DNA of 64,000 nt from Candidatus Poriferihabitaceae bacterium (GCA_965261915.1 CBDHDW010000013.1:320491-384490); one strand, 5' to 3'; numbered from the stretch's first letter, positions 1 to 64,000 are shown. The notes: generated by a model not told the origin, from the letters alone. A program made the numbers and translations.

Positions 1-1
1 C

Positions 2-472
2 CGCTGGCTGGGCGTTTTAGAGGCGATGTATTATTGCTATGCAATCCGTCCTTGGACAAAAAATATCACGCGCTCTTTGTTAAAGGAGCCTAAATACTAT
101 CTGTGGGATTGGTCTCAATGCACGGATGTCGGCGCCAGAAATGAAAATTTTATTGCTTCACATTTATTAAAAGCGGTGCATTATTGGAGCGATACTGGGC
201 TTGGGGATTACGGTTTATATTTTCTGCGGGATAAAGAAAAAAGAGAGGTTGATTTTTTAGTCGCCAAAGACGGCGTGCCGTGGTTTATCGTGGAAGTCAA
301 ATCCACTATGGAGCAACCGCTTTCCAGCAGTCTGAAGGTGTTTGCAAAACAGCTCAAGGTGCGGCATGTGTTTCAGGTCGGGATTGACGGCGCGTTTATT
401 GATAAAAATATCTTTGACATAAAACGCCCGATAATCGTACCCGCCAAAACCTTTTTATCGCAACTGGTGTAA
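2..472 (+). CDS. DUF4143-type AAA+ ATPase, C-terminal part (5' end lies outside the window)
   Basis: The frame stays open to the window edge. The tail ...YFLRDKEKREVDFLVAKDGVPWFIVEVKS... matches the endonuclease-like C-terminal module typical of DUF4143 ATPases. Confidence 0.6.
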   Translation, partial: RWLGVLEAMYYCYAIRPWTKNITRSLLKEPKYYLWDWSQCTDVGARNENFIASHLLKAVHYWSDTGLGDYGLYFLRDKEKREVDFLVAKDGVPWFIVEVKSTMEQPLSSSLKVFAKQLKVRHVFQVGIDGAFIDKNIFDIKRPIIVPAKTFLSQLV

Positions 473-680
473 GCAAATAATGTGCTGAGGAAACTCACCG
501 AATTTGACCTTGAAACCTTGAAAAGATGGCATTGAAAACCATGCCATCGTCGTCCTCGCCCTCGAATAGCAGGCAGCCATTTAACACATGAGCAACCAAG
601 TTTTGATGTACCAAGAAGTGCGGATTGGGACTACAAGCCCGCGCTGGTCGAGTTACATGAGGGGAACCCTTGCGGGTTTG

Positions 681-718
681 TGTTTTACTGGGTTCCTGCT
701 TGCGCAGGAATGACGAAT
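681..718. repeat. REP-like palindromic unit (GGAATGACG family), copy A
   Basis: tgttttactgggttcctgcttgcgcaggaatgacgaat is the reverse complement of 39671-39708 with a 37/38 match. It contains an internal hairpin, ggttcctgc / gcaggaa. Confidence 0.85.
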
Positions 719-924
719 ATGGGGTTTTTACGCAGTCTCTATGGGGCGAGAATGAATAAGTTTCCGTTCTCCATCCTGTTTCGTGAATGCTCGGGCACCG
801 GGTACGTCTTGGCGGTTGCTCACAACCGGCGGCATCCGCAATACTGGACAAGCAGGCTTTAACAATGCCAAATAACTCGATTGCACAGCAAAAACACCGT
901 GAATAGACTCCATTTTATGTTGCC

Positions 925-966
925 TATTCACTAATTATTGCTATTTTTTAGTGAATATATGATAAT
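925..966 (+). promoter_or_regulatory. Putative fic promoter with an overlapping inverted-repeat operator
   Basis: Perfect 10-bp arms TATTCACTAA (925-934) and TTAGTGAATA (948-957), plus a third GTGAATA half-site at 899-905. Candidate -35 TTGCTA (938-943), 17-nt spacer, -10 GATAAT (961-966). No Shine-Dalgarno before the ATG at 973, so the transcript may be leaderless or have a very short leader. Confidence 0.4.
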
Positions 967-972
967 CATGCG

Positions 973-1860
973 ATGCCGACCTCCCATCCAGCGAGAAAAA
1001 AGATTGCTACTTTGCGAGCAGAATATACTGCCTTAAAAGCGGGCAAAGAATCTCTTTTAGCCATGATTGACGAGGTGGAAACACCGGAGAATGTCTATAA
1101 CTCCAACGCCATAGAAAACTCCACCTTGACACTGAAGGAAACCGAGAAAATTTTGCTGGAGATGGTGTTGTCTCGTGATGTGTCCGTGCGCGAGGTGTTT
1201 GAGGCACAAAATCTGAATCGGGTTATCGCTTACAAACGCAACAAAGCCCAAAATGAGCCAATCAGTGAAAATCTGCTATTGCTATTGCACAATATGCTGA
1301 TCGGTGGCATCGATGATTCTATCGCCGGTCGATTTCGCCAGAAAAATGAGTTTGTGCGAGTGGGTACGCATATCGCTCCACCACCAGAACATGTCGGGCG
1401 AATGATTGAAGACATTTTATTTGCTTATACAAATGATCTGGATCATTATTTTTTAGATAAGATTGCCCAGTTTCATTTGGATTTTGAAACCATTCATCCA
1501 TTCTGTGATGGCAATGGTCGCATCGGTCGGGTGCTTATTAACTTTCAGTTACTGATCTTGGGGTTTCCTCGAGTGATTATTCGCAACAAAGAGAAAAACA
1601 CCTATTACCGGGCATTTGATGATTACCGCGAAAAAAAGCAGCCAAAAACTATGGAAAAAATACTGATATTGGCTTTGCTGGAATCCCTGCATAAGCGTAC
1701 AAGCTATTTAAGAGGAGCAAATATCATCCGTTTGTCCGATTACATCAAACAAAATAAACTTTCCGCACCAGCTTTTACCAACGCCGCTCGTCGCCAGACT
1801 ATTCCTGCCTTTCGGGAAAAAGAAATATGGAAAATCGCTCAAAATTATCAACCCGGATAA
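973..1860 (+). CDS. fic: Fic/DOC family protein (class II architecture, N-terminal inhibitory helix)
   Basis: The Fic active-site motif HPFCDGNGRIGR (HxFx[D/E]GNGRxxR) is at aa 175-186 (nt 1495-1530). The inhibitory motif SNAIEN ([S/T]xxxE[G/N]) is at aa 44-49 (nt 1102-1119). Confidence 0.9.
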   Translation: MPTSHPARKKIATLRAEYTALKAGKESLLAMIDEVETPENVYNSNAIENSTLTLKETEKILLEMVLSRDVSVREVFEAQNLNRVIAYKRNKAQNEPISENLLLLLHNMLIGGIDDSIAGRFRQKNEFVRVGTHIAPPPEHVGRMIEDILFAYTNDLDHYFLDKIAQFHLDFETIHPFCDGNGRIGRVLINFQLLILGFPRVIIRNKEKNTYYRAFDDYREKKQPKTMEKILILALLESLHKRTSYLRGANIIRLSDYIKQNKLSAPAFTNAARRQTIPAFREKEIWKIAQNYQPG

Positions 1861-1915
1861 GCCGATGACTAAACTCACCGAAGCAGCTCTTGAAAGTGTT
1901 GCCATCGCCCTCCTT
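1731..1915 (+). repeat. Direct repeat copy 1: fic 3' end plus hsdR 5' start
   Basis: Near-identical to 3337-~3490 at an offset of 1606 bp, with only a few substitutions over ~150 bp. It then diverges but stays recognisably homologous to ~1915/3521. Confidence 0.9.
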
Positions 1916-2002
1916 GAAGAATCAAGAGGTCTTAAAAAATTCTTAAAATTGGCTGTCCTAGACACGGTCCGTTCGGATGTGTTCGAGTTATATAAGCAGT
2001 AA
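1865..2002 (+). pseudogene. hsdR 5' stub (45 codons) left of the inserted ATPase gene
   Basis: MTKLTEAALESVAIALLEE... parallels the real HsdR N-terminus MTKLTEADIENLAIALLKQ... at 3471. The stub stops after 45 aa. Confidence 0.7.
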
Positions 2003-2103
2003 TAATGGTTTATGGTGATATTTAGCGTCTATCAGGGGTGTTACGGGGTTGACTATATTTAGTATGTTTTATATATTTATGCTCAATACTATATTTATGG
2101 AAT

Positions 2104-3318
2104 ATGCTAATGTCTGATTTCAAGAACCCGTTTCGCCCCGGCGCAGGACATACCCCACCTTACCTTGCTGGACGACAGCACGAGCGTAAAGAGTTTTTAC
2201 GGCTACTAACCCAGGAGCGCATCCTTGAAAATATGGTGCTTACCGGGTTACGCGGCGTAGGTAAAACAGTACTGCTAGAAACCTTTAAGCCCTTGGCAAT
2301 CAGTCAGGGCTGGTTGTGGGCTGGAACCGATCTTTCTGAGTCAGCGAGTGTCAATGAAGACAATATTGCCGTTCGGCTTTGTACAGATATTTCCATTATC
2401 ACGTCCGACCTGGTGATAGATAGCAGAGAGGTCCAAAAACTGGGGTTTAGTGGAAGAGCAGAAAAAATCGAACATACCCTGGATTATCAAACGTTGTTTG
2501 GCATTTACAATTCCACGCCCGGTCTTGCCTTGGATAAACTCAAAACAGTTCTGAAAGCTGCATGGCGTGTTCTTTCTGTTGACGATCAACCTAAAGGCAT
2601 CATTTTTGCCTATGATGAAGCGCAAAATCTGTCTAACCAGGCACAAAAGGAGCAATTCCCACTCGCATTGTTGCTGGATACGTTTCAATCACTACAGAGG
2701 ATGGGGATGCCTCTGATGTTGGTTCTCACGGGTTTGCCAACATTGTTTCCAAGGCTTGTTGAAGCCAGAACATTTTCGGAAAGAATGTTTCGCGTTGTAT
2801 TTCTGCAAAGTTTAGGGCCTGAAGAAAGCAGGGATGCGGTTCACAAACCAATTGAAGATGAGAATTGCCCGGTAAAATTAAATGATGAGTCGGTTCAGAC
2901 AATAATTGAACTGTCTGGAGGATATCCCTATTTCATCCAATTTATTTGTCGAGAAGTATACGATGCTTTTATACAGAAGATTAATAGAGGAGACCAGGCA
3001 TCAGTGCCAGTGAAGGAGATAGAGCAAAAATTGGATACAGACTTTTTTTCCGGGCGTTGGTCCCGCGCTACAGATAGACAGAGAGAATTGTTGGCCGTAA
3101 TTGCTACTATAAATAACTGCGAAGATGAATTCACGGTTCAAGAAGCTGTGGATGCATCAAAAAAAATGCTTTCGAAACCGTTCAGTAATAGTCATATTCA
3201 TCAGATGCTTGTTGCGCTAAGCGATCAGGGGCTTATTTTTAAAAACAGGCATGGGAAGTATTCTTTTGCTGTTCCTTTAATGGGCAAGTTTATTTCTCGG
3301 CAAGGTCTGGTTCCGTAG
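2104..3318 (+). CDS. AAA/STAND-like ATPase with a C-terminal winged-helix region (Arch_ATPase / AAA_16-like)
   Basis: The N-terminus FRPGAGHTPPYLAGRQHE...LTGLRGVGKTVLLE carries a Walker A. IIFAYDEAQNL is Walker B-like. The C-terminal ~80 aa look like a wHTH. An AT-rich promoter region with three tatattta(t/g) motifs lies upstream. Confidence 0.6.
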   Translation: MLMSDFKNPFRPGAGHTPPYLAGRQHERKEFLRLLTQERILENMVLTGLRGVGKTVLLETFKPLAISQGWLWAGTDLSESASVNEDNIAVRLCTDISIITSDLVIDSREVQKLGFSGRAEKIEHTLDYQTLFGIYNSTPGLALDKLKTVLKAAWRVLSVDDQPKGIIFAYDEAQNLSNQAQKEQFPLALLLDTFQSLQRMGMPLMLVLTGLPTLFPRLVEARTFSERMFRVVFLQSLGPEESRDAVHKPIEDENCPVKLNDESVQTIIELSGGYPYFIQFICREVYDAFIQKINRGDQASVPVKEIEQKLDTDFFSGRWSRATDRQRELLAVIATINNCEDEFTVQEAVDASKKMLSKPFSNSHIHQMLVALSDQGLIFKNRHGKYSFAVPLMGKFISRQGLVP

Positions 3319-3336
3319 GCGAAGTGCTTGTAGCAG

Positions 3337-3521
3337 TTTGTCCGATTACATCAAGCAAAATAAACTTTCCGCACCAGCTTTTACCAACGCCGCTCGTCGC
3401 CAGACCATTCCTGCCTTTCGGGAAAAAGAAATATGGAAAATCGCTCAAAATTATCAACCCGGATAAGCCGATGACCAAACTCACCGAAGCCGACATTGAA
3501 AACCTTGCCATTGCGCTGCTC
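3337..3521 (+). repeat. Direct repeat copy 2: orphan fic 3' fragment plus the true hsdR start
   Basis: See 1731-1915. The fic-tail sequence here has no fic body upstream. Confidence 0.9.
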
Positions 3522-6500
3522 AAACAGCAGGGCTACAGCCATTTGGCACCCGAGCAGCAGGAACGGGAAAGCCCCGCCGATGTTGTTTTACAGCCACGCC
3601 TAGAAGCTGCGATTAACAAACTCAACCCCGCTATTCCCGTGTCCGCTAAAAAACAGGCATTGCGCGAGGTGTTGAATCTGCCCGGACCAAGCCTGATTGA
3701 AAGCAACCGGGAATTTCATACCATGCTGACGGATGGCGTGCGGGTGGAGTATCAGAAAAACGGCAATACGGTCGGCGGCACGGTGTGGTTGATTGATTTT
3801 TCCAATCCGCGCAATAATGATTTGCTGGTGTGTGATCAATTTACGGTCATCAGCAATAACATCAATCGCCGAGCGGATATTGTGCTATTTGTCAATGGCT
3901 TGCCGTTGGTGGTGATTGAGCTTAAAAATGCGACCGATGAAAAGGCGACGGTTAAAAAAGCCTTTACCCAACTGCAAAATTATAAAGCCGATATTCCGGC
4001 CCTGTTTTGCTACAACGGCGTGTTAGTCGCTTCCGATGGGCTGGATGCCAAAGTGGGTTCGCTGACTGCCGACTGGGACCGGTTTGTGGCTTGGAAAACC
4101 GTTGACGGCATCAAATGCGACCCCAGCAATACGCCACAAATAGAAACCCTGATTAAAGGACTGATTCGCCCCGATGTGTTGCTTGATTTGGTGAAACACT
4201 TTTCCGTGTTTGAAACCAGCGGCAAAGAAGACCCCGAAACCGGCTTGAGCAGTGTTGAAACGATTAAAAAAATCGCCGCTTATCATCAATATCATGCGGT
4301 CAATCGGGCGGTTGAGTCGACCCTCCGCGCAATTGCCGAAACGACACCAGCAAACAGGGTCAGCGAATCTCCCACCGAGTTCGGATTGGCAGACATCGAC
4401 AAGCAATCGCCCGGCGATAAAAAAGTGGGGGTGGTATGGCATACGCAAGGCAGCGGCAAGTCGCTTTCTATGCTGTTTTATGCCGGCAAGCTCATTGTCA
4501 ATGAACCATTGGGCAACCCGACTATCGTGGTGGTTACCGACCGCAACGAGCTGGATGATCAGTTATTTTCCACCTTCGCAAACAACCAGCAATTATTACG
4601 GCAGCAACCGGTACAGGCAAACAATCGCTTGCAATTAAAAGAACTTTTGAAAACCGACGGTGGCGGCATTGTATTTACCACCATTCAAAAATTTTTCCCA
4701 GAACAGCCCGACAACGAAAACTTTGAGCTGCTTTCTAAACGCAGAAATATCATTGTTATTGCTGATGAAGCGCACCGCTCGCAATACGGTTTTGGTGCCA
4801 AAACCAGCATCAAGAAGAATACCGCATCGGTAACCTACGGCTTTGCGAAATACTTGCGAGACGCATTGCCCAATGCCTCTTTTATCGGCTTCACCGGCAC
4901 ACCGATTGAAAAAGAGGATATCTCAACGCCGGCGGTTTTCGGCAACTATATTGATGTATATGATATTGAACAGGCAGTCGAAGACGGTGCAACGGTGCCT
5001 ATTTATTATGAATCGCGGCTGGTTAAACTCCATATCAGCGAAGAGGACAAGACAAAACTGGACACAGAAGTGGAGCAGATAACCGAAGGCGCGGAGTCGG
5101 ATACTACGAGAAAGGCAAAAGCAAAATGGACGCAAGTGGAGGCAATTGTCGGGCATAACGAGCGTCTGCAAACGGTTGCAAAAGATATAGTTACGCATTT
5201 TGAGGCACGTCAAGAAACGCTTGCAGGCAAAGCGATGATTGTGGCCATGAGTCGGCGAATTGCGGTTGATTTATATGCTGAAATTATCAAACTGCGCCCC
5301 AAGTGGCACGACTCCGACCGACAAAAAGGCAACCTCAAAGTCATTATGACATCCAGCACTAGCGACCCACAGGACTGGCAGGCGCACAATACCAATAAAA
5401 AAGACAGAAAAGACCTTAGCGACCGGTTCAAAGACCCAAACGATTCTCTGCAACTGGTTATCGTGCGCGATATGTGGCTGACCGGTTTTGACGCGCCTTG
5501 TCTGCATACCATGTATATCGACAAGCCGATGCGCGGGCATAATCTGATGCAGTCAATCTCTCGCGTCAACCGGATTTATAAGGACAAACCCGGTGGATTG
5601 ATTGTTGATTATATCGGCATTGCCGCAGACTTAAAAAAAGCACTCCGCACCTATACCGAAAGCGGCGGTAAGGGCGTGCCTACGCTTGACCAGTCGGCGG
5701 CGATTGCGATGTTGCTGGAAAAATACGACATCGTAATGCAAATGTTTCATGGTTTTGACTACAAACGCTATTTTACCGCCGACACCAAAGACAAACTGAC
5801 GATTATCCTCGAAGCGCAAGATCATATTCTGGGCTTGGATGACGGTAAAAACCGGTTTGCCAAAGAAGTGATTGTTTTGGGAAAAACATTTGCCCTTGCT
5901 GTGCCCTCTCCAGAAGCGATGGCGATTAGAGATGAGTTAGGATTTTTTCAAGCCATCAAGGCGCGGCTGATGAAGCTGGATTCTGGCGGCAACGGCAAAA
6001 GCGATACCGAAATAGAAACCGCAGTTAAGCAAATTATCGATAAGGCGTTAGTGGTTGGCGGGGTGATTGATATTTTTTCCGCCGCCGGCATTAAAAAACC
6101 AGATATGACGATTCTCTCAGATGAATTTATGGAAGAAATACGCGCCATGAAACATCAGAATCTGGCATTAGAATTGCTTAAAAAAATTATTGGCGATGAA
6201 ATAAAAACCAGCGCGAAAAAGAATTTCATTCAGGGTAAAAAACTGTCCGATATGCTGGATGCCGCGCTTAAACAATATCATGATAAATTGCTGACGACAG
6301 CAGAGATTATCCACCTGTTAATCGATATTGCCAAAGAAACAAAGGCGGCTGATGAGCGCGGCGAAAATTTAGGCTTAAGCGAAGACGAAATCGCTTTTTA
6401 TGACGCGCTGGCGTTTAATGAAAATGCTCAACAGGTGCTTGGCGATGATACCTTGCGAGAGATTGCCGCCATATTGGTCGAAAAAGTACGCACCGAAGCA

Positions 6501-6668
6501 ACGCTGGACTGGACAATAAAAGAAAACGTGCGAGCGCAATTGCGTATTACCGTCAGAAGAATCTTAAACAGATACGGCTATCCCCCCGACAAACAAAGAC
6601 TGGCAACGGAAAATATCCTGAAGCAAGCCGAGCTGTTTGCTGATGAGTGGAGTTCACAGCCGGTATGA
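3471..6668 (+). CDS. hsdR: Type I restriction enzyme R subunit (HsdR)
   Basis: Typical N-terminus MTKLTEADIENLAIALLKQQGY. Helicase motif I is VWHTQGSGKSLSM and the DEAH box is VIADEAHRSQYG. The C-terminal region is HsdR-like. The ORF-track start at 3324 reads the duplicated fic tail in another frame, so ATG 3471 is preferred. Confidence 0.93.
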   Translation: MTKLTEADIENLAIALLKQQGYSHLAPEQQERESPADVVLQPRLEAAINKLNPAIPVSAKKQALREVLNLPGPSLIESNREFHTMLTDGVRVEYQKNGNTVGGTVWLIDFSNPRNNDLLVCDQFTVISNNINRRADIVLFVNGLPLVVIELKNATDEKATVKKAFTQLQNYKADIPALFCYNGVLVASDGLDAKVGSLTADWDRFVAWKTVDGIKCDPSNTPQIETLIKGLIRPDVLLDLVKHFSVFETSGKEDPETGLSSVETIKKIAAYHQYHAVNRAVESTLRAIAETTPANRVSESPTEFGLADIDKQSPGDKKVGVVWHTQGSGKSLSMLFYAGKLIVNEPLGNPTIVVVTDRNELDDQLFSTFANNQQLLRQQPVQANNRLQLKELLKTDGGGIVFTTIQKFFPEQPDNENFELLSKRRNIIVIADEAHRSQYGFGAKTSIKKNTASVTYGFAKYLRDALPNASFIGFTGTPIEKEDISTPAVFGNYIDVYDIEQAVEDGATVPIYYESRLVKLHISEEDKTKLDTEVEQITEGAESDTTRKAKAKWTQVEAIVGHNERLQTVAKDIVTHFEARQETLAGKAMIVAMSRRIAVDLYAEIIKLRPKWHDSDRQKGNLKVIMTSSTSDPQDWQAHNTNKKDRKDLSDRFKDPNDSLQLVIVRDMWLTGFDAPCLHTMYIDKPMRGHNLMQSISRVNRIYKDKPGGLIVDYIGIAADLKKALRTYTESGGKGVPTLDQSAAIAMLLEKYDIVMQMFHGFDYKRYFTADTKDKLTIILEAQDHILGLDDGKNRFAKEVIVLGKTFALAVPSPEAMAIRDELGFFQAIKARLMKLDSGGNGKSDTEIETAVKQIIDKALVVGGVIDIFSAAGIKKPDMTILSDEFMEEIRAMKHQNLALELLKKIIGDEIKTSAKKNFIQGKKLSDMLDAALKQYHDKLLTTAEIIHLLIDIAKETKAADERGENLGLSEDEIAFYDALAFNENAQQVLGDDTLREIAAILVEKVRTEATLDWTIKENVRAQLRITVRRILNRYGYPPDKQRLATENILKQAELFADEWSSQPV

Positions 6669-6813
6669 AGCCAATCGGAATGGGGCTTTAGTTATGGCGG
6701 TGAATGATTTAATGCTAGCGACCTTTGCATAAATCTACCCAGGGTCGGTTAAAATGGTAAAAAGATATTCATTCACTAAACGCTTGAGCACTAAACCATG
6801 AGGATACCGTCAA

Positions 6814-6950
6814 ATGTCTTGGAAACAAACCGCCCAATACTCGCTCGCAGATGCCTTTTAATTGTGCATAAATCATTGTCCAAACTGGATGATGTGGATG
6901 AAATGATCGATTGGAAACAAAGGCGACTTTTACGAGAGAGTTGCGCCTAA
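6814..6950 (+). pseudogene. IS5-family (DUF772-type) transposase N-terminal remnant
   Basis: MSWKQTAQYSLADAF* is followed, in a shifted frame, by LIVHKSLSKLDDVDEMIDWKQ.... This resembles the InsH/DUF772 N-terminal pattern (..SLADAL....L..L...IDW). It is interrupted and has no transposase body. Confidence 0.5.
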
Positions 6951-6954
6951 ACGG

Positions 6955-7008
6955 GCAATAAAGCGATTAAAAGCCACTAAAAGCGGTTAAAAGCGCTGAA
7001 AATAGCGG
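6955..7008. repeat. Five phased ~10-bp units containing TAAAAGC
   Basis: gcaaTAAAGC gatTAAAAGC cacTAAAAGC ggtTAAAAGC gctGAAAATAGC, spaced one helical turn apart. Confidence 0.6.
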
Positions 7009-7138
7009 TTTTTGGTTTGATATTGATGGATTCGAGAATATGAGCGAAAAAATGACGTTGTTGGTGATTTGCACCGAGTGTTTTGTGGGTTATGCAAAGG
7101 CCTCATTAAATAATGGTTTTGAATAATTATTAAAGCTT

Positions 7139-7777
7139 TTGACTGTGGATACGGAGAAAACCAGACTTGATATCATCAGACATGGTGAGCATGTATTGGG
7201 GGAGGTGGTGTGTGGTGTTACCGATCCTGATCTAACTACCGCCGGATGGAATCAAATGAAATCCACAATCGATCAACTGGTTAACTCAGGTTTATCATGG
7301 GATTTATGCGTAACTTCTCCGAGGGTCCGGTGCGCTGGCTTTGCGAAAAGTATGGCTGAAGAACTGAGTATGAAATGCGCCGTAATGACTGAATTGGCAG
7401 AAGTGGATTTTGGTGAATGGGAAGCAATGGCCTATACGGAAATCAATTCCCGGTTTCCGGGACAATGGATGCAGTGGATTCATTGTCCTGATGAAGCAGC
7501 GCCGCACGGTGGAGAGGCGTACGGGCAATTTCTGAATCGGATCGATGTTGCAACGAAAAACCTGATTGAACAATTTAGAGGCAAACGAATTCTTTGTTTC
7601 GCTCATGCTGGTGTTATCCGTGCATTACTTTATTCTGTTCTCAAACTTGAACGCTTGTCTCTGTCAGGGATAAGTGTGCCCCATGGCTGCCATAGTGCGG
7701 TCTTGGTGTATCATTCCCCCGAAAAGGCAGATTGGTATCAGATGCACAGCCACAATACATTTGCGGCAAAGCCCTAG
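7139..7777 (+). CDS. Histidine phosphatase family protein, alpha-ribazole phosphatase (CobC)-like
   Basis: RHGE catalytic motif (LDIIRHGEHV) near the N-terminus and a phosphoglycerate-mutase-like fold signature. It lies next to cobS. The start is TTG/GTG and is uncertain. Confidence 0.7.
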   Translation: MTVDTEKTRLDIIRHGEHVLGEVVCGVTDPDLTTAGWNQMKSTIDQLVNSGLSWDLCVTSPRVRCAGFAKSMAEELSMKCAVMTELAEVDFGEWEAMAYTEINSRFPGQWMQWIHCPDEAAPHGGEAYGQFLNRIDVATKNLIEQFRGKRILCFAHAGVIRALLYSVLKLERLSLSGISVPHGCHSAVLVYHSPEKADWYQMHSHNTFAAKP

Positions 7778-7822
7778 ATTCATGACTCATACTCGTTCTA
7801 TAGCCGTTCGGAAGTGTACTTC

Positions 7823-8584
7823 ATGAAAGCGTTTCTGTTTGCCGTTCAGTTTCTCACTCGAATTCCGGTTACGTCCCGGCTCGTTGCAATAGAGAGCAGC
7901 ACAAGCGAGGTTCATGCGGAAAATTCGGCTGCCGCGGTTTCCTGGTACGGGGTTGTTGGAGGCGTATTGGGTATTATTCTGAGCGTGTCAGGCTGGTTCC
8001 TGTCTGTTGCCGGACTGCCGGAAATGGTCGTTGCTGCGATATTGGTGGCCGTCTGGGTAATGATTACCGGTGCGCTCCATCTTGACGGACTAGCCGATTG
8101 CGGCGATGCCTGGATGGGTGGACATGATGCTGCCAGAATGTTGGAAATATTGAAGGATACACACTGCGGTGTTGGTGCCATCATAGCGGTGTGCTGCATA
8201 ATATTGATAAAGTTTACTGCGCTGGTATACCTGCTGACCAATGGTTCGCTTATGGCCTTGGTTTTCAGCACAATTTTGGCGAGACTGGGTTTAACTTTGT
8301 GTGTGTCTGTTTTTCCCTACGTTCGATCGTCAGGACTTGGTGCGCAGTTAAAAAATAATCTTAATCCCCGCGCTATGTTTTTGTATTCTATTGGTTTGCT
8401 TGGCATCATGGCGGTTTTGTCTTTACCGGGTTTGCTCGTTGGTCTGGTCGCAACCGCTTTGGGTATTTGTGTCGTTTACTTTTTGGTGGCAAGGAAGATT
8501 GAGGGCTACACCGGCGATGTCTACGGTGCGACAGTCGAAGTTTGTGAAGCGCTGATTTTAATTTCGCTGTGTTTGCTTATCTAA
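7823..8584 (+). CDS. cobS: Adenosylcobinamide-GDP ribazoletransferase (cobalamin synthase)
   Basis: Hallmark N-terminus MKAFLFAVQFLTRIPV and LHLDGLADCGD, in a polytopic membrane protein. ATG 7823 is preferred over GTG 7814. Confidence 0.88.
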   Translation: MKAFLFAVQFLTRIPVTSRLVAIESSTSEVHAENSAAAVSWYGVVGGVLGIILSVSGWFLSVAGLPEMVVAAILVAVWVMITGALHLDGLADCGDAWMGGHDAARMLEILKDTHCGVGAIIAVCCIILIKFTALVYLLTNGSLMALVFSTILARLGLTLCVSVFPYVRSSGLGAQLKNNLNPRAMFLYSIGLLGIMAVLSLPGLLVGLVATALGICVVYFLVARKIEGYTGDVYGATVEVCEALILISLCLLI

Positions 8585-8643
8585 AAGCAGTAATCTCGGG
8601 TGCTATTGAATAGCCAGCATAAATGTAGACTACCCCCTCCCCA

Positions 8644-9966
8644 ATGAATCACGTATTTCCAAGACACACCAAGTCAGTTAATCCAATTGCGGTATCCGCA
8701 AAGGGATGCTATTTGTATGATCAAAACGGTAAACAGTACCTCGACGGTTCTGGCGGAGCAGCCGTTTCGTGTTTGGGGCATGGTGACGAAGAAGTTACCC
8801 GGAAAGTCAAAAATCAGCTTGATGCTTTGGCTTTCGCGCATACCGGATTTTTTAGCAGCGAACCCGCAGAAGCGTTAGCGGATCTGCTGATTGAACATGC
8901 GCCTGGAAACCTCGATCGGGTTTATTTTCTATGCGGTGGATCAGAGGCCGTAGAGGCGGCAATTAAACTTGCAAGACAGTACTTTCTCGAAAAAAATGAG
9001 CCCTCCCGAAGGCGAATTATTGCGCGCTTGCAGAGCTACCATGGCAATACACTCGGCGCGCTTGCAGCGGGTGGCAACAGGTGGCGAAGGGAGCCGTTTG
9101 CGCCGTTAATGGTTGAAACCAGTCATATTAACCCATGCTATGCGTATCGCGGAATGTATGAGGGCGAATCTGAAGAAGACTACGGGGTTCGATTGGCTAA
9201 TGAGCTTGAGGAAGAAATTCTCAGCGTTGGCGCAGCGGAGGTTATGGCCTTTATGGCAGAACCCGTCGTCGGTGCCACCCTTGGCGCGGTACCCGCTGTT
9301 AAAGGCTATTTCAAACGTATCCGGGAAATTTGTGACCAATACGGTATTTTGTTGATCCTGGATGAAGTCATGTGTGGAATGGGGCGGACGGGGACGTTAT
9401 ACGCCTGTGAACAGGACGGCGTTGTTCCCGATATTATGACCATTGCAAAAGGACTCGGTGCTGGATATCAGCCTGTTGGCGCCATGCTCTGCACCGACAC
9501 CATATACCAGGCAATAGAGCAGGGCAGCGGCTTCTTTCAGCATGGGCATACTTATCTTGGTCATGCCGTAGCCTGTTCTGCTGGATTAGCCGTCGTAACC
9601 GCTTTGCTTGACCGAAACCTGGTTAGCCGCTGCCAGTCCCAGGGCAAGAAGTTGTCCGATAAGCTTGAAGAAATGTTTTCAGAGCATCCGAATATCGGCG
9701 ACATCAGGGGTCGAGGGTTATTTCGAGGGCTGGAAATAGTTCAGGATAAATATAGTAAAGAACCATTTGCCCCTGTCCTGGGAGTCAATAAAAAATTTAA
9801 AAAAGCCGCTTTTGAAGCCGGTCTCATATGTTATCCCATGGGCGGCACAATTGATGGGCATCGAGGGGATCATGTTTTAATTGCCCCGCCATTTATCATA
9901 GAAGATGAGCAATTAGACGAACTGGTGGAAAAGCTTGAAATCGCATTGAAGCAAGCCATAAGCTAA
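8644..9966 (+). CDS. Class III (omega/aspartate-aminotransferase family) PLP aminotransferase
   Basis: GSEAVEAAIKLAR, LILDEVMCGMGRTG, and the length (440 aa) are typical of class III aminotransferases. Confidence 0.85.
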   Translation: MNHVFPRHTKSVNPIAVSAKGCYLYDQNGKQYLDGSGGAAVSCLGHGDEEVTRKVKNQLDALAFAHTGFFSSEPAEALADLLIEHAPGNLDRVYFLCGGSEAVEAAIKLARQYFLEKNEPSRRRIIARLQSYHGNTLGALAAGGNRWRREPFAPLMVETSHINPCYAYRGMYEGESEEDYGVRLANELEEEILSVGAAEVMAFMAEPVVGATLGAVPAVKGYFKRIREICDQYGILLILDEVMCGMGRTGTLYACEQDGVVPDIMTIAKGLGAGYQPVGAMLCTDTIYQAIEQGSGFFQHGHTYLGHAVACSAGLAVVTALLDRNLVSRCQSQGKKLSDKLEEMFSEHPNIGDIRGRGLFRGLEIVQDKYSKEPFAPVLGVNKKFKKAAFEAGLICYPMGGTIDGHRGDHVLIAPPFIIEDEQLDELVEKLEIALKQAIS

Positions 9967-10155
9967 ATTATCCGACGAATTAATTCGCTGATAAGTGAAA
10001 ATATCTCGTTAGTAAGGATGACTCACCTTTTCGTATGCCCATGAGAAATCCGTGCCAACGATGCTTGCGCTGTTGCCACCCGGTCATCTCCCTATTATAT
10101 TGGATTCCCCTTTATCTGAAGAACCGCTGAGCCTGCCGTATTGTAGTTAACCGTA

Positions 10156-11496
10156 TTGTATAAAACGGGTCTAGTTAAGCCAAAGCTCAGGTTATTCGGG
10201 TACAAAAAAATTCTTATCAAACTGCCGTTAAAACCAGATTACAGCACGACAGATACGCGCTATATTCGGGGTAACCCAAACCAAGAGCAAGTTGCTGTGA
10301 CAGTACCCGTTCCGAGTGGATTAATCCCGCTTGATAATATCCTTCCCGACGAACCCTTATTAATGATGGGGGCGGGTCCGGTGCCGATTCCAGCGCGCGT
10401 CGCACAGGCCAATTCAATCGTAATAAATCATCTTGGCGATACCATGGCTCAAATCATTGAGCAGGTAAAGGATATGTCTGGATACGTATTTCAGACCGCA
10501 TCTGCCCGAATTTTAGGCGTGGCAGGTCCTGGGTCAGCGGCAATGGAAATGGCCATCGTAAATATAGTTGAACCAGGTGATTCGGTGCTCAGTATTTGTA
10601 ATGGGTTTTTTAGTAATCGACTGGTGGAAATGGCAGAACGCGTCGACGCAAATGTAGAACGTCTTTTGGTTAAGGAAGGACGTACAGCTGACCCTGAAGA
10701 AGTTAGGGCTCACCTTGAAAAGCTTCGACCCAATGTATTAACCATGGTACAGGGTGAAACTTCCAATACCGTTTTAAACCGCCACCTTGAAACAATTACG
10801 GCGATAGCCAGGGAATACGACTGCAAGGTTATTGTAGACGCGGTTTGTACACTGAGCACGCTGCCGCTAAATATGGATGAATGGGGTATTGATGCAGTGA
10901 TTACCGGCGGACAAAAAGGCCTGGCGTCGATTCCCGGAGTATCTTTGGTGGCATTTTCCAGCGATGCCTGGAATTCAATTAATTCCCGTGCTGACAAAAT
11001 CCGGCATTGGTGTCTGGATGCGGTTTTGGCAAACCAGTTCTGGTACGAAAAGTCCTATCACTATACCGCTCCAGTGTCGGGTATTCTGGCATTACATGAA
11101 GCGCTGCGATTAATTTGTATTGAATCGCTGGATAAACGTTTTGAGCGACATCTGCGTTGCTCTACGGCATTGCAGTCGGGGATTGAAAATATGGGCCTGT
11201 CTTTATTCACGAGTCCGGAAGCCCGTCTCAATTCCGTCGTCGGAATTACCCTGCCTATTGGTGTGGACTCAAAAAAGTTATTGACCCATATGTCGAAAAC
11301 CTACCGAGTTGAAATTTCCGGGTCTTTTGGGTTGAACATCGTCCGAATAGGGCAAATGGGAGAGCAAAGCCGTTCGCATAATATTTTTCGAACCTTGCAC
11401 GCATTAGGCGCAACGATGTACTCCATGGGCGTTAAGGTGGATATTCCTGCCGGTGTACATGCGCTGGAAAGCACCCTGGACGAATTTATTTTTTAA
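10156..11496 (+). CDS. Class V aminotransferase (alanine-glyoxylate / serine-pyruvate type)
   Basis: LLMMGAGPVPIPARV is an N-terminal signature and GGQKGLASIPG carries the PLP-lysine region. The true start is probably downstream (for example in-frame GTG 10297), because ~45 N-terminal residues look non-homologous. Confidence 0.8.
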   Translation: MYKTGLVKPKLRLFGYKKILIKLPLKPDYSTTDTRYIRGNPNQEQVAVTVPVPSGLIPLDNILPDEPLLMMGAGPVPIPARVAQANSIVINHLGDTMAQIIEQVKDMSGYVFQTASARILGVAGPGSAAMEMAIVNIVEPGDSVLSICNGFFSNRLVEMAERVDANVERLLVKEGRTADPEEVRAHLEKLRPNVLTMVQGETSNTVLNRHLETITAIAREYDCKVIVDAVCTLSTLPLNMDEWGIDAVITGGQKGLASIPGVSLVAFSSDAWNSINSRADKIRHWCLDAVLANQFWYEKSYHYTAPVSGILALHEALRLICIESLDKRFERHLRCSTALQSGIENMGLSLFTSPEARLNSVVGITLPIGVDSKKLLTHMSKTYRVEISGSFGLNIVRIGQMGEQSRSHNIFRTLHALGATMYSMGVKVDIPAGVHALESTLDEFIF

Positions 11497-11544
11497 TGCG
11501 GTTTATTCACTCGCAAACAGTTTACATTTAACGAGGATTTTAAA

Positions 11545-12672
11545 ATGAGTGGTTTATTACCTGATGTTGACCCCGATGGATTGCTAGAGTATTCGGTGGT
11601 TTACACTGATCGGGCGCTGAATCATATGTCACAATCGTTTCAACAGGTGATGCGTGATATTAATACAACGTTGACATCGGTTTACAATGCCGATGCTGCT
11701 GTGGTGGTTCCTGGCAGCGGTACATTTGGAATGGAAGCCGTGGCACGGCAATTTGCCACCAATCAGAAAGCACTGGTGATCCGCAACGGTTGGTTTAGTT
11801 TTCGTTGGACGCAGATTTTTGAAATGGGCGATATTGTGGCGCAATCGGCGGTTCTCAAAGCGCGAAAATCAGACGATGGGAAACAGTCACCATTTGCACC
11901 TGCGCCAATCGAAGAAGTAGTGGCCAAAATAAAAGAGATGCAGCCGGATGTGGTTTTTGCGCCACATGTGGAAACTTCGTCAGGCATGATTCTGCCGGAT
12001 AACTATATTCAGGCGATGACGGAAGCAGTACATGAGGTCGGCGGTATATGTGTGCTTGACTGCATCGCATCAGGAACACTTTGGGTTGATATGAAGGCGC
12101 TTGAAGTCGATGTGCTTGTGAGTGCGCCGCAAAAAGGTTGGAGTGGGTCGCCGTGCAGCGGATTGGTCATGATGAACCAAACTGCACTCGACGCAATGGC
12201 GAACACGCAAAGTACCAGCTTTGCCTGCGATCTTTCAAAATGGCATGATATTATGCAAGCCTACGTCAATGGCGGTCATGCGTATCACGCTACAATGCCA
12301 ACAGACGCGCTAACCGGTTTTCGAGATGTCATGAAGGAAACCGAAGAATACGGTTTTGACAAAGTAAAAGAAGAACAGTTGGAACTGGGCAGACGAGTAC
12401 GTGAATTACTGGAAAGTCGTGGTATAAAAAGCGTTGCAGCGGAAGGCTTTAAAGCGCCTGGCGTGGTTGTAAGTTATACAGAAGACGATGGTGTGCAGAA
12501 CGGCTCCAAATTTGCTGCTGAAGGTATGCAAATCGCGGCCGGTGTGCCGTTGCAATGTGATGAGCCGGAAGATTACAAATCATTCCGTCTGGGTTTGTTT
12601 GGCCTCGACAAACTGCATAACATAGACCGAACGGTACAAAGTCTGAGTGACGCGTTAGATAAGGTTCAATAA
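11545..12672 (+). CDS. Class V-fold PLP aminotransferase (second paralogue type)
   Basis: VVPGSGTFGMEA and SAPQKGWSGSP (PLP-lysine context), in a 375-aa protein. Confidence 0.75.
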   Translation: MSGLLPDVDPDGLLEYSVVYTDRALNHMSQSFQQVMRDINTTLTSVYNADAAVVVPGSGTFGMEAVARQFATNQKALVIRNGWFSFRWTQIFEMGDIVAQSAVLKARKSDDGKQSPFAPAPIEEVVAKIKEMQPDVVFAPHVETSSGMILPDNYIQAMTEAVHEVGGICVLDCIASGTLWVDMKALEVDVLVSAPQKGWSGSPCSGLVMMNQTALDAMANTQSTSFACDLSKWHDIMQAYVNGGHAYHATMPTDALTGFRDVMKETEEYGFDKVKEEQLELGRRVRELLESRGIKSVAAEGFKAPGVVVSYTEDDGVQNGSKFAAEGMQIAAGVPLQCDEPEDYKSFRLGLFGLDKLHNIDRTVQSLSDALDKVQ

Positions 12673-12729
12673 TCATTTAATCCTTTCCAAACTGGTAGAA
12701 TCCCGCTATTTCTTGCGGGATCTATCAAA

Positions 12730-13020
12730 ATGAAAAGAATTGTCCAGGTACACTATCCGGATATCAAACAGCAGTTGGTGCGGGATGCTTTACAGGTGTT
12801 TTTCGAGGTACGGGAAATTCCTGGTTTGAAAAAACCACCGTCAACCAGTGAATTGCTGGACTGGCTTAAGCTGTTAATGTCTGATGATATACCCGATGCG
12901 GTATTGCGGGATCGGGATCAATCCAAAGCAATTCCCCCTTTATATGGAGCGCTTCTGAAGAATGAACAGGACGTTCAATTGCTTGAACGATTAGCGTTTA
13001 TGCATCGCCGGCAAAACTAG
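12730..13020 (+). pseudogene. MoxR/CbbQ-type AAA ATPase, C-terminal lid fragment only
   Basis: KRIVQVHYPDIKQQ...PPSTSELLDWLKLL matches the region after sensor 2 of the MoxR-type ATPases that normally precede CoxE-VWA genes. No Walker A/B region exists in the 57 bp upstream. A hairpin at 12698-12722 abuts the fragment. Confidence 0.6.
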
Positions 13021-13054
13021 GCAGTAACCAGCATGAGCAACCTGATGTTTTGTT

Positions 13055-14230
13055 ATGCTGATTAACCTTTTCTGTACACTGAAAACGTTTGGTGTGCCGG
13101 TTTCTATCGGCGAGCATATGGATTTGATTTCTGCGCTGGAGCGAAATCTGGTTTTTGCAGATCAGCAGCAATTTTATTTTCTGGCAAGAACTGCGCTGGT
13201 TAAAGATGAGAAGCATTTCGACAAATTTGACCGCGCAATGACGGCATTTTGGTCTGCTCTCGATTCGCCGGATGGGATGATTGAAGCATTGATTCCAGAT
13301 GACTGGCTGGGTCAGGAATTCACCAAATATTTAACGGACGAAGAAAAAGCACAAATCGAATCTTTAGGCGGCTTGGAAGAGTTGATTGAAAAATTCAAGG
13401 CAAGACTTGAAGAGCAGAAAGGACGGCACGCTGGCGGCAGCAAATGGATTGGAACCGGTGGAACTTCGCCATTTGGTCACGGTGGTTATCATCCGTCGGG
13501 TATTCGCATTGGTGGTGCAGGTCAACATGGTCGCGCCGCAAAAGTCTGGGAAAAACGCAAATTTAGAAATCTTGATGATGCTGTTGAATTAGGTACGAGG
13601 AATATCAAAATCGCACTGCGCTGGCTGCGAAAATTTGCGCGAGAAGGCGCTGCAGATTTACTCGACCTCGATAATACAATTTCTTCGACTGCAAAAAATG
13701 CCGGGATGCTGGATATAAAAATGGTTTCCGAAAAACACAACGCGGTAAAAGTGCTGATCTTTTTTGATATTGGCGGATCAATGAACCGACATGTCAAAAC
13801 CTGCGAAGAATTGTTTTCAGCCGCGAAAGCTGAATTCAAGCACCTGGAATTCTACTACTTTCACAATTTTATCTATGAATCAGTGTGGCAAGATAATCGA
13901 CGACGATTTAGTGAACGGATTCCAACTTATGACCTGACGCATAAATATGCGAGGGATTACAAAGTGATTTTCGTTGGCGATGCGTCGATGGCACCATGGG
14001 AAATAAACGATGCTGGTGGAAGTGTGGAGCACTACAACGAAGAACCGGGACAGCTCTGGATGGAAAGAATTCGTCGAAGTTACGACAAAGTAGCGTGGAT
14101 AAATCCGATGCCAAAGAAAAACTGGAAATTTACCCAGTCAATTGAAATGGTAAATACCCTGATGGATCGCAATATGTATCCACTTAGCGTTAAAGGGCTG
14201 GAACAAACAATGCCGTTTCTCGCAAAATGA
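13055..14230 (+). CDS. VWA domain protein, CoxE-like
   Basis: The N-terminal FCTLKTFGVPVSIGEHMDLISAL and the C-terminal VWA region (VLIFFDIGGSM, a DxSGS-like MIDAS) are typical of partners of MoxR-type ATPases. Confidence 0.8.
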   Translation: MLINLFCTLKTFGVPVSIGEHMDLISALERNLVFADQQQFYFLARTALVKDEKHFDKFDRAMTAFWSALDSPDGMIEALIPDDWLGQEFTKYLTDEEKAQIESLGGLEELIEKFKARLEEQKGRHAGGSKWIGTGGTSPFGHGGYHPSGIRIGGAGQHGRAAKVWEKRKFRNLDDAVELGTRNIKIALRWLRKFAREGAADLLDLDNTISSTAKNAGMLDIKMVSEKHNAVKVLIFFDIGGSMNRHVKTCEELFSAAKAEFKHLEFYYFHNFIYESVWQDNRRRFSERIPTYDLTHKYARDYKVIFVGDASMAPWEINDAGGSVEHYNEEPGQLWMERIRRSYDKVAWINPMPKKNWKFTQSIEMVNTLMDRNMYPLSVKGLEQTMPFLAK

Positions 14231-15168
14231 TCGATTCAATAAACGCATTTTTGCCGGTGTTTTTGGTCATTGCTTTAGGGATGGCGATACGAAAGATTCG
14301 CTATCTTCCTGATTCAATCTGGCCAGTACTGGATCAACTGTGTTGGTATCTGTTATTCCCGCTGTTAATTATTAAAACGCTGGCAAAGGCGAACCTTGAA
14401 GCTGTTCCGATTCAGGGGTTGGCCGGTGCCTTGATTATGGCAGCGTTAGCCATGATTGCGTTGTTGTTTGTGATTAAACCGCTGTTGACAAAGTTCACTG
14501 GTTTGGACGGACCGGGTTACACCAGCTTTTTTCAGGGTGCGAGTCGATGGAACGGTTTCGCAGCACTGGCGATTATCCAGGCGTTGTACGGCGAGTCTGG
14601 TTTGATATTGGGCGCGTTGAGTTTTGCCGTTCTGGTCCCCATTTTACAAACCACGAATGTATTAGTGTTGACATTGTACGGAAATCCAGACGGCGTACCA
14701 AAGACCGTTTTTTCGTTTCGCAAATTACTTGATCAATTGTGCCGTAATCCCATGTTGATCTCCATTGCCATAGGGCTGACGCTAAACCGGGTAGGGTTTC
14801 CAGTTACCGGAGTATTTGAAGTCACCCTGAATCTCGTTGCCGCGAGTGCACTGGGGCTTTCGCTATTGGCGGTCGGTGCCGGATTGAAATTCGACTCTCT
14901 GGGTCAAATGAAAGTTCATGTTCTGTTATCTGCAGCACTAAAATTATTGGCTATGCCGGTATTTATCGTTGCCGCCTGCAACTTTCTAATGGTACAGGGC
15001 TTGTCGAGAGAGGTTGCGGTAATCTGCGCCGCTTCGCCGACCGCAGGAACGGCGTACATTATGGCTCGGCAAATGGGTGGCGACGCCGACATGGCCGCTG
15101 CAATTATTACCGTTCAAACATTGGCAGCGGTGGTGACGCTGCCGGTAATGCTTTACTGGTTGGGGTAA
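14227..15168 (+). CDS. AEC (auxin efflux carrier) family transporter
   Basis: About 10 TM segments and an N-terminus FLPVFLVIALGMAIRK typical of the AEC family. The start overlaps the upstream stop as ATGA. Confidence 0.75.
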   Translation: MIDSINAFLPVFLVIALGMAIRKIRYLPDSIWPVLDQLCWYLLFPLLIIKTLAKANLEAVPIQGLAGALIMAALAMIALLFVIKPLLTKFTGLDGPGYTSFFQGASRWNGFAALAIIQALYGESGLILGALSFAVLVPILQTTNVLVLTLYGNPDGVPKTVFSFRKLLDQLCRNPMLISIAIGLTLNRVGFPVTGVFEVTLNLVAASALGLSLLAVGAGLKFDSLGQMKVHVLLSAALKLLAMPVFIVAACNFLMVQGLSREVAVICAASPTAGTAYIMARQMGGDADMAAAIITVQTLAAVVTLPVMLYWLG

Positions 15169-15320
15169 TCCAGCTAAAGTTTATTTGTGTTGACAATAAA
15201 TTTACCTATTTCAATGGACTGGCTTTGAGCGGAATAAATTCATTTATTGCTTGCAAATGTCTGGTCAGATAGCGGCTGAGACACCCGTTTGCTACGCAAC
15301 CGAAAATCCGAAATCAAATA

Positions 15321-17192
15321 TTATTTTTCAATCTTCGCTTTAGTCGGCTTTTTGTTAGTAGTTTTAGGCTTCCGGCTTTTATTTTTGTTATCCGTCTGTT
15401 TTCTTTTACCGGCCGGTTTTGGATGGTTTTTTGCGTCACTGCGGTCAATTTTGTCAGGCTTCCCGGTCATTTCCCTAATCTGTAATTTTTGTCCGACTAC
15501 CCATACGCCTTTTAATTTCTCGAAAATGGCCTTTGGCATACCTTCGGGTAAGTCAACAATGCTGTGATCATCAAAAATATCGATGCGTCCAATATGTTTT
15601 GATTCAATACCGGCTTCGTTGGCAATGGCGCCAACGATGTTGGTCGGTTTGACTTCATGATTATGCCCGACTTCAATACGAAACCGCTGCATGCCCGGAT
15701 CCTGAGAGTGAGTCGATTTATTTGGCTTTCGAGCACTTCTTCGAGCCGAATTCCTGTCCGAATTTTTGTCGAACTTGCGGGCTGAATTTTTATTTCCGGG
15801 ATCTTTTCGATCGTTCTTTTTACCTTTGGGTTTTTTGTCCCAATCTCGATTTTCCTTTAGCGCTTCCTTTTTGGTCAGTAAAAATGGTGCAGATCCCTGA
15901 AAGAGTTGGGCAAGCGCTGCTGCGATGTTTTGCATGGGAACGCCGGTTTCCTGTTGGTGCTCTTCTACTAACTTTACAAATAGATCGATATCTTCACTTT
16001 CCAGAGTCTCTGCAATGCGTTCTTTAAAGCGTCTGATTCTTCGCGCGTTAATAATATCGTTTGAGGGAAGTTCCATTCGCGCTATACGTTGGCGTGTGGC
16101 TTTCTCAATCGTCCCGAGCATGCGTTTTTCCCTGGGAGCAATAAATAGAATGGCATCACCTTGTCTTCCTGCTCGGCCTGTTCTGCCGATACGGTGAATA
16201 TAGGCTTCTGTATCGTACGGCACGTCGTAGTTAATTACGTGACTAATGCGTTCGACATCTAATCCGCGAGCCGCTACGTCCGTTGCGACCAGGATATCCA
16301 GTTGCGCTGCTTTAAGCTGCTTTATCGTGCGTTCACGCTGGTTTTGAACGATATCACCATTCAGGGCTGCTGCAGCGTATCCGCGGGCTTCCAGTTTTTC
16401 CGCGAGTTCAACGGTTTGCGAGCGGGTTCGAACGAAGACAAGCATTGCATCGAAAGTCTCTGCCTCAAGAATGCGGGTTAATGTGTCGAGTTTGTGTGGG
16501 CCCGAAACTGGCCAGAATCGTTGGCGTATGGTATCAGCGGTGGCGGTTTTAACCTTGATCGTTACTTGTTCCGGGTCCTTTAGATAGGTTGTTGCGATTC
16601 GGCGTATTTGCTGCGGCATGGTTGCCGAAAATAGTGAAGTTTGTCTGGATTCGGGGATTTGTTCCAAAATCCATTCAACATCTTCGATAAATCCCATGCG
16701 CAGCATTTCATCTGCTTCATCCAGAACCAGATGACTTGCGCCATGAAGTTTTAATGTGCCGCGTCTGATGTGATCCATTACGCGGCCGGGCGTGCCAACC
16801 GCAACGTGTACGCCCCGTTCCAAAGCGCGAATTTGACTACGGTAATCCTGGCCGCCATAAACAGGCAGAACCTGAAAATTATTTAACTGGCTAGCGTAAG
16901 TCTTGAATGCCTCCGAAACCTGAATTGCGAGTTCACGGGTCGGTGTTAGCACCAAAACCTGAGGGTCTTTTTTCTTCAGGTCAATGGTTGATAATATGGG
17001 TAATGCAAAAGCTGCAGTTTTTCCAGTTCCCGTTTGCGCCTGTCCAACAATGTCTTTGCCAGACAAAATTATCGGAATTGTGCTGGCCTGAATGGGCGAA
17101 GGTGATTCATATCCAACCTTTTCAAGACCTTTCAGTACGGTTGCAGATAGGCCGAGATCGACAAAGCGCGGTGGCGTTTTAGTGGCTTCCAA
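15321..17192 (-). CDS. deaD: DEAD-box ATP-dependent RNA helicase DeaD/CsdA
   Basis: AQTGTGKT, PTRELA, VLDEADEML, SAT and HRIGRTGRAG motifs. The C-terminal DbpA-like domain is followed by a Lys/Arg-rich tail. Confidence 0.93.
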   Translation of the reverse strand: MEATKTPPRFVDLGLSATVLKGLEKVGYESPSPIQASTIPIILSGKDIVGQAQTGTGKTAAFALPILSTIDLKKKDPQVLVLTPTRELAIQVSEAFKTYASQLNNFQVLPVYGGQDYRSQIRALERGVHVAVGTPGRVMDHIRRGTLKLHGASHLVLDEADEMLRMGFIEDVEWILEQIPESRQTSLFSATMPQQIRRIATTYLKDPEQVTIKVKTATADTIRQRFWPVSGPHKLDTLTRILEAETFDAMLVFVRTRSQTVELAEKLEARGYAAAALNGDIVQNQRERTIKQLKAAQLDILVATDVAARGLDVERISHVINYDVPYDTEAYIHRIGRTGRAGRQGDAILFIAPREKRMLGTIEKATRQRIARMELPSNDIINARRIRRFKERIAETLESEDIDLFVKLVEEHQQETGVPMQNIAAALAQLFQGSAPFLLTKKEALKENRDWDKKPKGKKNDRKDPGNKNSARKFDKNSDRNSARRSARKPNKSTHSQDPGMQRFRIEVGHNHEVKPTNIVGAIANEAGIESKHIGRIDIFDDHSIVDLPEGMPKAIFEKLKGVWVVGQKLQIREMTGKPDKIDRSDAKNHPKPAGKRKQTDNKNKSRKPKTTNKKPTKAKIEK

Positions 17193-17384
17193 TGTAATTT
17201 CCAGTTTGGATTAGGGCTGACAGCGTAAACAATTGATTGTTTTCATTCTGTCCGGAGTTATTCTGGGAGTTTCCCTGTAAAAAATGAGCCCGGGAAAAAG
17301 GGCGCGTAGTTTAACGGTTCAATGCGGGGAATGCTTGTAAAAATTCCCAATTCGGCCGATATTGCGACCCATTATGTCGTTGTT

Positions 17385-18701
17385 TCACGCTATGGAAAGA
17401 ATTGGTGCGATTAGATTGAGCCATATTATCGCAACCAGATACATCACCAGTGCATATGGCCAATTCCACATGGCACCTTTCCAGCTGGGTATTCCGTAGC
17501 GGCCTTGAAATACCAGATTAGTTCCAGAAAGCGGGCTTGAACAAGTCCCTAAATGCCAAGCAAATAAATAGATGACCGCGAGCAGGTTTGGGTCCGGGTT
17601 CAAGGGAAGTATGAGTGGAGTGAAGCTGGTGATCTGAATAACGGGATGTATACACAACATCGATAACAAGATCATGATGGCCAATAAAACGAGCGCTTCG
17701 GCTGTCCCGAATTGATCAAATGGATTTGTGATGTATTCAATCTGTACAAGGCCGCTGATCCCGGCGGCAAGGACCCCTGCTACAAGAAACAATACTAATT
17801 CGTTGACCATGCCGGGCAAACCATCCAGAGTGAATGATTTAAGTGACCCTGCGGCAGAATCATAATCCTGTCTGATTGTAAGAATGCACGCAGTTACCAG
17901 TAATGCGCTCAATGTGATTATGGTGAGTGTGGAAACCTCGCTGAGTAAAACGGTACAGAGCACAACACAACCCACCAGAATAGCTGGAACCTGCAAACTA
18001 TGAAGCTGAATCGGAAAACCGACGAAGTCCCGGATTTCATGTTTGTATCGCAATAACCCTTCCAGGCTCACAAAAAGCAAACTAAAAAGCGCGAATGGTA
18101 ATCCGGCGACGATTATCCGGTTAATTTCGGAGCCGGGTGTATAAGTCAATACCACTGCCATTGCACCATAGAATGGAGACCAGGATGCAGCACTGCAAAA
18201 TATACGCACGATCGATTTGGTGGTAAGTTTGTCCAGTGCCCGATATTTGTTGATCTGGTCGGCGATAATGAGTGGCGCAGAAATATTGATAAAGGAACTA
18301 AATGCACTAACGCCAAAAAGGGTTTTTATGTAAGCGGTTTTACCCCTGGGTATGCTTTCTTTCTGGTCCGTGACAGGCAGTGCAACAAGACGCAAAAACC
18401 CCACGGCCGCGATCATCGATAAAAGCAGTATATTGGCATTCAATATTCGAAAAACGCTAAATTCAGCACCGTTGTGTATTGCAAAAATGATTAGCACGAT
18501 TCCAAGCGTAAGGATAATGCCGACCTGTAGTCTCAAAATTCGTGATGAATACGGCAAAAGCAATAGCGCCGCAGTCCAACCGCTAACGCATCCGGCCCAA
18601 CTCAGTAAGCCGGGCATCGCGGACTGAATTAAACCATTCGCGATACTGGTCAGAATCATTATCAGGATGAATATTCCTGCAATGGAGCGATTGCTGGGCA
18701 C
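17385..18701 (-). CDS. Polytopic membrane protein, putative ion-transporter-superfamily permease (function unknown)
   Basis: 438 aa with roughly 11-12 hydrophobic segments. No diagnostic motif recognised. Confidence 0.5.
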   Translation of the reverse strand: MPSNRSIAGIFILIMILTSIANGLIQSAMPGLLSWAGCVSGWTAALLLLPYSSRILRLQVGIILTLGIVLIIFAIHNGAEFSVFRILNANILLLSMIAAVGFLRLVALPVTDQKESIPRGKTAYIKTLFGVSAFSSFINISAPLIIADQINKYRALDKLTTKSIVRIFCSAASWSPFYGAMAVVLTYTPGSEINRIIVAGLPFALFSLLFVSLEGLLRYKHEIRDFVGFPIQLHSLQVPAILVGCVVLCTVLLSEVSTLTIITLSALLVTACILTIRQDYDSAAGSLKSFTLDGLPGMVNELVLFLVAGVLAAGISGLVQIEYITNPFDQFGTAEALVLLAIMILLSMLCIHPVIQITSFTPLILPLNPDPNLLAVIYLFAWHLGTCSSPLSGTNLVFQGRYGIPSWKGAMWNWPYALVMYLVAIIWLNLIAPILSIA

Positions 18702-18727
18702 GGTGATGCTGTTAGGAGGCTGAGCTG

Positions 18728-19171
18728 CTATTTTTCGACTGGAGTAAAGTCGAATTCGTCAGAATTTACGATGCTGTCTACGCCACCGAGTTTTTTGATC
18801 ATTTCAGATTGATCGGAAAACGCTCGCCTATTCTGTTCCTGTGGGTCAAGAATCGACTGCATTTGCTGTTCGCAATCTTTTAGAGCATCCGCGCAATCAG
18901 GGTTGTTGGCTAAATTTGTTAATGCCCCCGGATCAGATTCCATATCAAATAACTCATAATCGTAGCCGGGATAAACATTATATTTCCAGCGTGCATTTGA
19001 CCAGCATCGAGTGGTGTGAACCGCGCGTGCAGGAACACAAATAGGGGAAGGTGTACAAGTATTCAAGCACATTGTCCTCTGTTTTGCCAGCCGATCCAGG
19101 TTGGGTGTTTTGACAAGCGCATCCTGACGATGCTCGTCACTAAACAGGAATAGTACGTTGTATCCGTTCAT
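18728..19171 (-). pseudogene. Sulfatase remnant with a large in-frame internal deletion
   Basis: N-terminal NVLFLFSDEHRQD and TPNLDRLA...TPSPICVPARA (the CxPxR formylglycine motif) are joined directly to the C-terminal signature YELFDMESDPGALTNLANNP. About 300 aa of the catalytic body are absent. Confidence 0.8.
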
Positions 19172-19429
19172 GGTCGGATAGTAGCAAATTAAGCTTCAAT
19201 TCCCGAATAATTTAAAGCGGTGCAGATTTTGGCGGCGTAGAATATTTTATTGAAAAGCAAACAGGTCAGATTTGTTTTTATGACTTTAATCGGTATTCGA
19301 ACTTTGTATCGAACGGGCAGGATTTATTGGGGTTTTCGCCGGAAGGCAGATTTGTCGAGTTCGTGCTTGATCGCTCGGGAAGAATCGATTTACAACTTTA
19401 ACCAATAGCGATATCTGTTTCGTATTCAG

Positions 19430-20659
19430 TCAATCTTTTTTCGATTGATATTGTTCGAGCATCAGATGGTAGCAGCTAAAGGCTGCACAGGAAGAGAACA
19501 GGAAGTAGTGGTAGTCTATCAGACGAAATAAGTAGTGAATTTCATCGTCCCCGGGCGAGAGAAATGCCATCACCACAAGCAAAATAGCTAAATGGTTTAA
19601 TACGGTTTTAACGGGTGAATGCAGGTATTTGAAACAAAACAGTGCCGTCAAACTCCATGGGATAAATATAGCTGACCAGGAGGTAAATGGTTCCAGAAAC
19701 CATTCCCACTCCGTTAAAAAGTAACCATTTAGGAATCTGATAAAATTGAAGGATTGAAAAAGTGATGTCGTAATCAGAACGTAGCCCAACAGTGTCCATA
19801 AAATGCCCTTGCCGGATCGCCCTTGATTGAGACAATAAAGACCCAGGCATAAAAATAACAGCACAGGATATAAGGCGGTAATGTTTCCTTCCCCGGTGAC
19901 AAAAGGAAACAGGTAAAAGTTGGGAATGACAAAAAATACAACCAGCGTGATCTGAGCGGAAAAGACCAGATACATTGCCATCGGGTTTTTGAAAAGGAGT
20001 TGAATTACCGCGGAAAGAGAACTTAATCGGATGTCGGTGTGTTGCTGTGTGCAGTCTGAGCTATTCAAATACGCAATCAATCCCGCCATGACAAGCAATC
20101 CTATGGCGACCAGTTCGATGCTTTCTTCAACAATCAACCTCAAGCGTTGATAATAGGAGTTGGCTTCAACATTGTGTTCGACGTATTCAAGACCGGCCAC
20201 GGCGGCAAATATAAACACCCCCAGGAGTATTAATGAAGCGGGTAACCGCATTTCCTGGTAACGCATTAATCTCAATAATGGCCAGCCAAATCCGGCACCG
20301 AGTATCAAGGCAAACGGCAGCAATCCTAGCCATCCACCAAATAACGATACGGTTTCATGCAAAGAACCAATTTCATCCATAAAAAGGGCGAGCGCTACAG
20401 CACCCAGTATAGTCCAGGGGGTTCTTTTTTCTTCATCAAGCTGGGCTATCCGGAAGTAAATCAATGCGGCGAGAGCCAGACAAACTCCTGACCACCACGC
20501 AGCATAATTCCTTTCATAGGACAGTCCGAGCGCTCTATAGGTTGCTACTTTCCACGGTGTCATGCCCATGTAAAAGTAGTGATACATGCAGAGGATGAAA
20601 AACAGGTGAATTGCCCATATCCACCCCCATCGTCTCATGAGTAATAGTGCCGTTCTCAT
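19430..20659 (-). CDS. Uncharacterised polytopic membrane protein
   Basis: About 10-12 TM segments. The preferred start is ATG 20659, which forms an ATGA overlap with the upstream stop. No family recognised. Confidence 0.55.
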   Translation of the reverse strand: MRTALLLMRRWGWIWAIHLFFILCMYHYFYMGMTPWKVATYRALGLSYERNYAAWWSGVCLALAALIYFRIAQLDEEKRTPWTILGAVALALFMDEIGSLHETVSLFGGWLGLLPFALILGAGFGWPLLRLMRYQEMRLPASLILLGVFIFAAVAGLEYVEHNVEANSYYQRLRLIVEESIELVAIGLLVMAGLIAYLNSSDCTQQHTDIRLSSLSAVIQLLFKNPMAMYLVFSAQITLVVFFVIPNFYLFPFVTGEGNITALYPVLLFLCLGLYCLNQGRSGKGILWTLLGYVLITTSLFQSFNFIRFLNGYFLTEWEWFLEPFTSWSAIFIPWSLTALFCFKYLHSPVKTVLNHLAILLVVMAFLSPGDDEIHYLFRLIDYHYFLFSSCAAFSCYHLMLEQYQSKKD

Positions 20660-21696
20660 TGGATGTTTTCCATCACGTTTCTGGGGCGCCAACTGACAGC
20701 AACCCAGAATATGAAAAGCCACAGCAACAATCTGACAGCCTTGATTGTTGCCTTATCTTTCAATGAAATGCCGGTCTGCGGCATCTGCGGCAATTGTATC
20801 CAGATGGATTCGTTTTGCCATAAGTTTTCAATGCGCATTCCGCCAATTTCCGGATAACTGACATCTGCGGTATCACTGGAAGGCAGCGGTTTAAGATTCG
20901 ACATGTTGGCTTCGCCAACTTTGAACAATGTTTTCTTGAACAATCCAAGGGCATGGCTGTACTGTACATCCTGTAGAACGTAAATAATCCGATCCTGGTC
21001 ACTGGTGATTTTTAAAAGCGGCGCAGATTCATTTGGGGTAGGTTGGTACTCGGCACTTAGCGGTATTTCCATTTCCTTGTCACTCCGCAGCCGTTGGTAA
21101 TAATGAGAGCTTAGCACCGGAGTGTCCTTGGTATCCTGGTAGATAGTAAAATGGGCCTGTGGAGAAAGGCTGGGCAGTTTAATGGAAATTCGATTTATAT
21201 CGACGGGCTGCAGCAACAATGCAGCAGAAACCAACCCGGCAATTATCCATTTTTCGTTTTTGCCGTGCTCTGCAATTCGAAATAATCCGGCGGATAGATA
21301 GAGTATCAGAATCCACGATGCCAGGAAAAACGCGGTTCCAGTGTTATTTAAAAAAACAATGGAACCCATAGCGGCAATACTGCTGCCGCCAATAAGCGTT
21401 GTTCTGATCCGGTTCGAAAATGTGGTATTGGGTATTGACTGAAGATGAACAAACGCCAACGCCGCAACCAGAGGAATCCACCAGATAAGATAGAACAATG
21501 AGTGGCCGGGTTGAAAAAACAGGAAAAGTGCAGCAAGCCCAAGCGCAATTCCATAAGCTAATTTTTTCTTGTGCGGGCATTGCTCGAAAACAAGTCCGCG
21601 CTCACTCGCCAGTTCTGCTACTTCTTCGTCGCGGATAAATACATTTTTCCAGCCATCCAGCATGTTACGCAGTTGATCGAGGTTTTTATCCGTCAC
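20656..21696 (-). CDS. Uncharacterised membrane protein with a ~150-aa non-membrane domain and a C-terminal TM
   Basis: A soluble N-terminus is followed by 4-5 TM segments, a hydrophilic domain and a terminal TM. No family recognised. Confidence 0.55.
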   Translation of the reverse strand: MTDKNLDQLRNMLDGWKNVFIRDEEVAELASERGLVFEQCPHKKKLAYGIALGLAALFLFFQPGHSLFYLIWWIPLVAALAFVHLQSIPNTTFSNRIRTTLIGGSSIAAMGSIVFLNNTGTAFFLASWILILYLSAGLFRIAEHGKNEKWIIAGLVSAALLLQPVDINRISIKLPSLSPQAHFTIYQDTKDTPVLSSHYYQRLRSDKEMEIPLSAEYQPTPNESAPLLKITSDQDRIIYVLQDVQYSHALGLFKKTLFKVGEANMSNLKPLPSSDTADVSYPEIGGMRIENLWQNESIWIQLPQMPQTGISLKDKATIKAVRLLLWLFIFWVAVSWRPRNVMENIQ

Positions 21697-22020
21697 AGCT
21701 AATTATTCCCGGGTAGACTAAAGAATCTCAAAATGTGCATTTTTAGGTTTATTGCCGTAAATTGAGGTAATGTTGAATTTTATCCACGGATGCCGCTGAA
21801 AACAACTTGCCAAGCCCGTTCTTTATGGATTTCAAAAGTTAAGAAATACTGATACTGAGTTCGCTGTATTCTAACTGGCTACTTTGCGAAAATACAGGGT
21901 AATTTTAGTGGTTTTAGATAAGGCGATTTCAATATCAGTGCAGTTGGTTGCGCCAACCTGGATTGCGATAAAGCTAAACCTTTTACGAATTTAGTCCAAT
22001 CGATGAGTTAGTTTATTTTT

Positions 22021-24333
22021 ATGAGTTTTCAAAAAGTAGCCGTTATAGGGGCGGGAACGATGGGTGCCGGTATTGCCGGGCAAGTTGCGAACGCGGGTAT
22101 TGATGTTTTATTGATGGATTTGCCTGCAGACGGCGACAATGTTAATGCCGTGGCTGAACGGGGCTTTAAACGGCTATTAGATCCCGCTCAACCAGGTTTG
22201 ATGGACAAATCTGCCGGGCAGAGGATTACGCTGGGTAATATTCGCGATGATTTCGAGAAACTCGCTGAATGTGACTGGATTGCTGAGGCTGTTGTTGAAA
22301 GACTTGATATTAAAAAAGATCTTTATCAACGCTTGAACGATACCTGCAGTGATAGCGCGATCATCACTTCCAATACTTCGACTATCCCGATCAAGCTGCT
22401 CATCGAAGATATGCCGAAATCTTTCCAAAAGCGATTCGCCATAACGCATTTCTTTAACCCCGTTCGCTTTATGCGCTTATTGGAATTGGTTCGCGGACAG
22501 TCAACTGATCCCGCAGTGATCGATAAACTGGATGCGTTTTGTGAACAGCAGCTGGGCAAGGGGGTCGTCAGGTGTCTGGATACGCCGGGGTTTTTAGGTA
22601 ACAGGGTTGGAGTTTACGCAATTCAGTGCGCACTGAATTCAGCGATTCGCCTAAATCTATCAGCAGGGGAAGCCGATGCAATTTTCGGCAGACCCATGGG
22701 TATTCCAAAAACCGGAGTGTTTGGTTTATACGATTTAATCGGTATTGATTTGATGGCCGATGTCGTAAAAAGCCTTGTGAATATTCTTCCTGAGGACGAT
22801 GCGTTTCATGAAGAGGCGGCAGCGATTCCGCTGATGACGAGAATGATTGCTAACGGCCAAACAGGAAACAAGCAGAAACAGGGATTTTACCGTCAGCAAG
22901 AAAATTCAAATGACCGGTATGTGTTGAACCGTGAAACAGAAGAGTATGAGTTATTCGAGCGTATTAACTTGCCGTTGGCCGAAAGGGCAGAAAAAGACGG
23001 AATTAGAAAGCTGCTCGAAGACGATACTGTTTATGCTGAGTTTGCATGGCAGGTATTGTCAAAAACGTTGTGCTATGCGGCCTCGCTGGTTCCAGAGGTT
23101 GGTGACGATCCTGTGGCCATCGATGATGCGATGAAACTGGGTTATAACTGGATTCAGGGGCCTTTTGAGATGATCGACTCGATTGGTGCCGATACCATCA
23201 TTGATCGCCTGGAGTCTGAAGGCAGAAAGGTTCCGTCATTTCTGAAGAAAATCCGTGGCACCGGCTTTTACAAAATTGTTGATGGTGAGCTGAAGGTGGC
23301 TTCAATGAGTGGCGAGCGTGTCTCAATTGTTCGTCCCGAAGGCGTAGTTCGATTTAACGAGAAGAAACAGGGTATTGCCCCCGTTGAAAGTAACGCTATG
23401 GCTAGTTGGTATGCGCTTGACGATGTCGCGGTAGTGGAGTTTCATAGCAAAGCAAACGCGTTAGACGGTGATTCCATGACGATTTTGGATAGTGCGCTTG
23501 AAAATCTTTCTGCTCATGGCTTGCACGGGCTTTTGGTACACAATGATGCCCAGCATTTTTCTTGCGGTGTCAATTTGGGTGCCGTTCGTGAGTTCTTTAA
23601 AGCAGATGATCTGGATGGTTTAGATCATTTTCTCGATGACTTCCAAAAGACGTGTCTAAAAATGCGGCAAGCCGCATTTGCGGTAGTTGTTGCACCGGTA
23701 GGGTTGTCTCTCGGCGGCGGTTTCGAGGTTGTGCTGCATGGAAAGCAGGTAATCAGTCATGCCAATTCTGTTATGGGACTGGTGGAATCTCTGGTCGGTG
23801 TCGTTCCTTCGGGTGGTGGATGTAAAGAGATGCTTTATCGCTGGAAAGATAAACTTGCACTCGGAGAAGATATTGCCGATGCGAGCTGGAAGGCGTTTAT
23901 GAATACGGGATACGGCAAAACTGCTACTTCGCCGCCGCTTGCAGGTGGTTTGGCAATGATACGTGAAAATGATCGTTATGAAATTAATCGCGACCGCATC
24001 TATGAATCAGCTGTAAAAGCGGTTAAGCAGGCATCAGGTCAGCAGCTATTTGATCGGCCCGCGCTCAATATGCCGGGCGCTGATGTATTTGAAAAAATGG
24101 TGGCATGGCTCGTTAAGGCTGGCGAAGATGGTATTCTGACACCCCATGATGTCACCACAGGAACCGAAATTGCCCGTATCATGTCTGGGGGTGAGATTGA
24201 CCCCGGAACCGTCTGGACCGAACAGGACCTGTATGATGCCGAAAGAAGTTCATTTTTAACGCTCGTGCAAACACCAGAAACTCAGGCCAGGATAAACAAT
24301 ATGCTGGATTTTGGTAAAGCGTTGAGAAACTGA
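22021..24333 (+). CDS. 3-hydroxyacyl-CoA dehydrogenase / enoyl-CoA hydratase family fusion protein
   Basis: N-terminal Rossmann VAVIGAGTMGAGIA with a 3HCDH domain, and a C-terminal crotonase-like region. 770 aa. Confidence 0.85.
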   Translation: MSFQKVAVIGAGTMGAGIAGQVANAGIDVLLMDLPADGDNVNAVAERGFKRLLDPAQPGLMDKSAGQRITLGNIRDDFEKLAECDWIAEAVVERLDIKKDLYQRLNDTCSDSAIITSNTSTIPIKLLIEDMPKSFQKRFAITHFFNPVRFMRLLELVRGQSTDPAVIDKLDAFCEQQLGKGVVRCLDTPGFLGNRVGVYAIQCALNSAIRLNLSAGEADAIFGRPMGIPKTGVFGLYDLIGIDLMADVVKSLVNILPEDDAFHEEAAAIPLMTRMIANGQTGNKQKQGFYRQQENSNDRYVLNRETEEYELFERINLPLAERAEKDGIRKLLEDDTVYAEFAWQVLSKTLCYAASLVPEVGDDPVAIDDAMKLGYNWIQGPFEMIDSIGADTIIDRLESEGRKVPSFLKKIRGTGFYKIVDGELKVASMSGERVSIVRPEGVVRFNEKKQGIAPVESNAMASWYALDDVAVVEFHSKANALDGDSMTILDSALENLSAHGLHGLLVHNDAQHFSCGVNLGAVREFFKADDLDGLDHFLDDFQKTCLKMRQAAFAVVVAPVGLSLGGGFEVVLHGKQVISHANSVMGLVESLVGVVPSGGGCKEMLYRWKDKLALGEDIADASWKAFMNTGYGKTATSPPLAGGLAMIRENDRYEINRDRIYESAVKAVKQASGQQLFDRPALNMPGADVFEKMVAWLVKAGEDGILTPHDVTTGTEIARIMSGGEIDPGTVWTEQDLYDAERSSFLTLVQTPETQARINNMLDFGKALRN

Positions 24334-24393
24334 TCAGATTTCAATGAATTTAACAATGGCAGCGATATAATCTGCTTCATAATTGGGAGTAAA

Positions 24394-24564
24394 TTATGTC
24401 TGCCGAATCAGTCGAGCCACTTGTAGGCCCATTTGCCTGGCGATATTGCGGATGAGCTTTGTTTGTGATACGTACCGGGCACTCAATGCATACCAGATAA
24501 CGGCTGCTGTGATTGCCAGTGCCGGAACCAGAAGCATTAGAACAATTCGTTTTACGATAGACAT
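24394..24564 (-). CDS. Small hypothetical single-TM protein (56 aa)
   Basis: MSIVKRIVLMLLVPALAITAAVIWYALSARYV... is a clean hydrophobic helix followed by a basic tail. It is below the ORF-track cutoff and has no homology evidence. Confidence 0.3.
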   Translation of the reverse strand: MSIVKRIVLMLLVPALAITAAVIWYALSARYVSQTKLIRNIARQMGLQVARLIRQT

Positions 24565-24689
24565 GGCGTGCGAGAATCAGTTGTGCAATAATTTACCTGA
24601 CGGGTGTGTTTTATATTCCCTATGCCACCCTCTACACCGTGATAATACTCTGAATAGAATAAGGGTGCTATCTTCAATTTCATAGTGCA

Positions 24690-25030
24690 TTGGAAAAACT
24701 GCTTATTTGCGATGGGTCTTGCCCTGCCTGAAGACTATTTCAGACCATTAACCCACAAGCCAGCCAGCGTTTTGAATGTAAATTACTATCCCTAGTCAAC
24801 TGTATGCGGCATCGATGACTGCGGCATATCCTCGTACTAAAATCCATTCCATACAGGGCGGTTTTCCGTGCGCGACTTATCAGCGTTCACGAAAAAATCT
24901 TAATGAATAGAGATACCCTTAACAGTGGATTGTTGGGATGAACAGCCGAAGTCATTGGTGATGCCCCGTGTTTCTGGTATATTCTATGGGCATCCCGCCT
25001 CGAACAACATGGATATTGACCGCCCAGGCA
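24690..25030 (+). pseudogene. Decayed 2OG-Fe(II) oxygenase, middle and C-terminal part
   Basis: Family landmarks appear in the right order across shifted frames: AMGLALPEDYF...SVLNVNYYP*, then ..HR*LRHILVLK.., ILMNRDTLNSG, and PRVSGIFYGHP. There are several stops and frameshifts. Confidence 0.4.
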
Positions 25031-25040
25031 TAAACCAAAC

Positions 25041-26888
25041 ATGCAAAACCTATTGGAACAATTAAAAACCACGCTACAAAATGATGAGCGGCTGGTCGTC
25101 GATGGTAATTTGGTGAAAAATAAAATCGTTGAGCTGGCACTGGCGATGGATGCGGGATTGCTTGCCTTGTTGCTGGGTAATGAGACCATCAAAAAACAGT
25201 TTTTTAAGCAGGTCGGCGGTGTGCTGGTGTTTGACAAGGTGGCGTTGCAAAGTTTTGTCAGCAACAAACAGTTTCTGCCCGATAGCTATACCGCCTTCAA
25301 GAACAAAATCGGCTTAACGGCAAATGGCGAATATTTAACCGAAAGCCGAGAGGTGGTTTTAGCCTGGCCTTATAAAGATTGTACGCTGGAAGGCGGGCAG
25401 ACTAAAGAGGAGCAGAAACGCAAAGAGATATTCTGGAATGAAACGCTGGCAGCGGATGAGATTGACCGCTTGCTTGACCCGAAGGTATTAACCCATTTCA
25501 AAAAATACGATAAAGACGGCGCGCATAAAGCAGCGCATATCAGCCTTGATGATAACCTGATTATCAAGGGCAATAACCTGCTGGCACTGCATAGCCTGAA
25601 AAAGCAATATGCCGGCAAGGTCAAGCTGATTTATATTGATCCGCCTTATAATACCGGTTCAGATAGTTTTGGTTATAACGACAGTTTTAATCATTCTACC
25701 TGGTTGACTTTTATGCGGAATAGATTGGAAGTTTCAAGGGAATTATTGAGAGGTGATGGGGTTATTTTTGTTCAATGTGATGATAATGAACAGGCTTATC
25801 TGAAGGTGTTGATGGATGAGGTTTTTGGGCGGAAAAATTTTGTTGCGGATTTTATATGGCATCATAGAAAATCATCTCAAAACGATATAGATGTTTCTTT
25901 ATCACATAATTACACACTAACATTTGCAAAAAACAGAAAAAATTTTAAACTAAATATATTGGGAATTGATGGTAATAAATTTTCTAATTTAGATGATGAT
26001 CCCAGAGGCGATTGGGTTGCCGATCCTTTTGACGCACCAAATATTAGAAAAAATTTATCTTATGAGATTACCAACCCAAATACACATAAAATTTATTTAC
26101 CTCCAAAAGGTAGGTGTTGGCGTATGTCAAAAGATAAATACGAACATGCACTAAAAGATAATAGGATTATTTTTGGAAAATCTGGAAAAACAAAACCACA
26201 ATATAAGCGTTTTAAAGATGAAGCAGAAGAAAAAGGACGAAATGCTTATACTATTTGGAATGACACAGGCACAGCAACAGAAGGTACAAAAGAATTAATG
26301 AAGTTATTTGATGACAGAAAATTTACCACACCAAAACCTGAGAAACTTCTACAGAGAATAATAGAAATATCTACAAAAGAAAGCGACATCGTCCTAGACT
26401 ATCACTTAGGCAGTGGCACCACCTGTGCCGTAGCCCATAAAATGGGACGACGTTATATTGGTATTGAACAAATGGATTACATCCACGATGTGACCTGCGA
26501 ACGACTTAAAAAAGTTATTCAGGGCGAACAAGGCGGCATCAGTAAAAGCGTCAACTGGCAAGGTGGCGACTCCTTCACCTACTGCGAACTTGCCCAACAC
26601 AATGCTAATATCATCGATAAAATCGAACAAGCAAAAACGACTCAAGCCTTAACAGAAATCTGGCAAGAAATAGAAAATGCCGATTTTATCAGCTACAAAA
26701 TAAAACCCGAAGTCATCAATAAAAACATTCATGAATTTGCCGCCCTCTCCGTAGCAGAACAAAAACAATTCCTGATTGCCGTGCTGGATAAAAACCAGCT
26801 TTATGTTAATTATTCTGAAATTGATGATGTGGATTATCAAATATCGAATGAAGATAAAGCACTAAACAGGCAGTTTTATGGGGGTTAA
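25041..26888 (+). CDS. mod: Type III R-M DNA methyltransferase (Mod), N6-adenine beta class
   Basis: DPPY motif IV within LIYIDPPYNTGSD (nt 25638-25649), followed by an AT-rich variable TRD. Motif I is DYHLGSGTT. The N- and C-terminal regions are typical of Mod proteins. Confidence 0.92.
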   Translation: MQNLLEQLKTTLQNDERLVVDGNLVKNKIVELALAMDAGLLALLLGNETIKKQFFKQVGGVLVFDKVALQSFVSNKQFLPDSYTAFKNKIGLTANGEYLTESREVVLAWPYKDCTLEGGQTKEEQKRKEIFWNETLAADEIDRLLDPKVLTHFKKYDKDGAHKAAHISLDDNLIIKGNNLLALHSLKKQYAGKVKLIYIDPPYNTGSDSFGYNDSFNHSTWLTFMRNRLEVSRELLRGDGVIFVQCDDNEQAYLKVLMDEVFGRKNFVADFIWHHRKSSQNDIDVSLSHNYTLTFAKNRKNFKLNILGIDGNKFSNLDDDPRGDWVADPFDAPNIRKNLSYEITNPNTHKIYLPPKGRCWRMSKDKYEHALKDNRIIFGKSGKTKPQYKRFKDEAEEKGRNAYTIWNDTGTATEGTKELMKLFDDRKFTTPKPEKLLQRIIEISTKESDIVLDYHLGSGTTCAVAHKMGRRYIGIEQMDYIHDVTCERLKKVIQGEQGGISKSVNWQGGDSFTYCELAQHNANIIDKIEQAKTTQALTEIWQEIENADFISYKIKPEVINKNIHEFAALSVAEQKQFLIAVLDKNQLYVNYSEIDDVDYQISNEDKALNRQFYGG

Positions 26889-26889
26889 T

Positions 26890-28056
26890 ATGATCGAGAA
26901 AATAACAGACCTGCATTTTAAGGCAACAGATTTGGGGGTCATAAGAAGCGGTGAGTTTACGCAGAAACCTTTAACTATTTTCTGTGGACCCAATAATAGT
27001 GGTAAAACCTGGGCAATGTATTCGCTGTATCGCTTTTACCAGACTTCTGAAGCAGCTAGATGGCTGGATAAAGAAGGAAAAGAAAAAGTTTCTTTAGATA
27101 AATTTAACCGCAGAATGTCATCCAGCCTTGACCGTTTATTCAACACTTCGGTAGAAAGCATTCGTAATGCCAAATTTGAGCTTAAAATGGAGACTGCTGA
27201 TTGGGAAGAATTGCGCGAAAATAAACAGAATGATGTTTTCCTTATGCCGGCCGAACGTAATGGCTTGCATTTGTTTTTTCGTGAATTAAGTACTCGTCGC
27301 ACCGCGCTGTTACATCACGCATCTAAAGATAACATTGATATAAATGAACTGTTACGCGATGTTATCAGGTCACGCTACGCCGTTCCAATTGCAAAATATA
27401 TTGACTGGCTGAATAATATGACCGATGCACCAAAATCAAAATCAGCAGATTTTCACGATTATGCACAACAGTTACAAAAAACATTGGCAGGAGGCGTTTA
27501 TAAAATCGATTCCCGAACCGGGGATATCGCCTTTAAGCCCTATCAACGAAAACGTGACGGGGTTAAAACGGAAGCACTGGGCTTACATATCACTTCCAGC
27601 ACGGTTAAAAGTTTATTCGGATTGTGGTTTTATCTGGAGTATCAGGCGGAGAAGGGCGATGTCTTGATGATTGATGAACCCGAGCTAAATATACACCCGG
27701 AGAATCAACGTAAGATAGCGCGTTTATTAGCTCAACTGGTCAATGCGGGCTTAAATGTGGTGATTAGCACCCATAGCGATTATATGGTGCGCGAATTTAA
27801 TTCACTGATTATGCTTAGTCAGGATGAAGATAAAGTATTACGAGAAAAACACCAATACGCCGATAATGAAATACTAACCACCGCACAGGTCGGTGCCTAT
27901 CTATTTGATAAGCAGGAAATTAAACCTTTTGAAATAACAGCAGATGATGGCATTTATGCCACCACGTTTGATGAGGTAATTCGTAAGCTGAACGATACCA
28001 ACGATGACATCTATTACAGCCTGCAGGACAAGAAAGATGAATCAGAAGCTGGCTGA
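26890..28056 (+). CDS. ABC/AAA_15-21-type ATPase embedded between mod and res
   Basis: Walker A GPNNSGKT (26986-27009), Walker B VLMIDEPELNIHP (27661-), and H-loop VISTHSDY. ATG 26890 has GGGGG 5 nt upstream and lies 1 nt after the mod stop. Confidence 0.85.
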   Translation: MIEKITDLHFKATDLGVIRSGEFTQKPLTIFCGPNNSGKTWAMYSLYRFYQTSEAARWLDKEGKEKVSLDKFNRRMSSSLDRLFNTSVESIRNAKFELKMETADWEELRENKQNDVFLMPAERNGLHLFFRELSTRRTALLHHASKDNIDINELLRDVIRSRYAVPIAKYIDWLNNMTDAPKSKSADFHDYAQQLQKTLAGGVYKIDSRTGDIAFKPYQRKRDGVKTEALGLHITSSTVKSLFGLWFYLEYQAEKGDVLMIDEPELNIHPENQRKIARLLAQLVNAGLNVVISTHSDYMVREFNSLIMLSQDEDKVLREKHQYADNEILTTAQVGAYLFDKQEIKPFEITADDGIYATTFDEVIRKLNDTNDDIYYSLQDKKDESEAG

Positions 28057-28573
28057 ATTATTTCAACAAACCATTCATAAAACCCTGCAATTAAACAGAA
28101 AAGGCAGAGACTGGTCGCTCAATGAAGAGCCTACAATAAGAATAAAGGCACCCTGTCGATATTCACTTGGTTTTAGTCTGGACTGTGAACAATATGGTTC
28201 TCTTTTTGGAGGCAACGCACCATTAGATATTGCCAAAATGTGTGATGCGATTATTGTATTGTCCTGTAAAAACAAGGATTATATCTTTGTGATCGAACAA
28301 AAAACCAGATACAAAGATGGTTATAAAAAACAATTAGCCAACGGTAAATATTTTTGTGACTGGCTACTAGCGTTGCTAAAAGAACACAATCACTATAACG
28401 GAAAAGTCGTTTTTATTGGACTGCTGTGCTGGTTACCTCGGGAAAAGTCTTTGCGTAAAGGGGAGACTCGTCATGGAAACTATGTAGAAAAACAGAACAA
28501 CGAAACCCAGTGTGATTTGTTATTTGAGATAAGAAATGAAGCTCACATTTATCTGCAAAAGATCATCAAATGA
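28037..28573 (+). CDS. Small orphan protein with a PD-(D/E)xK-like signature
   Basis: 178 aa from ATG 28037. D70 sits in MCDAIIVL and E87-Q-K89 in YIFVIEQKT, followed by a long helix and a hydrophobic strand (VVFIGLLCW). It overlaps the ATPase stop by 20 nt and the res start by ATGA. Confidence 0.6.
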   Translation: MNQKLAELFQQTIHKTLQLNRKGRDWSLNEEPTIRIKAPCRYSLGFSLDCEQYGSLFGGNAPLDIAKMCDAIIVLSCKNKDYIFVIEQKTRYKDGYKKQLANGKYFCDWLLALLKEHNHYNGKVVFIGLLCWLPREKSLRKGETRHGNYVEKQNNETQCDLLFEIRNEAHIYLQKIIK

Positions 28574-31203
28574 CTGAACAAATGCTCCACGAAAAACTAA
28601 CCACTGGCGAAGAGTTTTTAGTTGGCAGTGATTATTATAAACAGCATATCCCCGATGGCATCGCCAGCAATCTCAATCCTGATTTTCTGTTGCGACCCTA
28701 CCAGATGGAAGCCTTGGGTCGTTTCAAGTATTACCTGGAGACTTATCCCGCGCGCCCGAAAAACGTGCCGACACAAACCTTGTTTCACATGGCAACGGGT
28801 AGCGGTAAAACGCTGATTATGGCGGGGCTGATGTTGTATTTATACAAGCAGGGCTATCGCAATTTTCTGTTTTTTGTCAATAGCACCAATATCATCAATA
28901 AAACCCGTGATAACTTCCTCAATAAGACGGCTACAAAACACCTGTTTGCGGAAGTGATACAAATCGATAACCAACCGATACACATTAAAGAAGTCGATAA
29001 TTTTCAGGCGGCGAATGCGAATGATATAAATATTGTTTTTTCAACCATTCAGGGCTTGCATACGCGTCTGAATACGCCGCGAGAAAACAGCATCACCTTT
29101 GATGACTTTGAAAGTGAAAAAATCGTTCTTATTTCTGACGAAGCGCATCACATTAATGTAGAGACGAGGCGGACTAACACGCTTAATCAAACAGAATTGT
29201 TTGCATTGAATACTTGGGAATCCACGGTTGAGAAGATATTCATCGCTAACGCTGAAAATATTCTGCTGGAATTTACCGCTACTATGGACTTAAACCATCA
29301 ACAAATTATTGAAAAATATCGCGATAAAATCATTTTTGACTATCCGCTCAAGGCGTTTCGGATGGATGGCTATTCCAAAGAAGTCAAGGTATTGCAATCG
29401 GACACCGAGGCGTTTGAGCGGGCTTTACAAGCCATTTTATTAAGCCAGTTCAGGCGGAAAATATTTGAAAAACACGGTTGGTTGATAAAACCAGTTATTT
29501 TATTCAAGTCAAAAACAATTAAGGAATCTAATGCCTTTTATGCTGAATTTATTTCCCGAATAAGGCACTTACAAGGACATGATCTTGAAAAAATTGCCGG
29601 CAATCCTAATCTGGATGCTGTTTTAGCCGGGGTGTTTCGCTATTTTGCAGCGCATAAAATTACGCTGGACAATCTGGCTTTGGAATTACAGGAAGAGTTT
29701 GCCGAAAACAAATGTATCTCGGTCAATTCCAAAGATGAATCAGTGCAGAAACAGATTGCAGTCAACACATTGGAAGACAGGGACAACGAATACCGTGCTA
29801 TTTTCGCGGTCGATAAACTGAACGAAGGCTGGGATGTGCTTAATCTGTTTGATATTGTGCGTTTATACGATACGCGCGATGGGAAATCCGGCAGGCCGGG
29901 CAAAACCACCTTGTCGGAGGCACAGTTAATCGGGCGCGGGGCGCGATATTGCCCGTTCAGGGTGGCCGATGACCAACCGCTTTATCAGCGTAAATATGAT
30001 GTTTTTAACAATGACAAAGAGCATAACTTAAAGCTATGCGAGGAGCTGTATTATCACAGTGCTTATAACCCACGCTATATTCAAGAATTACACACGGCTT
30101 TAGTAGAAATCGGCATTAAACAGAACAGTAGCCGTCAGTTAGAATTAACCCTAAAGCCAGCGTTCAAAGAGAAGTCGTTTTATAAGAAGGGCGTTATTCT
30201 CAAAAATGAACGGGTGAAATATGCACGCGAGGACGTAACGGGCATCCCCGCTTCATTTATTCAAACCACACATAAAATCCCATTGCCATCGGGTTATTCA
30301 CAATCGTCAACGGTATTTGCGTTTGAACCACAGCGACAGGGCAACCAAATACAGCAAGATTATTGCATTAAATCATTTGGCTGCCACGTTATAAAAAAGG
30401 CATTGTGCCGATTCCCCGAATACCGCTTGGCAAATCTAAAATGCCTGTTTCCACATTTGCCAAGCCTGTCAGAATTTATTGACTCTGATGACTATCTGGG
30501 AAGAGTCAAAGCCGAGGTTAGCGGCGATGAGGATGCCGTGAACAATCTAAGCCAAGCGAACAAGCTGTATATTGTTGTCTGTTTGCTGGATAGATTAAGC
30601 TGCCAATTACAGGCGGAAAAAGTGGACTATAAAGGCACGAAAGAATTTAAACCTTATCCAATCAAAGACACTTTCACCGATAAAACACTTAATGTTGTCA
30701 ATGATGGCAGTGCTGATAAAGAATATGGTATTGCACAAAGCCAAACAACGAATAAGAATTTAAATATGGATTTATCCGCTCAGGATTGGTTTGTATTTAA
30801 CGAGCACTACGGAACTTCTGAGGAAAAGTATCTGGTCAAATATATTGAAAAGATAGTGCATCGATTAAAGCAAACCTATTCAGAGGTTTATTTGCTACGC
30901 AATGAGCGCCATTTCAAACTGTTCAATTTTGATGACGGACGTGCGTTTGAGCCCGATTTTGTGCTGTGTTTAATCAAGAATAATAAAACCCCTGCCCAGC
31001 ATTACCAAATAATTATTGAGCCAAAAGGTAGCCATTTAATCGAGCATGATCAATGGAAGCAAGATTTTTTATTGCAGTTAAAAGATGGGCATAAGATCGA
31101 ACAGTTATGGAAAGATAGAAACCACATAGTTTGGGGTATGCCGTTTTATAATGAAACAGAAACCAAAGCCGAGTTTGAGAAAGAGTTTGCTACTTTGGTT
31201 TAA
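28570..31203 (+). CDS. res: Type III restriction enzyme Res subunit (helicase plus C-terminal endonuclease)
   Basis: ATGSGKTLIMAG (motif I), LISDEAHH (DEAH), and later helicase motifs (QLIGRGAR). The C-terminal nuclease motif is FEPDFVL...IIIEPKG. Confidence 0.92.
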   Translation: MTEQMLHEKLTTGEEFLVGSDYYKQHIPDGIASNLNPDFLLRPYQMEALGRFKYYLETYPARPKNVPTQTLFHMATGSGKTLIMAGLMLYLYKQGYRNFLFFVNSTNIINKTRDNFLNKTATKHLFAEVIQIDNQPIHIKEVDNFQAANANDINIVFSTIQGLHTRLNTPRENSITFDDFESEKIVLISDEAHHINVETRRTNTLNQTELFALNTWESTVEKIFIANAENILLEFTATMDLNHQQIIEKYRDKIIFDYPLKAFRMDGYSKEVKVLQSDTEAFERALQAILLSQFRRKIFEKHGWLIKPVILFKSKTIKESNAFYAEFISRIRHLQGHDLEKIAGNPNLDAVLAGVFRYFAAHKITLDNLALELQEEFAENKCISVNSKDESVQKQIAVNTLEDRDNEYRAIFAVDKLNEGWDVLNLFDIVRLYDTRDGKSGRPGKTTLSEAQLIGRGARYCPFRVADDQPLYQRKYDVFNNDKEHNLKLCEELYYHSAYNPRYIQELHTALVEIGIKQNSSRQLELTLKPAFKEKSFYKKGVILKNERVKYAREDVTGIPASFIQTTHKIPLPSGYSQSSTVFAFEPQRQGNQIQQDYCIKSFGCHVIKKALCRFPEYRLANLKCLFPHLPSLSEFIDSDDYLGRVKAEVSGDEDAVNNLSQANKLYIVVCLLDRLSCQLQAEKVDYKGTKEFKPYPIKDTFTDKTLNVVNDGSADKEYGIAQSQTTNKNLNMDLSAQDWFVFNEHYGTSEEKYLVKYIEKIVHRLKQTYSEVYLLRNERHFKLFNFDDGRAFEPDFVLCLIKNNKTPAQHYQIIIEPKGSHLIEHDQWKQDFLLQLKDGHKIEQLWKDRNHIVWGMPFYNETETKAEFEKEFATLV

Positions 31204-31210
31204 GGTGGAA

Positions 31211-31270
31211 CCTTTGCACAGTCTGAGATTTTGTTTGCTAGAGCAGGGAAAGTCACACGGGAATGACGGG
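31211..31270. repeat. REP-like family member (ttgcacagtct ... gggaatgacg)
   Basis: tttgcacagtctgag...cacacgggaatgacggg shares both sub-motifs with 39737-39768 (cttgcacagtctcttccgcaggaatgacgaatg). Confidence 0.6.
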
Positions 31271-31296
31271 TTGGAACGATACGCCCTTTTCTGAGA

Positions 31297-31441
31297 ATGT
31301 TTATTAATGGCACAGGTGAAAACCGGAAATGCATTGCAAACCAAACAATTCAGGCCTGTGAAAATGACGGTTTCTTTTATATTGCTAATCATGGGATCGA
31401 GGAAGAATTGTTTGTCCAGAGGCGTAATTCAGCACTGTCAT
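31297..31441 (+). pseudogene. 2OG-Fe(II) oxygenase N-terminal fragment, cut by the IS1634-family element
   Basis: IANQTIQACENDGFFYIANHGIEEELF is the DIOX_N-type signature (..AC...GFFY..NHGI). Homology stops at the IS terminal repeat at 31442. Confidence 0.6.
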
Positions 31442-31541
31442 TCCTGACTTCGACGGTTCACACTCATAACTCATTGATTTATAAGGAAACACAAAAATAC
31501 CTAGGCACTACAAATGCCCAGATATTGAAGAATTATGTCAA

Positions 31542-32609
31542 TTAGTACAGTGGGTAAGCTGTGGTAATCGCTTTTAATCCCATCACAGCATAGATTTTTT
31601 TTGCCTCTGGATTGATTTGAGAAGGCATGACATAACGCTGTTTGGTGCGCTTGTGTTTGAACACGCTATGTTGCACATGAATCAAGGCATTACGAATAAC
31701 TTCAGGGGATAAGGCTTTGTGTTGTAGCTTGATTCGATACATTAGCTGTCTGATGCAGGCAAAAGCCATGAACGAAATAGCAATGTGGGCACGCACCCTG
31801 GAAGGTGTCCAGTGGTAGATAGGGCGTACTTTTAAGTCATGTTTAGTGATGCGGAAACTTTCTTCAACCTGCCATAAGCCGCGATAGTGTGATAGCACTT
31901 CCTGATGCGGCGTATCTGGCAAATTGGTGATGACCCCATGCAAGCCGTCCCAGCGGCTTTCGGCATCAATTTTATCCTGGTTGATACTCAGGCTGGTTTT
32001 TCCTTTGATAATCAGAAACTTTTTATAGCCGTAGTTATTTAATAAGTCCTTGGGATTCTGGCTTTTACCTATTTTCTTGATGAGCCGATCGACTGCCTTT
32101 TGTCGGTCATGTTGATCTTTATCCGCACGCTTTGGACAATGCGAGACAATGAGCCGTCTCTTCTTGTGCGTCAGCTCGGCTGCGCTTGACCCGCCTTTGC
32201 CAAGTGCCTGATAAGCTGATTTATCCAATACTTTGGTTTGTAGTGCACTTGGTAATTGTTTTAGTTTCGCTCCGACAATGTAATAAGCGCCCGCCTCATC
32301 CAGGGCGCTTAGATTGTCTTCATTCAACATGCCCCGATCAGCGACAAAGATCATTTTCCTAACATCATAGCGCGCTTGCATCGTCTGCAAAACGCTGATT
32401 AGGCTATGACCCTCGAAAGTAGCACCGGGAAACACTTCGTAGCCGACCGGCAGACCTTCGCGGGTGACCAGCAAAGCCAGCAATACTTGCGGCTGATTGA
32501 CCTGTGTCTGATTAACTTGACAGTCCTTGCTGTAGCCATTTTGTTTTAATTCGTCTTCCTTGAAAGACTCAAAATACAGTGTCGTACAGTCAAAGAACAA
32601 CACATCTAA
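31542..32609 (-). pseudogene. IS1634-family transposase, C-terminal part (interrupted)
   Basis: DVLFFDCTTLYFESFKEDEL... carries the DDE region. The first 13 codons of the ORF-track ORF (32610-32648) are IS630 terminal sequence. Confidence 0.85.
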
Positions 32610-33768
32610 TACCAACGGCCCAAGGATTTGACACTTTGTGCTTTCCACGGGGAATTTGAAGTGATTCAGTAGTTATCATCATAGGAGGTATTGATGACAG
32701 TAGAGATTATGCGAACGGACAAGTCGGCCTGCGATCTTCGGCGCGCCGCAGCGGCGTGCAGGGACGCGAAAGCGGCCCGACGGATGCTGGCGATTGCGTT
32801 GATTTTGGACGGCACTGACCGCAAGACGGCGGCCGAGAACTGCGGGATGGATCGCCAGACGTTGCGTGACTGGGTACACCGTTACAATGACACGGGGATT
32901 GAGGGTCTCTCGAACCGGCGTTCGCCAGGACGACAGCCCCTGCTCAGCGTGGCACAGAAGGCGGAGTTGGCATCGCTTGTGCGTGAGAGGCCGGATCCCG
33001 AAACGGACGGCGTGGTGCGCTGGCGGCGCATTGACCTCAAGCGCAAGATTGAGGAGCGCTTTGGCGTTGTCATGCATGAACGGACCGTTGGCAAACAACT
33101 GGTAAAACTTGGTTTTCGACGCTTGTCTGTGCGCCCGCAGCATCCGAAATCCGACCCGGATGCGCAGGATGCGTTTAAAAAAACTTCGCTGCAGAGGTAG
33201 CGGCCGTTCTGCCCAAAACGGCCTGCGGCAAACCATTGGAGATTTGGTTTCAGGACGAAGCTCGTGTGGGTCAGCAAGGGACGCTGACACGTATATGGGC
33301 CGAACGGGGAACCCGGCCGCGTGCGCCGCGTGATACACGTTATACGTCGGGCTATATCTTCGGCGCGGTTTGTCCCGAACGCGCCGAGGCTGCTGCGCTG
33401 ATCATGCCGCATGCGGACACGTCCGCTATGAATGCACATCTGTGCGAGATCGCCAGGACGGTCGCGGCAGGTGCCCATGCCTTGCTCATCCTCGACGGTG
33501 CAGGCTGGCACGGATCAGCAAAACTGGAAGTGCCAGACAACATCACCCTGCTCAAACTCCCGCCCTATGCGCCAGAACTCAATCCGATGGAAAACGTTTG
33601 GGCCTACCTGCGCGCCAACAAGCTGGCAATCTCTGTGTTTGAATCCTACGATGAGATCGTCGACAAATGCTGCGATGCCTGGAATTTCTTCGCAGAGGAC
33701 AAACAGGCAATCGCATCAATCACATCACGTAATTGGGCCAAAACAGTCAATCAATAGAGCCGTTGGTA
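32610..33768 (+). mobile_element. IS630-family element (1159 bp)
   Basis: Terminal inverted repeats are TACCAACGGC (32610-32619) and GCCGTTGGTA (33759-33768), flanked by TAA/TAA (32607-32609, 33769-33771). It is markedly more GC-rich than its surroundings. Confidence 0.85.
32691..33757 (+). CDS. IS630-family transposase, two frames joined by a probable -1 frameshift
   Basis: orfA (HTH: DGTDRKTAAENCGMDRQTLRDWVHRYN) ends at 33200. orfB (IWFQDEARVGQQG...LPPYAPELNPMENVW, DDE) is in the -1 frame. An A7 run at 33177-33183 is a candidate slippery site. Confidence 0.8.
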
Positions 33769-34389
33769 TAAGGCACCAGATAACAATGATCGCGTACCTT
33801 CACAGGTCATCGCTTGCAGCCGACTGATGGTGTTATCGTCCAGCTGATCCATCATCCGATAAACTTTCTCTAAGGACAAAGAAACGCCAAAGTCCTGCTC
33901 CAGGTGCTGCACACTGCTACGCTTGCGCTTGCTTTGCTCTGGGGGATTGGCAATGCGTGCCATTACACAATGGAACAGGGCTTCATGGGAAGCACGATAC
34001 CGCCTCTGCGGCAACAGGGTATCGAACGACAACTGGCGATAGACCGCGCCATACACCTCATGGATGCCCAGCACCACACGTTGTTCTTCCACCATCTGCC
34101 TCAGATCAACATTCAAGGTGGCTTTAGACGCTTGAGCTTTTGCGGCTTTCGCTTCAATCATCTGTTTGGCGACCGCCTCAGGCGGAAACAAACCGGGCTG
34201 GTGTTGGGCTTCAAGCTTCGCCTTGACGACTTCGGCCAGCTCTTTCAATCGCACTAACTCATCGTCATCCATGGCAATGCCGATATAACGGACAATCTTT
34301 TGCTTGACCTTATCGCCGACGCGCACAGATGAGACAATCTGAACCGATTGTCTTGGGCTATTGGGTGTCGATTTAACGCGAACAAACAT
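33769..34389 (-). pseudogene. IS1634-family transposase, N-terminal part (interrupted)
   Basis: Joining ...SLLSGA + L (tta) to DVLFFDC... at 32609 restores one ~561-aa frame. Confidence 0.85.
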
Positions 34390-34763
34390 GGGATGAGCTT
34401 ACACCATGCTATTGCCAAAATCAACACAAATATTCAGATAGGCACTACAAAGCAGTTTCTCTACCACCCCCGCGTGTTTATTGGGCTGTGGGCGATCTGC
34501 GCGGGGTGGACCGTCGAAGTCAGGGAGGCGGTTGGCTTGCTGTTCATTGTATAACCCCAAATCAAAAAATAGGCTAATTACCGCATTTGATTGCTACATA
34601 CAAGCTTTTTTAAGCCCGATTGCCTTGTTCTATCTAGGGATTTTGGGTTGACTTTCGTTGCTGAATTAAGCAACAATACTTCGTGTAAGTCACCTGCAAA
34701 ATGAATACAGTGTATGACAAAACATATTTATGAGAAATTTACGTCCAACATTATCTGTGCCCG

Positions 34764-35852
34764 ATGACATCTCTAGTTCGCTTCGTTGATATTCAAAAGA
34801 GCTACGACGGTGAAGCTCTGGTTGTCAAAAACCTTAATTTGGACGTGGCAGAAGGAGAATTCCTTACCATGCTTGGTCCCTCGGGCTCTGGAAAAACCAC
34901 TTGTCTAATGATGCTGGCTGGGTTTGAACCGGCAACATACGGTGAGATTTACCTAAAAGATCAGGGTATTAACAATGTCGCACCGCACAAACGCGGCATT
35001 GGCATGGTGTTTCAAAATTATGCCTTGTTTCCACACATGACCGTTGCCGAAAACTTGGCATTTCCTCTCGAAGTTCGAAAAATGAACAAGAGTGAACGCG
35101 AGCAGAAGGTCAAGCGAGCATTGGGTATGGTGCAACTAGAGGCTTTTGGAGATCGCCGACCGGCACAATTGTCGGGCGGACAACAACAACGAGTGGCCGT
35201 GGCAAGGGCATTGGTTTTTGACCCGGATTTGGTGTTGATGGATGAACCACTGGGCGCACTGGATAAAAACCTACGCGAGCAAATGCAGTATGAAATCAAA
35301 CACATTCACGAGAATCTCGGTTTGACCGTGGTGTATGTGACCCATGACCAGAGCGAAGCATTAACCATGTCAAACCGTATCGCGGTATTCGACGACGGTA
35401 TTATCCAACAATGCGCCCCGCCTGAAGTGTTGTATGAAAAACCTGAAAATGCCTTCTGTGCCAATTTTATCGGTGAAAACAATCGCCTGCTCGGCAAGGT
35501 GGTTGACGATCTCGGCGACAGCGTCAAAGTTGAAGTTGACGGTACTGGTGATGTGGTAAGCGCAATTAAAATCAAAGTTGCTGGCGTAGGGGTGAGGGCG
35601 ACTTTATCGTTGCGACCAGAGCGCGTAACGGTATCGCCGAAAGCCGGTTCTTTACCAAATATTTTCCCGGCCCGAGCCGAAGAGTTGATTTATCTGGGTG
35701 ACCACATTCGCACACGCTTCACCGTTTGTGGGCACGATGACTTTATTGTAAAAATTCCTAATTCAGCCGTACACGCCCATCTCCAACGCGGAGATACGGT
35801 GGATATTGGCTGGAGTGTGGATGACTGTCGCGCACTTGACCCGTCTGATTGA
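34764..35852 (+). CDS. ABC transporter ATP-binding protein, PotA/spermidine-putrescine type
   Basis: Walker A GPSGSGKTT, signature LSGGQQQRVAVARAL, Walker B LVLMDEPL, and a C-terminal TOBE-like domain. Confidence 0.88.
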   Translation: MTSLVRFVDIQKSYDGEALVVKNLNLDVAEGEFLTMLGPSGSGKTTCLMMLAGFEPATYGEIYLKDQGINNVAPHKRGIGMVFQNYALFPHMTVAENLAFPLEVRKMNKSEREQKVKRALGMVQLEAFGDRRPAQLSGGQQQRVAVARALVFDPDLVLMDEPLGALDKNLREQMQYEIKHIHENLGLTVVYVTHDQSEALTMSNRIAVFDDGIIQQCAPPEVLYEKPENAFCANFIGENNRLLGKVVDDLGDSVKVEVDGTGDVVSAIKIKVAGVGVRATLSLRPERVTVSPKAGSLPNIFPARAEELIYLGDHIRTRFTVCGHDDFIVKIPNSAVHAHLQRGDTVDIGWSVDDCRALDPSD

Positions 35853-35954
35853 TAGCCAATAACAAACACTGTTTATGAGCAAATATCAGACAATACGTCT
35901 TAATGCGGACGGTATTTATCGTGGTTATTTATAATCGTTCAATGCAAATTAAAC

Positions 35955-37070
35955 ATGAGGAGAATCCTAATGAAAAGTGTAAATAAATTGTGTCAAACGT
36001 TGCTGGTGACAGCGGTATTTGGCTTAACCACCACAGCACAAGCGCAGACAGATTTGGTTATTGTGTCTTGGGGCGGTGCTTATACTGCCAGTCAGCAGAA
36101 TGCGTATCATGCTCCTTATATGGCAGCCAATCCCGACATCAAAATCATCAATGATGATTCATCCAACGAGGCGGCTCCCAAACTTCGTGCGATGAACGAA
36201 GCGGGCAATGTAACCTGGGCCTTGGTTGATGCGGTGGCAGCCGATGCGTTAGCACTGTGTGATGAAGGGCTGTTGGAAGAAATTGATCACGATGCGGTCT
36301 TGGCAAAGGCACCAGACGGTACCTCCGCATCTGAAGACTTTGGTGATTTAATCGTGTCGCCATGCTTTATTCCGCAAATTGTGTATTCGACCACGTTTGG
36401 TTACCGTACCGACCTGGTTGGAGACAATCCGCCGACCACAATCGCCGACGTGTTTGACCTTGATAAAATTCCGGGCAAACGCTCGCTCGAGAAAAAACCA
36501 ATCAACAATGTGGAGTGGGCTTTGCTCGCTGACGGGGTGCCCGCTGATGAAATCTATGATTTGTTGGAAACCGAAGCGGGTGTTGCCCGTGCCTTCGCCA
36601 AGCTGGATACCATCAAAGATCAAACGATTTGGTGGAGTAAAGGTGCGCAAACGCCGCAATTACTGGCAGATGGCGAAGTGGTTATCGGCTCGACTTACAA
36701 CGGTCGCTTGTTCTCGGTGATTGAAGAAGAAAAACAGCCGATTGCGATGATGTGGGATTGGCAGGTTTTTGATATTGATGGCTGGGTTATTCCCAAAGGG
36801 GGTCCGCATAAAGCGGAGGTGCTGGATTACTTGAATTTTGCCACCGACACCCAACGTTTGGCTGACCAATCAAAATATATCTCTTATGGTCCGGCACGCA
36901 AGTCTTCTGCGCCACTGGTCAGCAAACATGCGACTCTGGGTATCGACATGGCACCGCATATGCCTACAGACCCCAATAATTCAAAGCACACTTTGTTGTA
37001 TAACTTTGAGTTTTGGGCGGATAACAACGATGACTTGACCGAGCAATTCAATGCTTGGTTGGCGCAGTAA
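35955..37070 (+). CDS. Periplasmic solute-binding protein (PotD/PotF-like family 1)
   Basis: Signal peptide (MKSVNKLCQTLLVTAVFGLTTTAQA), then LVIVSWGGAY... typical of polyamine-type binding proteins. ATG 35970 is an alternative start. Confidence 0.8.
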   Translation: MRRILMKSVNKLCQTLLVTAVFGLTTTAQAQTDLVIVSWGGAYTASQQNAYHAPYMAANPDIKIINDDSSNEAAPKLRAMNEAGNVTWALVDAVAADALALCDEGLLEEIDHDAVLAKAPDGTSASEDFGDLIVSPCFIPQIVYSTTFGYRTDLVGDNPPTTIADVFDLDKIPGKRSLEKKPINNVEWALLADGVPADEIYDLLETEAGVARAFAKLDTIKDQTIWWSKGAQTPQLLADGEVVIGSTYNGRLFSVIEEEKQPIAMMWDWQVFDIDGWVIPKGGPHKAEVLDYLNFATDTQRLADQSKYISYGPARKSSAPLVSKHATLGIDMAPHMPTDPNNSKHTLLYNFEFWADNNDDLTEQFNAWLAQ

Positions 37071-37221
37071 TTATCGCAATAGTTATCATTGAGACAGTGC
37101 ATTAAGTGCGATTGTGCTTGATTTTACCGAGTGATGCTGGGGGCGGTTGTGCAGTGAACACCGCTCCCACCATTTGTGCTGGGTATCATCTCCATTGGCT
37201 GCCTGTCCTAGCGACTAGGCA

Positions 37222-38547
37222 TTGACCGACAAGCGTTTTGTAATGGCTTCTGCAACCACAACCCCCGATCAGGTGTTCGATCAGACCCTCGGCGAAGTGC
37301 CGAGCCAAGCGATTGTTACTGCCGACGGCGTTCCCTTAAAAACCAGTCTCGCTCGTGCCCAACGGCGTGGCAAACTGAAAGCCATCGGGCTGGTTGTGCC
37401 ATTATTCCTGTTTATATTGGTTACGTTTTTTGTACCAATAGTCGATATGCTGTTTCGCAGTGTCGAGAATCAGTTGGTGGGTGAGGTTATGCACCACACC
37501 GTGCCACTATTGCAAAACTGGGACGAACAAAGCGGGGAATTGCCTGACGAAGCCGTATTCGCGGCATTGGCAGAAGATTTTCGCGAAGCCAAAGAAAGCA
37601 AATCGAGTGGCAGGGTAGGTCGCCGATTGAATTACGAAAAAACCGGGTTTTCCGGTTTGTTCAGAAAAACGGTGCGTAAAGCAGGTGATTTGGAGCCCCC
37701 CTATCAACAATCTTTTATCGCTCTTAACAAGAAATGGGGCGATGTCGAAAACTGGCGGGTATTTAAGCGCGAAAGTGGTGCCTACACCATTTCATATTAT
37801 CTGGCGGCAATGGATATGGGCTATGGCGATTCTGGCGACATTGTCAGAAACGATGCCGGCAAACGCATTTATCTCCAACTGTTTTGGCGTACTCTGTGGA
37901 TGAGTTTATTGATAACGCTGTTATGTTTGATTTTGGCCTATCCCATATCCTATCTATTGTCGGTGTTGCCGACGGCAAAAAGTAACCTACTCATTATATT
38001 GGTATTATTACCGTTTTGGACTTCTTTGCTGGTGCGTACCACCGCTTGGATTGCACTGTTACAGCAAGAGGGGGTGATAAACGATCTTGTGGTTTGGTTG
38101 GGATTGGTCGCGGATGACAATCGACTGGGAATGATTCACAACCGTACCGGCACCATCATCGCCATGGTGCATATTTTATTGCCATTCATGGTGTTGCCAT
38201 TGTATAGCGTAATGAAAACCATCCCGCCGAGCTATATGCGGGCGGCAAAATCCCTCGGCGCAACTCCGTTTACCGCATTCGTTAGGATTTATATGCCCAA
38301 CACTGTGGCGGGTATTGGTGCTGGTGCGATTCTGGTATTTATACTCGCCATCGGCTATTACATCACCCCTGCATTGGTCGGCGGACAAAGCGGCACACTA
38401 ATCAGCAATTTTATTGCCTTTCACATGTCAAGTTCTCTGAACTGGGGACTGGCAGCAGCCTTGGGGGCGATATTACTTGGTATCGTCCTAGCCTTATATT
38501 TCCTGTATGACCGCATCGTTGGCATCGACAACATGAAGTTAGGCTAA
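37222..38547 (+). CDS. ABC transporter permease (PotB-like) with an extended N-terminal region
   Basis: Contains the EAA-loop region (MRAAKSLGATPFTAFVRIYMP). The ~170-aa N-terminal extension has one TM. Start uncertain (TTG 37222 or ATG 37243). Confidence 0.8.
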   Translation: MTDKRFVMASATTTPDQVFDQTLGEVPSQAIVTADGVPLKTSLARAQRRGKLKAIGLVVPLFLFILVTFFVPIVDMLFRSVENQLVGEVMHHTVPLLQNWDEQSGELPDEAVFAALAEDFREAKESKSSGRVGRRLNYEKTGFSGLFRKTVRKAGDLEPPYQQSFIALNKKWGDVENWRVFKRESGAYTISYYLAAMDMGYGDSGDIVRNDAGKRIYLQLFWRTLWMSLLITLLCLILAYPISYLLSVLPTAKSNLLIILVLLPFWTSLLVRTTAWIALLQQEGVINDLVVWLGLVADDNRLGMIHNRTGTIIAMVHILLPFMVLPLYSVMKTIPPSYMRAAKSLGATPFTAFVRIYMPNTVAGIGAGAILVFILAIGYYITPALVGGQSGTLISNFIAFHMSSSLNWGLAAALGAILLGIVLALYFLYDRIVGIDNMKLG

Positions 38548-38614
38548 ACCTTGACCCGAAAAATACCAACGCAACCAGCATAACGACACCAAGCACGAGC
38601 AAGCAAATAACATT

Positions 38615-39466
38615 ATGGCACTGCCCCCATACACAACCCCGCTGGAGAAAGTTTGGCACTACACCTACCTGACTATTTGTGGGCTGATTTTCTTTTTTCT
38701 GATTGCACCGATAGTCATCGTCATTCCACTGTCTTTTAATGCGGTTCCTTTCTTCACTTTCACGGAGGCAATGTTGACCTTCGACCCGAGTGGTTATTCA
38801 TTAAAATGGTATGAGGATTTTTTCACCAGTCTAAACTGGCAAGGAGCGGTTAAAAATAGCTTCGTCATTGCTGTTTTTGCGACCGCAATCTCGACCGTAC
38901 TCGGCACGGTTGCCGCACTCGGACTAAGTCGTCAGGAAATGCCGTATAAGTCGGTCGTTATGGGGCTGTTAATATCACCAATGATTGTGCCGTTGATTAT
39001 TTCTGCCGCGGGCATGTATTTTTTCTATAGCAAAGTGGGGTTGTCTTCGACTCATATTGGCGTAATACTTGCTCATGCGGCGTTAGGGACACCTTTCGTG
39101 GTCATAACGGTTACCGCAACATTGGTTGGATTTGATCATAGTTTGGTGCGTGCGGCGGCGACTTTGGGGGCATCACCGCAACGGACATTTTTCAAAATCA
39201 TCGTACCATTGATACTGCCCGGGGTGATTTCCGGCGCGTTATTCGCCTTCATTACTTCTTTTGACGAAGTGGTTGTGGTGTTATTTGTTGGCAGTTATGA
39301 ACAGCGCACCATCCCTTGGCAAATGTTTTCCGGTATTCGTGAGCAAATTAGCCCGACTATTCTGGCTGTGGCGACGCTATTGGTCATCGTGTCTATTATG
39401 TTATTGTCCTCGGTAGAGCTGTTGCGAAGACGGGGCGAGCGTCTGCGCGGTATTACCCCACATTAG
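38615..39466 (+). CDS. ABC transporter permease (PotC-like)
   Basis: Six TM segments and an EAA loop (VRAAATLGASPQRTFFKIIVPL). Confidence 0.85.
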   Translation: MALPPYTTPLEKVWHYTYLTICGLIFFFLIAPIVIVIPLSFNAVPFFTFTEAMLTFDPSGYSLKWYEDFFTSLNWQGAVKNSFVIAVFATAISTVLGTVAALGLSRQEMPYKSVVMGLLISPMIVPLIISAAGMYFFYSKVGLSSTHIGVILAHAALGTPFVVITVTATLVGFDHSLVRAAATLGASPQRTFFKIIVPLILPGVISGALFAFITSFDEVVVVLFVGSYEQRTIPWQMFSGIREQISPTILAVATLLVIVSIMLLSSVELLRRRGERLRGITPH

Positions 39467-39524
39467 AGCTGACACAAGTTAATAGATGCGCCCATATTTA
39501 TAGGTAAATTTTCGTGACTTCCTG

Positions 39525-39768
39525 TTTCGCGGGAATGACGAGGTAGAACGAGGATAATGAGTTGGCATAATATGAATATTGCCGGTTAAGAACTGTTGCA
39601 TCAAGCTCCGTTTAGGGTGTTATGCTCACTTTGTTTGTTACTCCCGCTTGGAGACTGTACAAAATCTAATATTCGTCATTCCTGCGAAAGCAGGAACCCA
39701 GTAAAACAGCATGTAACGCATGCCTAGCGAGGGTTTCTTGCACAGTCTCTTCCGCAGGAATGACGAAT
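39525..39768. repeat. Cluster of REP-like units (GGAATGACG family)
   Basis: tttcgcgggaatgacgagg (39525-39543); attcgtcattcctgcgaaagcaggaacccagtaaaaca (39671-39708, inverted copy of 681-718); ccgcaggaatgacgaatg (39752-39768). There are also ggagactgtacaa / ttgcacagtctc inverted motifs. Confidence 0.85.
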
Positions 39769-39790
39769 GATGGAACTGCCCACTTCGGCC

Positions 39791-40235
39791 TTAGTCGCTG
39801 GTTTTCTGCATTACCCCAGTTTCAAAAAAGCGCGTCAGTATATCGTTCTGATTTGAAGCAATAATCAATCTGCGAATCGGCAATCCCATTTGTTTGGCGA
39901 TATATCCGGACAGTACATTGCCAAAGTTACCCGTTGGTACCGAAAAATTGACTTCCCTATCGGGGGGCTCCCAGTAGCAACGCCGCACGGAAGTAATAAA
40001 CAACCTGAGCGGCAATGCGTGCTCAATTGATTGAATTGACCGTACTCAGATAATGGCGGTGGCGAAATTCAGCATCATTGAACAGGATTTTGACCAAATT
40101 TTGGCAGTCATCAAAAGTGCCGTCCACCACCAGATTATGAATATTGTCATCCAGAACCGTGGTCATCTGTCGTCTTTGCACTTGCGCCCTGTGGGCACAA
40201 GTGCAAAGGTCTCTATCTACGAGAATCATTCCAGC
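39791..40235 (-). pseudogene. thrC: Threonine synthase remnant (central ~150 codons, frameshifted)
   Basis: VDGTFDDCQNLVKILFND...LSTVNSIN and FSVPTGNFGNVLSGYIAKQMGLPIRRLIIASNQND match the ThrC core. There is a frameshift at the G6/C6 run (39962-39967) and another near 40200. Both gene ends are missing. Confidence 0.8.
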
Positions 40236-40572
40236 GGGTATTGTGTATTAGTTATGTGTGGATAACAAAGTATGTCGTTTTTGGAACAGGAAAAGCTGAC
40301 CATTTAGGTATTCTGTAGCAATGGCATTTGTTGCCTTAACCGGCAAAATGAAGTAAATGGTAGCTTATATTGTACAAATGTCTTTAGGGGATATTAACAA
40401 AAACAGTCTTATTAGCTTATATCGGCGATGCTTATGATGCGCTGTTCTCAAAGCGTGGGATTACCTAAATCACCCTTTTCTCTAAATAACGCTGGATGAC
40501 AGATAGCATCACTATCCGCCTTCCATTCGTTTATTTATTCATTCTTAATACAAAATATTCTTAATACAAAAT

Positions 40573-41583
40573 ATGAAATATACAAACATCAAAAAAATAA
40601 CGCTCGGCGTGACACTGCTGCTTAGTAGCACGGTTGCGATGGCCGAATGTGGCAAAGTTCAGGTTGCGGAAATGAACTGGGCTTCTGCTGAATTTGTCGC
40701 TAACGTGGATAAAATGGTTTTTGAAAGCTATGGGTGCGAGGTAGAAATGGTTCCCGGTGCTACCGTGCCGACCTTCACTTCGATGAACGAAAAAGGTCAG
40801 CCGGATGTTGCCGCTGAGTTGTGGACAAATGTTTTTGTCGACAAACTGGACAAGGCGATTGCCGAAGGTCGTCTGATTACCGCCAACCCCGAACCAATTG
40901 CGGGTGTCGGTGAAGGCTGGTGGATTACGCCCGCGACTGCTGCTAGGCATCCAAACCTGAAAACCGTGCCGGATGTGCTTGCACACCCGGAATTGTTCCC
41001 AGATGCAGAAGACTCTTCTAAAGGTGGGTTTGTCACCTGCCCGGCCGGTTGGGGTTGCCAATTGGCTAATGCCAACTTGTTCCGAGCGTTTGAAATGGAA
41101 GCGAAAGGTTGGAAGTTGGTCGATCCCGGTTCAGCAGCAGGGCTTGACGGATCGATGACCAAGGCGGTTGAACGTGACCAAAACTGGTTTGGCTATTACT
41201 GGGCACCGACCGCAATGATTGGCAAGCACAAAATGGTCTTATTGCCATTTGGCGTGCCGTTTGCGGGCAAAGAAAATTGGGATGGTTGTATCGTTTTGCC
41301 CGAGCAGGAGTGTGCCGACCCGAAACCTTCCGCATGGACATTTTCCGAAGTTCGTACTGTGGTTACCGCAGATTTTGCCGATCGTGCTGGTAGCGATGTA
41401 ACAGACTATCTGGAAAAGCGCGTTTTTCCTGCTGATGTGATGGGCGACATGCTGGTTTATATAGCAGAAAACCAAGCAGATGGCGGCGATGCGGCAGCCG
41501 AATTTTTTACTCAGAACGAAGCACTCTGGAAAAATTGGGTCAGTGCTGATGTTGCGAAAAAAATTAAAGCAAGCTTGAAGTAA
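40573..41583 (+). CDS. proX: Glycine betaine/proline betaine ABC transporter substrate-binding protein
   Basis: Signal peptide, AEMNWASAEFVANV and WWITPATAARHP patterns typical of ProX-type binders, and context with proW/proV. Confidence 0.8.
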   Translation: MKYTNIKKITLGVTLLLSSTVAMAECGKVQVAEMNWASAEFVANVDKMVFESYGCEVEMVPGATVPTFTSMNEKGQPDVAAELWTNVFVDKLDKAIAEGRLITANPEPIAGVGEGWWITPATAARHPNLKTVPDVLAHPELFPDAEDSSKGGFVTCPAGWGCQLANANLFRAFEMEAKGWKLVDPGSAAGLDGSMTKAVERDQNWFGYYWAPTAMIGKHKMVLLPFGVPFAGKENWDGCIVLPEQECADPKPSAWTFSEVRTVVTADFADRAGSDVTDYLEKRVFPADVMGDMLVYIAENQADGGDAAAEFFTQNEALWKNWVSADVAKKIKASLK

Positions 41584-41650
41584 TTGTCGCTTTTAGTCCG
41601 ATTATTGCTTCAGAAATAATCGGACTAACCTCTTATGTATCATAAAATGG

Positions 41651-41686
41651 AATCCGCCGACATGCGCTATGTGTCGGCGGATTTTT
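41651..41686 (+). terminator. Intrinsic terminator/attenuator hairpin between proX and proW
   Basis: aatccgccgaca-tgcgctat-gtgtcggcggatt is followed by TTTT. A second 14-bp-stem hairpin lies at 41593-41628. Confidence 0.6.
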
Positions 41687-41721
41687 CTGTTTCAGTTTTA
41701 GTATAACAACTGGAGGTAATC

Positions 41722-42612
41722 ATGGGTTTCTTGAGCGAATTTCCGTCGATGGGACGACAGGATTTGCGTGATTTCAAACAAGCGATTGATGCTGGTTTTC
41801 GTGATTTCTCGCGTGAGTTTGGCGAGTCGCTGGAAACTTTCTTTTCACCATTGTTGCAATTTCTGGTGTGGCTAGAAAAACTGCTTATCAATACGCCGTG
41901 GCCGATTATTATTCTTATCGTTGCCGCCCTTGCATGGTTTGGTTCGCGCAGTATAAAGATCGTGATTGGTAGCGTGCTATCGTTTCTCGCTATCGGTTAT
42001 TTCGGTATGTGGAAAGACACCATGTCCACTTTAGCCATTATTTCGGTTGCCACTTCGCTTTGTATTGCACTCGGTCTGCCGTTGGGTATATTGATGGCAC
42101 GTTCGAATCGCGCACAATCGATTGTGACACCAATTCTCGATGTCATGCAAACCATTCCAGCCTTTGTCTATCTTATTCCAGTGGTGATGTTGCTCGGTAT
42201 TGGTAAGGTGCCGGGACTGATTGCTGTGTGTATTTACGCAATGCCACCGATTGTGCGTCTGACCAATCTTGGTATTCGGCTGGTCGAAAAAGAAGCCCTC
42301 GAAGCGGCCGATGCGTTTGGGGCAAATTATCGACAACGATTATTTGGCGTACAGATTCCAATGGCATTGCCCAATATCTTTGCTGGGGTCAATCAAACCA
42401 TAATGATGGCGTTATCGATGGTAGTGATTGCTTCTATGATTGGAGTCGCTGGATTGGGTGTTCCGGTTTTGCGCGCTATTTCAAATCAATACCTCGCCCT
42501 CGGACTGATGAATGGGCTGGCTATTGTTGCTTTGGCAATTATTTTTGATCGGGTTTCGCAGAAATATGGTGACCGCCTGCAAAAGCATCGTCAAGGAGTT
42601 CACCATGACTGA
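41722..42612 (+). CDS. proW: Glycine betaine/proline ABC transporter permease
   Basis: ProW-like N-terminus (FKQAIDAGFRDFSREFGESLE) and an EAA loop (ALEAADAFGANYRQRLFGVQIPMALP). Confidence 0.88.
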   Translation: MGFLSEFPSMGRQDLRDFKQAIDAGFRDFSREFGESLETFFSPLLQFLVWLEKLLINTPWPIIILIVAALAWFGSRSIKIVIGSVLSFLAIGYFGMWKDTMSTLAIISVATSLCIALGLPLGILMARSNRAQSIVTPILDVMQTIPAFVYLIPVVMLLGIGKVPGLIAVCIYAMPPIVRLTNLGIRLVEKEALEAADAFGANYRQRLFGVQIPMALPNIFAGVNQTIMMALSMVVIASMIGVAGLGVPVLRAISNQYLALGLMNGLAIVALAIIFDRVSQKYGDRLQKHRQGVHHD

Positions 42613-43654
42613 GATGAAAATTAAAATCGAAAATCTGTATAAAATTTTCGGTAAAAGCGCGCATGCGGTTATGCCACAAGTACAGCAAGGGATGTCGAAG
42701 CAAGATTTATTGGAGCAATATCATTGTGTGCTAGGGCTAAAGGATATTAATATTGATATTCCTGCCAGAAGCGTCTCGGTCATTATGGGGCTTTCTGGTT
42801 CAGGAAAATCGACCCTGATTCGTCATATCAATCGGCTGATTGAGCCCACTTCAGGCAGGATAGTCGTTGATGGTCAGGATGTGTTAGCCATGACGGCAGA
42901 GCAGCTGATCGAATTTAGACGACATCAGGCTTCTATGGTGTTCCAAAAGTTTGGGCTGCATGCGCATAGAACCGTGGCCGAAAATGTCGCCTACGGGCTT
43001 GTTATTCAGGGCATCCCCCTTGAGAAAGCTAAACAACAAAGCCAGCATTGGATTGAACGAGTCGGTTTGTCGGGTTTTGAAAAACATTATCCACCACAAT
43101 TATCCGGCGGTATGCAACAACGTGTAGGCTTGGCACGCGCACTAGCAACCGATGCGGAAATCCTGTTGATGGATGAGGCATTTTCCGCGCTTGACCCGTT
43201 GATTCGTGCGGATATGCAGGGTGTGCTATTGGGGCTGCAAGAGGAGCTTCACAAGACCATCGTGTTTATTACCCACGACTTGGATGAGGCATTGAGAATG
43301 GGCGATCGAATTGCCATTCTACGCGATGGTGCGGTTATTCAGCAGGGTGACCCACAAGATATTATTTTACATCCAGCGGATGACTATATTTTTGATTTTG
43401 TTAAGGATATTAACCGCGCTCGGGTGATTAAAGTACGTTCGGTGATGACCTCAGATAGCCCTTGTTCTGGCCCAACCTTGCACGAAGACGCGGTACTAGA
43501 GGATGCTCTGCAGCAAGTGGTTAATAGCGATACACGCGCTGGCAATGTTGTCGACAGCGAAGATAACGTGCTTGGCAGTATCGAAATAGACCAAATTATC
43601 GCTGGCATTGCACGTCCCAATCTTGCGAATAAGGCGGGAGCGAACTATACATAA
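42605..43654 (+). CDS. proV: Glycine betaine/proline ABC transporter ATP-binding protein with C-terminal CBS region
   Basis: MTEMKIKIENLYKIFG, Walker A GLSGSGKST, signature LSGGMQQRVGLARAL, Walker B ILLMDEAF. ATG 42605 is preferred over the ORF-track start at 42512. Confidence 0.9.
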   Translation: MTEMKIKIENLYKIFGKSAHAVMPQVQQGMSKQDLLEQYHCVLGLKDINIDIPARSVSVIMGLSGSGKSTLIRHINRLIEPTSGRIVVDGQDVLAMTAEQLIEFRRHQASMVFQKFGLHAHRTVAENVAYGLVIQGIPLEKAKQQSQHWIERVGLSGFEKHYPPQLSGGMQQRVGLARALATDAEILLMDEAFSALDPLIRADMQGVLLGLQEELHKTIVFITHDLDEALRMGDRIAILRDGAVIQQGDPQDIILHPADDYIFDFVKDINRARVIKVRSVMTSDSPCSGPTLHEDAVLEDALQQVVNSDTRAGNVVDSEDNVLGSIEIDQIIAGIARPNLANKAGANYT

Positions 43655-43723
43655 TCCGCACGGTCTGTTGTCCGATGGCTGTATTGAACCACTCGGCTGA
43701 CGGTGTTTAGGATTGGTTGGAAG

Positions 43724-43798
43724 TGGTGGGGCGTACAGGATTCAAACCTGTGACCACCTGATTGAAAGCAGATGCTCTACCAGTTGAGCTAACGCCCC
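43724..43798 (-). tRNA. tRNA-Lys-like gene with an aberrant anticodon arm (possible pseudogene)
   Basis: Perfect 7-bp acceptor stem GGGGCGT/ACGCCCC, D arm GCTC-AACTGGTA-GAGC, T arm ACAGG-TTTGAAT-CCTGT, and encoded ACCA. The anticodon arm only pairs as ATCTG/CAGGT around an 8-nt loop CTTTCAAT. The T-loop has T where C56 is expected. Confidence 0.6.
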
Positions 43799-43927
43799 AA
43801 CATGCCAATAATCCGTAGTACGACAAAGAAAAGAGAGGTGCGATTGTCCTGTTATGGCAGGCACATGTCAAACGCTATCTCATCACTAGCCATAAAATTA
43901 ACCGCCATGGATTCAGGGCAATCGGGC

Positions 43928-44990
43928 TTAAATTGTAACCATAACCCGCAGTAGGTAGTGATTGTTCCAACCGGCTTTCAAGTGTTTTATTTTCACACCG
44001 ACCTTTGAGATCTTTTCCCTTTTAATCAGGTTGAGTGCGATATGCCGGATAATAGCAAGATTGGCGGCACTATGCTCGTTGCGTGTCCGATTAGCGTCTT
44101 CATCAAAAGCGACATCCAGCACCCAATGTAAATTGTTTTCAATTGCCCAATGAGCACGAATGCCATGCGCTAATTGACTGGGATTATCTGCCCTCAGACT
44201 GCTCACAAAATAGCGCGTCTCTTCGGTTATCTTATTCGCGGTCTCTCGTTTGCAGGTGACCGCAATGATGCTCTGCAACCCCAGCCAGTCATGGCGTTCA
44301 TGTAACCAGTCGATGTCACCGCTGACACGCGCCGTACGTGTTTCAATGCGCCCATGCGCTCCATCATAAGTGACTACCGAAGCGGCGGGCGATAACGCCG
44401 AATTAAAGCAGGTCGCCACATCGGCTCGGTGAGCTCGCCGCACCGCCTCATGCAAACCCCCTTGATTCCCTTCAAACTCAAAACATAGTCACCGTCTTGT
44501 TGAACAATTTGCCGAGCAACTTGCCTCTGACAACCCATAGCATCAAGGGTAACGACTGCACCAACAATATCTAATCGCGATAGGAGCTTGGGAATAGCCG
44601 TGATTTCATTGGATTTGTCATCTACTTTAACCTGTCCTAAAACCAAACTATTGTGCTGCCCCGGGCACTGACCATGCAGATAGCCGCTTTTTTTGAGGCT
44701 TTATCCAGACGGCACCTTAAGCATTTACCATCAATCGCAATGACATCCCCTTCGGTCAGATGGACCAAGTCCGACACCCAGATGGAAAAACAATCACTAA
44801 ATTGGCTGCTATCAATCGCTGCAAATACATCACCGAAGGTGTCGTGCGAGGGAATCCCATGCTACAAACCGAGCAGTTCGGTGCCCCAGGATTCCTGAGC
44901 GTTACCAAACTCTTCAATAGACACCCCATTATCTGCTCCACATATAACCGCGCAAAGCGTGATAAAGAAGACGTGCGCTTTTTTACACCT
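43928..44990 (-). mobile_element. ISAs1-family (H-repeat) element remnant with a multiply disrupted transposase
   Basis: [61 protein letters not shown] and HGIPSHDTFGDVFAAID...VIAIDGKCLR occur in three different frames with an internal stop. About the first 20 codons are missing. Confidence 0.8.
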
Positions 44991-45330
44991 TGCAGAATCG
45001 ACGCAAAACGGAAAAAGCTGAATGCAATATAAAATGACCAGTTCTCTATCCTCGGCGTGTTTGAAAATTCGCAGTATGTTTCAACGTATTGCTGTTCCGT
45101 GGGTATACCGATACTCAACCTGTTTTTACTGCCTAGTCCGGGAATGATACCCTGATCATCCATCCTCAGCTGCATACACTGATACGCGTTAGCGTAAGGG
45201 TATCCTGATAGTGGCTCTAAATCCATCATGTCATTAATAAATTGCGGAGCAATCGTTTGCTGATTTTGTACATTGAGTCAGATGGGAAGTCTGAAAATAC
45301 CGATTTGACTTGACTTGAGTTTCGCAATAC
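44985..45330 (-). pseudogene. APH-type phosphotransferase family remnant, truncated by the ISAs1 remnant
   Basis: IPTEQQYVETYCEFSNTPRIENWSFYIAFSFFRFASILQGVKKR is the conserved C-terminal block of acyl-CoA-dehydrogenase-associated phosphotransferases. The upstream part is degenerate (..GIFRLPI*LN..) and the N-terminus is absent. Confidence 0.6.
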
Positions 45331-45404
45331 TCGGACATTGGCTGTATATCAACTGGAGTTACTCGAGCTACAATAAGGCGATTATCCTCTAATCAGGTGC
45401 ATTT

Positions 45405-46397
45405 ATGAAACTGTTGATACAAGGGGCTTCTGTGGCAGAGGAAGTACCTGGTCTGATGCCTTTGCCCGACGGTGTGGAAGTCGTGTTCGCTGCTGATGAG
45501 AACAGTCTTTCGCGGGAGTTGCCGGGAGCTGAGGTCATGCTCGGCTGGAATTACCGGATCAGGGAATTGCAATCCCAGTGGCACCTTGCAACTGATTTAA
45601 AATGGATTAACTGGTGTGCTGCAGGGGTTGATGCGGCTTTGTTTGACGGGATGAAGAACAGCAACGTGCTGTTAACCAACGCGGGTGGGATTTTTGACCA
45701 TGCCATGGCTGAAAGTATTTTGGCATACATGTTAATGGTTGCAAAAGATTTTCAGACCACAATGGCGCACCAAAAAGAAAAAACCTGGCAATATCGTATG
45801 ACGCGTCAGCTCAAGGGCAACAGGGTGTTGATTATTGGAGTCGGAAGTATCGGTAGAACCATATCCCGATATCTGCGGAAAGTGGGGTTACAGTGTTATG
45901 GTGCCGGGCGAAGCGTACGTGAGAATGATGTTGATTTTGATAAAATATTTGATTCAGCAGAGGTGATGAACGAGTTGAAACAATTTGACTGGATCGTCGG
46001 GGTGTTGCCTTCAACGCCACAAACTGAAAATTATTTTGATGCGAATTTCTTTAATAACATGAGTTCAAAATCCCATTTCATTAATGTTGGAAGAGGTTCT
46101 GCAGTGGTCGAGTCCGCACTGATGACAGCATTAAAAACACGGCAAATTGATGGCGCTATGCTTGATGTTTTTCAGACCGAACCGCTAACGGACTCAGATC
46201 CATTATGGGGCCTTGAGAATCTGTTTATCTCTCCTCATATTACCGGAGACTATGAGGGCTTTGAATCTGATATGGTGAAATTATTCAAACAGAACCTGAC
46301 GAGGTATCTTAATGGATCTGAGTTGATGAATATCGTTGACAAGGAGCTCGGATTTGTTGCACGATCTAACGGGAGCGAAGTAAACCATGACCACTAA
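45405..46397 (+). CDS. D-isomer-specific 2-hydroxyacid dehydrogenase family, NAD-binding
   Basis: GVGSIGRTISRYL is a Rossmann motif. NVGRGSAVVESAL...DVFQTEPL...SPHITG carries the catalytic R/E/H context. Confidence 0.85.
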   Translation: MKLLIQGASVAEEVPGLMPLPDGVEVVFAADENSLSRELPGAEVMLGWNYRIRELQSQWHLATDLKWINWCAAGVDAALFDGMKNSNVLLTNAGGIFDHAMAESILAYMLMVAKDFQTTMAHQKEKTWQYRMTRQLKGNRVLIIGVGSIGRTISRYLRKVGLQCYGAGRSVRENDVDFDKIFDSAEVMNELKQFDWIVGVLPSTPQTENYFDANFFNNMSSKSHFINVGRGSAVVESALMTALKTRQIDGAMLDVFQTEPLTDSDPLWGLENLFISPHITGDYEGFESDMVKLFKQNLTRYLNGSELMNIVDKELGFVARSNGSEVNHDH

Positions 46398-47349
46398 GAA
46401 AACATTTAACCAACCATTAGGCGGTAACGAAATGCCGCGTTTTTCCGGTCCTGGCACCATGTTTCGATTGCCGGTACAAACGTCTGCTCAAGATCTGGAT
46501 ATTGCCATAGTCGGTGTTCCGTTGGATATTGGTACCAGCAATCGGCCGGGAACTCGCTTTGGGCCGCGTCAGATTCGTAGTGAGTCGGTTATGGTAAGAC
46601 CCTACGGAATGGCGACGCGTGCAGCACCGTTTGACAGTTTTCAAATCGCTGATATCGGAGACGTAGCGTTAAATACCTTCAATCTAAAAAAATCCATCGT
46701 GATTATCGAAGCATTTTACGACGAGATTATAAATGTCGGCGCCAAGCCGGTTTCGCTTGGTGGCGACCACACAATTGCATTGCCAATCTTGAGGGCGCTT
46801 CAGAAGGTTCACGGCAAAATGGCATTAATTCATGTCGATGCACATGCCGATATTAATGACGTCATGTTTGGTGAGAAAATTGCTCATGGCACGATTTTTA
46901 GGCGTGCTGTGGAAGAGGGATTAATCGATGGCACCCGGATGGTGCAAATTGGCTTAAGGACAACGGGTTATGCTGCTGATGATTTTGACTGGTCCCGAGA
47001 CCAGGGCGCGCGAGTGGTTCAGGCTGAGGATTGTTGGTATCAATCTTTGGCGCCACTGATGGATGAAGTTAGAGAGCAAATAGGCCCCGATATGCCAGCC
47101 TACTTGAGCTTTGATATTGATGGATTGGATCCATCCGTAGCACCGGGCACTGGTACACCGGAACCCGGGGGATTGAGCGCTTCACAGGGAATTGAAGTTA
47201 TTCGGGGCTGCTACGGCTTGAACCTGATTGGAAGTGATCTGGTGGAGGTTTCACCCCCGTATGATACCACTGGAAATACCTCGTTACTGGCAGCGAACCT
47301 GGTGTTTGAAATGCTTTGCAGTTTCCCGGGTTGTATCCGCCGCAGCTGA
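46387..47349 (+). CDS. Agmatinase-family ureohydrolase, guanidinobutyrase/guanidinopropionase-like
   Basis: Mn-binding motifs GGDHTIALP, HVDAHADIND and SFDIDGLDP. The N-terminal QPLGGNEMPRF pattern is typical of the guanidino-acid hydrolase branch. Confidence 0.85.
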   Translation: MTTKKTFNQPLGGNEMPRFSGPGTMFRLPVQTSAQDLDIAIVGVPLDIGTSNRPGTRFGPRQIRSESVMVRPYGMATRAAPFDSFQIADIGDVALNTFNLKKSIVIIEAFYDEIINVGAKPVSLGGDHTIALPILRALQKVHGKMALIHVDAHADINDVMFGEKIAHGTIFRRAVEEGLIDGTRMVQIGLRTTGYAADDFDWSRDQGARVVQAEDCWYQSLAPLMDEVREQIGPDMPAYLSFDIDGLDPSVAPGTGTPEPGGLSASQGIEVIRGCYGLNLIGSDLVEVSPPYDTTGNTSLLAANLVFEMLCSFPGCIRRS

Positions 47350-47589
47350 TTCTCAGTCAGGGCTAACTGGTTTTGGATCAAGAGTTGGAATAATATTGCT
47401 GTGACGACTCAGGAACGCGCATAATCGAGAGTCGCTATCGCGTGTAATCTGGTGGTATCGAAAACGGCACTAGAAAAATCGTTCTGGTTAATTAGTAAGC
47501 CAATTTCTGTGCAACCCGGTATGACCCATCCGAGCCTGTTGATACACAGCGATCCATAATCTCAATACAAGTTGCCTTTAAGGTACGTC

Positions 47590-48198
47590 TTGAATGCGCC
47601 AACTGTTTAGGCCTTTGACATGATGGTGCAGATGTATGGTGCTGAGCTGGAAATGATCAGCCTGAATACGGTGGCTGGAGATGCGGCAGTGGGAGAAAGA
47701 GGGTTGTTAGCGCTTCCGGGCAGGGAAAGCGAAGCCCGGGTAGCAATTAATCAGGCGATTGAATATGCCACGAAAATTAATTGCCGAAATATTCACGCCA
47801 TGGCTGGAAATGCCAGCGGTTCAAGAGCAGAGGAATGCTACCTTGATAATCCCGGGTATTTTTTGTTTACAAGCAAACATGCTGTTCAGATTCTGGATTG
47901 CCTAAACCGAAACAATGTCAAGTTGATGTTTGATTGTTACCACATAGCCCGTATGGAAGGTGGCGTTGAAGACAAACCGGAAGCGCTGCTTCCTTAGATT
48001 GGAGATGTGCAAATTGCATCTGTGCCAGAAAGACATGAACCGGTTGCTGATGAAGGGGAGTTGAATTATCGAAATGTATTCGGAAAAATCAATGCACTAA
48101 GTTACAGCGGTTATATTGGCGCAGAGTATCATCCGAAATCAACCACTGTAGCCGGATTAGGTTGGTTAAAAAATTTGAAAACAGCAGCTGACTCCTGA
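47590..48198 (+). pseudogene. hyi: Hydroxypyruvate isomerase remnant
   Basis: AGDAAVGERGLLALPGRE..., FDCYHIARMEGG and [11 protein letters not shown]...GELNY...GYIGAEYHP match Hyi. About 60 N-terminal aa are missing, there is an internal deletion, and an in-frame stop lies at 47995-47997. Confidence 0.75.
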
Positions 48199-48275
48199 CG
48201 GTTGTTTTAACGCTATTAAAAATATTTATCATCTCCAGTTGAATCACTGAACAAAAATCGCTTGAAGATTGTAAT

Positions 48276-50042
48276 ATGCAAGTTGCATTACAATGGTCAG
48301 GCCATCCAAAAATGAACGAAGCGTATTGTTACATCATGAGCTGTATAGAGAATGATGAGTGTGTCATTCTTGATGGCGCTATCGCAACAGAGCTGCAGCG
48401 TGCTGGTGCGGCTGATTTCGAACTTAGCGATGATAAGCATTGGGGATTCGATGCGTTACATGCGGCGCCGGAAACAGTTGAACAGATACATAAAAACTAC
48501 CTGGAAGCGGGCGCTAACGTTCTGACTACCAATACCTACTCCATACTCGACGCGCCTTCATATGCTGCCGATTATGATATTCATGTGGAAAAGCCGATTC
48601 ATTGGATGGATTTAGCGAGGCTGGCGATTGATTTACCAAAAAGGGTAATCCAACAGAGCGATTCAAAAAACAAAGCTGTCGTTGCTTTTAGTATCGGCGG
48701 GGAAATTGAATCCGCTGATCAGCTAAATACCATTGAGCTTCTCCTGCGAGTATTTCAGGAGTCACCTCCAGATTTGGTGCTGTTCGAAACCCTGTCGCTA
48801 ATCGACGACAATTTGACCATGGATGCGATAAAACGAATTATTGCATCTGCTATCCCTGTGTGGGTTTCATTTAGAAGATGCAGGAAAGGGGTGTGTGGTA
48901 TTCACGGTCAACTTTGGGGAGGCCCAGAAGGAGATCGGTTTGGGCGTTTGGCGCAATCGATGGAATCCGTGGGTGTGGATGCTTTGATGATTAATTGTAT
49001 GCCAATCAATCGAGTTGATGGAACCTTGCCTTGGTTAAGAGATTTTACTCAGTTGCCGCTTGGTGTTTATCCTAATCTGGGGCGGTTTGTAGAAACAGGC
49101 TGGAGGTTCGACAATAGGGTCAGTTCAGGTGAGTTTGGCGAAATCGCGATGGGCTGGAGAGAGCAGGGTGCTCAATTGATAGGCGGTTGCTGTGGTGTAG
49201 GACCGTCCGAAATTAGACAATTGGCCAACACCCTTAAAAATACACCGCTGGGTAGTTTGCGCAGAAAGCCGCAGGAAGTAGATCCGCCGCCATCGGCGAA
49301 TGTTAATCTGACAGACGAAAGCTATTGGCAAGATGAAACGGGTAATAATTTATACCCACTACCACTGCCAAAAATTTCTGTTGATTCGGGGGTATTTGTT
49401 CCAACTCAAGGCAGTTACCTAATCTGGAAGTATTTATTCAACACGAAAACGGGGAATCAGAAACGGTGTCTCGATATTGGGTGCGGTGTTGGAATCCTGG
49501 CGATACAACTGGCCTTAAATGGTGCGGCGCATGTTACTGCGTTTGATATCCAGCCTGAAGCAGTGGATAACACACTGACCAATGCTTTCCGAAATGGAGT
49601 GTCGGACAGAATGGAAGGTATTGCAGCAGATTTATATTCGTTTTTACCTGAGGACAGGTTTGATGTGATTGTTGCCAGTCTCTATCAAATGCCAACCAAT
49701 CCCCGAGGCCAAACTCGCGGCCATCGAGATATCGATTATTGGGGTAGAAATCTTCTGGATCACTTTATCAAAAATCTCGATAATTACTTAAACCCAGATG
49801 GCCGGGCATATTTGATGCAGGTCTCAATGCTGGGGGCAAAGCGTACGGAAGATTTGTTGGCACGCTACGGATTTTGTGCGCGGGTAGTTGACTTCAATCT
49901 TTATCAGTTTAATCCGGTTTTTAAAGATAATCTGGAGCAAATTCAATCGGTGGAGAGATTGTCAGATGCTTACCATTTCAAGTTTGGAGAAAACGAACAC
50001 ACCATGGTGATGTATCTTTTGGAGATTTGGAGGCGGGAGTAG
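48276..50042 (+). CDS. Fusion protein: homocysteine S-methyltransferase domain plus class I SAM-dependent methyltransferase domain
   Basis: The N-terminal ~330 aa contain ILDGAIATELQRAG, LTTNTYS, MINCMP and LIGGCCGVGPSEI (Zn/thiol ligand motifs). The C-terminal ~230 aa contain CLDIGCGVGILAIQLALNGA (SAM motif I) and FDVIVAS. The start is probably an internal Met (MNEAY or MSCIEND). Confidence 0.75.
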   Translation: MQVALQWSGHPKMNEAYCYIMSCIENDECVILDGAIATELQRAGAADFELSDDKHWGFDALHAAPETVEQIHKNYLEAGANVLTTNTYSILDAPSYAADYDIHVEKPIHWMDLARLAIDLPKRVIQQSDSKNKAVVAFSIGGEIESADQLNTIELLLRVFQESPPDLVLFETLSLIDDNLTMDAIKRIIASAIPVWVSFRRCRKGVCGIHGQLWGGPEGDRFGRLAQSMESVGVDALMINCMPINRVDGTLPWLRDFTQLPLGVYPNLGRFVETGWRFDNRVSSGEFGEIAMGWREQGAQLIGGCCGVGPSEIRQLANTLKNTPLGSLRRKPQEVDPPPSANVNLTDESYWQDETGNNLYPLPLPKISVDSGVFVPTQGSYLIWKYLFNTKTGNQKRCLDIGCGVGILAIQLALNGAAHVTAFDIQPEAVDNTLTNAFRNGVSDRMEGIAADLYSFLPEDRFDVIVASLYQMPTNPRGQTRGHRDIDYWGRNLLDHFIKNLDNYLNPDGRAYLMQVSMLGAKRTEDLLARYGFCARVVDFNLYQFNPVFKDNLEQIQSVERLSDAYHFKFGENEHTMVMYLLEIWRRE

Positions 50043-50077
50043 AAGTGATTGTTTCCCGGCGATTTATGTATTTTAAA

Positions 50078-51004
50078 TCAGGCATGGACGATATGGCCAC
50101 CGAACTCACCAGCATATCTTCCCCGAGTATCCACCCCGTACTCTCGGGCTTTCCATGTTAAATAGAATGGGTCAATGGGTATGCAGTGTCCACCCAGACC
50201 CGGGCCAGGATAGTAAGGGGTAAATCCGAATGGTTTTGTTTTAGCAGCGTCAATAACTTCGTGGATACTTATTTCCATCGCATCAGCAACAATTTTCATC
50301 TCATTTACAAGCCCAATATTCACTGCACGATGGATGTTTTCCAAAAGTTTGGACATCTCGACGACTTTAAGCGAGGTAACCGGAATAACGTTGTCAACTG
50401 CGGGTGAATACAATGCAATTCCGGCCTTCAAACCGTCATCGGAATAACCGCCGCATACTTTTGGAATTGTCTGGGTATCGAAGTCAGGGTTGCCAGGGTC
50501 CTCCCTTTCCGGTGAATATACGAGAAATAGATTTTTTCCGGCCTGCAATTCTGGTGTTTCAACTCTTGGAAGAATTTCTTCTTCGGTCGTTCCCGGATAC
50601 GTCGTGCTTTCCAAAGACACTACCTGGCCGGCTCTTAAGTGTGGGGCGATGGATTCCGCCGTATTCAGTACAAACTGTAAATCTGGTTTTCGTTCTTGAT
50701 CCAGCGGAGTGGGAACGCACATTATGATGGCGTCTGCGGATGAAACTTTTGAAAAGCTGTTTGTCGGCTCAAATCCCTGAGTTAATGCCGTTTGAATGCG
50801 TTCGGCAGGAATATGTTCAATGTAGCTTTCACCTGCAGCCAGTAAAGCAATTTTTTCTATATCAATATCGATCCCAACCACTTTGTAACCGATTTCTGAA
50901 TATCGAATAACAATTGGCAATCCCACGTAACCTAGCCCGACTACCGCAACGGTGGCAGATTTGCTTTGAAAACGATCAAGCAGCTGTTGTAAATGTGGAT
51001 TCAA
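50078..51004 (-). pseudogene. UDP-sugar (UDP-glucose/GDP-mannose family) dehydrogenase lacking the C-terminal domain
   Basis: [12 protein letters not shown] and [20 protein letters not shown] are present. The frame ends at aa 308 with non-homologous residues, where the family normally runs ~420-440 aa. A convergent gene ends 35 bp away. Confidence 0.6.
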
Positions 51005-51122
51005 TGGTGGTTTGTTGATTAATCGAAAGCAATGTTGGCGAGCCGGATTGTAGCGGATAAGCGATTCTTTCTCATCGATTTAGTTGGCTTAATATTTTGA
51101 AAAGAATCTGATAGTAATCTGA

Positions 51123-52247
51123 TTATCCGATAATATTTTTCTTTTTTAGTTCATCGATCCGGCGTTGAGAATAACCCAGTTTGCTGAGAATATTTTGTGT
51201 ATCCTGGCCTTGTATTTTGGCACCATGCCGTATAGATGATGGGGTTTTGTCAAATCTGGGTGCGGGTGCAGGTTGAGTAATATTTTCAATTTTGATATAC
51301 ACCTGCCTTTCCCTGTTTGCCGCGAAGTTGATCGCTTCATTCAAATCCAATACCGGTGCGAAGCAAACATCGGTGCCCTGTAGTAAGTCGCACCAACGAT
51401 CCCGATCGTATTCGGCAAAGATTTTCTCAAGCCTGGCAGTATTCCTGCTCCAACTGGACTTATCCTGAGAATTGAGCACTTCTGACGCGGAAATACCGAG
51501 TCGCTCAAGGAGTTCATTGTAAAATTTTTTTTCGACTGCAGCAATCGATATATATTTATTGTCGGCACACCGGTAAACATTGTAATAAGGGGAACCCCCA
51601 TCCAGCAAGTTGGCTTGTCGTTTTGTGCCATCCCATTGATCTTCGGCCGCCATACTATGAATCATCCACATTTGCTGCGCCGCGCCGTCCACCATGGCGG
51701 AATCAATGGTCTGGCCGGTTCCGGATATACTTCTTTCCAGTAACGCACCAAGTATCCCGTTGACCAGTAACATTCCGCCGCCGCCCATATCACCCACCAA
51801 ATTTAATGGGATTGCCGGTTTTTCATCTGCAGGCCCAATTGCGTGTAAAATACCAGTTATGGAGATATAGTTAATATCGTGACCTGCAGCATGGGCTAAT
51901 GAACCCGTTTGTCCCCAGCCGGTAATTCTGGCAAAAATCAATTCGGGGCGGATGGCGTGGCACGTATCCGGACCAATGCCCAGGCGTTCACACACCCCCG
52001 GGCGGAATGGGTCAATCAGTACATCACTTACTTTAATTATATCTTTTAAAGTATTGATTCCAGATGGGGATTTAAGATCGATTTCAATAGAAAACTTACC
52101 CCTAAAACTGATATCGCGAGCAGTTTTACGATTAGGATTTTCAACGACAATGACCTCTGCTCCCATGTCTGCCAACATCATTCCAGCCATAGGGCCGGGC
52201 CCGATTCCGGCTAATTCAACAACTTTGGTTCCGTCTAAACATCCCAT
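51123..52247 (-). CDS. Family III CoA-transferase (CaiB/BaiF; alpha-methylacyl-CoA racemase-like)
   Basis: VVELAGIGPGPMAGMMLADMGAEVIVVE at the N-terminus and a family-typical catalytic Asp region. Confidence 0.85.
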   Translation of the reverse strand: MGCLDGTKVVELAGIGPGPMAGMMLADMGAEVIVVENPNRKTARDISFRGKFSIEIDLKSPSGINTLKDIIKVSDVLIDPFRPGVCERLGIGPDTCHAIRPELIFARITGWGQTGSLAHAAGHDINYISITGILHAIGPADEKPAIPLNLVGDMGGGGMLLVNGILGALLERSISGTGQTIDSAMVDGAAQQMWMIHSMAAEDQWDGTKRQANLLDGGSPYYNVYRCADNKYISIAAVEKKFYNELLERLGISASEVLNSQDKSSWSRNTARLEKIFAEYDRDRWCDLLQGTDVCFAPVLDLNEAINFAANRERQVYIKIENITQPAPAPRFDKTPSSIRHGAKIQGQDTQNILSKLGYSQRRIDELKKKNIIG

Positions 52248-52282
52248 GGTTTTAAATTATTCGTGGAATTGTAGAAAGTAAG

Positions 52283-53866
52283 CTATTTTAATATAATTTG
52301 CTTAACCCACTTCATGTTGTCCAGACCGGATAACATTTTGACTGCTTTTTTGGTCATGCGCGCATCTACCGCAATCACACCAAGCGCCTCTCCACCTTTA
52401 TTCTGTCTGCCCAGACTGAAATGAGCGACGTTGATTTTGTTGCTCCCAAGAAGGGCGCCTACGTCACCAATCACGCCAGGTTTATCGACGTTCGAGAAAA
52501 CCAATAATACGCCAAACAGGAGTAAATCAACTTCAAATCCGTCAATTTCGAGTAGTCGCGGTTCTCCATCAGAGAATGTTGTTCCGGCAAAATGGTGCTG
52601 AGTATCATTCATGTCAACGCTAAGGCGAATTAGCGAGCGGTAGTTTTGACTGTCTTCATTAACCGAGCTGGTTAGTGATATGCCGCGCTCTTCTGCTATT
52701 AGCGGCGCATTGACAGCATTAACGGCATTGCCGCTAACTGACTTCAGGATTCCGGATAAAACAGTGTTGTTTACTGCCGGAATTTCTTCGAATCCTTCAC
52801 CGCAGTATTCAATGTGTATTTTTGAAATTCCGCCACCGATGTACTGCTGCGCTAATCGACCCAGTTTTTCGGCGAGTTCGAGCACCGGTTTTAAGCGGCT
52901 GTAAGTATGCCAATTATTGACCGGGATATTGACCGCTTCCCTGAATACTTCGCCGGTAAGTGCATCGGCAACTTGCTCAGCAATCTGAATTCCCACTGTC
53001 CTTTGGCTCTCAACGGTTTTAGAGCTCAGGTGCGGTGTAACAATCAGATTGGGGAGCTTTAAAAGATTTGACCCGATGGGGGGATCATGCTGAAAAACAT
53101 CGAGCGCACAGGCTGCGATTTTTCCCGATCTTAAGCCTTCGAATAAAGCTGATTCCTCAATCAAATTACCCCGTGCGCAATTGACGATTCTCATTCCTGG
53201 TTTGGCTGCGGCGATAATAGTGTCGTTGATAATGTTGGTCGTTTCCTCAGTTTCTGGAAGATGAAGCGATAGAAAATCACAGTTCGCAACCATAGCGGCC
53301 AAATCAGCGTAGAGTTCAACATCCAAACTACGTGCCTGATCCGTTGCAAGGTAGGCATCATAGCCAATGACATCCATTTCCATAGCCAGGCAGCGGCTGG
53401 CGACTCGGCTGCCAATTTTCCCCAGGCCGACGATTCCCATTATCTTACCGCAGAGTTCGACACCGGTGAAAGCCGAATTATCCCAGCTTCGTTTAGCGAC
53501 AACTGACTGGTGTGCTGCAGGGATATTTCGCGCCATCGACAATAGCATTGCCATGGTATGCTCAACTGTGGCGATTGTGTTACCGGAAGGGGTGTTTAGA
53601 ATTGCGATTCCCCTGCGCGTGGCGGTTTCAAGATCGATATTGTCGATGCCAACTCCCGCTCTGCCAATTACCCGAAGATTTTCCGCGGCTTCCAGTAAAT
53701 CACGGGTTATTTCAGTTCCGCTTCGTATTATCCAGCCATCGGCATCTTTTGACGCTCGCGCCAGAGTATCACCGTCAGGTTTAATGAGCAGTTCAATTTC
53801 AAATCCACGATCCTGCAATAAAGCAAGTGCAGCATCATCAATCTTGTCGCTAACCAGAATTTTCAT
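52283..53866 (-). CDS. serA: D-3-phosphoglycerate dehydrogenase (long form with ASB and ACT domains)
   Basis: MKILVSDKI..., GIVGLGKIGSRVA, catalytic ARG...TPHL context, and a C-terminal ACT domain. 527 aa. Confidence 0.9.
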   Translation of the reverse strand: MKILVSDKIDDAALALLQDRGFEIELLIKPDGDTLARASKDADGWIIRSGTEITRDLLEAAENLRVIGRAGVGIDNIDLETATRRGIAILNTPSGNTIATVEHTMAMLLSMARNIPAAHQSVVAKRSWDNSAFTGVELCGKIMGIVGLGKIGSRVASRCLAMEMDVIGYDAYLATDQARSLDVELYADLAAMVANCDFLSLHLPETEETTNIINDTIIAAAKPGMRIVNCARGNLIEESALFEGLRSGKIAACALDVFQHDPPIGSNLLKLPNLIVTPHLSSKTVESQRTVGIQIAEQVADALTGEVFREAVNIPVNNWHTYSRLKPVLELAEKLGRLAQQYIGGGISKIHIEYCGEGFEEIPAVNNTVLSGILKSVSGNAVNAVNAPLIAEERGISLTSSVNEDSQNYRSLIRLSVDMNDTQHHFAGTTFSDGEPRLLEIDGFEVDLLLFGVLLVFSNVDKPGVIGDVGALLGSNKINVAHFSLGRQNKGGEALGVIAVDARMTKKAVKMLSGLDNMKWVKQIILK

Positions 53867-54007
53867 TAGTTGTCAGGATGTAGTCGTTGCTAAAGAGATG
53901 AGTCGAGTTTAATAGAAGTGGACTGCGTTTTGCACGATTTAACACAGCGGTATGCAATGGGAAATTATTCGATATAATCCTCCTCAATTGGTATCAAATA
54001 AATTGGC

Positions 54008-55138
54008 ATGAGAATTGAAGAAGACCATAAACTGGATTACAGCAGCGTCCTGATCCGACCAAAACGCAGCACCCTGGGCAGCAGAAAGGAAGTCGACTTA
54101 TATCGTGAGTTTTTTTTTAGAAACGCCAGCCTTAAGGAAGGCGAACCCCATTACAACGGCATCCCGATTATGGCATCTAATATGGATGGGGTGGGTACTT
54201 TTGAAATAGCAGATGTACTGGCCGCTGAGGGTCTGTTCACCTGTTTGGTAAAAAGCTACGATGAGAAGGCGTTAGTGGACTTTTTTGATGAATCGCAACT
54301 CGCAAGAAGAGAGAATGTTGCGTATTCCATGGGAATCACGCCAGTTGATTTCGAGAAATTCGATTCTGTTTACAGCACTTCTTCTGTTCGGCTGAAATAC
54401 GTTTGTGTAGATGTTGCCAATGGTTACTCTGAGCGCTTTTCAGATTTTATAAAGCAGTTACGCGACAAAGCACCGGATGTGGCCATTATTGCAGGTAATG
54501 TGGTTACTGGAGAAATGACCGAAGAACTCATTTTAAGTGGGGCGGATATCGTCAAGGTTGGAATAGGGCCTGGCAGTGTATGCACTACCCGAATTCAAAC
54601 GGGTGTCGGGTTTCCCCAACTCTCGGCAGTCATCGAATGTGCGGATTCTGCCCATGGACTGGGTGGCCACGTGATTGCCGACGGCGGTTGTACCTGTCCT
54701 GGCGATGTTGCCAAGGCATTTGCGGCAGGTGCTGACTACGTCATGTTGGGTGGTATGTTCGCAGGACACGATCAGGGTGGTGGCGAAGTAATCACACGCT
54801 ACTTTAAAACAAGTGAAGTTACCAGGCAGGGAGATGAGTGGACGGATGTTATCGAAGAGCAAAAGTATGTGCAGTTTTATGGCATGAGCTCAAAAGCCGC
54901 TAATGACAAGCATTTTGGCGGCTTAAAAGAGTATCGGTCATCAGAAGGCAGAGACATACTGGTGCCGTATCGTGGATCCATCGAGAATACGGTGCAGGAT
55001 TTGCTGGGTGGAATCAGAAGCACCTGTACTTATGCGGGAGCAAAAAAGCTCAAATGGCTAAGCAAATGTACAACATTTGTAAAAACCGACCAGCAATTCA
55101 ATCAGGTGTTTATTGGGCAGGATCAAGGCTCAGGATAG
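54008..55138 (+). CDS. guaC: GMP reductase
   Basis: [29 protein letters not shown] matches the GuaC N-terminus. [12 protein letters not shown] carries the catalytic Cys loop. Confidence 0.85.
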
Positions 55139-55313
55139 CTCAGAAGCCAGAAGTTTGAACCGAGAAATACCGAGTTCAAGGCGTAGTATCAGCCGCAAAT
55201 AACTAAGGAGTTCAGGAAACGGCGGCAACACAATGACCGTCCGAAGAAGCCTGCTTGCTAAAAAGATGCAGCAAAAGAAAAAGCGAGCCGAGGCCCGCTT
55301 TCAAACAATGAGT

Positions 55314-56851
55314 GTAACTGCCCAGGTACCCTAAGGAATAATTCTCTTGGAATAATTCTCTTGCCTGAGGAATCCCGATGTGATTCATTAAGATTATGAT
55401 TTTTCCAGACGCACCCAAAGGTTATGTTTCCGTTGAGGCTTATGAAGAGCTGAAGCAGAAGAATGCACAAACGATAGCCCTGCTTGTGGCTCGCATTGAA
55501 GATCTGGAACGTCGCCTCAGCTTGAACAGCAGCAACAGTAGCAAGCCGCCTTCAAGCGACGGCCTAAAGAAGCCCAAGGCTGAACTCAGAACCAAAAGTC
55601 TGCGGAGAAAATCCGGTAAAAAGTCAGGCGGGCAGAAAGGCCACAAGGGAAGCACCCTGTGCCAAACGGCAGACCCCGATCATGTTGAAGATCACTTTCC
55701 TTCTGTCTGCGGGCAATGTGGCACACCGCTGTCGCCATCAATGGCAGAGGATTACGCCGCACGACAGGTGTTTGACCTGCCCGAGCCACAACCCCTGGTG
55801 ACAACGGAACACAGGGCACATGTCTGCCTTTGCGGCCACTGTGGGGAAACAACCAAGGCGGCGTTTCCTCTGGAAGTAAAGGCACCCGTGCAGTACGGGC
55901 CACGCATTGCCGGAGTGGCAACATATCTCCAATGCGCCCATTTCCTGCCGGAAGACAGACTGGCGCAAATAATGGCCGATTTGTTCAATGCCCCTTTGGT
56001 TCCTGCCACTGTGGCCGCCATGAACCGCAAAGCATCAGAGCGGCTCAAGGGGGTTGCTTCTCACCTGCAGGATGTGATCGCCCAACAGGTCCACGTCAAA
56101 CATCTTGACGAGACGGGTTTCCGGATTACGGGGTGCCTGCAATGGCTTCACGTTGCCTGTACACCGCTTCTGGCTTTCTACCGGGTCAGCAGCAAACGCG
56201 GTAATCTGTTATCCAATCTCACGGGCTGTATCGTGCATGATCATTGGCAGCCCTACTTCACGCTGGATGGTGTTACCCATGCGTTGTGCAATGCACACCA
56301 TTTACGGGAACTGCAAGCGTTGGTCGAAATAGAACAGGAAGATTGGGCTGGTCAGATGCAAAGGCTACTGCGGCGTGCGCACCATGTCACACAGGCCGCG
56401 CGGGATAAGGGCGTGGCGGTTTCAACACCGCTTGTTGCGCTTATTAATCGGCGATACGACAGGATCATCACCGCTGCATTGGGTTTCCATGAGGAATTGC
56501 CTCCACTCGTGCCGCCAAAACCCGGAAGACGGGGGCGCAAGAAGCGACGGACAGGACATAATCTGGCTTTACGATTGCGCGATCACAAGGAAGGCACCCT
56601 GCGCTTTCTGACAGATCCCGACGTACCCTTCACAAACAACGAAGCTGAACGCGACCTGCGGATGATGAAACTACGTCAGAAAATATCGGGAGGGTTCAGG
56701 TCTGAACAAGGGGCAGAGGATTTTGCCACCCTGCGCAGCGTCATCACAACGGCGAGAAAACAAGGATGGAACATCATCGAAACACTGATGATGCCTGCCG
56801 ATCAGATTATCGCAACACTGAAATACGCTTAAAAACAACCTGGGCAGTTAC
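55314..56851 (+). mobile_element. IS66-family element carrying only the TnpC-type transposase
   Basis: Terminal inverted repeats are GTAACTGCCCAGGT (55314-55327) and ACCTGGGCAGTTAC (56838-56851). There is a single transposase ORF. No clear target duplication seen. Confidence 0.8.
55396..56832 (+). CDS. IS66-family transposase (TnpC)
   Basis: LERRLSLNSSNSSKPPSSDG, a Zn-finger region (CGQCG...CLCGHCG), LDETGFRI, CNAHHLRELQA, and TNNEAERDLRMMKLRQKISGGFRS. Confidence 0.92.
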   Translation: MIFPDAPKGYVSVEAYEELKQKNAQTIALLVARIEDLERRLSLNSSNSSKPPSSDGLKKPKAELRTKSLRRKSGKKSGGQKGHKGSTLCQTADPDHVEDHFPSVCGQCGTPLSPSMAEDYAARQVFDLPEPQPLVTTEHRAHVCLCGHCGETTKAAFPLEVKAPVQYGPRIAGVATYLQCAHFLPEDRLAQIMADLFNAPLVPATVAAMNRKASERLKGVASHLQDVIAQQVHVKHLDETGFRITGCLQWLHVACTPLLAFYRVSSKRGNLLSNLTGCIVHDHWQPYFTLDGVTHALCNAHHLRELQALVEIEQEDWAGQMQRLLRRAHHVTQAARDKGVAVSTPLVALINRRYDRIITAALGFHEELPPLVPPKPGRRGRKKRRTGHNLALRLRDHKEGTLRFLTDPDVPFTNNEAERDLRMMKLRQKISGGFRSEQGAEDFATLRSVITTARKQGWNIIETLMMPADQIIATLKYA

Positions 56852-56942
56852 CCCAGAACAACGCGAACCTTTTCTGTTACCGGAGATTGGGGGTAGTGGT
56901 GGAGTATTATTTCAGGCATCAGTCTATTTCAAAATCCGAATG

Positions 56943-57689
56943 TTATTTGGTCGCCAGATAACCTTGCCAACAAAGCTTTGCGAACATCGTTTCAACGTTT
57001 TTAAATCCGGCTGCTTTAAGCATTTGGATGTTCTGATCTTCTGTTTGAGGCACCAAAACTCCTTCCAGTGAACCGGCTTTTGAACGTATTTCTGCTTCAG
57101 AGTAGCCTTGCTCGCGTTTGTATTCAAAATACGCTTCATTAACCATTTGGTTCCTTTTTTGGTTAGCGAAAGTTATTTTCTCGAACAATACCAATTTCCC
57201 GTTTTCCTGTAGCGCTTTATAGATAGCGTTGACAGTTCCCGGCCGCTGAGATACCGGCACAAATTGCAAAGTGTAGTAACTGACCACCATTGACGCCGTG
57301 TGAAAATGATAATCGGTAATATCTCCCAGATCAAATGAAGTCGTCGCGAATCTGTCGCAGCGCTTACGGGCGATTTCCAACATGCCGTCTACCTGGTCGA
57401 TGCCTTTGATACAAAACGATCGATCTGAAACGGCTTCAGCAATCTTTTCCGTCAGCACACCAGTAGAGCAACCCAGCTCGTAAATGAGTCCATCACCCGC
57501 ATCCAGAGTTTTCGCAATCTCAACCACCAAACCATGTCCCTGGTCATAGCCGGGAATCGAACGTGAAACATGGCGGTCAAACCGTTCCGGCACATTACCA
57601 TCAAATCGCCAGCTACTTTTCTGCGCGACGATACCATCTCCAACCTCACTATCAGCCGGGCAATCTAAACTGGACTTGCTACGCTTCAA
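56943..57689 (-). CDS. cmoA: Carboxy-SAM synthase CmoA-like class I methyltransferase
   Basis: FDGNVPERFDRHVSRSIPGYD, IYELGCSTG and SYYTLQFV parallel E. coli CmoA blocks ([36 protein letters not shown]). Confidence 0.65.
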   Translation of the reverse strand: MKRSKSSLDCPADSEVGDGIVAQKSSWRFDGNVPERFDRHVSRSIPGYDQGHGLVVEIAKTLDAGDGLIYELGCSTGVLTEKIAEAVSDRSFCIKGIDQVDGMLEIARKRCDRFATTSFDLGDITDYHFHTASMVVSYYTLQFVPVSQRPGTVNAIYKALQENGKLVLFEKITFANQKRNQMVNEAYFEYKREQGYSEAEIRSKAGSLEGVLVPQTEDQNIQMLKAAGFKNVETMFAKLCWQGYLATK

Positions 57690-57721
57690 ACTTATCCCCT
57701 ACTTCTCTTTTTCCATTAATA

Positions 57722-57940
57722 TCAATATTGTGAGCTAATTTCGTATTGCATCGGTTTTCTCTTAACCCGACACCAGAATTGCAAAATCGCTGCCGCTATT
57801 ACAAACCGATAAAATACCGACAACGCGGCGAGCGCATCAGTTAGCTGGATTTTAATGACATACCACGAAGATCCCCCAATAATTACCGTGGCCAGGTAAA
57901 GAAACCACGTACTCATCACAAAGGAAAACAGGTTAGCCAC
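57722..57940 (-). pseudogene. EamA/DMT transporter N-terminal fragment
   Basis: VIIGGSSWYVIKIQL...LSVFYRFVIAAAIL resembles the first two TM segments of EamA-family proteins. It ends after 72 aa. Confidence 0.4.
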
Positions 57941-58014
57941 GCGCTCAGGAAAACACGGAAGGTCGACTACAACGACTCACTTCGAAAATGATAAATAGAG
58001 AAATCGCGGCGATT

Positions 58015-58620
58015 TTACAATGCACCAAATGCAGCGCTAAAACCGGAAAGTGAAAACGGCAGGCGAATGGTTTTACCCGGGGCTGAAATAGACTCGATTT
58101 CCATATAACCTTTTTTACCTTTTTTCATACTAAAAATATCATCGTCCGTGAGCGCAATTCGGGCATAACACCCTCTTTTGTCGCACCACGAAAATGGATA
58201 CTGGCGAGACTCCGCACCATCAACGGAAAACACCAGTTTGGCGGTAAGCAAGGTTTCGAGCGGCGTCATTATCGTAGCCGCAGCAGAAATGCCTTCTTCT
58301 TCACTGATACGAAGTATCGTGAATTCCGCGGTGGGGTGCGAACTGTCATCCTCAATGAGCTGGTACATGTAGCACGGCTCAACTTCGGTACCCGTAGACA
58401 GACAGAGTTTCTGCCAATTTTTAAAGGTGTCTGAAACATAATATTGCCCAACTGGGTTTTGGCCGGTGGTTTCCTGGGCATTAGCGGTAGGAGTAAAGCA
58501 AAAGATACACACCATCGGTATCCCAAATACAATGAGGAAAATTCCAGCTCGGTTTTTTGAAAAATTTAACAACATATCAATACTATTTTTCCGCAGCGGC
58601 AATTCTAGATCACAGCGCAA
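58015..58620 (-). CDS. Invasion-associated locus B (IalB) family periplasmic protein
   Basis: Signal peptide, then W.K.C....C.M.Q, ...P.E..L...L...VDG.....PF.WCDKRGCYA, ...SLSGFSAAFGAL. The likely start is Met16 (58575). Confidence 0.6.
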   Translation of the reverse strand: MRCDLELPLRKNSIDMLLNFSKNRAGIFLIVFGIPMVCIFCFTPTANAQETTGQNPVGQYYVSDTFKNWQKLCLSTGTEVEPCYMYQLIEDDSSHPTAEFTILRISEEEGISAAATIMTPLETLLTAKLVFSVDGAESRQYPFSWCDKRGCYARIALTDDDIFSMKKGKKGYMEIESISAPGKTIRLPFSLSGFSAAFGAL

Positions 58621-58657
58621 ACGAGCACTACTGATTTCTCCTTATTTTTCTACCCAA

Positions 58658-58897
58658 TCAAGCTGAATAAAATCCAAGCTGAATAAAATCATCCCAGCAG
58701 ATACAAACAGGAACTTCAATCTTCGAATACGTTGTTTCGCGGATCAATTTTCCGGACTCTTTCCCCGCATAAATATAATCCACTGCCCGATTGCATTGCT
58801 GCTTGTCCTGAAAATACATGATGAAAAAGTATTCGTGATCGCGTTCCGAATCGGTATCCATGAGCGGATGCCGATCGCGCTTTCCAATATCCAGCAC
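58658..58897 (-). CDS. Hypothetical protein (79 aa), possibly a gene fragment
   Basis: ORF only, with no recognisable motif. It lies in a region containing other remnants. Confidence 0.2.
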   Translation of the reverse strand: MLDIGKRDRHPLMDTDSERDHEYFFIMYFQDKQQCNRAVDYIYAGKESGKLIRETTYSKIEVPVCICWDDFIQLGFYSA

Positions 58898-59014
58898 AAC
58901 TCAATAACCATTTTCAGATCAGGCAAAGACGCAAATCTTCACGTATGACAATGCTAATTATCCGTTATAATCGTTATACTCCGCCGCCACTACTTTGACA
59001 TTATTTGATCCGCG

Positions 59015-60367
59015 ATGAATGCTATATGGACCCCAGACAGCTGGCGCGACAAACCGATTTGCCAGGTACCGTCCTACGCCGATGCCGATGCGGTCAGTTC
59101 TGTCGAAAACAAACTTTCGCACTGGCCTCCGCTGGTATTTGCGGGTGAAGCCCGCGATTTGAAAATGGCGCTGGCGGAGGTCTGTGAGGGTCGAGGATTT
59201 TTGCTGCAGGGCGGCGATTGTGCAGAAAGCTTCGCTGAACACAATGGTGACAATATTCGTGACTTTTTCCGGGTATTGCTGCAAATGGCGGTCGTTCTCA
59301 CATTTGGCGCTTCTCGCCCGGTTGTAAAGATAGGACGAATAGCCGGACAGTTTGCGAAGCCCCGATCATCCGACATTGAATCGCGGGACGGCACCGAACT
59401 GCCTTCTTATCGAGGGGATATTATCAACGGCATCGCGTTTGATGCGGAATCCAGAATTCCTGATCCAGAGCGCCAGAAAATGGCCTATCGGCAAGCAGCC
59501 GCGACTCTAAACCTGCTACGCGCCTTTGCTCAGGGTGGGTATGCGAATTTGAACAACGTTCACAGCTGGATGTCGGATTTCTTGTCTGATAGCAATCAGG
59601 CAGAAAGGTATCATGCTCTAGCGAATCGGATTTCTCAATCAATGTCATTTATGGATGCGATTGGTATCAACGCAGAAACCAACCCTCAACTCAGGGAGAC
59701 CAGCTTCTATACGAGTCACGAAGCGTTGCTGCTGGGCTACGAACAAGCCTTAACGCGCATCGATTCAATTACTGGAGATTGGTATGCAACCTCAGGCCAT
59801 ATGCTGTGGATTGGTGATCGAACTCGACAGGCTGATCACGCACATGTGGAATTTTGCCGCGGCATCAAGAACCCAATTGGTTTGAAATGCGGACCATCAA
59901 TGGATGCCGATAATTTACTCAACCTGATCGATATACTGAATCCTGAAAATGAACCCGGACGTTTAACCTTGATTGCACGCTTCGGCCATGAAAATGTTGA
60001 GCAACATCTCCCGGGGTTGATTCGCGCTGTCGAAGCAGAAGGCAGGAAAGTTGTCTGGTCGTGTGACCCCATGCACGGTAATACGATAACGGCAAACGGC
60101 TATAAGACCAGACCTTTTGAACGCATATTAAAAGAGGTTGAAACCTTTTTTGCCGTGCATCATGCTGAAGGCAGCCACCCCGGCGGCATACATATTGAAA
60201 TGACCGGGCAAAATGTTACTGAATGTACCGGGGGTGTTAGAGAAATTATGGCGGAGGATCTGGCTGATCGTTACCACACCCATTGTGATCCACGTTTAAA
60301 CGCGGAACAATCGGTTGAGCTGGCATTTCTCGTTTCAAACCTGTTGGAAAGCAGCAGAACGGTTTAA
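59015..60367 (+). CDS. Class II (plant/AroA-II type) 3-deoxy-7-phosphoheptulonate (DAHP) synthase
   Basis: [19 protein letters not shown] at the N-terminus, with [14 protein letters not shown] and CDPMHGNT blocks. 450 aa. Confidence 0.88.
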
Positions 60368-60389
60368 TCTACTACTGCACAGAAAAATC

Positions 60390-61589
60390 ATGGCCTCGTT
60401 TAAATCCCAAACCGCGAACAACTACAGCCAGGTATGTGCTCGCCTGGATACCGACTCCGCAGCCGCATGGGAAGTACACAGCCAGGCAATGGCAATGCGT
60501 CAGAAAGGCGAAGATGTCGTCATTATGTCAATTGGCGACCCTGATTTTCGGACACCTCAACCCATAGTCGATAATGCCGTTAGTCATATGCGTGTCGGCA
60601 GAACGCATTACTCCCCCGCTCTGGGTGAGATAAACCTGAGACGTGCGGTTGCCGATTATGAAACCCGCGTTTCACCCCATGACTGCTTGATTGATGAAAT
60701 ATCGATTTATCCCGGTGTCACTGCAGCGATATATTCGGTAATGAGTTGTCTGCTTGACCCGGGTGATGAGGTCATCATTGTTGATCCCTGGTACGTTGGA
60801 TATCAACCGATCATGGATGCATTGGACGCCAACATTGTTGCCGTGCCCGCCCTGTCCGTAAATCAGTTTGAGCCGCAGTTTGATGACCTGGTCGCGGCGG
60901 TTAGCCGCAAAACAAAAGTCCTGTTTTTAAATACCCCCGGGAATCCCACCGGCACCATTATTCCCGGATCCACACTGACCAGGTTGGCGAGTTACTGCCG
61001 GGAAAAAGGAATTTGGCTGATATGCGATGAAGTGTATTCCATGTTTACCTACGAGAAACCGCATATCTCACTGCGAACTGCCGCAGAAGAGCTTGACAAT
61101 ATTGTCGTTATCGACGGTCTTTCCAAGTCCCACGCCATGAGCGGTTGGCGAATTGGCTGGGTCGTCGCTCCCGCAGAACTCACGCGTCACTTGGGCAATT
61201 TTTCAGCGATGTCGCTGTTCGGGTGTCCGCAATTCATTCAGGATGCCGCCGCCTTTGCGCTGAATAATGATGAGTATTATGTCAAAGACATGTGTGATGC
61301 CTATCGCAGACGACGAGATCGTGTTTGCAATAAACTCGATGAAATTCAGGGAATCGAATATATAAAACCACAATCCGGGATGTTCATCATGGTTAATATC
61401 GGTAAGTACAATGCTGATGACACCGCGTTTTCGCTGAATCTGCTCAACAAACAATCGGTTTCAGTGCTGCCAGGGTGTGCGTTCGGAAATAACACAGCCG
61501 GCCACGTTCGATTATCTTTGGTACAGCCCGAGGATGTGTTAGTTGAAGGTTGCGAACGACTCAAGCGTCACATCGATACATTGAAATAA
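60390..61589 (+). CDS. Class I/II aminotransferase, AruH (arginine:pyruvate transaminase)-like or aromatic/aspartate type
   Basis: SIGDPDF, NTPGNPTG and SKSHAMSGWRIGW (PLP lysine). ATG 60390 is preferred, because the ORF-track start at 60315 overlaps the upstream gene. Confidence 0.8.
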   Translation: MASFKSQTANNYSQVCARLDTDSAAAWEVHSQAMAMRQKGEDVVIMSIGDPDFRTPQPIVDNAVSHMRVGRTHYSPALGEINLRRAVADYETRVSPHDCLIDEISIYPGVTAAIYSVMSCLLDPGDEVIIVDPWYVGYQPIMDALDANIVAVPALSVNQFEPQFDDLVAAVSRKTKVLFLNTPGNPTGTIIPGSTLTRLASYCREKGIWLICDEVYSMFTYEKPHISLRTAAEELDNIVVIDGLSKSHAMSGWRIGWVVAPAELTRHLGNFSAMSLFGCPQFIQDAAAFALNNDEYYVKDMCDAYRRRRDRVCNKLDEIQGIEYIKPQSGMFIMVNIGKYNADDTAFSLNLLNKQSVSVLPGCAFGNNTAGHVRLSLVQPEDVLVEGCERLKRHIDTLK

Positions 61590-61605
61590 CAGAGAACGGG
61601 TAGAA

Positions 61606-63210
61606 ATGGCAACTTGCGGAGAAGTCCTGGTAAAAATCCTCGAAAATTACGGAGTCGATACCGTTTTTGGCATACCTGGTGTACACACAGTCGAGCTTTA
61701 CCGCGGAATGCCCAATAGCCGAATCCGCCATATCACACCCCGTCATGAACAGGGCGCGGGATTCATGGCGGATGGTTACGCACGCGCCAGCGGAAAAGTG
61801 GCTGCCTGTTTTATTATAACCGGACCAGGCATGACCAATATCGCAACGGCGATGGCGCAGGCGTTAGCAGATTCGGTACCCATGTTAGTGATTTCTTCGG
61901 TAAACCGAAGCCATCAGCTTGGCATGGGAGAAGGCAGATTGCATGAAATGCCTAACCAGCAAGCAACCATTAGCGGCGTTTGCAAATTCAGCCATCGTCT
62001 ACTCCGCGCTGATGAACTTCCCAAGGTTTTAGCCAGGGCATTTAGCGTGTTTAATTGCCAGCGTCCCGGACCGGTACATATTGAAATTCCCATCGATGTG
62101 ATCACCGCCGAAGCAAACCACATTGATACAACCCCCTACCCGCTGCCCAGCACACCAGGCCCCGATAACCGTACAGCCGCCGAAGCCGCTGAATTGATGC
62201 TCAACGCAGAATCGCCTTTGATTGTGCTTGGTGGCGGCGCTATTAAAACCCGAAAAAATATTGCTGAACTTGCCGAACGCTTCGATGCCCCTGTCATTAA
62301 TACCGTTAACGGAAAGGGTATTCTGGCGGCTTCCCATGATTTATCTGTCGGTGGTTCCTGTTCCATGGAAGTCGTACGAGAATGCTTTGCTTCTGCTGAT
62401 GTCGTTCTCGCCATTGGTACTGAATTTGGTGAAACAGACTATGATTACTTTTTTCTGGGTGATCCAGCGCCTAAAGGGAAGTTGATCAGAATCGATATTG
62501 ATGCCGAGCAGCTGCACCGAAACGTTAGGCCCTATCTCGCGATTTGCAGCGACTCCGAACTGGCCGTCGATGCCATGCTTCTGCATCTCGGTGATACGCC
62601 TGCCCAGGATAAGCGCGGTCGGGTCCGAGTCGATAATATCCGAAAGCACATCCTGAAAAACCGCGACCCAGGATACGCCGAAGTATTCAGCTCCATAGCG
62701 AGGATGTTACCCGATGTCGTCATTGCCGGGGATTCCACTCAACCCACCTATTACGCCTGGTTGTATTACGAAACACAAGAACCAAGAAAATATTTCCATT
62801 CAGCCTCAGGGTTTGGAACACTCGGCTACGCCATTCCGGCAGCGGTGGGAGCAAAACTCGCAAGACCGGAGCTTCCCGTTATTGGATTAATTGGTGATGG
62901 TGCGAGTCAATTTACCATCGCCGAACTTGCCAGCGCCGTTGAGGCCAAAACATCGGTTATTTTTATTGTCTGGAATAACAATGGTTACAAGGAAATCAAG
63001 AATTTCATGAAAGACAACGAGATAGCCACCATCGGAGTCGATATTCACACACCGGATTTTCTCGGTCTTGCCGCCGCATTTGGCTGTCGTTGCGCCAATA
63101 TTCCCGACATCAATACGTTTGAGACAGAACTCAAACTCGCCGCAACACACCCGGGACCTACCTTGCTTTTATTGAATGAAGAAAAATTCAGCACTGCATC
63201 CCCGGTTTAA
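61606..63210 (+). CDS. Thiamine-diphosphate-dependent 2-oxoacid decarboxylase, AruI (5-guanidino-2-oxopentanoate decarboxylase)-like
   Basis: MATCGEVLVKILENYGVDTVFGIPGVHTVELYRG and the TPP-binding GDGASQF...NNNGY motif. 534 aa. Subfamily assignment is from memory of AruI-type N-termini. Confidence 0.75.
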   Translation: MATCGEVLVKILENYGVDTVFGIPGVHTVELYRGMPNSRIRHITPRHEQGAGFMADGYARASGKVAACFIITGPGMTNIATAMAQALADSVPMLVISSVNRSHQLGMGEGRLHEMPNQQATISGVCKFSHRLLRADELPKVLARAFSVFNCQRPGPVHIEIPIDVITAEANHIDTTPYPLPSTPGPDNRTAAEAAELMLNAESPLIVLGGGAIKTRKNIAELAERFDAPVINTVNGKGILAASHDLSVGGSCSMEVVRECFASADVVLAIGTEFGETDYDYFFLGDPAPKGKLIRIDIDAEQLHRNVRPYLAICSDSELAVDAMLLHLGDTPAQDKRGRVRVDNIRKHILKNRDPGYAEVFSSIARMLPDVVIAGDSTQPTYYAWLYYETQEPRKYFHSASGFGTLGYAIPAAVGAKLARPELPVIGLIGDGASQFTIAELASAVEAKTSVIFIVWNNNGYKEIKNFMKDNEIATIGVDIHTPDFLGLAAAFGCRCANIPDINTFETELKLAATHPGPTLLLLNEEKFSTASPV

Positions 63211-63245
63211 TCAGCCAGATTTAATCGATACATACTGAAAAATCA

Positions 63246-63526
63246 AAGCTGGCGCTTTACCTCCGAAACTACTGCGGATATTGCTATAAAGTGATCCACG
63301 CGGTGAGAACACCGGGAGCGGATATTGAGCCGAAAAATATCTGGGCAATGACACTTCAATCCAGGAGTTGAAAGATGCCATGGGCAGTACACGAGTTCCA
63401 GTACTGCGTTATCAGGATGTTGACGGCAGCGAGATTTGGTTACCTGAATCTGACTCAATTATTACGAAACTGGCAGATATTGGATCGACAGAACCGCCAA
63501 AAGTAACCAGCGATTTTACCGATTAA
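63246..63526 (+). pseudogene. Glutaredoxin-like (CxxC) small protein, frameshifted
   Basis: KLALYLRNYCGYCYKV...DIEPKNIW is in one frame. NDTSIQELKDAMGSTRVPVLRY...WLPESDSII is in the next frame, with the shift near 63335-63345. There is no obvious ATG. Confidence 0.45.
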
Positions 63527-63661
63527 AAATATTTTAAAATTTGGCTGAAATAGGTGTTGATGAACAGATGTATTTCGCTTACTGTCGCGCCATTAACCCG
63601 CATTTCACTCGTTTGTTACGATCCGAATGCTTCAGTGAAACAAATATAGAGGACAACTATC

Positions 63662-64000
63662 ATGCCTTTAACTCCTAACTTGAATCCGTTCATCACTTGC
63701 GCCGTCACGGGTTCTGGTGGCAGCCAGGATCGATCTCACCACGTACCGCGATCTCCAGAACAAATAGCCAATTCGGCATTAGATGCCGCACGCGCTGGTG
63801 CAGCGATCGTCCATTGCCATGTACGCGATCCGGAAACCGGGGTGCCGAGCAGAAAACCTGAACTTTACCGGGAAGTCGTCGATCGTATACGCGATTCCGA
63901 TACAGACGTGATTGTCAATCTCACTGCAGGCATGGGTGGAGATCTGGTATTTGGCGGTCCCGAGTCACCGTTGCCGCTCAATGAGGCAGGCACGGACATG
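63662..64000 (+). CDS. 3-keto-5-aminohexanoate cleavage enzyme (BKACE/DUF849) family, 3' end outside the window
   Basis: [51 protein letters not shown]...VNLTAG matches the BKACE N-terminal half. SD agagga lies upstream. Confidence 0.8.

Follow-up and report, generated by a model that had tools for sequence, protein, structure and literature searches.

What are two additional genes doing between the mod and res genes of a Type III restriction-modification (R-M) operon, and do they contribute to restriction itself? This question is raised by a locus in the window, a 64,000-nucleotide stretch of DNA from Candidatus Poriferihabitaceae bacterium, in which mod and res are not immediately adjacent, as in the canonical arrangement, and are instead separated by 1,681 bp carrying an ATPase gene and a small gene (Table 1). 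This layout of four genes on one strand, with tight junctions, had been described before, and every coordinate was found to hold. The mod stop codon (TAA, 26886-26888) lies 1 nt before the ATPase ATG (26890), which is preceded by a Shine-Dalgarno-like GGGGG run 5 nt upstream; a second possible start (ATG 26878) would yield a protein of 392 aa. The ATPase stop codon (TGA, 28054-28056) falls within a 20-nt overlap with the small gene, whose start (28037) is backed by homologue lengths of 176-182 aa, while the small gene and res overlap in the sequence ATGA (28570-28573). A scan for promoters and terminators inside the four-gene block returned nothing exceeding the shuffled expectation, which is compatible with a single transcript without demonstrating one.

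Table 1. Features of the R-M locus and its cassette (window coordinates).
Feature	Position	Strand	Product	Description
mod	25041-26888	+	615 aa	Type III methyltransferase gene
ATPase gene	ATG 26890, end 28056	+	388 aa	PD-T4-4_A-like ABC ATPase, short form
small gene	28037-28573	+	178 aa	PD-T4-4_B-like small PD-(D/E)xK nuclease (predicted)
res	28570-31203	+	877 aa	Type III res
exchangeable cassette slot	26888..28569	+		mod stop codon to the base preceding the res ATG
R-M and cassette block, approximate extent	24916..31290	+		from homology limits and composition

The anatomy proposed in the original prediction, i.e. genes for an ABC-type ATPase and for a PD-(D/E)xK-like protein interrupting a Type III operon, agrees with the gene coordinates and with the family matches. 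The Mod protein matched (i) Pfam N6_N4_Mtase (PF01555, 2.7e-51), (ii) Pfam TypeIII_RM_meth (PF12564, 1.7e-23), and (iii) the PADLOC profile MTase_III (E 1e-193). It was classified as an N6-adenine methyltransferase of the beta class, carries DPPY and FxGxG-type motifs, and has a Type III N-terminal domain. Its central target-recognition region (at ~25650-26535) is swapped in two related loci, L002 and L003, in which the flanking parts are still 92-100% identical. Res matched Pfam ResIII (PF04851, 7.4e-29) and the PADLOC profile REase_III (E 5.5e-140, residues 24-874), and HI_1054 domains have been precomputed for a protein identical to it. The motifs of an SF2 helicase core (ATGSGKT, DEAH, QLIGRGARY) and a C-terminal PD...ExK endonuclease motif belonging to Res itself (FEPDF...IIIEPKG) can be read from the translation. 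Judged by their predicted products, mod and res make up a complete Type III R-M pair.

The identity of the inserted genes was established by comparison with profiles of known defence systems. The best PADLOC matches of the ATPase (component A) were to PD-T4-4_A (PDLC04033, 3.4e-99, 331 bits; PDLC04032, 2e-58), with weaker matches to PDC-M47A (5e-70), AriA (1e-24) and PtuA (5e-13); in Pfam it was assigned to AAA_15/AAA_21. It shares 39% identity (E 1e-110) with the PD-T4-4 ATPase of E. coli W, which itself scores 2e-112 on the PD-T4-4_A profile. The gap in this alignment falls in the insert that separates Walker A from the Q-loop region, of which ~85 aa are missing from the short form encoded in the window, and the profile match is for this reason split into two stretches. 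The motifs previously quoted for the ATPase, Walker A (GPNNSGKT), Walker B (LMIDEPELNIHP) and H-loop (STHS), are all present and invariant in 20 homologues. In a Foldseek search with the AF2 model of the protein, the top matches were the ABC ATPases PtuA, OLD and GajA.

The 178-aa protein (component B) had been regarded as an orphan, a view that does not survive the finding of at least 73 homologues in the database and of matches to PD-T4-4_B profiles (PDLC04037, 5.4e-10; two further B profiles, 8e-6 and 1e-4). It is 31% identical to PD-T4-4_B of E. coli W (BLASTP E 2e-19), and a Pfam search gave no match. The D...ExK pattern noticed earlier corresponds to D70...E87-x-K89, a triad that is invariant in 59 homologues and comprises the catalytic candidates. 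In the AF2 model (pLDDT 85.5), D70 starts a strand (71-77), E87 and K89 lie in the second strand (80-89) of a hairpin, and a long helix follows. A fold search of the PDB with this model gave only weak matches to restriction endonucleases (FokI, DdmD, Bse634I, BamHI), none of them significant, and the assignment to the PD-(D/E)xK fold draws on motif conservation and family annotation. The two genes follow each other immediately on the same strand in the order A-B, as expected for PD-T4-4. By homology, the ATPase and the 178-aa protein constitute a member of the PD-T4-4 family, an already named two-gene anti-phage system (Vassallo et al., 2022; PMC9519451). The original prediction had been unable to place the pair in any named system, and had set beforehand a confident match to such a system as the outcome that would count against novelty of the cassette; the PADLOC profiles provided this match.

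Comparison with related R-M loci showed that the cassette occupies an exchangeable slot. Three loci (L082, L083 and L084) are 97% identical to the window at the nucleotide level up to 26887 and 95-97% identical from 28570. Between exactly the same boundaries, the mod stop codon and the res ATG, they carry unrelated DNA encoding a different two-gene cassette, HTH_3+Peptidase_M78 and DUF4411. Among more distant R-M relatives, the slot is empty in Thioclava pTElox9, where mod abuts res, and contains a gene for a 145-aa orphan in Chryseobacterium pA2BH1. The presence of an unrelated cassette in the same R-M backbone, and of an empty slot or an orphan gene in distant relatives, indicates that the pair is a swappable embedded module and not a restriction subunit. 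Same-strand nesting within a modification system, with cargo that varies among related hosts, is what defines an embedded cassette sensu Payne et al. (2024). The R-M genes and the cassette together form a block that moves horizontally, with a G+C content of 0.375-0.42, compared with ~0.45-0.50 in the flanks. Homology with L002, L003 and L082-L084 ends within 24839-25025 on the left and 31217-31592 on the right, and the chromosomal sites of the block differ among L082/L083, L084 and the window. A search for terminal repeats of the block found none. IS elements adjoin the block.

The distribution of the A-B pair was analyzed in 80 homologous genomic loci, and in 72 of these B directly follows A. 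The pair was found in or beside R-M genes in 39 loci, involving three unrelated Type III families, and 18 of the 80 have Type III-like res and mod on its two sides. The original prediction had named a lack of conserved linkage to R-M genes as an outcome that would speak against it. Linkage to Type III R-M is recurrent, and Type III R-M was the only recurrent partner of A-B found in this set. At least five architectures occur among the R-M-linked loci, which include non-sponge Betaproteobacteria and Geobacter, and the gene orders comprise mod-A-B-res, res-A-B-mod and A-B-res-mod, in many cases with the stop codon of one gene overlapping the start codon of the next. The four-gene arrangement seen in the window is kept in L002, L003 and L039 and, in another R-M family, in L057, L059, L074 and L078; translationally coupled junctions are also present in L057 and L059. 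In 11 loci an intact A-B pair lies beside fragmented res or mod genes. In the remaining 41 of the 80 loci A-B stands alone among housekeeping genes, and solitary pairs were also identified in nine viral contigs and in a P2-like prophage hotspot of E. coli W. In the phylogenetic tree, the A-B clades do not track the R-M families, and L039 represents an independent acquisition. In sponge metagenome-assembled genomes (MAGs) from many phyla, the ATPases share 60-65% identity, which implies rampant transfer. The linkage between the pair and Type III-like R-M genes is far too frequent for simple chance. The counts are not independent events, since the 80-locus set is dominated by sponge-associated MAGs, apparently from few projects.

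These observations are probably best explained by the presence of two defence systems in one operon, a classical Type III R-M system and a self-sufficient, exchangeable cargo of the PD-T4-4 family. Mod and Res would mark host DNA by hemimethylation, and unmodified DNA would be cut by the helicase and PD-ExK nuclease of Res. The second system, which fills precisely the gap between the two R-M genes, probably shares the transcript that starts at the mod promoter. In analogy to other members of the family, A, the ABC ATPase, may dimerise and hold the small nuclease B in a complex, serving as a sensor or switch that depends on ATP. Once activated by a phage cue, B would cut nucleic acid (possibly RNA, the target proposed for the related WonAB) and stop the infection, probably in an abortive manner. 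The cassette could spread together with the R-M genes when recombination takes place in the conserved mod and res sequences on either side of it. The E. coli PD-T4-4 purifies as a higher-order A-B complex and did not cleave DNA in vitro (10.1101/2025.07.10.664194). When only this system is cloned, with its own promoter, it protects E. coli, resistance conferred by the system on its own being known for the E. coli system only (PMC9519451). The earlier suggestion of a sensor-effector pair hitch-hiking on the R-M operon fits these data. The frequent linkage to Type III genes hints at a functional coupling, which the reading as independent cargo leaves unexplained, and this association could point to the trigger of PD-T4-4.

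Alternatively, the pair could be a guard of the R-M enzyme comparable to PrrC and functionally tied to it, with A-B silenced by or monitoring Mod/Res and firing once the enzyme has been disabled by an anti-restriction factor of a phage. The embedding in three unrelated Type III families in several gene orders, with no other recurrent partner, and the coupled junctions in the window, L057 and L059 speak for this possibility. The alternative cargo, an HTH-M78 peptidase resembling RmrA/CapP with a PIN-like DUF4411 protein, also looks like a toxin-type back-up. There are precedents in PrrC, which resides inside EcoprrI and becomes active upon inhibition of the R-M enzyme by T4 Stp (reviewed in PMC12707154), and in PARIS, which has a related ABC ATPase and is anti-restriction-induced by its name (PMC11464382). 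However, PD-T4-4 needs no R-M partner for defence (PMC9519451), R-M genes are missing next to about half of the relatives, among them every prophage copy, and the tree described above, with the separate acquisition in L039, does not couple A-B clades to R-M families. We therefore hold a guard function to be rather unlikely. The broader proposal, in which the Type III mod-res junction is a dedicated exchangeable "guard slot" and both PD-T4-4-like and HTH-M78/PIN-like pairs are abortive back-ups wired to the enzyme, firing when a phage neutralises or evades it, is just as tentative. If true, it would reveal the long-sought trigger class of PD-T4-4 and provide Type III R-M with an equivalent of PrrC/EcoprrI.

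Two further explanations appear very improbable. An obligate four-component restriction system, in which the ATPase and the small protein are subunits required for methylation or cleavage, like MtsA and MtsB in MANTIS/Gao_RL, had been put forward in the original prediction as a four-component restriction complex. It would agree with the tight packing of four same-strand genes, with the retention of the arrangement in two R-M families, and with the finding that the MANTIS ATPase and small co-regulator can be essential in a Type III-like hemimethylating system (10.64898/2026.09.23.753747). It is disfavoured by near-identical mod/res pairs that bear an unrelated cassette and canonical relatives that bear none, by the presence of every canonical motif in Mod and Res, including the nuclease motif of the latter, by the absence of homology to MANTIS parts, and by the fact that A-B occurs alone (E. 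coli W) and works alone (PMC9519451). There is equally little to be expected from a passive genomic sink, an idea discussed by Payne et al. (10.1101/2024.01.29.577857), in which insertions into the slot are simply tolerated, the linkage goes back to a single ancestral block transferred as a whole between sponge symbionts, and the location gives no benefit. The transfer implied by the ATPase identities, the foreign G+C content of the whole block and its proximity to IS elements would suit such a sink. Nevertheless, the number of unrelated R-M families (at least three) and of architectures, some outside sponge-associated bacteria, requires several independent insertions, and the same-strand orientation and codon-overlapping junctions have been maintained.

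In comparison with known systems, the locus shares with classical Type III R-M systems (EcoP1I/EcoP15I type; HI_1054-like Res) the Mod and Res domain content and the position of mod before res, and differs in the 1.68 kb of foreign cargo between genes that otherwise follow each other directly, as in pTElox9. With PD-T4-4 of E. coli ECOR58 it has in common a gene order in which the ABC ATPase precedes a small PD-(D/E)xK protein, frequently with overlap of their codons, as well as profile matches of both proteins. The ATPase is, however, shorter (388 vs about 460-477 aa), and the pair resides in a Type III operon rather than in an ICE or P2-prophage hotspot (PMC9519451). WonAB, from the WASA-1 prophage of Vibrio cholerae, also consists of an ABC ATPase and a PD-(D/E)xK nuclease of variant type and is called PD-T4-4-related by its authors, in whose model activation depends on the ATPase and infection is aborted through arrest of translation, with no DNA degradation; it differs in being prophage-borne and, by its published description, in its insert regions and a C-terminal extension (PMC12137116). 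MANTIS/Gao_RL is likewise a four-gene methylation-based system (ATPase, small protein, methyltransferase, helicase-nuclease) with Type III-like site logic, but all four of its genes are required, whereas the middle pair in the window is replaceable. Identity with MANTIS, which has an AAA+ ORC/Cdc6-clade DUF499 ATPase, DUF3870 and a PLD-SF2 nuclease (10.64898/2026.09.23.753747), was rejected: the ATPase in the window is of the ABC type, the small protein lacks a Pfam match, and Res is a ResIII enzyme with PD-ExK.

PARIS (AriA/AriB) and Septu (PtuA/PtuB) use the same ABC ATPase class, with effectors of the TOPRIM and HNH type, respectively, instead of PD-(D/E)xK. Both identities were rejected, as the AriA and PtuA matches are far weaker than those to PD-T4-4_A and the small protein had no TOPRIM, AriB or PtuB match in PADLOC. 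PrrC/EcoprrI and RloC are likewise NTPase-controlled nucleases within R-M operons that serve as a back-up once restriction is neutralised (PMC12707154; 10.1101/2024.01.29.577857). They are, however, single-polypeptide anticodon nucleases of Type I loci, PrrC being almost exclusively embedded, whereas the module described here is split over two proteins, belongs to a Type III locus and stands alone in about half of its relatives. The closest parallel in organization is defence-system embedding ("guilt-by-embedding"; Payne et al., 2024, preprint), in which same-strand cassettes, very often encoding an ABC ATPase and a nuclease, are nested in modification-based systems; PDC-M47, the PD-T4-4 relative matched by the ATPase, comes from that screen. 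The preprint covers Hma, BREX, DISARM and Type I R-M, and its text as consulted describes neither Type III embedding nor exchange at exact boundaries. The inserted system is a known one, and it occurs here in a variant of defence-system embedding that is newly documented.

The two genes between mod and res were found by PADLOC to belong to PD-T4-4, a named two-gene anti-phage system of an ABC ATPase (A) and a small PD-(D/E)xK protein (B), although the original prediction had placed the pair in no named system. The ATPase, with Pfam matches to AAA_15 and AAA_21, hit PD-T4-4_A best by far (3.4e-99), followed by PDC-M47A (5e-70) and, distantly, AriA, NsnB, HEC-02A, Old, PtuA and GajA. The 178-aa protein, with no match in Pfam or NCBIfam, hit three PD-T4-4_B profiles (best 5.4e-10). 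The PD-T4-4 copy of E. coli W matched these profiles at 2e-112 (A) and 1e-15 (B), and its proteins share 39% (A, E 1e-110) and 31% (B, E 2e-19) identity with those of the window. The E. coli W ATPase contains an insert segment of ~85 residues, which the window ATPase lacks. Judged by sequence, the cassette is a new, short-insert member of the PD-T4-4 family. Membership of PARIS, Septu and MANTIS was ruled out on component homology.

The Walker A (G33-T40), Walker B/D-loop (D262 E263 ... H269 P270) and H-loop (S293-S296) residues of the ATPase are invariant among 20 homologues, as are K67, D70, E87 and K89 of the small protein across 59. In the confident AF2 model of the latter (pLDDT 85.5), one strand of a hairpin carries D70 and the other E87-x-K89, and a long helix comes next, a predicted arrangement as in PD-(D/E)xK enzymes. 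Its Foldseek matches were all sub-threshold, many of them to restriction endonucleases, and a sequence-based search found no solved structure of a relative. The ATPase model (pLDDT 74.6) matched the ABC ATPases of PtuA, retron-Eco8, OLD and GajA with probability 1.0.

The three tight junctions described originally were confirmed: the mod TAA (26886-26888) is followed after one base by the ATPase ATG, the ATPase TGA (28054-28056) lies at the end of a 20-nt overlap with the small gene, and the small gene and res share ATGA (28570-28573). An alternative ATPase start is the upstream ATG at 26878, and both starts are used among database entries; a Shine-Dalgarno-like G-rich run precedes the ATG at 26890. 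The restriction-modification (R-M) and cassette block has a G+C content of 0.375-0.42, below its surroundings. Within it, consensus counts for internal promoters and terminators did not exceed those in shuffles, and neither terminal repeats (direct or inverted, at least 11 bp) bounding the block nor tandem repeats able to make mod phase-variable were found.

Coordinates and composition of the features discussed (L numbers are comparison loci or contigs)
Feature	Locus	Coordinates	Strand	Remarks
mod	window	25041-26888	+	ORF
Mod target-recognition region	window	25650-26535		central
ATPase gene (A)	window	26890-28056	+	ORF
Small gene (B)	window	28037-28573	+	ORF, 178 aa; start fits 176-182-aa homologue lengths
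res	window	28570-31203	+	ORF
2OG-oxygenase (DIOX_N) gene fragment and adjacent transposase genes	window	31297-34389		fragment of 82 aa, directly downstream of res
tRNA gene	window	43724-43798	-	Rfam tRNA, 61 bits
Rearranged contig	L001	1-9501		4x-coverage metagenome contig
Tandem mod genes with exchanged recognition region	L002	4270-7999
Second mod	L039	12548-14170		3' of res
Alternative slot cargo	L082	4310-5997
Slot gene of pA2BH1	L091	4507-4944		145 aa
AAA_11/AAA_12 helicase-like gene of pA2BH1	L091	7586-12424		1,612 aa; after res
Tandem A-B copies	L044	7983-11699		between Type III-like res and mod
Tandem A-B copies	L055	2-4793
Tandem A-B copies	L058	1-2592
Extra AAA_15/21-type ORF	L046	9845-11188		between B and mod
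Extra AAA_15/21-type ORF	L034	12131-13729
Extra AAA_15/21-type ORF	L005	16010-17164
Extra AAA_15/21-type ORF	L020	2-1243
Extra AAA_15/21-type ORF	L078	2228-3544
R-M family 1 (window's)	L002, L003, L039
R-M family 2	L014, L015, L017, L026, L033, L044, L046, others			res(~1,015-1,165 aa)-A-B-mod(~940 aa, PDLC03632)
R-M family 3	L057, L059, L065, L072, L074, L078			mod(~1,110 aa)-A-B-res(~940-1,120 aa), overlapping codons

Beside the DIOX_N fragment, the minus strand carries an IS4/IS1634-like transposase gene in pieces of 368 and 212 aa; it appears to be split by an IS630-family element (plus strand, HTH and DDE_3 ORFs, G+C 0.55), the same copy of which, 98% identical, also lies close to the R-M block of L082 and L083. 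ARAGORN could not assign the anticodon of the tRNA and gave four bases, 'ttca', at the anticodon position.

The flanking genes encode a complete Type III system. Mod contains N6_N4_Mtase and TypeIII_RM_meth domains and matched the Type III methyltransferase profile at 1e-193, while Res (ResIII) matched the Type III restriction-enzyme profile along its whole length (5.5e-140) and, as read from its translation, carries helicase motifs I, II and VI as well as its own C-terminal nuclease motif, FEPDF...IIIEPKG; the R-M system is therefore complete on its own. In L002 and L003, two loci of the same R-M family, the target-recognition region of Mod is swapped (27-50% identity, flanks >90%) and the cassette is retained. 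L002 carries two tandem mod genes.

The content of the slot, i.e., the interval from the mod stop codon to the base before the res ATG, proved to be exchangeable. Three contigs from one metagenome (L082-L084) are 97% identical to the window in mod and 95-97% in res at the nucleotide level, but their homology to it ends at 26887 and restarts at 28570. Their slot holds a 403-aa HTH_3 and Peptidase_M78 protein (weak RmrA/CapP-like matches) and a 159-aa DUF4411/PIN-like protein, a Rosmer-like toxin-antitoxin-type pair packed as tightly as A-B; in L084, the DUF4411 gene encodes only 105 aa. Together with the Mod swap in L002 and L003, this defines two independently exchangeable modules in the operon. 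In a more distant plasmid relative, Thioclava pTElox9, mod abuts res, and in Chryseobacterium pA2BH1, whose Res is 53% identical, the slot is filled by a 145-aa protein without a Pfam family; this protein and the helicase-like protein encoded after res are candidate defence genes. Since mod and res are kept beside alternative or absent cargo, the R-M genes are independent of the ATPase-nuclease pair. A metagenome scan with Res returned only five loci, weak or partial and uninformative on slot content. From 26379 onward, the rearranged contig L001 and the window are 99.9% identical; upstream, L001 has phage-like genes (tail protein, SU10 adaptor) in place of the 5' two-thirds of mod, giving a 378-aa hybrid ORF. 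The contig reflects either a genuine rearrangement mediated by a phage or a chimeric assembly.

The distribution of the cassette was analyzed in 80 loci with ATPase relatives, obtained by scanning one genome per species with two peptide patterns. Neighbours were called from six-frame ORFs with phmmer, using queries from several loci that Pfam and PADLOC had confirmed. Hma was rejected as the identity of the large Mod and Res neighbours, for which only the MTase_III and REase_III profiles matched. The loci are mostly from metagenome-assembled genomes (MAGs) of sponge-associated lineages in many phyla and come largely from related metagenome projects, which makes the following proportions descriptive and not population estimates. 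In 72 loci, the small gene comes immediately after the ATPase; R-M genes lie within 8 kb of A-B in 39, and in 18 the pair sits between Type III-like res and mod. These embedded loci represent three unrelated R-M families. In the window's own family, L039 carries a long-form ATPase, only 51% identical, indicating independent acquisition. One locus of family 2 (L019) has the order A-B-res-mod. Family 3 occurs in Parachitinimonas caeni and in Geobacter, Malikia, Thiodictyon and Burkholderiaceae MAGs. A Type IIG enzyme lies upstream of A-B in L004. Near the cassette of five loci are extra, distantly related AAA_15/21-type ATPase ORFs (E 1e-5 to 4e-24 against the window ATPase), and in three the cassette is tandemly duplicated, in two or three copies.

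Intact A-B beside fragments of the large Type III-like res and/or mod was observed in 11 loci (L009, L016, L018, L021, L024, L030, L032, L034, L035, L037, L081), which suggests decay of the R-M genes with retention of the cassette. Embedded and free copies are intermixed in an ATPase distance tree. At the 41 unlinked loci, the neighbours are assorted housekeeping genes, with no other recurrent partner found beside A-B, and the pair occurs alone in nine viral contigs and in a P2-like prophage of E. coli W; tblastn of the ATPase against plasmids gave two distant matches only. The ATPase is 60-65% identical (L002-L081) across MAGs of many groups, among them Dehalococcoidia, Latescibacterota, Poribacteria, Thermodesulfobacteriota, Bryobacterales, Binatia, Spirochaetes, Synechococcus, and Alpha- and Gammaproteobacteria. 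This identity, with sponge-associated names for many of the MAGs, implies that horizontal transfer within sponge microbiomes has been both extensive and recent; the window's source is probably a sponge symbiont.

We consider it likely that two self-sufficient units are combined at the locus, a PD-T4-4-type module and the Type III R-M operon in which it is embedded, the cargo being exchanged by recombination that would take place within the conserved mod and res flanks. The cassette is certainly co-inherited with the R-M genes and probably co-expressed with them; complex formation by A and B, their trigger and substrate, and co-transcription at the window locus are what we infer. For an obligate four-component enzyme, MANTIS/Gao_RL is a real precedent, but such an enzyme is very improbable here because unrelated cargo occupies the same slot and the components have zero homology to MANTIS parts. 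A PrrC-like guard, in which A-B would be tied to the Type III enzyme, is less likely, but is kept in play by how often and in how many forms the pair is embedded in Type III operons, which a self-sufficient module alone does not account for. If co-transfer alone accounts for the linkage, the locus is no more than a small, ordinary defence island.

PD-T4-4 was discovered by functional selection in E. coli, where it lies in the defence hotspot of an ICE-like element; cloned alone with its own promoter, it is protective (PMC9519451). In purified form, the E. coli proteins assemble into higher-order complexes and cut none of 11 DNA substrates in vitro; the authors suggest that a viral cue was absent or that RNA is the target (10.1101/2025.07.10.664194). 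The related pair WonAB, modelled as an ATPase dimer bound to the nuclease, requires both ATPase and nuclease residues and causes abortive infection through a translation block, leaving DNA undegraded (PMC12137116). For PD-T4-4, nesting in Type III operons offers a testable lead to the trigger: candidate activators are factors through which Type III restriction is disabled or evaded.

That defence cassettes, and ABC-ATPase pairs above all, can be embedded in modification-based systems has been described, with analysis confined to Hma, BREX, DISARM and Type I R-M (10.1101/2024.01.29.577857). We found no description of Type III embedding or of cassette exchange at exact boundaries in the literature searched, which did not extend to the ABC-ATPase classification of Krishnan et al. 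2020, possibly covering contexts of this operon. With embedding reaching Type III R-M, the mod-res gap could be a place to look for new defence genes, the 145-aa orphan of Chryseobacterium pA2BH1 being one candidate. Relatives of PD-T4-4 are repeatedly nested in Type III operons, with exact boundaries and interchangeably with a toxin-like pair; Type III R-M thereby joins Hma, BREX, DISARM and Type I systems as a host of embedded defence cassettes.
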